From Promethearchaeota archaeon (GTDB lineage: Archaea > Asgardarchaeota > Lokiarchaeia > Sigyniarchaeales > SOKP01), in NCBI GenBank assembly GCA_019058015.1, contig JAHLWH010000117.1, forward strand, positions 1 through 41,471: 41,471 bases of DNA, given 5' to 3'. Under the pieces are notes generated by a model, which saw nothing but the letters and a program-made list of their open reading frames with translations, was not told the DNA's origin and did not search any database. Shown here piece by piece: positions 1 through 41,471 of this stretch (positions are counted from its first letter, which is position 1; each line of letters starts with the position of its first letter). The position numbers and the translations under genes are program-made.

Positions 1-1
1 A

Positions 2-3000
2 TTAAAAGATGAATTATCAGAATTGGATGGAGAATTATCTGAATTGGAAGATATATCTTCATATGAATTGAAAGAAACTCCAGTTATTCAAGATATGTTA
101 GAAGTTGTATTATCAGAATTAGATAGAGAATTATCAGAAATAGATGAGATAATCTCAAGCGAACTTCAAGAAGCTCCGATTATTCAAGAGTTGTTAGAAG
201 TTGAGTTATCTGAATTAGATGGAGAATTATCGGAAATAAAAGATATATCCTCAAGCGATTTTCAAGATTGTAAAATTATTCAAGACATAGCAAGAGAAGA
301 AATAAAAGATGAATTAATGGAATTAGATAATGAGTCATGGGATATTACAGATATGTATTCAAGTGAATTTGTAGATCTCTCAAATACTCAATATAGCTTA
401 GAAGAGGACTCTTTGGAAATTTCAAATGTTATAGATATCATAAATGTGCATAACAAGACTCTTGGACAAAACTATATTGGAGAACCTCAAATAGAAAACG
501 TATATGAAGAGGGGAATGAAAATGAGATTAACTATGATTTAAGTATAGATAAAAATAATCAAGAGGCATCAGAACAAGAATTATCGTTAATAGGAAAGGA
601 AAGTGGAGAAGAAAGTAAAGAAATTACGGCTACTAAATCTTCCACAACTTCAACAGATCAGAAAGAAAATCAAAAAGATACTAAAGAAGAGGAACAAGTA
701 TCGGAGCAAGAGAAAGAAAACCAAATGGATATGAATTATAATAGAACGGGTTTTACTGACCAAACACTCAATTTAAAGCAGAGGTTGAGGAGAGAGTTTG
801 GGGGTTATATTGATCAAAGAAAGAATTTGGATGAAAGGTTGAGGAAGGAATTTGGGAGTCAGGTTGAGGATAAAGAACAAGATATCCAAAAAGATGTGCC
901 GGAACAAGAATTATCGTTAAAAGAAAAGGAAAGTGGAGAAGAAAGTAGAGAAATTACGGCTACCACATCTTCCACAACTTCCATAGAGCAGAAAAAAAAC
1001 CAAGAAGATGATAAAGAATCGGAATTAACTTCAGAGCGGAATGAGGAAAGTCATAACAACAATGATATTAAAGATCTAGAAAAAGATTCGGAGAATTTAA
1101 ATAAAAAAACAGAAGAAGAGGTAAAATTTAAAGGAGAAGAATCAGAAGATTTGGAAGATCTTATTGATAAAGCTATAGAAGAATTTAAGATTTTAAAAGA
1201 TCCAAAATTGAAAGAAATGATAAAAAATTATGATGGTATTGCCTATAAGGGAAATCATTTTACTAAGATATTTATAAAATTTATTAAAGATCAAGATAAT
1301 GATGCACTAACTAAAGAAGAGAAAGATAATTTAGTAAAAAGTATAGAAGAATTTAACAAAAACAAAAGTTTAGATAATCTCCTTAAACATTACATAAGAT
1401 ATACTAAACTTTCACAGTCGAAAATACTTAAAAAATTAAAAGATATGAATTTAAAAACATCCCCTTATACATTAACAAATATCTCCCATAAGATTTTAAC
1501 ACGGGAAAAATATAAAAAGAGATTCCCAAAGCCACCTAATATATCCAATGAGCAACGAGAGGGCATAATAAAAGCAGGTCGCTCTGAGAATCCTTGCTCT
1601 TTAGAGGATATTGCAGTTGAATTTGGAGGAGCATATTCTAATGTCAGAGATATAATAATAAAGGTTTTGGGAGAGAAAGTATACCACAAGAAATTTCCGA
1701 AGCCCCAGGTATCCGATGAGCAGCGAGTGGGCATAATAAAAGCCGGTCGTTCCGAGAACCCAGGCTCTTTCGACGATATTGCAGATGAATTTGGAGTGTC
1801 GTCTGGTACTGCTAGAAAGATAATAAAAAAAGACTTGGAAAAGAAAGTATACCAAAAAAAATTCCATAGAGAAATTCTCGATGAGCAACGAGAAGATATT
1901 ATAAAAGCAGGTCGCTCCGAAGAACCTGATCCTATATACAAAATTGCAGAAACATGGGGAGTATCTCGGCGTACTGCAACTGATATTATAAGAGAAGACT
2001 TGGGAAAAGATGAATTCGACAGAAAATTCAATAGAGAAATAAGCGATGAGCAACGAGAGGGCATAATAAAAGCCGGTCATTCCGAAGAACCTGACTCTAT
2101 AAAAAAGATTGCAGAAACATGGGGAGTACCTCCAGGTACTGCAATTGATATTATAAAAAATAATTTGGGAGATAAAGTATATCATATGAAGTTTCCGAGA
2201 TCTGAGGATTGGGTATCTGATGAGCAACGAGAAGGCATAATAATAGCCGGTCGCTTAGAAAAACCAAATGGTATAAGCTACATTGCTGTCGAGTGGAAGG
2301 TAGGTCCTAATACTGCTTACAAAATTATACGAAATGACTTAGGAGAAAAAGAATTCAATAAGAAATTTCTTAATGATATACCCCAATTAATAGGGCATGA
2401 GAATCATAAATTAATTGAAAAAATAGCCACGCAAGATTTTGATGAAAAAAGGAAAAAATTTCCGGATGTTCCAATACTCGTTTCAGAGCCCCCAATTTAT
2501 ACTAAAAATAATAAACATTGCGATAATGCATTTAAAAACGATAAAAAATATCTACAAAAACTTCTAAAAGACAGAATCGCTAAAGAATTAAAGATTGATC
2601 CTAAAAAATTAGATCACATTAAAGTTGTGATTTTTGATTATACCAGTTGGCTACACAAAGCTAATCTCATAAAAAAGATTGAGAAATATCAACATTCTGA
2701 AATTATTTTTTTTATTGTCGGAACGTATTGGTTTCAAAGCTGGATTGGTCGAGTTAAGAGTCTCCCTAAAGATAAAAGGATTAAATATCCCGAAAATATT
2801 CGTATTATTAGATGGGATCTTTTTGCCGATTTATTAAATCTGAGTAATGATAATCGGAAGCGATTTAAGGAAATTATTAAATTAACTAGATTAAAAGATT
2901 TAGAAACCTTGAGAAGGCTTAATGAACAAAATAATTATAAATTGCACCGCTTAAAAAAGTCAAAAGCTAGAATAAAAGGGTATAAAAGCAAATTAGATGC

Positions 3001-3019
3001 ATTTTTATCGAAAATTTAA
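2..3019 (+). CDS. Giant modular protein (5' truncated): acidic 32-aa repeats, low-complexity linker, 5 tandem HTH modules, C-terminal putative PD-(D/E)xK nuclease-like domain
   Basis: Frame is open from nt 2 (LKDELSE|LDGE), so TTG at 23 is probably internal. HTH-like repeats 'SxxDIAxEFGVSxxTARKII'; C-terminal G-x3-H..E, E-x-x-I, CD, IFDYT motifs. Confidence 0.7.
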   Translation, partial: LKDELSELDGELSELEDISSYELKETPVIQDMLEVVLSELDRELSEIDEIISSELQEAPIIQELLEVELSELDGELSEIKDISSSDFQDCKIIQDIAREEIKDELMELDNESWDITDMYSSEFVDLSNTQYSLEEDSLEISNVIDIINVHNKTLGQNYIGEPQIENVYEEGNENEINYDLSIDKNNQEASEQELSLIGKESGEESKEITATKSSTTSTDQKENQKDTKEEEQVSEQEKENQMDMNYNRTGFTDQTLNLKQRLRREFGGYIDQRKNLDERLRKEFGSQVEDKEQDIQKDVPEQELSLKEKESGEESREITATTSSTTSIEQKKNQEDDKESELTSERNEESHNNNDIKDLEKDSENLNKKTEEEVKFKGEESEDLEDLIDKAIEEFKILKDPKLKEMIKNYDGIAYKGNHFTKIFIKFIKDQDNDALTKEEKDNLVKSIEEFNKNKSLDNLLKHYIRYTKLSQSKILKKLKDMNLKTSPYTLTNISHKILTREKYKKRFPKPPNISNEQREGIIKAGRSENPCSLEDIAVEFGGAYSNVRDIIIKVLGEKVYHKKFPKPQVSDEQRVGIIKAGRSENPGSFDDIADEFGVSSGTARKIIKKDLEKKVYQKKFHREILDEQREDIIKAGRSEEPDPIYKIAETWGVSRRTATDIIREDLGKDEFDRKFNREISDEQREGIIKAGHSEEPDSIKKIAETWGVPPGTAIDIIKNNLGDKVYHMKFPRSEDWVSDEQREGIIIAGRLEKPNGISYIAVEWKVGPNTAYKIIRNDLGEKEFNKKFLNDIPQLIGHENHKLIEKIATQDFDEKRKKFPDVPILVSEPPIYTKNNKHCDNAFKNDKKYLQKLLKDRIAKELKIDPKKLDHIKVVIFDYTSWLHKANLIKKIEKYQHSEIIFFIVGTYWFQSWIGRVKSLPKDKRIKYPENIRIIRWDLFADLLNLSNDNRKRFKEIIKLTRLKDLETLRRLNEQNNYKLHRLKKSKARIKGYKSKLDAFLSKI
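11..370 (+). repeat. ~96-bp (32-aa) tandem coding repeat ELSELDGELSEIxDISS..IIQ
   Basis: Units start at 11, 107, 203 and a degenerate one at 311. Confidence 0.85.
572..1018 (+). repeat. ~117-bp direct repeat (572-688 and 902-1018) encoding EQELSLxxKESGEESxEITATxSSTTS
   Basis: Near-identical DNA gaacaagaattatcgtta...ggaaagtggagaagaaagta...tcttccacaacttc, 330 bp apart. Confidence 0.9.
1544..2380 (+). repeat. Five tandem 165-174 bp repeats each encoding an HTH module
   Basis: Units start at 1544, 1712, 1877, 2042, 2216 with conserved (g/a)atgagca(a/g)cga..ataaaagc.ggtc; protein consensus SDEQREGIIKAGRSExP. Confidence 0.95.
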
Positions 3020-3489
3020 AAAACCAATGGTATTCTTTAACAGACAATAGTTATAAGAAATTCTTTTAAAATTATATAATGCAAGTACAAGCAGACCACA
3101 CTTTTTTTTTTGACAGATACCTGTAAAACAGTTGCAAATATTTAACTAATTCTAAAAAATTTTTTTAAGTAAAAACTTAAATTCATGGAAAGAATTAACG
3201 GGTTTATATAATGAAAAATTATTGAAAATGCCTATTGTGTGTAATTTTAATAAGCAAGATTTGTCAAGGAAATTTAATTATTTAGATTTTTTGGAGAAAA
3301 TTCATTATAGAAAATATAGATCATTTGCGTATTTTAAAACAATAGCTCTTGTGGGAGATGGTATAGTAACCTCTTTTAAAAAAATAATTGAACTTATATT
3401 TCCAGGATTAATAATTAGTCAAATATCAACTTAAAGTCAAAATTTCTAAAAGAGACAAGAAATTGATGCTTATTAATAAGAGAGATTTT

Positions 3490-6400
3490 TCATAAAATTT
3501 CTGGAATATCTCTTCCACAAAATTTGCAAAATTTATCATTAATATTTATTTTTTGGCCACAATAAGGACAGAATTTAAAGTCTTTTAATCCAATATCATT
3601 CTCAAATTTATAATTATTAATCTCGTACTTATCTACATAATAATTCTCATAAGTTTTAACTAAATCACGCGTTTTTCTAGATAATAAAAGAAATGATATG
3701 ATAATTGTCGCGATTACTCCTATAATTATTAGAATTATGACAATTAAATAAGGATCAATTCGATCATCATTTATTTTCATAACAATGTAGAAAGTATCAG
3801 AACCCCCTTCAGAATCTTGAACAGTTATGTAAAATAAACCATAATAGTTACTATACGATGCTACAGATTTTTGGATTGCTCCATTATCTGAAGTATAATT
3901 CAAGAATTCAGGTATTAAAAATACACCTATGAAATTTTTAGAATCCGAATTATAATTTAACTCCAAGAATACAAAATTTGAGGGGGATAAAAGGCTAAGA
4001 ACACCATCAGTTGATGATGTGACAATAAAAAAATTTATAAAAACTCTCAATTCATCTTCATTATCCTCATAATCAACTAACTCACCCGTTTTTATTAGGA
4101 AATTATAGTTTGTTAAAAGAAAAGTATTTTGAATAGTTAAACTTTCATTAACTATAGTTTCATTAAAATAAATATATGATCCGTAAAAAGATTCAGTTAA
4201 ATTAATAATAGGGTCATTATTTTCGATTTTAAAAAATAGACGATTAGAATAAGGATTAGAATAATTTTTGGACGATTTTGGGATTAAATAAAAAAAAGCA
4301 TAACCTGTTGTATCTTCAATGCTTGGAATGAAAGTGTATTTATATTTATTTGAACTTTCTTCTTCAAAATTTAATGTTTTATTAATTGTATTTCTTGAAT
4401 TAAAAAAGGAACTAGGATGAATTCCCATATAAGCAGTTAAATTAATATTAGATTTATTTAAGTTGATAATTATTTTATTATATATCCCACTTTCCCGAGT
4501 TATGTTAGAGTATTCTATTGAATAATTAATGATTTCTGGGATTTTAGATTTATTAGGATGAAGTAATTCAATCCTCTTTTCAAAAATTTCACTATTAATT
4601 TTTACAGAAATATCAATTATATAATTTTCATAACTAAAATTTGATAATTTTATTGAATCATTATAATAAACACCGTATCCCAAATTTAGTAATGTAATAT
4701 TAATAATTTTATTTGTTACTGGATTTTCGATAGATGCATTAAGACTGATCCCATTAATTAAATTAGCAATTCCCACTTCAGTAGTCTGATTTTTAATAAA
4801 TACAGATAAAGATGTAGTATTAGTGAAAACCCTTTCTGATTTTAATCCGAGATTGATAGTTAAATCATCTTCAGGAAGTAAAAATCTAATAGCATTCTGT
4901 AGTAACGTCGAATGAGCTGATGAATAAGAAACATCATCATAAAATTCATCTAATAGCCAATACAAATCTCCAAACGCTAAGAATTTACCTTTCCCTTCAT
5001 CAGATTTATCACAACTTGCTACAACCGAAGAATTATATAATTGAGCTTGGGATACTCCATTTCCATAAACATTAAACGTACAACCGGTGAGCCAATAAAA
5101 TTTAGAGACTCCTTTAAATATTGAAGAATTTTCTAAAAAATTTGTTACTTCATTAGAATCTAATATCGCGCCAATTCCTACATGAGTTGAATTTTCAATA
5201 TTTTCTCCTTTTATTTGAATTCCAACATTTAATTGATCAAATAAAAAATTAATATTTTCTATGCATATTTCTTGATATCTTGTTCCTAGAAATAGAATAT
5301 TACCTCCCGTTTCAAAGTATTCTTTTAAAGTTTTTATTTCTGATTGACTATAAGGTAAAATTGGGTTTTGCAAAATAATTAAGTCATAAAAACTTAATTT
5401 TTCTGAACTTAGAATAGAGTTATTTAAGGAAGAATTATATTTAGGTGTCCATTTGTCCATAAAATATATAGGGGAACAATTTAGATTTGAAACATCTTTC
5501 ATAGATCTATAAAAATCAATTTGTTTGAAAGAGTATTCCGGAAACCAATCATTTAAACCATGAAATGACTCATATAATATTTTAAATTCCGGTATTTTTT
5601 TTTTAATTTCTATTTCTATCTGATCTATTATTTCTCCTGTAGTCTCATCAGACATGTTTATCGTGATTTTTCCAACTCCTGGAGTAGCATTAAAAAGAAT
5701 TTCAAGATAGATTGATAAAAAATCAACTCCGTGAGAGTTAAAATTTATTTTTTCCTTATCTAATTCTATCCTAATATCAGGAAGTTGATTAGATATTTGA
5801 AATGAAATATTTCTTGTGATTCCTGATAAAACCGTTAGATTAAAAATTTGTTTATCGCCTGGATAATTAAGAAGATCAAATGGTTGTATTGGAAGTTTAT
5901 TGGGATAAATAGTTGTAATATTGTTTACATCTTTAGTCGAAGAATTTATCTCATGTAATAAATCAATAGATTTTGATATATTGATAATTCCGGCACCGAT
6001 TTTCAGGGTTTCATGGTTATTAGTTTTATATGCTCCTTTCAATATTGCAATTTTTGCTGCTTCTGGTTTTAAATCAGGAAAGGCTTGTAATAATAAAGCT
6101 AAAGCACCCGAGACCATTGGACATGCCATAGAAGTTCCACTGAGTGGATAATAATCATAAGAACCGGGATAATTAATATAATCTCCAAGATATTTCTTTT
6201 TATTGGAGATTATTGAATCAATAGCTTCTGTAGAGATAATATTTTCTCCTGGAGCGCATATACTTGGGTAATATTGATAAGTATTTGTTGGGCCCCTGCT
6301 ACTAAATGTAGATAAATTTCCATTTTTATCAACCGAACCTACAGCGATGGCATTTACACTTGTTGCCGGGATTCCGCCAGAATAATAACTGGGTCCATCA

Positions 6401-7491
6401 TTTCCTGCTGATACAACACATAAAACACCTTGATTAGTCGCATTTGTTATAGCTAATGTAATTGGATCATATACTTCTGGATATGGAGCTCCAAAGCTCA
6501 TACTAATTATTTGAGCACCATTTTCTACAGACCATTCAATAGCTTTTAGAATATCAGTATCTTTTAGACTTCCTGATGAATTACCAGCTTTAACATTCAA
6601 AAAATTTACATTTGGAGCCACGCCTCGATATTTTCCTGAGGAAATTCCTCCATCTCCTCCTATAATTCCTGCAACATGTGTTCCATGTCCATTTCTATCT
6701 ATAAAATCAGAATTATCTGTTTCTTCTCCCTTAGATGCAAAATTTATTTGCTTTATTATTCTTGTTTGAAAATCGGGATGAGGGTAAATTCCAGAATCAA
6801 TAATAGATACATTAATTCCTGTACCGTCATATGTTAAATTTTCAGCACCAATTGATTGTAGCCACCAATTATTCCAGTCCACTGGATTTAAATTATTTTG
6901 TTGAATTTTCACATTATTTGGAATTGTATAAATATTTTCCTTAAAGATTTTGATGATTTCATTGGATTCTTCAATTAAAGGTTTTAATTGTATTAATTCT
7001 GAGCTCTGACATTCCAAATATATCCCTGGAACAATATTAAATTCAAAAATTATGTTAAAATTGCTAAAAAGCTTTATTATTTCTCTTAATCTTTCTTCCT
7101 TTGACAATTCTTCATTAAAAATGATTATTATTGGAACTTTTTCATCAAGTAATTTTTCTTTGTTTTTAAGTAAGGATTTTTGTAGATTAATACTATATTT
7201 AGATAACCTTTCCAACTCTAATTGATCATATTCTTTACTTCTGATGTATTTTTTATAAATATTATCATTAAATTCATTTGATTGCAAAAAAAAATCATTA
7301 CCTGCATCTTTTGCAATATTATAATCAAATTCTTTCTGATTTATGTTTAATAGATTATGTGATAGTGCTAAAAAAAAGATATTTGTAAATAAAAACAAAT
7401 AGATAAATGTCATATAAGCAATATTATAATAATATTTAACCAAAATTGAATTCACGTAATAGTTATGATATTTTTTATTATAAGATCTCAA
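3490..7491 (-). CDS. Membrane-anchored subtilisin-like S8 serine protease with GATase-like/DUF4350-type domain, C-terminal TM helix and cytoplasmic zinc ribbon
   Basis: Triad motifs IIDSG, GHGTHVAG, GTSMACP; oxyanion SAGN; N-terminal hydrophobic segment; TM LIVIILIIIGVIATIIISFLLL; CPYCG..CKFCG. Confidence 0.92.
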   Translation of the reverse strand: MRSYNKKYHNYYVNSILVKYYYNIAYMTFIYLFLFTNIFFLALSHNLLNINQKEFDYNIAKDAGNDFFLQSNEFNDNIYKKYIRSKEYDQLELERLSKYSINLQKSLLKNKEKLLDEKVPIIIIFNEELSKEERLREIIKLFSNFNIIFEFNIVPGIYLECQSSELIQLKPLIEESNEIIKIFKENIYTIPNNVKIQQNNLNPVDWNNWWLQSIGAENLTYDGTGINVSIIDSGIYPHPDFQTRIIKQINFASKGEETDNSDFIDRNGHGTHVAGIIGGDGGISSGKYRGVAPNVNFLNVKAGNSSGSLKDTDILKAIEWSVENGAQIISMSFGAPYPEVYDPITLAITNATNQGVLCVVSAGNDGPSYYSGGIPATSVNAIAVGSVDKNGNLSTFSSRGPTNTYQYYPSICAPGENIISTEAIDSIISNKKKYLGDYINYPGSYDYYPLSGTSMACPMVSGALALLLQAFPDLKPEAAKIAILKGAYKTNNHETLKIGAGIINISKSIDLLHEINSSTKDVNNITTIYPNKLPIQPFDLLNYPGDKQIFNLTVLSGITRNISFQISNQLPDIRIELDKEKINFNSHGVDFLSIYLEILFNATPGVGKITINMSDETTGEIIDQIEIEIKKKIPEFKILYESFHGLNDWFPEYSFKQIDFYRSMKDVSNLNCSPIYFMDKWTPKYNSSLNNSILSSEKLSFYDLIILQNPILPYSQSEIKTLKEYFETGGNILFLGTRYQEICIENINFLFDQLNVGIQIKGENIENSTHVGIGAILDSNEVTNFLENSSIFKGVSKFYWLTGCTFNVYGNGVSQAQLYNSSVVASCDKSDEGKGKFLAFGDLYWLLDEFYDDVSYSSAHSTLLQNAIRFLLPEDDLTINLGLKSERVFTNTTSLSVFIKNQTTEVGIANLINGISLNASIENPVTNKIINITLLNLGYGVYYNDSIKLSNFSYENYIIDISVKINSEIFEKRIELLHPNKSKIPEIINYSIEYSNITRESGIYNKIIINLNKSNINLTAYMGIHPSSFFNSRNTINKTLNFEEESSNKYKYTFIPSIEDTTGYAFFYLIPKSSKNYSNPYSNRLFFKIENNDPIINLTESFYGSYIYFNETIVNESLTIQNTFLLTNYNFLIKTGELVDYEDNEDELRVFINFFIVTSSTDGVLSLLSPSNFVFLELNYNSDSKNFIGVFLIPEFLNYTSDNGAIQKSVASYSNYYGLFYITVQDSEGGSDTFYIVMKINDDRIDPYLIVIILIIIGVIATIIISFLLLSRKTRDLVKTYENYYVDKYEINNYKFENDIGLKDFKFCPYCGQKININDKFCKFCGRDIPEIL

Positions 7492-7607
7492 TAATATATC
7501 CTAATATAAATCTAACGTTAAACATTTAAAAATCTAAATAAAACTCACCAATAACTGTGAAGTGCTAAAAAGTTTAATATTAAAAGAAGAATATTATAAT
7601 AGCAACT

Positions 7608-8498
7608 ATGTTTAAGAAATATGGATTTAAAACTACAAAAGAATTAGAAGTAAAAGCTACTAAGAAAAATTATGCTGTTGGAGCCTTTAATTTTAATAAT
7701 CTTGAACAAATTTTAGGAATAATTAAGGCAGCATCAGAATTGAATAGTCCAGTTATTTTAGCCGCTAGTCATGGTGCAACGAAATATGCAGGAACTATCT
7801 TTTTAGTTCACTTAGCAATTGCTGCAAAAAAGAAGTTCCCTAATGTAGAAATGGCATTACACCTAGATCATGGATTGGATTTTAGTAAATGTAAGGAATG
7901 TATTGATTTAGGTTTTTCTTCTGTAATGATAGACACAAGTAAATATCCATTAGAAGAAAATATAAAGAAATGTAAAGAAGTAGTAGAATATGCACACAAA
8001 TTTGGAGTATCTGTTGAAGGAGAGCTTGGTCGTTTATATGGAGTAGAAGATGAGATTAATGTATCTGAAGCTGAATCGGCTATGACAGATCCTAAAGAAG
8101 CTGCAATTTTTATTGAAAAATCTGGTATTGATTCTTTGGCCGTTTCAATTGGAAATTCTCATGGATTATATAAAACTGATAATCCATTCATTGATTTTAA
8201 GAGATTAAAGGAAATAAAGGATTGTGTGTCTACACCATTAGTTTTGCATGGTGCATCTGGAATTCCTGAAGATTCTATTCGTAAAGCTTGCAAAATAGGT
8301 ATTTCAAAAGTGAATATTGATACTGAGTGCAGATTAGCTTTTCGACAAGAGATTGATAAATTTATTCATTCTAATCCATTTGATGATCATAAACCAATAA
8401 CGTATGATCCAAGAAAAATTCTAACTCCTGCACTTGAATCTATTACTGAAGTAATAAAAATGAAAATAAATTGGTTTGGATCAGGAAATAGATTATAG
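7608..8498 (+). CDS. fba: Class II fructose-1,6-bisphosphate aldolase
   Basis: YAVGAFN, LHLDHG, GFSSVMID, VEGELG, GNSHG, LVLHGASG, KVNIDT, DPRK motifs. Confidence 0.95.
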   Translation: MFKKYGFKTTKELEVKATKKNYAVGAFNFNNLEQILGIIKAASELNSPVILAASHGATKYAGTIFLVHLAIAAKKKFPNVEMALHLDHGLDFSKCKECIDLGFSSVMIDTSKYPLEENIKKCKEVVEYAHKFGVSVEGELGRLYGVEDEINVSEAESAMTDPKEAAIFIEKSGIDSLAVSIGNSHGLYKTDNPFIDFKRLKEIKDCVSTPLVLHGASGIPEDSIRKACKIGISKVNIDTECRLAFRQEIDKFIHSNPFDDHKPITYDPRKILTPALESITEVIKMKINWFGSGNRL

Positions 8499-8542
8499 TT
8501 TTTTTAATATTTCTAAATCAATTAAATAAGATATTTACTTAT

Positions 8543-8781
8543 ACTCTAGGATTTCCACTGTAAAATTATTTTATTTCTTTTTTGATATTTTATCGATTTA
8601 TTATGAGATTATTTAGATTTTAATTTTGAATTGTTTTTCTATTATTAAAAAAACTTAATTGATGAACAAAAAATCATTTATATTATGAAATTAAACATTT
8701 ATGGGGAGTATATTTAACTAGTTAATTTATAATATTTTGTTAAATGTATATTTAAAAAAATTTCAATGGAAATATAGGGGT
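8543..8781. promoter_or_regulatory. Candidate replication origin: two inverted ORB-like boxes flanking an AT-rich spacer
   Basis: Minus 8563-8543 TTACAGTGGAAATCCTAGAGT and plus 8761-8781 TTTCAATGGAAATATAGGGGT resemble the archaeal ORB consensus TTCCAGTGGAAA..GGGG. Confidence 0.5.
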
Positions 8782-8859
8782 CTTTGTTTATTTTTCTATA
8801 AATCAATTAAAATAATAATTTAAATAAAAAAGATATAAATTAATTTTTTATATTCACTT

Positions 8860-9117
8860 TTATTCGATATTTAATTTCCAGAAAATTTGAGGTCTACCAC
8901 GCTCTCCATTATTTCTTGCAAACTTTGAAACTATGTTATTGCTTTGTAGTTTTGATAAATTATCAAAAATAGTGGTTCTAGCTTTATTTAATTTTTTCAC
9001 TAAATCTCGTCTTGTTAATGGGCCATTTTTATATAGTTCTATTATTATATTATGTTGGAGAGGAGATCCATTTTCTCGTAAATTAAATCTATTTGTTAAT
9101 AAAGAATTTTTAAACAT
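8860..9117 (-). CDS. Winged-helix transcriptional regulator (TrmB/ArsR-like)
   Basis: GPLTRRDLVKKLNKARTTIFDNLSKL..GRP wing; ATG at 9117 preferred over TTG at 9144. Confidence 0.8.
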   Translation of the reverse strand: MFKNSLLTNRFNLRENGSPLQHNIIIELYKNGPLTRRDLVKKLNKARTTIFDNLSKLQSNNIVSKFARNNGERGRPQIFWKLNIE

Positions 9118-9332
9118 TGTTTTCTTCACTTTAGAAAAATACAATAGAAATTTTTTATTCTAAATATAATAAAAATTGTTTAATATTTAAATGATGCTTA
9201 TTTACATATAAATAACATATCTTCACCATATTTTCACCATAAGATTTTTAAATGTCGATTTTTGTCATATTATTAAAAATATAAAAGTTAAAAATAAAGA
9301 TTAAAAGAAATTTACATGGTTTTAATTAACTG

Positions 9333-9698
9333 ATGACAGATACTGAACGAACTACAATAACATTAAGCAATTATCATATGAATATTATCAAAAGTTTAAA
9401 AGGTATTAAAGGTAATACTGCAGCTTCGGTTATAACGGGAATTATTTCTTCTTGGATAGATCAGAATCTACAAGAAATTAAAGAGCATCTTCAAATGAAA
9501 AAATTAATGCTCCCTCCTTCAGTAGAAGAGATAAATGAGAAAGTCTCATCGATACTCAAAAATTCTGTAAAATTAAATATAGATGATTTATCAAAAGCAT
9601 GTGGGATTGACAGACAGTTAATTATTGGAAATATTTCTAAGTTGAGTGATAAATTTAATATCATAATCGATGGAGATTTTATTATTAAGAAAAAATAG
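9333..9698 (+). CDS. Hypothetical DNA-binding protein: ribbon-helix-helix-like N-terminus plus winged-helix-like C-terminus
   Basis: ERTTITL beta-ribbon pattern followed by two helices; LNIDDLSKACGIDRQLII HTH-like segment. Confidence 0.55.
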   Translation: MTDTERTTITLSNYHMNIIKSLKGIKGNTAASVITGIISSWIDQNLQEIKEHLQMKKLMLPPSVEEINEKVSSILKNSVKLNIDDLSKACGIDRQLIIGNISKLSDKFNIIIDGDFIIKKK

Positions 9699-9907
9699 TT
9701 TTATTCAGATTTATTCTTCTAATGATGAAAAGTTTTAACAGATTATTTCCTAAGTTGCTTTTATTCTTTGCAGTTTTATCAATCTATAAATAATTTGTTT
9801 CTTTCTTCATCTAATTTATTGAGCAAAATTTAAAATAATTTTAATCTTTAAGTAGGAGATCTAGGTTTCATATTTTAGTTTAAATAGTTTAATATAAAAA
9901 AAAATTT

Positions 9908-11155
9908 GTGTCCAGATATAAAAAAAAAATAAATTTATTTCTATTTTTAATAATAATAGCCTTGTTATCCATTAATAGCCCCAATGTAAATGCAATACTT
10001 CAGATAAATATCTTAAAATTTGATACTGATAAAAATTATTATAATACTGATGAAAACATTAATATTGAAGCTTCTTGGATTTTAAATTATAATCCAATTG
10101 AGGAATGGGCTTATGTTCAAATTCAATTATTTGATAGTTTTGATCAATTAATGTGGTGCTCCGAGCAAAACGACACCATTGGCATTTTTAATAAAAATTG
10201 GACAATAGGTATATTAAGTTTGAATTTAAGTTTTTTTGAATATTCTACTAACTTTAGTATCATTTTTTATCTCTTTCATATGATTGGTGAAGAAATTTTT
10301 AGCTCTGGTCCAATAGCAACAAAATCCATTCAAGTTTTTAAAAAAATACTTTCATGTTCACTATTTGATTATGATGAAAAATTAAATTATGGGGAGATCT
10401 TATGTTTTCAAGCTTTATTTTTTAATATAACGAATAATAAAACAAATTATCCTGATAATCTGTTAGTAACCCTAAAAATCTATAAACAAATGGAATTAGT
10501 TTACGAGGAACTATATAATACCATAAATGGATTAATATACATCAATATCTCTACTTCAACATTTCCAATTATTGGTGAATTAGAATTAAAACTGATAACT
10601 TCTAATGATATTATTTATTTTAATCATATTTTTATTTACAGTTTAAAAGTTCAAAAGTTGGGTTTAAATTATACTCTTAATGAATATAATAAAAACGTAA
10701 AATATAATGAAAATGTCACAATTAATATAAGATTTTTCAACTGTAGTAATGGCCAAATTCGATATATTGAAATCTTTAATATAAGCGTAAGAATTTTTTC
10801 AAATAATATTTTGATTTACAAAAATTTTTATAATAGTAATAAAAATGGAACTCTCATTATATTAATTCCGAGTGAAATATTTGAAGAAAATGGAGAAAAA
10901 TCAATTTTCATTGACATTTTCAATAATTTATATTACAATGATCTATCAATTAAATTAACAATATTTTTTCAGAATAACCAAAATGATGATAACCAAGATG
11001 ATGATAACCAAAATGAAAATAATTTAATCTTTATTTTTAATAATCTAATCTTGATTTTAGTCATAAGTATTTTTAGTGGTGCAGGAACTTTATTTATTTT
11101 CCAAAGAAAGAGAAAAATTAATAAAAATTTATTTGAAATAACATTTAAACATTAA
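9908..11155 (+). CDS. Secreted/membrane-anchored beta-rich hypothetical surface protein
   Basis: N-terminal signal peptide (KKK + hydrophobic + VNA), N/D-rich linker, C-terminal TM followed by RKRK. Confidence 0.7.
   Translation: MSRYKKKINLFLFLIIIALLSINSPNVNAILQINILKFDTDKNYYNTDENINIEASWILNYNPIEEWAYVQIQLFDSFDQLMWCSEQNDTIGIFNKNWTIGILSLNLSFFEYSTNFSIIFYLFHMIGEEIFSSGPIATKSIQVFKKILSCSLFDYDEKLNYGEILCFQALFFNITNNKTNYPDNLLVTLKIYKQMELVYEELYNTINGLIYINISTSTFPIIGELELKLITSNDIIYFNHIFIYSLKVQKLGLNYTLNEYNKNVKYNENVTINIRFFNCSNGQIRYIEIFNISVRIFSNNILIYKNFYNSNKNGTLIILIPSEIFEENGEKSIFIDIFNNLYYNDLSIKLTIFFQNNQNDDNQDDDNQNENNLIFIFNNLILILVISIFSGAGTLFIFQRKRKINKNLFEITFKH
10974..11018 (+). repeat. 3 x 15-bp in-frame tandem repeat (NQNDD-type linker)
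   Basis: ataaccaaaatgatg / ataaccaagatgatg / ataaccaaaatgaaa. Confidence 0.85.
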
Positions 11156-11191
11156 AATAATTAAAAATTTTCGAATTAATTAATCTAAAAT

Positions 11192-12994
11192 TTATGAAGC
11201 ATAATAAAATTCATTTATTTTTTTCTGATATTCATCCTTTGTACTTCCTGGTTTATTTACTCTAGGTCGTTTCGTTAAATTATCGCGTCTAAATGTAATA
11301 TCCATAACTTTAAGAAATCTATTAAAACCATCTCTTAACTCCAATGGAACTGAAGCATCCCCCTTTATTCCTGGAACCCCCTCAAAAATCATAATTGAAT
11401 CTGCAATGAAATCTTGTGTAACTATATCATGTTCGACAACAAAAGCTGCTTTTTTCAGTTCTTCAATAACTTTTCTTATTAATTGCGCAATATTTAATCT
11501 CATTTCAACATCTAAAAAAGCACAGGGTTCGTCTATTAAAAATATATCTGCTTTTTCAGCTAAACATTTTGCAATTTCAACACGTTGTAGCTCGCCTTCA
11601 CTTAATTCAGTAATTTTTCTTTGTTCAATATTTCGTAAATTGAGATTATTAATTAAACGTTTTATTATTGGTGGAGATAAATGAGGTTTTGATTTAATAT
11701 TAGATATTAAATTTTCAACTGTTAGATCTTGTTCTGGTTTAATATATTGTGGTTTTATTGATATATCAAGTTCAGTAGATTCTTTTTGAGAAATATTTTT
11801 CTTAAGATTCGCCTGATTGGCTATAAGATTAATGAATGTGGTCTTCCCAATTGCATTTGGCCCTAAGATCCCAATAACTTCACCAGCATGTATCTCACTA
11901 CCAGATACCTTTAAATGAAATTCTCCCCTTTGTGTTTCTAAATCTTTATATGAAAAAATAATTTTTCCTTTATCAAAGGAAGAAATCTGTGGAGGACGGA
12001 CATGAAAAATTACTGGGTCTTCTCTAATACGCATATTTTCATCTTTGATATAACCTTGTAAGTAAATGTTTATTCCATTACGTACACTTTGAGGGTGTGA
12101 AACAATTCCATATACTCCAGGTTTTCCGTAAAAAATTGAAACGTAATCACTTAAATAATCTAAGATAGCTAAGTCATGCTCAACAACTACGATGGTTTTT
12201 CCATTTTCTGCTAAAGATCTAATAATTTTTGCTACTTTTATTCGTTCACTTACGTCTAAATATGATGTTGGCTCGTCTATCAAATAAATATCTCCATCTC
12301 TTAAAAATGCAACTGCTATCAACATTCTTTGTAATTCTCCTCCAGATAAAACGGAAATCTCCCTATTTAATATTTTCCCTAAATTTAATTTTTTAATAAT
12401 TTCGTCTAAATAATAATTATTCCTTATTCCTTTCAGGATATCTCCTAATTTTCCTGAGATCTTTTTGGGAATATCAGTAATATTTTGGGGTTTATGAATT
12501 ATCTTAATACTTTTTTCCCTTAAACCAATAAAATATCCTTGTAATTCTGAACCTTTAAATTGATCTATAATTTTATTCCAATCTGGAGTATCATTACCGA
12601 ATTTGCCTAAATTAAGAATTATTTCTCCAGCTAAAATTTTTAACATAGTACTTTTTCCACAACCATTGGGTCCAATTAAACCCAAAACACTTCCTTTTTT
12701 AGGTATTGCCATACGGAAAAGAGCAAAGCCATCTGTAGCATATCTATAAGATATCTCATTTTTCAATGGATCAGGTAAATTTATTATGCTGATACTGTTA
12801 AATGGACACTTTTTAACACAAATTCCGCATCCCGAGCACAAATTTTCAAAAATCTCAATTTTTTTCTCATTTAATAGAACTATTGTTTTGACACCTGTTC
12901 TCACCATAGGACAATATTTTATACAAGGTTTTTGACCAAATGGACTACACTTATGTGGTTTGCAAGTCTCTCTATTAAGAACGGCTATTCGCAT
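11192..12994 (-). CDS. rli1: Ribosome recycling ATPase ABCE1/Rli1
   Basis: N-terminal FeS cysteines (CKPHKC..C..CP, CSGCGICVKKCP), two ABC NBDs (GPNGCGKST, LSGGELQR, DEP), C-terminal ITFRRD..RPRVNK. Confidence 0.97.
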   Translation of the reverse strand: MRIAVLNRETCKPHKCSPFGQKPCIKYCPMVRTGVKTIVLLNEKKIEIFENLCSGCGICVKKCPFNSISIINLPDPLKNEISYRYATDGFALFRMAIPKKGSVLGLIGPNGCGKSTMLKILAGEIILNLGKFGNDTPDWNKIIDQFKGSELQGYFIGLREKSIKIIHKPQNITDIPKKISGKLGDILKGIRNNYYLDEIIKKLNLGKILNREISVLSGGELQRMLIAVAFLRDGDIYLIDEPTSYLDVSERIKVAKIIRSLAENGKTIVVVEHDLAILDYLSDYVSIFYGKPGVYGIVSHPQSVRNGINIYLQGYIKDENMRIREDPVIFHVRPPQISSFDKGKIIFSYKDLETQRGEFHLKVSGSEIHAGEVIGILGPNAIGKTTFINLIANQANLKKNISQKESTELDISIKPQYIKPEQDLTVENLISNIKSKPHLSPPIIKRLINNLNLRNIEQRKITELSEGELQRVEIAKCLAEKADIFLIDEPCAFLDVEMRLNIAQLIRKVIEELKKAAFVVEHDIVTQDFIADSIMIFEGVPGIKGDASVPLELRDGFNRFLKVMDITFRRDNLTKRPRVNKPGSTKDEYQKKINEFYYAS

Positions 12995-13097
12995 ATTAAA
13001 TTAACCTTTAATTATACTTAAAAGCTAAAAATTAAATTTGTCTAAAAACTTTTATCTTTATATCAATAAAGAATTTACAAATTTTAATTAAAATTCA

Positions 13098-14816
13098 TTG
13101 AGGACTTTGCAAAAAGAGTACCCTATTCACTGGCTTGAAGAAATTATCAATAAAATTTTGGATAAAAATTTATCAGAAATTACTTTAGCTACTGGTAAAA
13201 CACCCTCTGGACATATTCATATGGGGATTTTAAGAGAATTAATAATATGTGATTCAATTCGTAGAAAATTAGAGGAAAATAGAAAAAAGATAAATTTTTT
13301 CTTATTTATCGATAGTTTAGATGCTGCTAAACGATTTCCTGAATATATTGACAAAACTTTTACTAAAAAATATTTGGGAAAACCATTCTCGAAAATCCCG
13401 TGTCCCGTAGATGAAACAGGTTATAATAGCTATGCTGATTATTTTGGAACAGAACTGATCTCGACCTTTAAACAATTTGGAATAAAAGCGGATGTAATTT
13501 GGACTCATGAATTATATCAAGATATAATAATGAAGGATAAGATAAGAATCTCATTAAACAATACTGATAAAATCAAAGAGATATTTAGAAAAAATATTTT
13601 ACCAACTTTAGACGAAAAAAATAGAAAGTTATTTATAGATACTCAAAAGAACTGGTTTCCAGCAATGGTCATTTGCGAAAAATGTGGTAAAATGCAAAAA
13701 ATTGATGAAAATGGGTCAATAAAACCTAATCGTGTTTTATCTTATGATAAAAATAAAGATACAGTTTCCTTTTCTTGCACATCATGTGGTAATAGTGGAG
13801 AAATTACAATTAATAAAGGAGAATTAAAATTAAATTGGCGGGTTGATTGGCCTGCTAAATGGGCAATATTTAAAACTACTTGTGAACCTGCAGGAAAAGA
13901 TCATAGTGTAAAAGGAGGATCTTATGACACTGGTTTGGAAATATGTAAAATTATTTTCAATTATGATGGACCAATCAAATTAAGTTATGAATGGTTAAGA
14001 TTGGGAGATCAAGATATGAAGACATCAAAGGGAATAATCTTTACACCAAAAAAATACCTTAAAATAGCTGATCCCGAAATTTTACGCATGTTATTTTTAA
14101 GAACACCTCCAAATAAACATATTTCATTTAGACTTGAAGAATTATATCAGCTTTACGACTATTATGAAAAAATGGAAAACGTTTATTATGATATAGAACA
14201 TGCTAATTCAGAAACAGAAGAAAAATTTCTAAAATATATTTATCCACTTTGTCAAACAAGTAGAATTTCAACGAAAAAACCTCTTAGATTACCTTTTAAG
14301 TATTTAACTACTATAGTGCAATTAAAAACCATTCTAAAAATCGAGGGAATCTATGAAAAAGCAAAGAAAATTTTAAGATATAAAGGGTTTGATGAGAATC
14401 TTCCTTTTAATGACTTTGAAACACAATTAAATAGGGCACAAAAATGGATAAATGAAATAAAAGATATTTTGAAAAATGAAAAAAATGAGTCCATTAAAAG
14501 AAAAATATTGAATAAAGTAACAATATTTGAAGTTCCTGATAACGTTTCAGAAAATATTAAAAATAATTTAAGTCTCACTCAAAAATTAGGAATAAAATTA
14601 TTAAAGATGTTTTTAATCTCAAATAAGGATTTAAGTGATGAAGTAATTCAAAATAAAATTTTTGATATAGCTAAAAATGAATTAAAAATTAAACCCCAGA
14701 AATTATTTAAAACTATTTATTTAATAATAATAGGAAAAGAATTCGGCCCAAGATTAGGCCCATTTCTTCTAATGTTGGATAAAGATTGGCTAATAAATCG
14801 TTTATCTATCGAATGA
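13098..14816 (+). CDS. lysS: Class I lysyl-tRNA synthetase
   Basis: TPSGHIHMG, KLNWRVDWPAKW, EPAGKDH, YEW, MKTSKG, GPRLG motifs. Confidence 0.96.
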   Translation: MRTLQKEYPIHWLEEIINKILDKNLSEITLATGKTPSGHIHMGILRELIICDSIRRKLEENRKKINFFLFIDSLDAAKRFPEYIDKTFTKKYLGKPFSKIPCPVDETGYNSYADYFGTELISTFKQFGIKADVIWTHELYQDIIMKDKIRISLNNTDKIKEIFRKNILPTLDEKNRKLFIDTQKNWFPAMVICEKCGKMQKIDENGSIKPNRVLSYDKNKDTVSFSCTSCGNSGEITINKGELKLNWRVDWPAKWAIFKTTCEPAGKDHSVKGGSYDTGLEICKIIFNYDGPIKLSYEWLRLGDQDMKTSKGIIFTPKKYLKIADPEILRMLFLRTPPNKHISFRLEELYQLYDYYEKMENVYYDIEHANSETEEKFLKYIYPLCQTSRISTKKPLRLPFKYLTTIVQLKTILKIEGIYEKAKKILRYKGFDENLPFNDFETQLNRAQKWINEIKDILKNEKNESIKRKILNKVTIFEVPDNVSENIKNNLSLTQKLGIKLLKMFLISNKDLSDEVIQNKIFDIAKNELKIKPQKLFKTIYLIIIGKEFGPRLGPFLLMLDKDWLINRLSIE

Positions 14817-14855
14817 AAAATTTTTTTATAGATTCATTTTGTTGTGCTTTTTTTG

Positions 14856-15074
14856 TTATTTTTGAGAATCAATCTTTTTAATTTTATTCTTAAATCGTTT
14901 AAATATTGATCCTTTCATTTCTTTTTCTTTTTTTTCTTGCTTGATTTTTTGGAAGCATTTATCACAATAATCTTTAGTTTCTGAAATCATCTTGTTGCAT
15001 TTTAAGCAATGCTTATGTGGATAGATCCATTCATTTTTTTTTTTATATTTTTCATACTTACTCAACAGATTCAC
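14856..15074 (-). CDS. Small Zn-ribbon protein, DUF2116-like
   Basis: PHKHCxxC-x9-CxxC; true start may be TTG at 15065 after an AGGTGA SD. Confidence 0.7.
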   Translation of the reverse strand: MNLLSKYEKYKKKNEWIYPHKHCLKCNKMISETKDYCDKCFQKIKQEKKEKEMKGSIFKRFKNKIKKIDSQK

Positions 15075-15139
15075 CTTATCACAAAATCATTTGGATAATT
15101 AAAAAAATTATTGACTTTTTAAAGGATTTATTAAAAATA

Positions 15140-15772
15140 ATGAATAAGATGATTGAAAAAAAATTATTTAAGGAAATCTTGTTTTCTTTTAAAATAATTA
15201 TAATTTTTTTCATTATATTAATACCTTTTTTGCTTTTTAATAAAAATATATATATAATTACTTCAAATTCAATGTATCCTAATCTAAACATTGGAGACCT
15301 TATTTATGTAGAAAAAAAAAATAGCTCAAATATAAAAGTTGGATTTAATGAGGGGGACATCTTAATTATCCAAGGTCCTGATTATTATTATGAAAATGGT
15401 TTAAATCCTTTTTTTTTAAACTATTTAATGAATAATACACCAATCATACATAGAGCTATTGATAAAAAAATTATTAATGAAAAATATTATTTTTTAATGA
15501 AAGGAGATAATAATCTTTTAGTTGATGGAGCCTTTAAAATAATTAATATTTCTGAAGATTATAGTTATTTTTTCATTGAATATAACAAATCAGATGCTAT
15601 ATATGTTAGCGAAGAAAAAGTATTAGGTGTGTATATATTCAAAATTCCTTATATTGGGTATCTAAAAATATTTTTTCCCTATATTTTAATTTTGGTTATC
15701 TCTATAATCATAATATTAATCTGCTTAAAATTAACTGGTTATAAAATTAAAATAATTAAAACCAAAACTTAA
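15140..15772 (+). CDS. sec11: Signal peptidase I, archaeal/Sec11 (S26B) type
   Basis: SNSMYP (catalytic Ser), GD, IIHR (His), KGDNN, IPYIG + TM; start moved to ATG 15140 to avoid overlap. Confidence 0.9.
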   Translation: MNKMIEKKLFKEILFSFKIIIIFFIILIPFLLFNKNIYIITSNSMYPNLNIGDLIYVEKKNSSNIKVGFNEGDILIIQGPDYYYENGLNPFFLNYLMNNTPIIHRAIDKKIINEKYYFLMKGDNNLLVDGAFKIINISEDYSYFFIEYNKSDAIYVSEEKVLGVYIFKIPYIGYLKIFFPYILILVISIIIILICLKLTGYKIKIIKTKT

Positions 15773-15830
15773 TTAAAATTACGAAATTCTTCGGAATTTA
15801 AAATATTCTTTCTAAATTAAATTCAGAATA

Positions 15831-17015
15831 ATGATAAAAAAAGGAAAATATAATCTCTTCTCTTTTTCTATAGAAAATGAAATGATTATATATAACAGTA
15901 AAAATAGAATGAAAAAATTAGTTATTTTTAATCTTTTGAAGACAAATAACTTAGAAAAGATGATTCCGTTCTTAAACACCTTATTAAGGAAGGGTTTGAT
16001 AAAATATTATTCTATTCAATTTTTAAATAAAAAACATCTAAAGACTCTTATTTTATTAAATTACCAAGATAAGATAAAAGAGAATATTTTAAAGTCTATA
16101 GATAGAATTAAGGAAGAAATAAAAAAATCTTTAATAAAAAAATCTTTACATATAGAATTTTTAACTGATAATGAATTAAAGAGAGAGTTTATCAATATTA
16201 TCCTAGAAGAGGATTTAGATAAAGATCTAAAAATAAATACAAGAAATGATTTCTGTGTTATAAAAAATAATAAAAAAATTCAATTTATTAAATTATATTC
16301 ACTATATTTTATTCAAGATACACTAATTGAGTCTATTTTAAATATATTTTTCAACCTTATTACTGATTTAGGAATAAAAGGAAATTTAATTTTGAATTTT
16401 CTATTAAAAAATGGAAATATCATTTTTTCCTCATTTTTTGTTAAATATTATTATAATAAGAATATAGCCTCTAAAAGTGTTGAAACAGTTAATGAATTTA
16501 TTTCTAACGAATTATACTTAAAGGAAAAGAAAATAAAAAAAAATATGATTGGATATATATTATGGAGATTAAATTTTACCAAAAATTATTCAGATTATGA
16601 TAAAAATAAAGGCTTAGTATTCTCTTTATGTAGTATTATTAATGAAAATAAAAAATCATTGGTCTTAAATGGCCAAAAAAGCTTATTATCACCAATTAGT
16701 AAAAATTTTATGACTCTTCTCATAGAATTTCTAAAAAGAAATAATATTGAGTTTAATAAAAAAGATTCCCACCTGATAGAAATAAAGAATCAATATATAA
16801 TCTTATCAATTGATGATTTTAATCCATCAATAATTCAAGATATCTTCCAAAAATATTATCAAAATCGAATTATTTATATTATATTGCATGATTTACTCTT
16901 TTTCAAAAAGTTAGTATTAGAAACCAAAATCACTAATCTTTTAGGGGTTAAAATATTCAATCCAATAAGCTTCATTAAATTCTTGAAAAAAGCAAATTCA
17001 TTAATGATTTATTAA
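15831..17015 (+). CDS. Hypothetical protein
   Basis: 394-aa ORF, no recognisable motif. Confidence 0.6.
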   Translation: MIKKGKYNLFSFSIENEMIIYNSKNRMKKLVIFNLLKTNNLEKMIPFLNTLLRKGLIKYYSIQFLNKKHLKTLILLNYQDKIKENILKSIDRIKEEIKKSLIKKSLHIEFLTDNELKREFINIILEEDLDKDLKINTRNDFCVIKNNKKIQFIKLYSLYFIQDTLIESILNIFFNLITDLGIKGNLILNFLLKNGNIIFSSFFVKYYYNKNIASKSVETVNEFISNELYLKEKKIKKNMIGYILWRLNFTKNYSDYDKNKGLVFSLCSIINENKKSLVLNGQKSLLSPISKNFMTLLIEFLKRNNIEFNKKDSHLIEIKNQYIILSIDDFNPSIIQDIFQKYYQNRIIYIILHDLLFFKKLVLETKITNLLGVKIFNPISFIKFLKKANSLMIY

Positions 17016-17084
17016 ATTGGCTGCTTTGTTTAAAACATACAGTATCTAAACTTAAGAAAAAATGGTATTTGTAATTAAAAATAA

Positions 17085-17348
17085 CTAGAAAATTCCTAAA
17101 TCTATAGCAAGATCAGAGGCTGAGTTATCTGGGTGAAGTTTAATAAATGCTTTTTTTTTCCCATCAGGTGTTATTAGGGTATTTACCTTTACTACTTTAA
17201 CTTTATGTATTCGTTCAATTGCCTTTTTAATTTGATTTTTATTTGCTTTTCTTTCTACATAAAAAACAATTTTGTTTTCATTTTCTATTAAATCAAATGT
17301 ATTTTCAGTTATCAATGGCTTTTTAATAATTTTATAATCATTTTCCAT
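17085..17348 (-). CDS. rpl23: 50S ribosomal protein uL23
   Basis: PLITE, ENKIVF, ANKNQIK, VNTLITPDGKKKAFIKL. Confidence 0.97.
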   Translation of the reverse strand: MENDYKIIKKPLITENTFDLIENENKIVFYVERKANKNQIKKAIERIHKVKVVKVNTLITPDGKKKAFIKLHPDNSASDLAIDLGIF

Positions 17349-17352
17349 AAAT

Positions 17353-18141
17353 TTACACCAATATTTTAAATTGATTTAATTCATTGAAAGCATTTTGTGC
17401 CCATAAAACTAGTCTCCCTGGAATTCCACCAGGAGCAAAATCAATAGTTGATACATTATTTATATTTTTAACATCTACCCCAGGAATGTTTCTTGCAGCT
17501 TTATATATCCCAAAATCTTCTTTTATGATGATCAAAATACCTTTTTTATTTTTATATTTCCTACCTCTCCTTTTACCTTTGCCAGCTCTAATTTTTTTTC
17601 CTTTTTTAAAACGTTTAATCTCATTCTCTAATCCTATTTTTGTAAAGATTTCCATTATCTTCTTAGTACTTTTTATTGTTTGAATTTTATCATCTATAAC
17701 TAATGGAATTTTAGGGAGATCTTCAATAATATACCCTCTTTTTTTGACCCAATTTATATCAGCAGAGGCAGAAATTGATGATATTAATGCAATTGATTTT
17801 TCTTTCTTGTTTATTTTTTTAACTATTTTTTTTTTAGGTGTTGGAGCATGTGCTAATCTCCCTCCTTTTACGGAAGGAATAAATCCTGCATTTCTTGCCG
17901 TTAAAAATCCTGACCCTTGTATTCTGGGCACTCTAGCCATCCCAAATCCAGTTCCCCAGCTACGAGCAGTATTTCTTTTACCAGCAAGGGGATCTCTTCC
18001 TTGTTTTTGTTTATTTTGACTAAAATGGGCATTTATTGCTCTTTGAATCAAGTATAACTTTGGTTTTTCCTTAAATATCTTTGGTATCGAAACTGATTCT
18101 TTAGGTTTTCCATTTAAATTATATATATTTATTTTTTCCAT
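17353..18141 (-). CDS. rpl4: 50S ribosomal protein uL4
   Basis: SWGTGFGMARVPR, GGRLAH, RAGKGKRRGR, APGGIPGRL. Confidence 0.97.
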   Translation of the reverse strand: MEKINIYNLNGKPKESVSIPKIFKEKPKLYLIQRAINAHFSQNKQKQGRDPLAGKRNTARSWGTGFGMARVPRIQGSGFLTARNAGFIPSVKGGRLAHAPTPKKKIVKKINKKEKSIALISSISASADINWVKKRGYIIEDLPKIPLVIDDKIQTIKSTKKIMEIFTKIGLENEIKRFKKGKKIRAGKGKRRGRKYKNKKGILIIIKEDFGIYKAARNIPGVDVKNINNVSTIDFAPGGIPGRLVLWAQNAFNELNQFKILV

Positions 18142-18154
18142 AATACATCAATTC

Positions 18155-19174
18155 TTATTTTAATTGTTGGCTCTCTCGACTAATATATGAAATTTCTACT
18201 TGTGAATCAATAAATTTTTGAGCACCTCTAATGGTCTTTCTTAATTGTATTAATCTTTTTTTAGGTCCGGGTACGGAACCTAAAAGCATAATATAATCAC
18301 CCTTTACGAGGCCATATCTAATAAATCCACCTTTTGGATTAATCTCTTCGCCGTTCTCACCAATTTGCATAATTCTTTTATGGTATTCCGTTCTTTGGTG
18401 AAAACCCATTTGCCCTGCTCTTGGAACTGTATACAAAACTCTAGCGGGATGCCATGGACCGATGCAAGCAACAACTCTCCTAGCTTTATTATTTTTTCTA
18501 GATAAAATCGTAATTCCAAATCGTTTAACAGGACCTTGGAAACCTTTACCTTTTGTAATAGCAACAACATCAATTAATTCTCCAAGTTTGAAAACATCTC
18601 GGACTCTAATTTCCTTTCCTAAATTTCTAAAAGCTAAATTTAAAGCTTCATTTGGATCATCACCATTAGAAATTTTTATTTCAATAATATCTGGTTTTTT
18701 CCGTGGTAATGAAGCTTTGTGAGGTTGAGTTTGAAAAATTCCAAAAATTTCTGCTCCATCTTGTAGTTTTTTTTCAATTTCTTTTTTTTCTTCTTTTGGA
18801 TTAAAATTTTCTAATTTAATATTTTTAATCTTTCTTAGAAGATAATTATTAATTTCTTTAGTGAAAATATCTCCAATTATATATTTTCCATAGTTGTCTT
18901 GATTATATATTCTTATTCCAATTAGTATTAATGGAGGAGTATCGATGATAGTAACTGGTTTCATTAACTCTTTACCAAATGTTGAACTATATTTATAATC
19001 ATCGATATAAGTAATATGCGTCATTCCTGCTTTAAATCCACAAAAACCCAAAAAACTTGTTTCTCCCTCAAGATCTCCCCAATGTTTAATGTGTCCCTTT
19101 ATTGAAGATGCTCGTTTTCTAGGTAAAAATGCAAGAGAGCCATGCCTTGGTGCGTGTTGCTTTCTATGTCCCAT
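18155..19174 (-). CDS. rpl3: 50S ribosomal protein uL3
   Basis: MGHRK..PRHGSLAFLPRKRA, KAGMTH, TKGKGFQGPVKR, CIGPWHP, AGQMGFHQRTE. Confidence 0.98.
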   Translation of the reverse strand: MGHRKQHAPRHGSLAFLPRKRASSIKGHIKHWGDLEGETSFLGFCGFKAGMTHITYIDDYKYSSTFGKELMKPVTIIDTPPLILIGIRIYNQDNYGKYIIGDIFTKEINNYLLRKIKNIKLENFNPKEEKKEIEKKLQDGAEIFGIFQTQPHKASLPRKKPDIIEIKISNGDDPNEALNLAFRNLGKEIRVRDVFKLGELIDVVAITKGKGFQGPVKRFGITILSRKNNKARRVVACIGPWHPARVLYTVPRAGQMGFHQRTEYHKRIMQIGENGEEINPKGGFIRYGLVKGDYIMLLGSVPGPKKRLIQLRKTIRGAQKFIDSQVEISYISRESQQLK

Positions 19175-19543
19175 TTTGTTTAACACCTAAATTAAATAGA
19201 TAAAAGAAATAAAATAAATAAATTTTTTGATACAAGAAAAATTAAATAAGATTCAAATAAGATGAATATAAGAAAATATTGATAGATTGTTAAAATTAGA
19301 GAAAATTTATCACTTAATTAATTTTTTGATTAATCATAAAGATTTTATCATTTTTATCTTAAAGCTTAATTTTGGTATCTATATTTCATATCAATTTCAT
19401 TCTTAATTTACTCCCTCTCTCTCTCTCCTAGGAATAAACTTCTTTTTGAAAGGAATCGTGTTCTATTAGATGGTAATCTCCTTTTCAGAAAATAAAATAA
19501 AAGATTTAAGTCTTTTTGTTAATAAAAAGGGGTTTTATTTAAT

Positions 19544-20599
19544 TTGTATCATAATTCAAATTTTGAAAGAAAAATCTCTAATAAGTTACTTACTTTTTGC
19601 CCAGAATGTGGTTGCGAAATAATTAATTCTTATTTTGAAAGAGTTTGCATAAATTGTGGACTTGTTATAGGTGAAATTTTCAGTGATCATTCATATATAA
19701 TGAATAATACGATTGAATCATATAATTTATCAAATAAGCAATATGTTGCGTTAGGAGAGCGTATTAATTTTATTGGTGGATTGGGAACTTGTCTAGATTT
19801 TGAGAATTCTTATTATCTTAAGGATAAAAACGGTAATTTATTACCTCCAAATAGTCAAAAATTATTTCGTCGTTTAAAAAAAAATTATTCAAAATTTATT
19901 AGAATTAAAAATTTTGAAACAGAATATAGAATTTTAAAAATTCTAAATAATGTTATTTCGTATTTAAATTTAAATAATAATATTAGAAATAATGCGGCAT
20001 ATTTTTATAGGAAAATAATAAAATCTGCTCCTAGAGTAATTAACAATATTTCACTCATCGCTTTTTGTCTATTTTATTCATTAAGACGGGGAAATGATAG
20101 TGTTCCACTATCAATAAAAGAGATTTCCGAGATTTTTCAAATAATTGGTCACCGTGTCACACCTCGATTAATAATTCGTGATGGAATCATGTATAAAAAA
20201 TATCTTGATAAGAAGGATTCCTCCCTTAAAAGTGAAAAATATCTACCAAGATTAATTAATGAAATTGTTACTCATAAATCTTTAAAAGAACGTTTAATTA
20301 AGAAGGAAATTAAATGGAATCATAGTAAATATAAGAAGGAATTAACAATAATGTCAGAATATTTACTAAAGAATCTTAATCGAAAACAAAGAGGTGGAAG
20401 AAATCCATTAATTCTGGCGGGAGCAATAATTTATTGTGCAGATAAGATTTTAGCAATTAAAAATTCTCAAAAAAAAATTTTAACGCAAAAATTGATATCG
20501 TCAGCTACAAAAATTGCAGAATATTCAATTAGAGATCACTATGTATCATTATTAAAACCTATCTTTCTTACAAAAAGTTTAGAGGGGATTCCCAAGTAG
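19544..20599 (+). CDS. Divergent TFIIB/TFB-family protein
   Basis: Zn ribbon CPECG..CINCGLVI; cyclin-fold repeats (GRNPLILAGAIIY, LTQKLIS..EYSIRDHY). Confidence 0.85.
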   Translation: MYHNSNFERKISNKLLTFCPECGCEIINSYFERVCINCGLVIGEIFSDHSYIMNNTIESYNLSNKQYVALGERINFIGGLGTCLDFENSYYLKDKNGNLLPPNSQKLFRRLKKNYSKFIRIKNFETEYRILKILNNVISYLNLNNNIRNNAAYFYRKIIKSAPRVINNISLIAFCLFYSLRRGNDSVPLSIKEISEIFQIIGHRVTPRLIIRDGIMYKKYLDKKDSSLKSEKYLPRLINEIVTHKSLKERLIKKEIKWNHSKYKKELTIMSEYLLKNLNRKQRGGRNPLILAGAIIYCADKILAIKNSQKKILTQKLISSATKIAEYSIRDHYVSLLKPIFLTKSLEGIPK

Positions 20600-21886
20600 A
20601 TAAGATCCTTCCATTTTTTCAATTTTAATTTTAATAAAAGTTCCAATTTTTCCTTCCTTAATAAAAATTGGAACATAATAAATATTTTTTCCAAAGAACA
20701 AGTTATTTTTTATTTTTTTTATAATTAAAATTTCGCCCTTCCAATTTATCCACTTTCTAAAATGCTCTAATTTTATTCTATTATAAAGATTAGTTAGGTC
20801 TCTCGTTCTTATTTTAATAATTTCACTCTTAATTTGTGGTTTCTTTTTTGCAAGAGTTCCAGGTCGAGGTGAGAATTTTGAAATATTAAGAATTTCTGGG
20901 TTTAACCATTTAACAAACGACAGAGTTTCTATAAAATCCCCTTGAGTTTCCCCTGAAAATCCACAAATAATATCTGTTGCTATAGTTAATTTAGGAATTT
21001 CTTTTTTTAAATTTTTAATTTTTTCTTTTAATGGCTGAATTTCATAATTTCTACCCATTTTTTTGATTATCTCATCACTTCCAGATTGAATTGGAATATG
21101 TAGAAATTTGTATAATTTCTTATTTTGATAAAATTTGATAAAATCATCAAAAAAATCAATGAAAAATGTTGGATTTATCATTCCTATTCGTAAATAAAAT
21201 CTCTGATTCAAAGTTAAAATCTTTTTTATTAAATCTATAAAGTTTAATCCATCATAATAATAACAACTGCAATCCTGAGCCGTTAGGAAAATCTCTTTTT
21301 TTCCCCTTCTTAATTGATATTTTACTTGATTTAAAATGTTCTCTAAATCAAAACTATATGATATTCCTCTACTATTTTTAACACAACAATAAGTACAACT
21401 CCCTAAACAACCCTCAGATATTGGAATTATAGATGTAGTATTATTTTGTGGATAATTTAAAAGAAATTTGGATTTGTCAATTTTTTTTCCTGATTTTATA
21501 ATTAAGTTTTTTTTTCCTTTTAATATCTCCTCTAAAATTAAATTAATTTTATGAATACTATTAACATCAATTATAGCCGAAAATGATGGAACTAAGTTAA
21601 TTATCTTTTTTAAAGTACTATTAGTGATTTGAGGCAAACAACCTGTAATAATTATTTTTTTTTTAAAAAATTTTTGAGAGAGAATTTTTAATTGATGCAT
21701 AATTTTATTCTCAGTTACTCCCTTGACTGCACATGTATTAATTATAATAAAATAAGAGATTTGGATGGGAGTTTCAATAAAATTGTTTTTCTTAAGGATT
21801 TCTCGTATTATTTGAGAATCTACTTTATTATAGGCACATCCATAAGTTTTTAAGTAGAAAGTCTTTTTTTTCACAAAATTCACCAA
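20579..21886 (-). CDS. mtaB: tRNA methylthiotransferase, MiaB-like (archaeal MtaB/CDKAL1 type)
   Basis: TYGCAYN, INTCAV, radical SAM CLGSCTYC, HIPIQSGS, TDIICGF, FSPRPGT, TRAM-like tail. Confidence 0.92.
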   Translation of the reverse strand: MVNFVKKKTFYLKTYGCAYNKVDSQIIREILKKNNFIETPIQISYFIIINTCAVKGVTENKIMHQLKILSQKFFKKKIIITGCLPQITNSTLKKIINLVPSFSAIIDVNSIHKINLILEEILKGKKNLIIKSGKKIDKSKFLLNYPQNNTTSIIPISEGCLGSCTYCCVKNSRGISYSFDLENILNQVKYQLRRGKKEIFLTAQDCSCYYYDGLNFIDLIKKILTLNQRFYLRIGMINPTFFIDFFDDFIKFYQNKKLYKFLHIPIQSGSDEIIKKMGRNYEIQPLKEKIKNLKKEIPKLTIATDIICGFSGETQGDFIETLSFVKWLNPEILNISKFSPRPGTLAKKKPQIKSEIIKIRTRDLTNLYNRIKLEHFRKWINWKGEILIIKKIKNNLFFGKNIYYVPIFIKEGKIGTFIKIKIEKMEGSYLLGNPL

Positions 21887-22018
21887 AAATATTTAAAACG
21901 TTTAAAAAATCTTACTAATTCCATCAATAAGTTTTATTACATTTAAGGAGGAATTCGATGCATCTGATTTCTTTTTTTCTATTATTTTAATCATCAACAC
22001 TTTAAACATATAAAATAA

Positions 22019-22114
22019 TGCTTCTGGGGGGATTTGAACCCCCGTCAGGAGGGTGAGAACCTCCGATGCGTTTCCCTAATTTTTATTAGTTTGACCGAGC
22101 TACACTACAGAAGC
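22019..22114 (-). tRNA. tRNA-Glu(CTC) with a 21-nt intron at D-arm position 21/22 (22070-22090)
   Basis: Acceptor GCTTCTG/CAGAAGC, anticodon arm GGAGG-TTCTCAC-CCTCC, T arm GGGGG-TTCAAAT-CCCCC; removing the insert restores GTGTAGCTCGGTCAAGCAT. Confidence 0.93.
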
Positions 22115-22224
22115 ATAAATGCCCTTATCAATAGAATTTTTTTCGAAATTAAATTTATAAAAAATATGCTATTGAATTTGAGATTATAATATTATTATCC
22201 ATTATTTAAAGAGAATTTTTCCCT

Positions 22225-22629
22225 CTAAAGTTCCTTTTTTCTTAGTTTCTCTATTAAATTTAGAAAATTTAATAATGTAATCGAATAAGATTCTAAATTC
22301 TTTATTTGATCCTCATCTTCTAATTTTTTTAATAGCCATTTAAGTTTATTAATTAAAATATTCTCTAATTTTTTAGTAACTTCAGAATAATTACTTAATA
22401 CCGGCTCTTTTGTATATTTTAAATTTTCCACACTGATGTGATTATTCTTCTTAACCATTCCACCTTCTTCCTTAACAATTACTACTTTCTTATTACAAAT
22501 TGGGCAGAAAACATCTTCATTTTTAAATTTAAACAAAGGAGAATTACAAACAGGACAAGCTTTATTTAACATTGTTGAGCCTTTTCTTAAAAGCTCCGCC
22601 ATTTTTTTAAAATCTTTTTCTTTAAGCAT
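22225..22629 (-). CDS. UPF0148 / Sjogren's syndrome-scleroderma autoantigen p27 family Zn-finger protein
   Basis: MAELLRKGSTMLNKACPVCNSPLF..FCPIC. Confidence 0.88.
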   Translation of the reverse strand: MLKEKDFKKMAELLRKGSTMLNKACPVCNSPLFKFKNEDVFCPICNKKVVIVKEEGGMVKKNNHISVENLKYTKEPVLSNYSEVTKKLENILINKLKWLLKKLEDEDQIKNLESYSITLLNFLNLIEKLRKKEL

Positions 22630-22655
22630 TTTCTTTAAAATAATATTCTCTTTTT

Positions 22656-22859
22656 CTAATTAGATTCATTTTTCTCCTTTATTTTAAGCAGATTTACAAT
22701 ATATCCGGCTATCCTATTTCTTAAGTGTTTTGAATCTATCTCCGCATATTTATTCAATAAATCTTTATTTTTATTAAAGTCGGTGGTAAAAATGTTCGGA
22801 TATTTCTCAATTAATTCTTTTGAAACATTTTTTATCAATATAGTTCTAATTTTTCCCAT
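22656..22859 (-). CDS. rps17e: 30S ribosomal protein eS17
   Basis: MGKIRT..FTTDFNKNK..SKHLRNRIAGY. Confidence 0.97.
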   Translation of the reverse strand: MGKIRTILIKNVSKELIEKYPNIFTTDFNKNKDLLNKYAEIDSKHLRNRIAGYIVNLLKIKEKNESN

Positions 22860-22981
22860 TTTTTCTTAAATTCCTCTAATTTCAATGATAATATGAATAT
22901 TTTAATATAAATCTTAAATTTTTTGTTTTTAAAATAAGGTCCATTATTTATTTTAAAATTATATTCTTCTATAAAAAATGT

Positions 22982-23323
22982 TGATGACAAATGAAGTGCA
23001 TACCCACCCTTTAGTTTTATTTTTTGTCACCAAAAAAAAATTCGGATATTAAACTAATTCGGCATACCTAAAGTTCAAATCCAAAATTTCATTACTTTTA
23101 TTTTGCCTTTCTCCAAGATTTTATATCGTTTCAACATATCCCTACTAATAAATTTTCCTTGAATTTCTAAATAATCTCAAATCATTAAAATCAAATTATA
23201 GGGCTGTTCCGTTTCTATAATTTATAGATGATTTCTCATCATTTAATTAATCTTGTTTGGATATGAGGGGTGAAGTTCCTCATTGTAGATACAACGTTAA
23301 TCCGAGCTCTTCATTTGTCATCA
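22982..23323 (-). ncRNA. rnpB: RNase P RNA
   Basis: 15-bp terminal helix (22982-22996 / 23309-23323); CR-I GAGGAACUUCACCC pairs with CR-V ACUAAAGGGUGGGUAU to form P4 with bulged U; AGAAAC and UGAAAC CR-II/III-like motifs. Confidence 0.88.
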
Positions 23324-23436
23324 TTTAATAAAAGAAAATCATTCTATTAAATATTTTTATATTTAGCAGTAAAAAAATAAAAATTTTAAACCAAAAAAAT
23401 TTAAATCAAAGGAATTTAAGGGCTCTCAATTAATAA

Positions 23437-23766
23437 TTAAATCAAGCTCTTTATTTCAGAAAAAGTCTCATCTCTTAATCTCTCAACATCTTGCAACTGA
23501 ATTTCATCTGCTTGTTTAGCAGGAACTTTTAGATTTACAACTGAATTGATAGCTTTAATTTCTTCTGAGGAAATAGTGAATTCTACACCTAATCCCTTTA
23601 CAATTATTGAAATTTTTATTGGAAAAAATTGAATTTTGATACTTCTTACGATTCCTACTTTTCTGGCATAGGAATCAATTACTTCAAGACCAATTATTTT
23701 TCCTGGTGCAGGAAGTTCATACAATTCTGTTTCGATTGTAGTATTAAGCATTTTATCCAATTTCAT
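23437..23766 (-). CDS. PRC-barrel domain protein
   Basis: IIGLEVIDSYARKVGIVRSI..I..EEIKAINSVVNL pattern. Confidence 0.75.
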   Translation of the reverse strand: MKLDKMLNTTIETELYELPAPGKIIGLEVIDSYARKVGIVRSIKIQFFPIKISIIVKGLGVEFTISSEEIKAINSVVNLKVPAKQADEIQLQDVERLRDETFSEIKSLI

Positions 23767-24198
23767 TATTATTCAATTTCAATAATCAAAAAGAAATAAT
23801 AATGTATCATGTGTATATTACAATCACAATGATATAAATTTCTAATAAAGCTCAAAAATTAGATATTGTAATAATATCTTCTAAGGAAATAAATATAAAA
23901 TTACTATAAATCAATTTTAACATTTAAAAATCTTCAATAAATTAAAAAGTATAACAATATTCATTTATGAAAAATCCACCAAATAAATTCTTTTGCAGTA
24001 AAAATGTATTCAATTTAATTCGACAAAATCCTGTAAATAATATAGGTATAGAACCTCATCTTTCTATTTTTTTGATTATTACCAAATTATGATTTTTATG
24101 ATTTATGTTTTATGAATTTTTATTTTTATTTAATAATAAATTAAAACTCTGTTTACTATTATTAGTTTCATTTTTTTTTAAATAAATATATTAAAGGG

Positions 24199-25416
24199 GT
24201 GTGGGAAAAAATTATTCATAATTATATTGAGGATCAACTAAAAAAATCTACTTTGTTCATAGATGAAAGCAAATTAGATATAAATTATATTCCCGAAGAT
24301 TTACCTCACAGAGATAAGGAATTAATTCTTCTCTCACAATTATTTCTCTTATTAATAACACAACCAAATTCAGTTTCGAGAAAAGTTTTAATAACTGGTG
24401 GAATTGGTGTCGGGAAAACGGTAACTATAAAACGTTTTTGCCAAATAATTACGAATACAGCAGAAAAAAGAAAGATTCCAATGGAATATTTCCATATTAA
24501 TTGTAGAAAAGAAAGAACAGGATATAAAATATTAGTAAAAATTATGAAACATTTTAATAAAAACTTTCCTTCTAGAGGTTTTTCATCTCAAGATTTACTC
24601 GATATGTTGAATGATTATTTAAATCGACAAAATAAGCATTTAATTTTGGTTTTAGATGAATTAAGTAATCTAATTATAAAAAATGATGACATAATCTATG
24701 CATTAACAAGAATTAATGATGAGATGTTAAATGCTTCTCATAGAGTATCAATTATCGGAGTTATTAAACATATTTCAACTTTAAATAATTTAGATGAAAG
24801 TACATTAAGCACACTTCAAAGTAACATTATTCATTTTAATAAATATAGTAAAAGTCAAATAATTGATATTCTAAAGTCTAGAGTAAAAATTGCGATAAAA
24901 CCTAATGTAATTGATGACAATATCATTGATATGATCTCTAATTTAGTATATAAAAGAGGAGATATGAGAAACGCACTAGATTTATTATGGACATCTATAA
25001 AGATTGCAGAGGAAAGAAATTTAAAAAAAGTTTCACCAGAATTTGTTCGGTTAGCAAATAATAAAACAATATCAAATTTTTCACAAGATCTTCTAATCTC
25101 TATTGAATCTCATAAATTACTCCTTCTTTTTTCAATTTTAAATCTCTTAGAAAAAAACAAACAATCTTATGTACTTATTTTAAAAATAAAAGAAGAATTT
25201 GAACAAATATGTGAATACTTAAAACTATCAATTCTCTCCTATTCACAAATAATGAATTATCTTCATGAATTGGAAAAATATGGGATTATATCAATAAAAA
25301 TTAAAAGTAAAAACATTAGAGGAAGACATGCCCAAGTAAGTATAAATGATCTTTCTCTCGAAATATTAAAAAATAAATTACTATCAATTTTTGAAAGTCG
25401 AGGGTTAAATATATGA
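24199..25416 (+). CDS. cdc6: Orc1/Cdc6 replication initiator
   Basis: YIPEDLPHRD, Walker A GGIGVGKT, INC, Walker B LVLDE, GDMRNALDLL, C-terminal winged helix with RGR. Confidence 0.95.
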   Translation: MWEKIIHNYIEDQLKKSTLFIDESKLDINYIPEDLPHRDKELILLSQLFLLLITQPNSVSRKVLITGGIGVGKTVTIKRFCQIITNTAEKRKIPMEYFHINCRKERTGYKILVKIMKHFNKNFPSRGFSSQDLLDMLNDYLNRQNKHLILVLDELSNLIIKNDDIIYALTRINDEMLNASHRVSIIGVIKHISTLNNLDESTLSTLQSNIIHFNKYSKSQIIDILKSRVKIAIKPNVIDDNIIDMISNLVYKRGDMRNALDLLWTSIKIAEERNLKKVSPEFVRLANNKTISNFSQDLLISIESHKLLLLFSILNLLEKNKQSYVLILKIKEEFEQICEYLKLSILSYSQIMNYLHELEKYGIISIKIKSKNIRGRHAQVSINDLSLEILKNKLLSIFESRGLNI

Positions 25417-25691
25417 AAAATGAATATACTATTGAAAATCTTTTCTTTTCAAGGGCGAGAGTTAAAATAATAAAAACTTTAGCTCTAAATGATGAACTAA
25501 ATATATCCAAAATTATAAAAAATACAAGATTGAATCATTCTAATGTTGTAAATCATTTAAACTTTTTAAAAAAAATTGATTTTATTCAAGAAAAGAATTT
25601 TGGCCGAATTAAAATTTATAGATATAAAGAAGAAAATTTAAAAGCCCGTTGTGTTAAAAAGTTGATAGAATTGATAGAAAATATTAATTAA
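25413..25691 (+). CDS. ArsR-like winged-helix regulator, translationally coupled to cdc6
   Basis: SRARVKII..LNISKII..NHSNVVNHLNFL..GRIKIY; 4-nt overlap with cdc6. Confidence 0.8.
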   Translation: MKNEYTIENLFFSRARVKIIKTLALNDELNISKIIKNTRLNHSNVVNHLNFLKKIDFIQEKNFGRIKIYRYKEENLKARCVKKLIELIENIN

Positions 25692-25792
25692 CTTTAAATA
25701 TTAAAATATTACCCTAATTTAATTAAATTCCTAAAACTAAATCCCTATAAATTATCTAGGTTAAAATATTTTAATATTAATTATTATTTGAA

Positions 25793-26434
25793 ATGATTTT
25801 TTTTATAATTCTGTTAATAATTTCAATTTACTTTTCAATTTTAGATCTTCGAAATCGAAGAATTCCAATAAAAAATTTTAAAATTTTATTTCTAATCAGT
25901 TTATTTTTTATTTTTTTTACATTCATCTCTCTTGATTCTGCCTTAATCCTTCTTTTTTTATCACATATGATCCTTTTATTTTTCTTCTGTTTTTTTTTTT
26001 ATATGTTAAATTTTATTGGGGGTGGAGATGCAAAATATATCTTTTTTATTTCAATTTTCAATTTTTGCTACTCATTAGAAATTGTTAATTTAATCGACTT
26101 CTTTTTTATTTTTATGTTAATTTATTTTTCATTACTCATTCCAAATTTAGCAAAAAATCAACTTTATTCTCGCTCATTATATGAACAATTTTTAATATTT
26201 TTCAATAGAAAGAGTATCTTTTTAGATTTTTATCTGAAATTGTGTTTTAAATTTTTTCCTTTAAAATCTATAAACAAAATTGATGATATTAAATATCAAA
26301 TAAAATCATTCTTAATTCTATTCGATTTTAAAACGGGTAATTTTTTCTTTATTTCCCAGCATAAAATACCTGTTATAATTGTGTGTTTTTTAGCGTATCT
26401 TTTCTATTTAGCTCTGAATTTTTGTGTAATTTAA
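25793..26434 (+). CDS. Prepilin peptidase (A24, PibD/TadV-like)
   Basis: Catalytic aspartates in ILDLRNRRI and GGGDAK; multiple TM helices. Confidence 0.85.
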   Translation: MIFFIILLIISIYFSILDLRNRRIPIKNFKILFLISLFFIFFTFISLDSALILLFLSHMILLFFFCFFFYMLNFIGGGDAKYIFFISIFNFCYSLEIVNLIDFFFIFMLIYFSLLIPNLAKNQLYSRSLYEQFLIFFNRKSIFLDFYLKLCFKFFPLKSINKIDDIKYQIKSFLILFDFKTGNFFFISQHKIPVIIVCFLAYLFYLALNFCVI

Positions 26435-26458
26435 ATAGATCAAATTATAACATAAAAT

Positions 26459-26767
26459 ATGATATTGAAAAAAAAAACATTAGAAAAAGCTATAGATTTT
26501 ATTTCCAACATTAATTTTGATGATTCAGAACAATTGAAGATATTTAATAAAGTTAAAAAAATAATCCTAAATCTCAAGGATCCTGAAATATCAAAAAAAA
26601 TAGAAGAATTAAATCAATTATCTTCAGACCTACCTTTTATTGAGTTGTTTAAACAAATTTTGGAGAAATTAACTATTGAACAATTGAATTCAATTTTTAA
26701 ACAGTTTATAAATAATGAAGAGCTCATTGATTATTTACAAGATATACTTTTAGAAAAGATAATATAA
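26459..26767 (+). CDS. Hypothetical helical protein
   Basis: 102-aa ORF co-oriented with neighbours. Confidence 0.55.
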   Translation: MILKKKTLEKAIDFISNINFDDSEQLKIFNKVKKIILNLKDPEISKKIEELNQLSSDLPFIELFKQILEKLTIEQLNSIFKQFINNEELIDYLQDILLEKII

Positions 26768-26854
26768 TCTTTATAGACAAAATACCGTCGATTCAAATTT
26801 TTGAAATATTTATTTTTTAGATTTTTTTATAAATCATCTAATTTTTATCTATAT

Positions 26855-27604
26855 ATGACTATCTTAATCGATATTATTCTCGTTATTTGTGCATATCTTT
26901 ATGTTTTAGTTGTAATTACAATCCCAAAGTATTTAAAAGAAAAGGGAAAGATTACAAAATTTGCTGCACGCAAAACAGTTCACTTACTTGCTGGACTCTC
27001 AATATTTATAACTCCCTTTCTAGAATTTTATTGGTATTCACTTATAATTTCCGGCTCCATGATGCTTCTTACCTATTTAAGTTCTAAAGAGAGTAAAGTG
27101 AAACAACTTAGGAGTTTATTTGATGCAATTGGTGAAGAATCTGAAGAGAAGGTTGGCTATTTACAAGGGCCATTTAATTACTGTCTTTCAATTTTTATTC
27201 TTATGTTATTTTTCTCAATATTTGCTCCAAAAATGTTTTATATTCCAATTTCTGGAATTTTAATTATGATTATTTCAGATACTCTTGCGAGTGTTGTAGG
27301 GAAAAAATATGGAAAAATAAAAATAAAAATAAAATGGACTCATACAGAAAGGACCATTATTGGCTCATTCACTCTTTTCTTAACAGCCTTTATCTTGTCA
27401 TTTCTTTCATATCTTTTATTCGGCACCATTCTTCCAACTTCTCAGCAGGTTATTAATCTCTCTCAAGTTATCATTTTTTCATTTTTAACAAGTATTATTG
27501 CGGCAATTACAGAACTATTATCACCAAGTACGTATGATGATTTAACTGTACCGATAATTACTACATTAATTATCTTTCTTCTTTCTTATAGTATTATTGC
27601 TTAA
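26855..27604 (+). CDS. Polyprenol/dolichol/phytol kinase family (CTP-dependent) membrane protein
   Basis: RKTVH, GPFNY, SDTLASVVGKKYG, RTIIGS, E..S..DDLTVP. Confidence 0.9.
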   Translation: MTILIDIILVICAYLYVLVVITIPKYLKEKGKITKFAARKTVHLLAGLSIFITPFLEFYWYSLIISGSMMLLTYLSSKESKVKQLRSLFDAIGEESEEKVGYLQGPFNYCLSIFILMLFFSIFAPKMFYIPISGILIMIISDTLASVVGKKYGKIKIKIKWTHTERTIIGSFTLFLTAFILSFLSYLLFGTILPTSQQVINLSQVIIFSFLTSIIAAITELLSPSTYDDLTVPIITTLIIFLLSYSIIA

Positions 27605-27698
27605 CATAACTTTAAATTATAAATTTGTCATTTTAAAATTAAAAGTGATAATTTAATAAATGTTGAAAAAAATAAATTTGATATAACAAGGGATTTAA

Positions 27699-28118
27699 AT
27701 GGAAATTGAAAAAAAAAGAGAAACAGTATGGAAAATAAAACAAAAAGAAAAACAAAAATATATTGAGTTAATTTCAGTTGAGGAATCTGGAGAAGTTAAT
27801 CAAATTAAATTATCCTTAAAAAAAATGGAAGATACAATAACAATTGAAATGAATAAAAGTGAATTTAATAATTTTTTATCAATATTATTAGCGTTTAAAG
27901 ATGTAGTAATTGGTTCAGAGATAAGTGCATTGACTCCAGATTTCAAAGATTTTGATGCAATCAAATCTCAAGAAAAAGAAGAATCTGTTTCTATTTCAGA
28001 AAAAAATGAGGTTATTGAAAAATTTCCTGTACAAGAACTCATGGATGTTCAAGATAATATTCCAAATGAAAAACAATATGAAGAGGAATTGAATCCTAAG
28101 GAATGGGATCCCTGGTAA
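27699..28118 (+). CDS. Hypothetical protein with acidic tail ending EWDPW
   Basis: 139-aa ORF; beta-rich N-domain + helix, acidic C-terminus. Confidence 0.6.
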   Translation: MEIEKKRETVWKIKQKEKQKYIELISVEESGEVNQIKLSLKKMEDTITIEMNKSEFNNFLSILLAFKDVVIGSEISALTPDFKDFDAIKSQEKEESVSISEKNEVIEKFPVQELMDVQDNIPNEKQYEEELNPKEWDPW

Positions 28119-28124
28119 TTAGAG

Positions 28125-28440
28125 TGATCTGATCCTTGAAAATAAAAAAGAAATTTTTATAACATATTTCCATTCTTACCACCCGTCACCAATAAGCGTA
28201 AATTTTTTGATTTACGACTGCTCCATCCCTGGCCTGGTCGGGTTCATCATCAATTGAGTATATCTCTCCTACAAGAAATATCTCAAAAATAACTTACCTA
28301 ATTGGGCGAATGGATCATTGAAACATTAAATATGTATAAAAATCATTTTTAATTCCTCAGATCATTTCTCAGTCCGTTATAGAGCATTTACGGTCCACCC
28401 AGTATAGGGCTTCAGGAATTGCCCTAGATTCCCACGATCA
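28125..28440 (-). ncRNA. ffs: SRP (7S) RNA
   Basis: Helix 8 motif ACCAGGCCA-GGGA-UGGAGCAGU; 5' UGAUC pairs with 3' GAUCA; Alu-like 5' hairpins; ~316 nt. Confidence 0.9.
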
Positions 28441-28543
28441 ATAATAATATTTTTATTAACAAATATAAAGCTTATTATAAATGTAAAAAGGTTTTAAATA
28501 ATTAATTTAAAAAAATCCAATGAAAATCAATTAGAAAATGAAA

Positions 28544-29035
28544 TTAAAATCTTTTTTTTTCAATTTTGAAAATACAGCATCTCTTTTCCGTATCTATTAT
28601 CATACACTCTATCTCTGAAACAGAAGCACGATATAGTGCAAATTCTCCAAAACCAGACAATATTCCAGATATGAAATAACAGGTATATTTAAACTTATTC
28701 TCCATGTATGATGAAATATTATGAAATAATTTTAAAATTATAACTTCCTCCGTTATTTCTTGAGGTTCAATTTTCCCCCATCCCATATTGCTAAACATTT
28801 CACAAAATAGTTCTGTTAAATCCTTAAGAGTCTTAGGTTTTAAATTTTCTTCCCAAATTTCTATTAAAACCCTGCCCATTTTTTTACCTAACCATATCAG
28901 TAAAGGTTTTACTCCCTCACCATATATAGATGATAACAAATCTATAATCTGAGGAGGAAAAAATACAAATCTCTGATTAAATAATCTGTATATTCCATCA
29001 GAATATTCTAATCCCTTTAATTTCAAATCTTTCAT
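28544..29035 (-). CDS. V4R (4-vinyl reductase) domain protein
   Basis: MGWG, CYFISGILSGF, E-x-E-C..C..F motifs. Confidence 0.85.
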   Translation of the reverse strand: MKDLKLKGLEYSDGIYRLFNQRFVFFPPQIIDLLSSIYGEGVKPLLIWLGKKMGRVLIEIWEENLKPKTLKDLTELFCEMFSNMGWGKIEPQEITEEVIILKLFHNISSYMENKFKYTCYFISGILSGFGEFALYRASVSEIECMIIDTEKRCCIFKIEKKRF

Positions 29036-29124
29036 CTTTTCATACGCAGTGAGATTTTTTAAAAATAATTAATATGTTTTTAAAATATTTTCACAAGTTT
29101 TTATAATTATTTATCTGATCTCTT

Positions 29125-29421
29125 TTGATCATGTTAAATTATAATCTGTCAATAATTATCGTTTTATTATCTTTTTTGTTTATTATCTTTATTTTTTCAA
29201 TATTTGCTACTAATATAGATGCAATGTTCATATTTATTATATACATGATCTTAATTATCTATTTGAATCTAATCATTTTACAAAATTATATTGATTTAAA
29301 AAATTCTAGTAATCTCCTCAATTTTAATTTATTAACATTTCTAGCAAATCTCTCTTTTATTTGTGAATTTTTTATTGGAATCTTTATTTTAATTCAAATA
29401 ATATACAAATTCATTAGTTAA
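29125..29421 (+). CDS. Small three-TM membrane protein
   Basis: Hydrophobic 98-aa ORF; could be spurious in AT-rich DNA. Confidence 0.4.
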   Translation: MIMLNYNLSIIIVLLSFLFIIFIFSIFATNIDAMFIFIIYMILIIYLNLIILQNYIDLKNSSNLLNFNLLTFLANLSFICEFFIGIFILIQIIYKFIS

Positions 29422-30973
29422 AATTTAGGAGATATACAGAATTGAAACTAATTGAAAGAATGATTATAAAAATTAACACAAAAAATAGATTGGACGTAAA
29501 TACAATAATTTTTTTAAATTCTATGTTGATAATTTTAGAAAAATAATAAATACTTATAGTGTTACTTAATAAAAAGGATCCAAATAAGAATATCAGATCA
29601 AATGAATTAAAGTTATCATAAAAAGGAATAGTTATGGTAAATTCTGGATTATATAAAAGATCAATATAATAAAAAAAAGATGGAAATACACCAGAAATAA
29701 CCCCAAGAATAAATGGTAATAAAAAAATAAAGATTAAACTTTTAAATTTTTCACCTTTAATAATAATTCGTTTTCGCTTTTCTAATTTTTGATGCATTGA
29801 GATAATTTCTAATAGATCCCAAATTTTATTTGCAGTATGATATGTATCTTCATGGATCATTTTTTTTATTACATTTAAAATCAGTTTGCAACGTGGTGAT
29901 TTTAGATTAAAAATAAATGAATCAAGCATCTCTTTTATTGATATTGAATTCTTAATCAATAATGAAATGGGGTGTTCTAATTTTTTCTGAAAAGATTTGG
30001 GTGTTTTTTTATACGCATAATATAATGCAAGCTCCGGTGATGTTTTCCTTGATAACATAATTGCAAAGTTTTTTAAAAATAATAAAAAATCATTAAACTC
30101 TCTTCTATTATTTTTAGACTCAGAGCTTAAAATCCCTAATAATTTTATATCCTCATTTAAAAATTTTGATGATAAATATCTAATAATAATGAAATAGAGA
30201 GGTATGATAAAGATTAATGAGAAAGATTTGATTTCTTGAAGTATTATGAGAAAACAGCTTCCTATCGGGAAAAATAAGCCTATAAAGAATATTATACTTA
30301 ATTTTGATTCAATGCTTCGAATAAATGTTTCAAATAAATCTTCTGAATATGAGTATTCATTTATTTTAACTAAATTAGTATCTTCAAAATTATTAGAGAC
30401 TAAGTCATTTATAAAACTTTGAAAATTTTTTGAAATGATATTTAAATTTTCTAACTCATTCTCTGGATTTTTGCCAAATTGTATTTTTCTTATAATTGAT
30501 TTAAAATAATTAGAAATAGGATAATTATAATTAGAAATAGACTCAATAAAATTAATACATTTATCGGAAATTGATGTAAAAAGGGAATTAATGAGAGAAA
30601 AATCTAAAATAATTAATTTTAAGTAAGCATTAATATTCAACTCTTCATTTTTTAATCTTTTATATAAATATACATTAAATATGTATGTAATTATTATAGA
30701 AGAAATAAGAGAAAATAGGCAACTTATTTGAATTACAAACTGACTCTCCAGGATTTTAAAAATGATATTGAAATAAATCGAAAAAATAAAAAATAAGAAA
30801 TAAAAAGTTAAAAAAACTAAAGTAGTTGCTTTATTTATATCGCTAATTAATAAATTATATTTAACAAAAATTATTTTTGAATATCTTGAATTTAGCTTTT
30901 TAATTTTAAATTGTGGAAATTTTTTATTTCGGAAGAAAAAACAAAAATTGCAATATAAATTAAGAAAACTAAT
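29414..30973 (-). CDS. TadB/TadC-like (T2SS F family) pilus membrane platform, probable ATT start
   Basis: Two soluble-domain + TM units (GKNPENEL, TSPELAL); frame open 111 codons upstream of TTG 30640, adding two TM helices; GGTGA SD 6 nt before ATT at 30973. Confidence 0.72.
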   Translation of the reverse strand: MSFLNLYCNFCFFFRNKKFPQFKIKKLNSRYSKIIFVKYNLLISDINKATTLVFLTFYFLFFIFSIYFNIIFKILESQFVIQISCLFSLISSIIITYIFNVYLYKRLKNEELNINAYLKLIILDFSLINSLFTSISDKCINFIESISNYNYPISNYFKSIIRKIQFGKNPENELENLNIISKNFQSFINDLVSNNFEDTNLVKINEYSYSEDLFETFIRSIESKLSIIFFIGLFFPIGSCFLIILQEIKSFSLIFIIPLYFIIIRYLSSKFLNEDIKLLGILSSESKNNRREFNDFLLFLKNFAIMLSRKTSPELALYYAYKKTPKSFQKKLEHPISLLIKNSISIKEMLDSFIFNLKSPRCKLILNVIKKMIHEDTYHTANKIWDLLEIISMHQKLEKRKRIIIKGEKFKSLIFIFLLPFILGVISGVFPSFFYYIDLLYNPEFTITIPFYDNFNSFDLIFLFGSFLLSNTISIYYFSKIINIEFKKIIVFTSNLFFVLIFIIILSISFNSVYLLNFN

Positions 30974-30992
30974 AAAATCTCACCTTTTATTT

Positions 30993-31394
30993 TTATAAAA
31001 AATTTATGAAAATTACTTCTGAAATAATGTATATTTTTAAAATGTGATAACCTGGATTTTCATAAAAAAAATTCAAAAATTGGTAAATAAATTCGTACGT
31101 ATATTCATATTCAATATTATTTAAGATAAATGTATATTTTATTTTATTACCAGAAGCTAATATACTAAAATTTTCTGGCATCTCAATAACGCAACTAAAA
31201 TTTAAAGAGGGATTTTCAATTGTTCTTGTTATTCCAGAGTTAATAATAGATATACATATTAAATTATTTTTAATATCCGACTCAATATTGTAATTCTCGA
31301 TAAATTTAAAAAAGGGAGTAATTATAGAAAGAAAAATAACCAATAATGTAATTCCAAATCCAATCATAAGGGACTTCTCTAAAATTTCTGTCAT
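30993..31394 (-). CDS. Pilin-like/pseudopilin protein
   Basis: N-terminal E + hydrophobic helix (TEILEKSLMIGFGITLLVIFLSII), beta-rich tail; ATGA overlap with the ATPase. Confidence 0.55.
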   Translation of the reverse strand: MTEILEKSLMIGFGITLLVIFLSIITPFFKFIENYNIESDIKNNLICISIINSGITRTIENPSLNFSCVIEMPENFSILASGNKIKYTFILNNIEYEYTYEFIYQFLNFFYENPGYHILKIYIISEVIFINFL

Positions 31395-33577
31395 AGCATA
31401 GTTTTATTAAAATTTTTAAATTTAAAATCCCCTTTTTTTAAATTCTTTTTGATTTTCTCCCAAAATTTAATTAATTCCAAATAATTATTTTTAGATGCAA
31501 AAAATCCAATAATATTGAAAAATGAAACTAAATCTGAGATTTTATTCGATCTAAATTTGGAAAGGAAATCAAAAATTTCTTTAAATAGGTCTATCATTAG
31601 ATAAAAATCTTCTTCTGGTAGATGCTCATACTTTATTATTTTTTTTAATATATTAGTTTGATAAAGGTTCTTTTTCCTCATCCAATTATTTGTCATTGGA
31701 TTATAATCAAAAATCTTTTCAACAAAAATTCCGTTATTTACACTAATTTCTATAATTGCCACGATCTTTCGACCAATTGGTAATTTTTTCATTAAAATAA
31801 TTAGATCTAAATCATTCAAACATATTTTTTCAATTTTAAAATGATAAAGGAACCGATTAATTAATGCGGAAATATCTTTTGAATGAATTGTTTGAAACCC
31901 TCTTAATCCTGCGCTTAAACAGTGAAATAAAGCTTTGCACTCCTCCATTGTAAGAATCTCGCCCAAAAAAATAACATCCGGAGTTCTATGTAATAAGGTT
32001 TGAATTAAATTACTTTTTGTAAATTGAGAATTTTCTGTAATTTCTAATGATTGAGTTTTATATTTTACTTGATGCATATTGAATTTTAATTCATCTAATG
32101 ATTCAACAGCATTTTCGACATAAATCTTTCGAAATTCTTTAGGCGTTAATAGATCAAAGGCATTAATCAGAGTTGTTTTTCCTGTGTCTGTTTCTCCAGT
32201 TACTGTTAAATTTATTCTCTTGAGAATGCAAAAGTATAAAAACGAAGCAATTTCCGAGGATAAAGTTTGATAAAATATTAAATCAGGAATTGAAAAAATA
32301 TTCTTATTCAATTTTCTTATGTCTAAACAAAATCCATTCAATTGCAATGGGAAAATATCAATTGAAAATCTACAATAAAAATAATTATTTTTTATAACAG
32401 TTTTAACACTAGGATGTTTTATATCAAGTCTTTCTCTACTATATAATCTTAAAAATGTTTTAATTCTCTCAATTTCTTCCAAATTAAAGCTAATTTCTGT
32501 TCGACATCGCCCATATATTTGATGATTAAGATATATTTTATCATTTGGCTGATCTAAAAATATTTCTTCAAGATAATCATCAATTAAAAGTGGGAATAGT
32601 TTTTTAATGTTAAGTATATTAATAGATGATAAAAAAGATAATTTATGCTTTTCATTGGTTGATATATTTGGCATAATTTCATTCAAATAAATTAGTGAAT
32701 GTTTTAAAAGTAAATCAACCAATTCTTGAAATGTGAGAATTTTATCAATTTTTAATAATTTTAAATAGAAACTAATTTTATTTATTATTTCTTTATAATA
32801 CTCAAATTTATTGGGATTTTCGAAAAAGATTTCAACTCTATATAATTTCTCATTATGATATTTCCAATTATAAATGGATATCTGAAAATATTTACTTGCT
32901 CCAATAAAATATGTTTTTAAAAGATTTTTATTTTCAATCAGATTTTCAGTAATGCATAACTTACAATGAGTTTTTGCGTTTTCAGTAAATCTTTCTCTTG
33001 AATGATCCAAATCAAATGTCTTTTGCGAGTTTATTAGAAATTTAATAAGATTTAACGAATCTAAGAGTAATAAGATTTTTTTAATATTATCATTTAACTC
33101 ATTAATCCATTTTTGAAAAGAAAGTTCATGGGAATTTTTTTTTAAATTTAACTCAAGTTGTTTCCCCAATTTCTCATATAAAAAAAAAGGATCGATTTTT
33201 CTTAAATTTATATTAAAATCTAACTCTAATTCAAAATTTCTAAAGTTTTTTCTGTCCGTTTGTACTAACTTTTGAATTTTTTTAAATATTTTTTTCAAAT
33301 GTTTAAAATATTTAATATAATCCAAAAAATATGAAATATATTCATCTTCAATTATTTTATGATTTTGATGGTCAAATATTGTATTTATCGTTTTATTTTG
33401 ATATTTTATTAAACAATTTATCAAACAAATACGACATTTACTATTAAATAAATGCGAACAATTTTTAAGATGAAAATTAGAACAGTTTAAACAATTAATT
33501 TTAATATTCCACAGTTTTCCATCATAGTTTTCTGAGAATACTGGGATTAGAAAGCAATTTTTAAGATTTTTATACAT
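31391..33577 (-). CDS. TadA/CpaF/VirB11-family secretion ATPase with Cys-rich N-terminal extension
   Basis: DIRK, Walker A GETDTGKTT, Asp box VENAVE, Walker B PDVIFLGEI, QTIHS. Confidence 0.9.
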   Translation of the reverse strand: MYKNLKNCFLIPVFSENYDGKLWNIKINCLNCSNFHLKNCSHLFNSKCRICLINCLIKYQNKTINTIFDHQNHKIIEDEYISYFLDYIKYFKHLKKIFKKIQKLVQTDRKNFRNFELELDFNINLRKIDPFFLYEKLGKQLELNLKKNSHELSFQKWINELNDNIKKILLLLDSLNLIKFLINSQKTFDLDHSRERFTENAKTHCKLCITENLIENKNLLKTYFIGASKYFQISIYNWKYHNEKLYRVEIFFENPNKFEYYKEIINKISFYLKLLKIDKILTFQELVDLLLKHSLIYLNEIMPNISTNEKHKLSFLSSINILNIKKLFPLLIDDYLEEIFLDQPNDKIYLNHQIYGRCRTEISFNLEEIERIKTFLRLYSRERLDIKHPSVKTVIKNNYFYCRFSIDIFPLQLNGFCLDIRKLNKNIFSIPDLIFYQTLSSEIASFLYFCILKRINLTVTGETDTGKTTLINAFDLLTPKEFRKIYVENAVESLDELKFNMHQVKYKTQSLEITENSQFTKSNLIQTLLHRTPDVIFLGEILTMEECKALFHCLSAGLRGFQTIHSKDISALINRFLYHFKIEKICLNDLDLIILMKKLPIGRKIVAIIEISVNNGIFVEKIFDYNPMTNNWMRKKNLYQTNILKKIIKYEHLPEEDFYLMIDLFKEIFDFLSKFRSNKISDLVSFFNIIGFFASKNNYLELIKFWEKIKKNLKKGDFKFKNFNKTML

Positions 33578-33665
33578 ACTAGAGTTTTTTACAAAAAATA
33601 ATTTAAATTTCTACTTTTTTCGGAGTTTTTAAGTTTAAAATTTTAAACAAAAAATGTGATATAAA

Positions 33666-33860
33666 ATGAAAATACAAATCAGAAATATAATTTATAAATT
33701 GAAAAATTTTTTAAAAGATGAAAGCGCAGGTTCTCTATTAGAATATGGACTATTAATTGGATTTAGTATCTTTATTTTCATCATTATTATTGAAATAATC
33801 TTTTCAATGTTTGAATGGACAGGCACACAGATCTCACAATTTTTTGATGTTATAGGTTAA
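33666..33860 (+). CDS. Flp-type type IV pilin
   Basis: FLKDESA|GSLLEYGLLIG: leader with FxKDE, E+5, Y+6, hydrophobic helix; 64 aa. Confidence 0.85.
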   Translation: MKIQIRNIIYKLKNFLKDESAGSLLEYGLLIGFSIFIFIIIIEIIFSMFEWTGTQISQFFDVIG

Positions 33861-33898
33861 TTTGAGGTGCCACTCTTATTTCACAGAACTTAAAATCT

Positions 33899-34093
33899 AT
33901 GAATTTAGACAAAAATCTTTTAAATGAAATAATAAATCTAATTAAAAATAAATTAGCAAATAAGAGACAAATAATGTATTGTGATGTTATCAACTATATA
34001 GTTAGATCCAAATTAAAAGGCAAATCTTATGATAAGATAATAATTTGGTGTACCTATAATATCCGATTAGGAAATTTATATATAAATTTTTAA
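33899..34093 (+). CDS. Small hypothetical protein
   Basis: 64-aa ATG ORF directly behind the pilin. Confidence 0.5.
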   Translation: MNLDKNLLNEIINLIKNKLANKRQIMYCDVINYIVRSKLKGKSYDKIIIWCTYNIRLGNLYINF

Positions 34094-34374
34094 AATCCTC
34101 CTTCTAAATATATCACATATCAGATTACCGGTTCTTTATTTTTTTTCTAAATTTTTATAGTTAGATTGAAACCACTTTTGTAATGATTACAATCTAAACG
34201 AAATGAAGTTTAAACAAAAATTAAAAAAATGAAAAACAATTCTTTTATTAATATCTAATCCATAATGAAATTATTGATAAAAAAATTAGTATTAATGATT
34301 ATATTTTTGTAATTTGGTTATAATTAGTTATTATCAAATATTTTAAGAAAACCTTTATTTTTGGCAGATATTAT

Positions 34375-35034
34375 ATGGTGAGAGTTACAGCAGATCATCG
34401 CATATATATAAAAATTTTATACTGGGGAATGGCTAGCTCGGGTAAAACTACTATAGTGGATACTTTATATCGTCTTACAAAAGAACAAAAAAAAGATATA
34501 GAACCTACAGGAAATTTAACGAAAATTGCTATGGCAAGTGGCTCTACTCTATATTTTGATCGAGGAATTTTTCAATCTACAAAAGAACAAAAAGTATATT
34601 ATCATGTTTATACAGTTGCTGGACAAAGTCGATTTTCTCCTTTAAGAAAAAAAATATTTAAAGGAACAGATGGAGCAATATTTGTTGTAGATTCTCAAAC
34701 TCATCTCTTTGAAGATAATATTGAATCATTAAAAGAATTAAAAAAAGTAGCTAAAGGTACTTTAATTAAAGAAATTCCTTTGTTGGTAATGTTAAATAAG
34801 AAAGATTTAACAGAAACGATAAGTGCAAGTGAATTTGAGCAAATTTTAAAGGAAGAAGAATTATGGTATGAGGTACCTCATAAATTAGCGCTCTGGAATC
34901 CCATAATCTACGAGTCTTGCGCATTATATAATAAAAGAAGAGAAGTATATCGAAGTTTTTATGAATGTGCTAGGAGAACAGCATTGTATCATATATATGG
35001 AAATGGAACAGCTCCATTAGATAAAGAATCCTAA
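34375..35034 (+). CDS. MglA-like small GTPase (paralog 1)
   Basis: KILYWGMASSGKTT, STLYFD, TVAGQ, FVVDS, NKKD. Confidence 0.9.
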   Translation: MVRVTADHRIYIKILYWGMASSGKTTIVDTLYRLTKEQKKDIEPTGNLTKIAMASGSTLYFDRGIFQSTKEQKVYYHVYTVAGQSRFSPLRKKIFKGTDGAIFVVDSQTHLFEDNIESLKELKKVAKGTLIKEIPLLVMLNKKDLTETISASEFEQILKEEELWYEVPHKLALWNPIIYESCALYNKRREVYRSFYECARRTALYHIYGNGTAPLDKES

Positions 35035-35294
35035 AAAAACATTGAGTATAATCATCTTTTTTTCTCACGACTAAATTTTCTAGGTTCTAATTCATCATTA
35101 AATAATAATTCCTTTAAAAATTACTCTAATTAAATTCATAGCAACATATTTATTATCTCTCTTAATCTGAACTACTCAATTTTTGCTTTAATTAAAAAAT
35201 TCTAATTTAAGTTATATTTTAATTAAAAACCATTTATGAAATCTTTATTTATTTTCTCAAGCTTTTCAAACTAATATTTTTAGAGAAGATATTT

Positions 35295-35367
35295 TAATTC
35301 TCAGCGTAACTATTAATTCATCACTTATCCAATGACATCAGATTTGTCTAGTTTCATCATAGAATTA
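35295..35367 (-). ncRNA. Box C/D guide sRNA
   Basis: UAAUUC-U-AUGAUGA(C)-12 nt-CUGA(D')-hairpin-GUGAUGA(C')-13 nt-CUGA(D)-GAAUUA; four consensus boxes plus 6-bp terminal stem. Confidence 0.9.
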
Positions 35368-35695
35368 TAAATAAATAAATAAATAAATTAATACAACTTA
35401 ATAAAAAACTAGAATTTCTAATAGTAATTGAAAATCTCATCTTCAATTCTAAGATTTTACTAAAGGTTTAAAAAAAAAATGTTTTTTAACAAAAAAAAGC
35501 TATCTCTTAATTTCAAATAAAAATATTTAAAATTACTTTTAATCAATTTGGGCGGTTTTTTTGATCATATCGGGTGAAAAATTCCAATTGGCTATAATAA
35601 AATTGGGATCGCAAATAATAATAACTTTAATATCAAAATAATTATAAATTAAATTAATTTGTTAAATATTGATTAAAAATAATGTGATTAATTTC

Positions 35696-37288
35696 ATGGA
35701 AAAAATTATACCATTTATGATCGGTGACATAAAATATGTCCCCTCTCAAACTAGGAGAACATTTATTGAAGAAATAGCTTTATCTTTATGTTTATTATTT
35801 GAAGAAAATGGTAGTTCTATAAAAAAATGGGGTGCAATTGAAACAATTTCCTTGTGCTTTTGGCCAGTGAGATTAATCCCTTTAAATGAAAATCGTGCTT
35901 GTATAACTAGTTATTTACTTCAAAATGCTCCTAAAGTTCAAGTTGGTCCTTTTAAAAAAATTCCACCAAATCCTGCAGTAGTTGTTAAGGCTTCTGATTC
36001 TAAATCTTTTATTAATTCTTTAATTTCATATAATTCTAAATATCTTTCTAATAAGGCAAATTTCTCACGTAAAATGATTATTCAAGAAGCCCTATTTGGT
36101 ATTGAAGAAATCTATTTTTTTAAACCCTTTTTCTCTAATAATTATAGTTTAAAGACATTTGAAGAGAAATATTTTATTCTGTCTGGAGATCCCATAACAA
36201 AGAGTGTCAATCAAATCAATATTCGCAAGGAAATTTATGATTTTATAAATTTTACAGATGTTAAAATATTAGATCAATATAATGAAAAAATCAATGAATT
36301 ATGTGATAAATGGATTGAAAAAACTTCAAAAGATGTTGATAATTATAAAATTAAAACAATAGATCACCAAAAGGAAGAAGAACAGTTAGAAAGATTAAAT
36401 AAAGAATTAAGAGAAGAAAAAGAGAAAGATCTGTATGATTCTGATGAAGAGTTATTGAATTCAGGAAAATTTAAGATTAATGATATTTCATCTGTTATAA
36501 TAAATGAAATTGAATCATTAAAAAAAGAAATACTAAAGCTAGGTCAATCAACAAAAGAAAAAAATTTACCTCTAATTAATGAGAACATTAAAAACTCATA
36601 TAGAGAGTGTAAAAAAGTTGAGAATTCCATAAAACAATTTGATAATGAAATAACAGTATTAAAAAGAAATTTAGTAAAAGAAAGAAATAATATTCGAAAA
36701 AACCATAACTCAGTAATTTCTAGTATAGAATCCAACATTAATTTAATAAAAGCAAAAATGGACTCTGATGAGAAAGATTATAATAAAGAATTTGTAGATC
36801 TCCAAGACGAATTAAAACAAATTCAAAATCTAAAACAAAAAGTCAATAATAATTTTTTAATCATCAAAGAAATGGAGTTGGATCAAGTACAAAAATTCTT
36901 GCATGCATATACTCTCGAGATCAAAACAGAAAATGTGATTGTTGGAATACCAATCTTTATTTTCAATTTTCGAAGTCATAAGGCGGAAAAAGTGGATAAA
37001 TACATGCCTGTATTACCTATATTAATTAGTGAAGGGAAAAAAAAGGGGAATGTTGCAAATGTAAAATCTAAAAAAAGAATAATTTTTACCGATCGTTTCA
37101 TTAAAATATTTAATAAATATAAGGCAATGAAAGATTTAATCTCGGTAGAAAGTAAAAAGAATAATATATTAGAAATTAAAAATTTAACATATTTATTATT
37201 AGAATCTATAGATGAATTAAGAATGAAGGAGCTAATATCAAAAAAAATAGCAACAAATGTTAAAGATCTAATTGAATCTATAATTTAA
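35696..37288 (+). CDS. Coiled-coil hypothetical protein
   Basis: Long central heptad-rich region flanked by globular segments (CFWPVRLIP ... VGIPIFIF). Confidence 0.7.
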   Translation: MEKIIPFMIGDIKYVPSQTRRTFIEEIALSLCLLFEENGSSIKKWGAIETISLCFWPVRLIPLNENRACITSYLLQNAPKVQVGPFKKIPPNPAVVVKASDSKSFINSLISYNSKYLSNKANFSRKMIIQEALFGIEEIYFFKPFFSNNYSLKTFEEKYFILSGDPITKSVNQINIRKEIYDFINFTDVKILDQYNEKINELCDKWIEKTSKDVDNYKIKTIDHQKEEEQLERLNKELREEKEKDLYDSDEELLNSGKFKINDISSVIINEIESLKKEILKLGQSTKEKNLPLINENIKNSYRECKKVENSIKQFDNEITVLKRNLVKERNNIRKNHNSVISSIESNINLIKAKMDSDEKDYNKEFVDLQDELKQIQNLKQKVNNNFLIIKEMELDQVQKFLHAYTLEIKTENVIVGIPIFIFNFRSHKAEKVDKYMPVLPILISEGKKKGNVANVKSKKRIIFTDRFIKIFNKYKAMKDLISVESKKNNILEIKNLTYLLLESIDELRMKELISKKIATNVKDLIESII

Positions 37289-37357
37289 CATATTCAAAAA
37301 AATATTTAACTAATCATTAATTCTTTTATTTAATTAAATTGATAGATAACACTGATT

Positions 37358-37543
37358 ATGGGTCTTTATAGTAAGGTTAAAAATAATTTGTCTGAAAGTT
37401 TTTCTATTTTTCAATTAATGTCTTTATTGGAGATGGATGAATCAGACATAAGAGAGTGTAGGAACGTTTTAAAACAATGGTATCTATTAGGATATATAAA
37501 AAGAATCTCTAAAAATATGTATCAGAAAATAAAAAAATCTTAA
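37358..37543 (+). CDS. Small winged-helix-like protein
   Basis: FSIFQLM..RNVLKQWYLLGYIKRISKNMYQK pattern. Confidence 0.65.
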   Translation: MGLYSKVKNNLSESFSIFQLMSLLEMDESDIRECRNVLKQWYLLGYIKRISKNMYQKIKKS

Positions 37544-37595
37544 TAACGTTATTCTCTATTTTAACAATTCTTTTTATTCCATTTGAAAAAAAGAA

Positions 37596-38174
37596 TTAAT
37601 TGATTTGAATACTTATTTGCGGAAAGATGAAATTAAGCATTTTTTTAAAAGACTCAAAAATACCAATACCATCTGTTGCAATAGTATTAAGAATATCAAC
37701 TTTTTCAAAAAGAGTGTAATTAATTTCATTTAAAAATTCTGATTTTTCTATTTTATTTTCCAAATCCCATTTATTTAAACAAATTATTATAGGTATATCA
37801 TAAAATTTATTTGAGAAAAAGGCATTTAATTCATTCCAAGACCTTAAATTCTGTTTAATACAGACATTTTGTGAATCTACAATAAAAATTATTCCATCAA
37901 CTCCTATTAATGTTGCTGGTCGTGTACTTGCATAAAAATCTTGGCCAGTAGCTGAATATAATAGCAATTTAATATTCCATTCAAAACCTTGAAAATTTAA
38001 TACTCCAAAATCGAAAAATAATGTTCTTCCAGTTGTACTTTCTATTGATTTTAATGTTTCTTGTTTTCCAAAATATTTAAATAAGCTTTTTAATGATGTA
38101 GTTTTTCCTGACATTGCAGGGCCATAATATACAATTTTAATTTGAATTGTTTTGTTACTATAATCAAATAGCAA
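37596..38174 (-). CDS. MglA-like small GTPase (paralog 2)
   Basis: KIVYYGPAMSGKTT, RTLFFDF, SATGQ, GVDGIIFIVDS, NKWD. Confidence 0.92.
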   Translation of the reverse strand: MLFDYSNKTIQIKIVYYGPAMSGKTTSLKSLFKYFGKQETLKSIESTTGRTLFFDFGVLNFQGFEWNIKLLLYSATGQDFYASTRPATLIGVDGIIFIVDSQNVCIKQNLRSWNELNAFFSNKFYDIPIIICLNKWDLENKIEKSEFLNEINYTLFEKVDILNTIATDGIGIFESFKKMLNFIFPQISIQIN

Positions 38175-38178
38175 AATA

Positions 38179-39078
38179 TTACCCCCATAAAGATTCTAAA
38201 TGATCTCCAATTTTTACATGTTTCCCATTTTTTAATAATGGGTCAAATCCTTCACTCCATTCATAATATATAAAAGAAAGTATTCTTTCTATAGGCGCAG
38301 TTTGATAATCTATTGTATTTAAAAGGATTTTTCCACTGATTGTTGCATCTAAACCCAAAGTTGATAGTAAATTTAAACGATTTAAAATGAAAAAAGCTCT
38401 TTTTGATGCAGAGAAGAAATTTTGGATCTCTTTTTTAAAAATATTTTTTTGGATCTCTTCTTTTTCTATAGAAAAGTCTAAAAGGCTACTCATTGTAATA
38501 TCATCAATATTTGTTGTGTTTGTTTTTTGTGATAAAATCCTCTTCATTCTTATTATAGAATTTTCAGTATCTTGTGAGCTTTTTCTTAGAATTCTCCTCT
38601 CTAATTTTAGATTAATATCACTTGACTTATCACCTTCTAACTCTACTGATATTGAGTTATTTATGAGCATAATCGAAAGAAATAAAAAATATTTTTCACG
38701 CATCAATTGTTTTATTATTTTAATTTTCTGTTGATTTTTTATTTGGAGCTCTATTCCAATTACCCAAGATTTAAAATTTTTAATATTGTTTAAAGCTTTT
38801 AAAGCAACACTTGAAGGGCATCTAATAATAATTCTTTGAGAATTATAATCAATTTCTTCATTTTTACATAGGTTTTGATATTCAATATCTGATACAAAAT
38901 CTGTATAATAGATTAATTCTTTTCTAAAATGCATAAGATCACATAATTCTGCCGAAAAATTATCAACATCAATTTCATTTTCTCCCAATATTATTATCGG
39001 TATTCTATTAAGAAGACTATATAAGATAAGAGATAATTTTTTTTCACCTATCTTATCTATTGACTGTATAATTTGCAG
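38179..39078 (-). CDS. Putative DENN-like domain protein, probable CTG/ATC start
   Basis: Frame open upstream of TTG 38988 to a stop at 39096; extension LSLILYSLLNRIPIIILG resembles the start of the core DENN fold; AGGAG SD at 39094-39090. Confidence 0.55.
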   Translation of the reverse strand: MQIIQSIDKIGEKKLSLILYSLLNRIPIIILGENEIDVDNFSAELCDLMHFRKELIYYTDFVSDIEYQNLCKNEEIDYNSQRIIIRCPSSVALKALNNIKNFKSWVIGIELQIKNQQKIKIIKQLMREKYFLFLSIMLINNSISVELEGDKSSDINLKLERRILRKSSQDTENSIIRMKRILSQKTNTTNIDDITMSSLLDFSIEKEEIQKNIFKKEIQNFFSASKRAFFILNRLNLLSTLGLDATISGKILLNTIDYQTAPIERILSFIYYEWSEGFDPLLKNGKHVKIGDHLESLWG

Positions 39079-39101
39079 GATCCTATTCTCTCCTTAATTA
39101 T

Positions 39102-40136
39102 TTATTTTATAATTAATTCTCCTAACAGCTTTTTAATGTCAAAATGCTTTTTGTAGTCTTCAATAACTAATGCTTTTTTAATAGTTTGGTTTAATTTATT
39201 TGCGTACTGAGGTATTATCAACCTGAGTAGACCTAATTTATATTTTCCTTTATCAATAAGAGAACTAAAAATTCCTTTATCAAGACCATAAATAAATTGA
39301 AAATTGGTTTCACAATCTAAAAGAATTGTATTAATTTGCATTTTTTTCAACAACCAAGCGCATCTATTTGAGGTTTGAAATAATGAGTAACTCATAGCTG
39401 CAACTGTTTCAAGTGGATTATACCAAAAAATTTCTTTTTTTATAATTTTTGAAGCTATAAAACCACCTTCTAGCGTAAGAAAAGAACATCTTAAATCAGG
39501 TATCGAAAAAGAAAAAGTTTTTAAAATTTGATCTAATTGATAAGAATCCTTTTCAGAAAACCCTAATGAATAAGCTGATAATTTGAAATCTCTTGAAAAA
39601 TCTTCTTTTACATCGAATTCTTCCATCATCTTCTTTATTTGTTCGTTGTTAAACTCAATTAAAGGTGGTTTGAAAGATTCACCTGAAGTAATCAACGTTC
39701 GTTTAATTTTCATAAGACTATCTCCTGTTTGTAAAAATATGCTTCCAAGATTTACTGTTGGAAGTGTAGTAATTGCTATAAAAAACTCATTATCATTTTC
39801 AAAAATACCTTGTTCTTCTAAAATTTTATTAAGTGGAGAATCATATGAGTTTTTAAGTGGAGCGATTAAAATTTTTGCCTTTTTCCCCTCAATTAATATA
39901 TATTTTAGTTCTTTTGGATGTAAATGAATACCGATATTATAAATTGCACTTGTGGCTGCAGAAACGCCAAAAATTTCGTCTTTTGAAAACCAAACCCCAC
40001 TTGATTGAATGGGATTACCATCTCTCTGAGTTAAGACAACATTTTCTACTCCCTTCAAATTTTTAATTTGATCTAAATGCTTTCCTATTCTTTCTCTAAT
40101 CGTCATTAAATAACCTAAAAATTGGAATTTATCCAT
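39102..40136 (-). CDS. Tandem (double) roadblock/LC7 (MglB-like) protein
   Basis: Two units of helix, beta-beta-(D/G)G, helix, ILI(E/D) strand, GxxxL helix: VVLTQRDGNPI..ILIEG..NLG and SFLTLEGGFI..ILLDC..KLGLLRL. Confidence 0.85.
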   Translation of the reverse strand: MDKFQFLGYLMTIRERIGKHLDQIKNLKGVENVVLTQRDGNPIQSSGVWFSKDEIFGVSAATSAIYNIGIHLHPKELKYILIEGKKAKILIAPLKNSYDSPLNKILEEQGIFENDNEFFIAITTLPTVNLGSIFLQTGDSLMKIKRTLITSGESFKPPLIEFNNEQIKKMMEEFDVKEDFSRDFKLSAYSLGFSEKDSYQLDQILKTFSFSIPDLRCSFLTLEGGFIASKIIKKEIFWYNPLETVAAMSYSLFQTSNRCAWLLKKMQINTILLDCETNFQFIYGLDKGIFSSLIDKGKYKLGLLRLIIPQYANKLNQTIKKALVIEDYKKHFDIKKLLGELIIK

Positions 40137-40448
40137 TTTTTTAAAAATAGATTTTTAAACTCCATTATTTTTAAAACTCGAAATTTCTGGTCTCTAATCT
40201 TAAATAAAATTTATTATTAAAAGCAAAAATTTAAAATATATAGATTGATTATTAATAATGTATTTAAATCGTAAATTAATCGGCGTGAGCTCGGATGACG
40301 GTATAATTTCCAAAAAATGATGGGTTCCTTTCAAATTACGATAAAAAAAATGTGGTTTTAATTTTAAATTAAAACTGAAAAAAGTACAAAAATATAATAA
40401 CATCCGCCAAATAATTTAAAATAGTCTTAAAATCCGATTCCATTTAAT

Positions 40449-41471
<1,023 letters not shown>

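What the first reader, a model, noticed from the sequence alone, without database searches (positions are those of the whole stretch)
1544..3019. Tandem HTH array with variable recognition helices fused to a putative nuclease: a possible modular, TALE/ZF-like DNA-targeting nuclease
Seen: five 55-58 aa units share a fixed scaffold (SDEQREGIIKAGRSExP..IA.EFGV..TA..II...LG...F), but the start of the predicted recognition helix differs in each unit (AYSNVRD, SSGTARK, SRRTATD, PPGTAID, GPNTAYK). A degenerate sixth unit precedes them. Directly after the array is a domain with GHENH..E, E-P-P-I, CD and IFDYT. Known: in HTH proteins these positions read bases, and PD-(D/E)xK nucleases have an E..D..(D/E)xK core. 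Inference: a repeat array whose specificity could change by duplication or shuffling, delivering a nuclease (homing-endonuclease-, defence- or toxin-like). The repeat DNA looks GC-richer than the flanking chromosome.
Basis: partly seen in the sequence, partly recalled or inferred. Interest (0 to 1): 0.85.

Follow-up and report, generated by a model that had tools for sequence, protein, structure and literature searches.

The report
Mobile HTH-array nuclease gene in Asgard
An Asgard archaeon carries a strain-specific, movable gene whose protein strings five small DNA-reading units in front of a new restriction-enzyme-like domain, so it is probably a selfish or defensive site-specific DNA cutter, though no activity has been tested.

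Summary
Gene 2..3019(+), cut at its 5' end by the contig start, encodes five 55-58-aa helix-turn-helix units (Pfam HTH_23/HTH_7 above threshold). They precede a 216-aa C-terminal domain (CTD) with no Pfam, NCBIfam, PADLOC or PHROG family.

- **Fold:** the CTD model has pLDDT 93. Its structural neighbours are mostly PD-(D/E)xK nucleases, at modest Z (up to 6.1).
- **Active site:** An acidic triad is kept in 43 of 44 HTH-bearing homologs and lost in all 18 membrane-anchored ones.
- **Array variation:** homologs carry 1-7 units, unit order differs between paralogs, and one relative has a fresh tandem duplicate. Nonsynonymous change concentrates in helix 2-turn-helix 3 (dN/dS about 1.2-1.4, against 0.15 in helix 1).
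- **Mobility:** all five close-clade copies examined sit at different sites that lack the gene in same-genus genomes.
- **Range:** the CTD was found in only one family of Promethearchaeota.

Best reading: a free-standing, homing-type modular endonuclease. A TALE-like code is unproven. This scan noted the same family earlier in another genome.

The parts
2..3019 (+). HTH-array/CTD gene. 1005 codons are seen, with the stop at 3017-3019. The 5' end is missing because the contig starts inside the gene.
   Evidence: Open frame. The missing start (MSQLREQ...) lies at the end of own contig C177, downstream of the syntenic left flank. The full-length ortholog in a same-genus genome is 1286 aa.
2..1141 (+). 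Acidic, low-complexity N-terminal region (aa 1-380, net charge -68). It includes 96-nt tandem repeats at nt 2-285.
   Evidence: No Pfam family. Shared only with the close paralogs on C45 and C163.
1142..1525 (+). Pre-array domain, read as helical from its sequence only and not modelled (aa 381-508). It ends in a degenerate, weakly recognisable sixth HTH-like unit (about aa 455-508).
   Evidence: 68-72% identical in paralogs C45 and C163.
1526..1696 (+). HTH unit 1 (aa 509-565)
   Evidence: Unit HMM E 4.7e-23; alignment.
1697..1864 (+). HTH unit 2 (aa 566-621)
   Evidence: Unit HMM E 2.5e-25. The best stretches of Pfam Sigma70_r4 and HTH_11, both below their cutoffs, lie here. Modelled.
1865..2029 (+). 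HTH unit 3 (aa 622-676)
   Evidence: Unit HMM E 4.9e-24. Best Pfam HTH_23 stretch at aa 644-664. Modelled.
2030..2194 (+). HTH unit 4 (aa 677-731)
   Evidence: Unit HMM E 1.6e-24. 77% identical to unit 3 of paralog C45.
2195..2368 (+). HTH unit 5 (aa 732-789)
   Evidence: Unit HMM E 1.2e-20. Best Pfam HTH_7 stretch at aa 751-776.
2369..3016 (+). C-terminal PD-(D/E)xK-like domain (CTD, aa 790-1005). Candidate active-site codons: H802 (nt 2405-2407), E829 (2486-2488), D841 (2522-2524), D879 (2636-2638), T881 (2642-2644), K892 (2675-2677), K895 (2684-2686), Q897 (2690-2692).
   Evidence: AlphaFold pLDDT 93.1, pTM 0.89. Structural neighbours. Conservation.
3020..3162 (.). 143-nt non-coding tail of the inserted DNA. 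Same-genus genomes have no counterpart at this site.
   Evidence: Homology to G144 and G040 starts at window 3163. Homology between element copies stops at the stop codon.
3163..3538 (+). Right copy of an imperfect (80%) direct repeat of about 380 nt that brackets the insertion. It is a displaced 3' end of a small-GTPase gene; the remnant ORF is at 3222-3434.
   Evidence: The left copy is C177:1087-706. G144 and G040 have one copy and no insert. A metagenome contig (run X7) reads from 3173 straight into GTPase-like coding sequence.

Best explanation
The gene encodes a modular, site-specific DNA endonuclease. It behaves as a free-standing selfish gene of the homing-endonuclease type.

**Shown here:**
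- Five tri-helical HTH units sit in tandem in front of a lineage-specific domain with a restriction-endonuclease-like fold.
- That domain keeps a site H-E-D-(D/E)xT-N-K-K-Y-Q in all soluble, HTH-bearing relatives.
- The gene travels as a single-gene block of about 4-5 kb. It occupies different chromosomal sites in closely related genomes.
- Unit number and unit order vary between copies.
- Replacement changes pile up in the HTH motif.

**Inferred:**
- The array lies along a long, asymmetric DNA site, each unit reading a few base pairs through helix 3 and the start of helix 2.
- The tethered CTD cuts nearby with a metal bound by E829, D841 and D879. K892 or K895 on the following helix stands in for the missing canonical lysine.
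- A break in a genome that lacks the gene is repaired from a copy that has it, which spreads the gene together with some flanking DNA.
- Gain, loss, reordering and mutation of units retarget the enzyme to new sites.
- The acidic N-terminal tail (net charge -68) may mask the DNA-binding parts until needed. This last point is pure speculation.
For: **HTH units.**
- Pfam HTH_23 (E 1.2e-7) and HTH_7 (E 2.6e-5) both score above their curated cutoffs.
- The model of two units shows helices at 7-18, 25-32 and 36-46, plus a short helix at 49-56.
- Its weak Foldseek neighbours are double-HTH DNA binders: AraC type, DUX4 double homeodomain and Tc3.

**CTD fold.**
- pLDDT 93.1. The element order is long helix, strands, helix, strand, strand.
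- VIA-align against 48,161 chains gave 23 chains with Z of 5 or more. By their titles, 33 of the 50 listed rows are restriction enzymes, other nucleases or endonuclease-like proteins. The best is McrC, 6hz4_M: Z 6.1, rmsd 3.6 over 115 residues.
- The Foldseek top rows are MspJI, Bax1, HindIII and Cfr10I, though none reaches E 0.001.

**Active site.** I classed 105 CTD proteins: 99 database representatives and 6 own-genome paralogs.
- 59 keep (E/D)45-D57-(D/E)95, including 43 of the 44 with HTH units.
- All 18 with a predicted membrane helix have lost it (NHI, NNL, YNV and similar), together with H18, K108 and K111.
- This all-or-none loss is what an enzyme site and its inactivated relatives look like.
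- 5 of 10 intact, HTH-less members that I scanned carry an RNase_T exonuclease domain, and one carries TFIIB repeats.

**Array plasticity.**
- 1-7 units per protein in 44 of 105 proteins.
- 13 of 15 close-clade units resemble a unit in another gene more than any neighbour in their own gene.
- Order is permuted: the last unit of the G144 gene matches the first unit of C163 at 81%, and its first unit matches the C163 last unit at 75%.
- G144 has two adjacent units that are 98% identical.

**Selection pattern.**
- Pooled Nei-Gojobori dN/dS for columns 33-39 is 1.16 over all 17 rows and 1.42 over the 11 rows outside the window gene. Helix 1 gives 0.15-0.17 and the rest 0.42.
- The ten highest of 48 sliding 7-column windows all lie within columns 24-39.

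**Mobility.**
- The window's downstream flank is contiguous with the C177 left flank in G144 and G040, with no gene between them.
- The G144 copy sits in a 4.97-kb insert whose site is empty in the own genome. It is bracketed by a 15-nt duplication.
- Own copies on C28, C45 and C163 lie next to flanks that are 90-98% identical in relatives, while no CTD match lies at those places in G144 or G040.
- 5 of the 50 listed CTD matches in related genomes carry internal stops.
- Flanks next to the insert are more diverged from G144 than the opposite or overall flank: 83% against 93% overall for the window copy, and 85% against 93% at the C45 site. This would fit co-transfer of flanking DNA.
Against: - No cleavage, binding or target site has been shown.
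- Structural similarity is modest. Z is at most 6.1, below the tool's own caution line of 8, and no Foldseek match reaches E 0.001.
- The canonical lysine of (D/E)xK is a threonine in 91 of 103 aligned sequences. The substitute lysines are assigned from sequence only, because model coordinates could not be inspected.
- The array is net neutral (-2), and its helix 1 is acidic and nearly invariant. This is unusual for a DNA-coating array and could point to a protein partner.
- The copies differ more from each other (83-88% DNA identity in the CTD) than the flanks differ between species (90-95%). Movement is therefore not a recent burst within one genome.
- Flanking duplications of 15, about 106 and about 380 nt, and none at a fourth site, are not what classical homing leaves behind.
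- The dN/dS figures pool non-independent pairs of paralogous repeats, rest on few codons and are near saturation. They are not a formal test.
Confidence: 0.45

Rival explanations
1. It is a stand-alone defence nuclease, restriction-like or innate-immunity-like. The HTH array recognises invading DNA, for example virus-specific sequences, and the CTD destroys it. The gene moves between strains as defence genes commonly do, and its reading surface diversifies in an arms race.
For: - Strain-variable presence and several paralogs per genome (9 CTD matches in the own genome).
- Fast change in the HTH motif.
- Many structural neighbours are defence nucleases: McrC, Can2, Card1-type, Cap4, NucC, Avs3 and LmuA.
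Against: - No PADLOC family matches except a weak HTH hit (mad1, E 4.7e-4).
- The insertion holds a single gene, with no methyltransferase, sensor or partner gene.
- Neighbours are housekeeping genes: S8 protease, FBP aldolase, ABCE1-like ATPase and LysRS.
- Nothing explains how the organism's own DNA would be spared.
Confidence: 0.2
2. It is a non-catalytic DNA- or protein-binding factor, such as a chromatin, transcription or scaffold protein. The endonuclease-like domain would serve only for binding or oligomerisation, as in the membrane-anchored relatives.
For: - The canonical catalytic lysine is absent.
- The same domain clearly survives without its charged residues on the cytoplasmic tails of 18 membrane proteins, so it has a non-enzymatic use.
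- The array is net neutral and sits behind a long acidic disordered tail.
- One relative carries TFIIB repeats.
Against: - H, E, D, D/E, K and K are kept almost without exception in the HTH-bearing branch: 43 of 44 keep an all-acid triad. This is hard to explain without catalysis.
- A housekeeping regulator would not be missing from syntenic sites in sister genomes or decay to pseudogenes.
Confidence: 0.13
3. The protein is itself the recombinase of its own element. It would be a one-gene transposon-like unit: the nuclease makes staggered cuts at a site chosen by the array, and the block is pasted in, leaving target duplications.
For: - Direct duplications of target DNA bracket three of the four resolved insertions: 15 nt, about 106 nt and about 380 nt.
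- The insertion holds a single gene.
- Endonuclease-like domains with N-terminal HTH/Myb modules occur in R2 elements, which are among the structural neighbours at Z 5.2-5.7.
Against: - Copies share no conserved ends. Homology begins about 310 nt (window copy) to 660 nt upstream of the start codon and stops at the stop codon, with different DNA beyond.
- No inverted repeats were seen, though no dedicated scan for them was run.
- The duplications vary about 25-fold in length, and two are only about 80% identical, so they are not fresh target-site duplications.
- No strand-transfer or reverse-transcriptase domain is present.
Confidence: 0.08

Closest known systems
EDxHD homing endonucleases such as I-Bth0305I (two N-terminal NUMOD-2/HTH motifs plus a C-terminal Vsr-like nuclease). 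PMC3239194: passages found with 'NUMOD' and 'Vsr' were read.
   Same: - The domain order matches: tandem HTH-type DNA-binding modules, then a C-terminal nuclease of the restriction-endonuclease-like superfamily.
- Both are selfish, mobile genes.
- A long target read by loosely linked modules is expected in both.
   Different: - This protein has five units here and 1-7 in the family, instead of two.
- No sequence match to Vsr/EDxHD or NUMOD models was found.
- It is free-standing in intergenic or gene-end positions, not inside a group I intron.
- It is archaeal (Promethearchaeota).
- It carries a very long acidic N-terminal tail.
Free-standing phage homing endonucleases with modular DNA-binding tails (I-TevI/Seg-type GIY-YIG and I-HmuI-type HNH enzymes with NUMODs). 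The description is recalled, and also appears in the passages of PMC3239194 read.
   Same: - A catalytic domain is tethered to a string of small DNA-binding modules.
- Presence/absence polymorphism between close relatives.
- Possible co-transfer of flanking DNA.
   Different: - The catalytic fold is different (PD-(D/E)xK-like, not GIY-YIG or HNH).
- The DNA-binding modules are N-terminal.
- The host is a cellular archaeal chromosome rather than a phage.
Type IIS and related restriction enzymes (FokI-like: a separate recognition domain plus a PD-(D/E)xK cleavage domain). Recalled; it is also the comparison chosen in earlier scan note e1-5453278.
   Same: - A recognition module is separate from a restriction-endonuclease-like cleavage module.
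- Structural neighbours include many type II enzymes.
   Different: - No cognate methyltransferase is present.
- Recognition is by a repeat array rather than one compact domain.
- There is no sequence-level membership.
TALE and zinc-finger arrays and the engineered TALEN/ZFN nucleases (recalled).
   Same: - Tandem DNA-reading units are joined to a nuclease.
- Unit number varies.
- Variation is concentrated on the predicted reading surface.
   Different: - Units are only 44-65% identical and differ in helix 2, the turn, helix 3 and the linkers. They are not near-identical repeats with a two-residue code.
- No evidence exists for a fixed number of bases read per unit.

Membership tests
PD-(D/E)xK (restriction-endonuclease-like) superfamily | Core fold: helix, three strands, helix, strand, with a mixed sheet | tested here: met
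   - The AlphaFold model (pLDDT 93.1) has elements in this order: helix 8-35, short strand 43-44, strand 58-61, strand 91-97, helix 102-112, strand 117-123, strand 149-153.
- By their titles, 33 of the 50 listed VIA rows are nucleases or endonuclease-like proteins, at Z 4.5-6.1.
- Caution: Z is below 8, which the tool says can reflect only a common arrangement.
PD-(D/E)xK (restriction-endonuclease-like) superfamily | Catalytic signature: D at the start of strand 2 and (D/E)xK in strand 3 | tested here: inconclusive
   - D57 is present in 74 of 94 sequences and directly precedes strand 58-61.
- Position 95 is D in 62 and E in 10 of 103 sequences, and lies in strand 91-97.
- The third position is T in 91 of 103, not K.
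- K108 (72 of 104) and K111 (83 of 104) are conserved on the next helix.
PD-(D/E)xK (restriction-endonuclease-like) superfamily | Sequence membership in a curated family | tested here: not met
   - The CTD has no Pfam, NCBIfam or PADLOC match, and only a PHROG hit at E 0.056.
- A profile search of PDB sequences gave only hemerythrin at E above 1.
- ESM Atlas leads to PDDEXK_3 and PDDEXK_11 clusters score only 0.85-0.87.
PD-(D/E)xK (restriction-endonuclease-like) superfamily | Metal-dependent phosphodiester cleavage | not testable with these tools
   Needs a bench assay.
Tri-helical helix-turn-helix (Pfam HTH_23 / HTH_7, homeodomain-like clan) | Profile match above the curated cutoff | tested here: met
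   HTH_23 scores 31.7 bits against a cutoff of 24.6. HTH_7 scores 24.7 against 23.8.
Tri-helical helix-turn-helix (Pfam HTH_23 / HTH_7, homeodomain-like clan) | Three-helix fold with helix 2-turn-helix 3 | tested here: met
   The model of units 2 and 3 has pLDDT 83.5, with helices at 7-18, 25-32 and 36-46 and the same pattern in the second unit. Foldseek neighbours are double-HTH DNA binders, but none is significant; the best E is 0.049.
Tri-helical helix-turn-helix (Pfam HTH_23 / HTH_7, homeodomain-like clan) | Sequence-specific DNA binding | not testable with these tools
   Needs SELEX, DAP-seq or EMSA.
Homing endonuclease genes (free-standing type) | Presence/absence polymorphism of the gene at otherwise syntenic sites in close relatives | tested here: met
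   Five copies (four in the own genome, one in G144) sit at five different sites. None of these sites holds the gene in the other genome compared. A metagenome contig reads across the window's empty site.
Homing endonuclease genes (free-standing type) | The enzyme cuts the allele that lacks the gene, and repair copies the gene in | not testable with these tools
   Needs cleavage assays on empty-site DNA. The higher divergence of the adjacent flank (83-85% against 93%) is only suggestive.
Homing endonuclease genes (free-standing type) | Catalytic domain belongs to a recognised homing family (LAGLIDADG, GIY-YIG, HNH, His-Cys box, I-Ssp6803I-like PD-(D/E)xK, EDxHD) | tested here: not met
   No profile of any of these matches the protein.
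TALE / zinc-finger-type modular code | Near-identical tandem repeats that differ essentially at a few specificity residues | tested here: not met
   Units are 44-65% identical. The variable columns are spread over helix 2, the turn, helix 3 and the linker, with the highest entropy at columns 34, 24, 38 and 42.
TALE / zinc-finger-type modular code | Each unit reads a fixed number of bases independently of its neighbours | not testable with these tools
   Needs binding-site mapping and unit-swap experiments.
Restriction-modification or other known defence system | Match to a known defence protein model, and a partner gene or defence-island context | tested here: not met
   PADLOC gave only a weak HTH hit. 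The insert holds a single gene. Neighbours are housekeeping genes.
DNA transposon / insertion sequence | Conserved element ends (inverted repeats), fixed-length target duplication, and a transposase or integrase | tested here: not met
   Homology between copies covers only the gene and 310-660 nt upstream. Duplications are 15, about 106 and about 380 nt, and 3 nt or fewer at the fourth site. No transposase or integrase family matches.

The most novel reading that the evidence does not exclude
These genes may be a natural counterpart of engineered ZFN/TALEN nucleases. In this reading, a selfish archaeal endonuclease sets its target by a string of semi-independent HTH units. The units are duplicated, deleted and reordered to jump to new chromosomal sites, so the unit repertoire of the family would form a readable, recombinable DNA-recognition alphabet. 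The same nuclease fold would have been domesticated, with its active site erased, as a cytoplasmic signalling or adaptor module on Asgard surface proteins.
Probability: 0.15. Interest if true: 0.85.

Novelty: new variant of a known kind. Interest (0 to 1): 0.62.

Why it matters
**What would be new if the nuclease reading holds:**
- It adds a previously unnamed branch of the restriction-endonuclease-like superfamily. In the sample searched, this branch was found only in one family of Promethearchaeota (Loki-type Asgard archaea): 19 of 40 genomes of that family, against 0 of 160 genomes of 26 other families of the phylum.
- It is a new architecture for mobile site-specific nucleases, with up to seven tandem HTH units.

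**What it explains:**
- It accounts for part of the strain-level gene-content variation and the assembly breaks in these genomes.

**What it makes testable:**
- It offers a natural system for asking whether HTH units can be combined modularly to read long DNA sites.
- The split between catalytic-looking soluble members and active-site-dead copies on the tails of large surface proteins is a separate, testable lead on Asgard cell-surface signalling.

I found no paper describing the family. This rests on three full-text searches, for which I saw only the listings and abstract starts. I also ran term look-ups inside PMC8813620. Supplementary files were not consulted, and they could hold domain tables that I did not see.

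Tried and rejected
- **CTD dimer (complex prediction, two copies of the CTD).** No answer (score 0.00), so it carries no evidence either way.
- **RNA evidence.** No RNA holder was listed among 20 public runs, so expression could not be assessed.
- **Foldseek on the CTD model.** Nothing at E 0.001 or better against PDB or the viral library BFVD. The best viral row is an unnamed protein at E 3.2e-3.
- **Foldseek on the two-unit HTH model.** Nothing at E 0.001 or better.
- **Profile search of PDB sequences with the CTD alignment.** Only hemerythrin at E above 1, which I take as chance.
- **ESM Atlas.** Scores are below 0.9, so they are leads only.
- **The search for related loci.** The 29-row alignment failed for lack of a conserved stretch. 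The single-protein scan gave five close loci that served only to name the taxon.
- **Polymorphic-toxin reading.** I considered it because some relatives have signal peptides and LamG/Ig ectodomains. I rejected it for three reasons. Those members have a membrane helix 60-200 residues before the CTD, which puts the CTD in the cytoplasm. They lack the acidic triad. No immunity-like gene follows the window gene or its G144 ortholog.
- **Shared front end with other nuclease types in this genome.** Here tblastn found the N-terminal region only in the close paralogs, plus one weak hit on C149.
- **Long flanking repeats at the G144 insertion.** Gapless and BLAST searches found only the 15-nt duplication.
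- **330-nt skips in short metagenome contigs.** Run X6 skips 1749 to 2080 and run X1 skips 1714 to 2045, which is two units in frame. These may be alleles or paralogs with fewer units. They could equally be assembly artefacts in repeats, so I did not count them as evidence.
- **Loci fetched but not analysed.** L037 and L038 (G189, G168).

Full report
**What is there**

The window is a whole contig (G000:C111) of a 3.84-Mb, 283-contig genome. An open frame runs from the first bases to the stop at 3017-3019, giving 1005 codons. Its 5' end is missing only because the contig starts inside the gene.

The protein has four parts:
- **Acidic N-terminus (aa 1-380).** It is low-complexity with net charge -68 and contains 96-nt tandem repeats at nt 2-285.
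- **Pre-array domain (aa 381-508).** It looks helical from the sequence but was not modelled.
- **HTH array (aa 509-789, nt 1526-2368).** Five tandem units of 55-58 residues.
- **C-terminal domain, CTD (aa 790-1005).** 216 residues.

The five units are 44-65% identical to each other. Tandem Repeats Finder detects them with periods of 165-168 nt. A unit HMM matches each at E 1e-20 to 1e-25.

The HMM domain table lists five units for this protein. The matching stretch of a paralog hits only the C-terminal half of the model, at E 0.002.

The array is GC-richer than the genome: 38.6% against 29.4%, at the 98th percentile. The excess lies mostly in codon positions 1 and 2, so it reflects amino-acid composition.

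**The units are helix-turn-helix domains**

Pfam HTH_23 (E 1.2e-7, 31.7 bits against a cutoff of 24.6) and HTH_7 (24.7 against 23.8) both pass their curated cutoffs.

I modelled units 2 and 3 with AlphaFold, using an alignment of 15 unit pairs from the window, four own-genome paralogs and a same-genus ortholog. The model has pLDDT 83.5 and pTM 0.50. Each unit shows three helices and a short fourth helix over the conserved (Y/F)xKKF tail.

Foldseek found no significant match. The best weak rows are proteins with two HTH domains: AraC type, the DUX4 double homeodomain, tandem engrailed homeodomains and the Tc3 transposase.

**The C-terminal domain is a new, divergent restriction-endonuclease-like domain**

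It matches no Pfam, NCBIfam or PADLOC family, and only one PHROG at E 0.056. A profile search of all PDB sequences found nothing credible.

An exhaustive HMMER search of 1.84 billion representative proteins found 99 relatives at E up to 0.001, 60 at E up to 1e-10 and 12 at E up to 1e-30. In nearly all of them the domain lies at or near the C-terminus, in proteins of 75 to 3037 residues.

With a 41-row alignment, AlphaFold gave a confident model with pLDDT 93.1 and pTM 0.89. The element order is:
- a long helix (8-35)
- a short strand (43-44)
- strands 58-61 and 91-97
- a helix (102-112)
- strands 117-123 and 149-153
- a helical tail

Foldseek against PDB gave no match at E 0.001 or better. Its top rows are MspJI, Bax1, HindIII and Cfr10I.

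VIA-align against 48,161 chains gave 23 chains at Z of 5 or more and none at 8 or more. By their titles, 33 of the 50 listed rows are restriction enzymes, other nucleases or endonuclease-like proteins. The best is McrC: Z 6.1, rmsd 3.6 over 115 residues. From recall, several other rows (R2 protein, Avs3, Cap4, Prp8, the orthomyxovirus PA N-terminus) also contain such a domain.

The Z values are modest, and the tool warns that values under 8 can reflect a common arrangement. The case rests on the consistency of the list and on the active-site pattern below.

**The active-site pattern is the strongest argument for catalysis**

I aligned 105 CTD proteins: 99 representatives plus six own-genome paralogs. 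In domain numbering (protein number minus 784), the conserved polar positions are:

| Position | Conservation |
|---|---|
| H18 | 65 of 80 |
| E45 | 59 of 93 |
| D57 | 74 of 94 |
| D/E95 | 72 of 103 |
| T97 | 91 of 103 |
| N104 | not tabulated here |
| K108 | 72 of 104 |
| K111 | 83 of 104 |
| Q113 | 87 of 104 |
| N148 | 99 of 106 |

D57 sits immediately before the second main strand. D95-x-T97 sits in the third. These are the canonical places for the D and the (D/E)xK of this superfamily, but with threonine where the lysine should be.

The family splits cleanly:
- 59 proteins keep an acidic residue at positions 45, 57 and 95.
- 43 of the 44 proteins that also carry HTH units of this type are among them. 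58 of the 59 have no predicted membrane helix.
- All 18 proteins with a predicted membrane helix have replaced the triad (NHI, NNL, YNV, DNI and similar). In most of them H18, K108 and K111 are replaced as well. The prediction is crude: a Kyte-Doolittle window of 19 residues at 1.8 or more.
- 13 proteins are fragments that do not cover all three triad positions.
- 15 others deviate at one or more positions.

The five long relatives I scanned carry Laminin_G_3, DUF2341 or Ig-like ectodomains. All five also have a predicted membrane helix, which lies about 110-200 residues before the CTD. This places the dead CTD on the cytoplasmic side.

Among ten HTH-less proteins with an intact site, five carry an RNase_T-type exonuclease domain and one carries TFIIB repeats. 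Over 91 relatives, the commonest companion families are HTH families, RNase_T (6 proteins) and a treble-clef zinc finger (5 proteins).

Joint loss of all charged positions in one branch, and their near-invariance in the branch that carries nucleic-acid modules, is the signature of an enzyme site and its inactivated relatives. I could not check that the residues cluster in space, because model coordinates are not exposed.

Of the 105 proteins, 44 carry 1 to 7 units. The own genome has six paralogs with the CTD behind HTH units:
- C111, the window gene: five units
- C45: one plus three units, with an internal duplication
- C163: two units
- C222: at least four units
- C36: at least three units
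- C28: truncated by a contig end

The 1286-residue ortholog in a 10-contig same-genus genome (G144) has four units. Two adjacent ones are 98% identical, so this is a fresh tandem duplication.

Among 15 units of the close clade, 13 resemble a unit in another gene more than any unit in their own gene. Order is not conserved. The last unit of the G144 gene matches the first unit of C163 at 81%, and its first unit matches the C163 last unit at 75%.

Column entropy over 15 distinct close-clade units peaks at four places:
- column 34, the first residue of helix 3: 3.19 bits
- column 24, the second residue of helix 2: 2.92 bits
- column 38: 2.33 bits
- column 42: 2.06 bits

Columns 34, 38 and 42 are spaced i, i+4, i+8, so they lie on one face of helix 3. 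Helix 1 (SDEQREGIIKAGRSE) is almost invariant.

Pooled Nei-Gojobori estimates give these dN/dS values:

| Region | dN/dS |
|---|---|
| Same segment, the 11 rows outside the window gene | 1.42 |
| Helix 1 | 0.15-0.17 |
| All other columns | 0.42 |

The ten highest of 48 sliding seven-column windows all lie between columns 24 and 39. The pre-specified window ranks seventh. These figures pool non-independent comparisons and are close to saturation. They show where replacements accumulate but do not prove positive selection.

**The gene is a mobile, single-gene block**

*The window copy.*
- Its downstream flank, from nt 3163, is 93% identical to G144:C2:412395 onward and to G040:C27:138451 onward.
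- In both relatives the DNA just upstream matches own contig C177.
- C177, read towards its end, continues into about 700 nt of other sequence. That sequence ends with the start of an HTH-CTD gene, MSQLREQTQDN....
- So in this genome the gene lies between two flanks that are directly adjacent in G144 and G040. The insert is C177:705-1, plus an assembly gap, plus window 1-3162.
- It is bracketed by an imperfect direct repeat of about 380 nt at 80% identity (C177:1087-706 and window 3163-3538). The repeat holds the 3' end of a small-GTPase gene. The left copy completes the gene, and the right copy is a remnant (ORF 3222-3434).

*Support from public metagenomes.*
- A contig of a marine-sediment run (X7) covers 3173-4200 and then reads into GTPase-like coding sequence instead of the nuclease gene.
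- A contig of a salt-marsh run from another study (X5) bridges 2929-3231, which is the filled junction.

*The reverse case.*
- The G144 copy lies in a 4.97-kb insert (L036:5323-10292). Its flanks are adjacent on own contig C177 near position 19960, at 94.5-94.7% identity.
- A 15-nt duplication there includes the start codon of the downstream gene.

*The other three close copies of the own genome.*

| Copy | Neighbouring flank | Identity of that flank in G144, G040 and G177 |
|---|---|---|
| C28 | starts 64 nt after the stop | 90-95% |
| C45 | starts about 45 nt after the stop | 90-98% |
| C163 | starts about 470 nt after the stop | 92-93% |

- No CTD match lies at those places in G144 or G040.
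- Using G144 as the empty reference, the left flanks are on own contigs C26 (for C45), C9 (for C163) and C246 (for C28).
- The C45 site has an imperfect duplication of about 106 nt that includes the start of the downstream gene.
- The C163 site has none (3 nt or fewer).
- At the C28 site, G144 has a 497-residue CoA-ligase-like gene instead.

*What the copies share.*
- Copies share only the gene and 310-660 nt upstream of it. Homology ends at the stop codon.
- No inverted terminal repeats were seen in these comparisons, and no transposase or integrase is present.
- The CTD-coding parts of different copies are 83-88% identical, which is less than the flanks between species.
- Five of the 50 listed CTD matches in related genomes contain stop codons.
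- Neighbouring genes in the window are ordinary: an S8 protease, FBP aldolase, an ABCE1-like ATPase and LysRS.

**Distribution**

With the CTD profile, 19 of 40 sampled genomes of the window's own family have a match at E up to 1e-5. None of 160 genomes from 26 other families of the phylum does. Genomes without a match are a sample, so this reads as 'not found in those searched'.

Close relatives in named records are Promethearchaeota/Promethearchaeia MAGs. Where public sources name members, the name refers to other domains: 'DUF2341 domain-containing protein' and 'DNA polymerase III epsilon subunit-like protein'. Eight of the ten clusters I looked up carry no name at all.

**How it most likely works**

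The best-supported reading is a free-standing, homing-type endonuclease. I give it 0.45. In this reading:
- The HTH array docks on a long asymmetric site.
- The tethered CTD cuts with a metal held by E829, D841 and D879.
- A lysine from the next helix (K892 or K895) replaces the missing canonical lysine.
- The resulting break promotes copying of the gene, with adjacent DNA, into genomes that lack it.
- Changes in unit content retarget it.

The closest described architecture is the EDxHD family, represented by I-Bth0305I. It has two NUMOD-2/HTH motifs followed by a Vsr-like nuclease. In phage enzymes such as I-TevI and I-HmuI the NUMODs lie at the other end of the protein (PMC3239194, passages read).

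Rival readings:
- a stand-alone defence nuclease (0.20)
- a non-catalytic DNA- or protein-binding factor (0.13)
- a one-gene transposon-like element whose protein does the pasting (0.08)

The variable, partly diverged target duplications (15, about 106 and about 380 nt, and none at one site) are not explained by any of these. The flank next to the insert is more diverged from G144 (83% and 85%) than the opposite or overall flank (93%). This suggests that donor DNA came in together with the gene.

**Relation to earlier notes of this scan**

A look-up by sequence showed that the same family was reported before on another genome (e1-5453278). That note described four HTH units with fast-changing surfaces, a new restriction-enzyme-like domain and a strain-specific 5-kb insertion. 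My tests on this DNA reached the same reading independently.

Other notes on this genome describe different modular nuclease genes (e1-2566043, e1-2415151). I found no sharing of this gene's N-terminal region with them.

**Limits**

- There is no bench evidence.
- The structural Z values are modest.
- I had no access to model coordinates.
- The membrane-helix prediction is crude.
- The selection statistics are descriptive only.
- The literature check rests on three full-text searches seen as listings only, term look-ups in one further paper and no supplementary files.

Noticed in passing
Homologs P0037, P0092, P0048, P0057, P0093, P0040 and others (not in the window): Large proteins carry a copy of the same C-terminal domain on the cytoplasmic side, with every charged active-site residue replaced. 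The five scanned with Pfam have Laminin_G_3, DUF2341 or Ig-like ectodomains, and all have a predicted membrane helix. This looks like a domesticated, non-catalytic module of Asgard surface proteins.
   Followed up: partly
Homologs P0025, P0047, P0021, P0083, P0052: An intact-site CTD is followed by an RNase_T (DEDD) 3'-5' exonuclease domain. This would be an endonuclease-exonuclease fusion without HTH units. P0087 instead carries TFIIB cyclin repeats.
   Followed up: partly
window 3222-3434 (+) and own contig C177:1087-706: A 70-codon remnant of the 3' end of a small-GTPase gene lies just after the insert. An 80%-identical second copy completes the GTPase gene on the other side of the insert.
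   Followed up: yes
window 3490-7491 (-): A 1333-residue S8 subtilase has a weak IFT52 GIFT-domain match (E 4.2e-7), a C-terminal membrane helix and a cytoplasmic zinc-ribbon tail.
   Followed up: no
L036:5554-5811 (-), also own contigs C26 and C246: An 85-codon ORF for a small hydrophobic protein lies in the 660 nt upstream of the nuclease gene in three element copies (G144, C26/C45, C246/C28). The window's copy lacks it. It could be a companion gene or only a conserved leader.
   Followed up: partly
L036:8901-9398 (G144:C2): Two adjacent HTH units of the ortholog are 98% identical in protein sequence. This is a very recent tandem duplication of one 168-nt unit.
   Followed up: yes
L050:928-2421 (G144:C5): Where the own genome has the C28 copy of the nuclease gene, G144 has a 497-residue gene instead. 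I read it from its sequence as CoA-ligase-like (ADP-forming acyl-CoA synthetase-like) and did not check this against profiles. At this site the element replaces a gene rather than simply inserting.
   Followed up: partly
window 1749-2080 and 1714-2045 (contigs of runs X6 and X1): Short metagenome contigs skip exactly 330 nt, which is two units in frame. These could be alleles or paralogs with two fewer units, or assembly artefacts in the repeats.
   Followed up: no
G040:C25:21969-22628; G168:C77; G030:C49; G135:C181; G177:C467: CTD copies in related genomes carry one to six internal stop codons. This suggests that members of the family decay.
   Followed up: no
own contigs C111, C28, C163, C45, C36, C222, C177, C26, C9, C246: Most contigs that hold a piece of this gene family end inside or next to it. 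The acidic N-terminal repeats and the HTH repeats are a recurrent cause of assembly breaks in this genome.
   Followed up: partly
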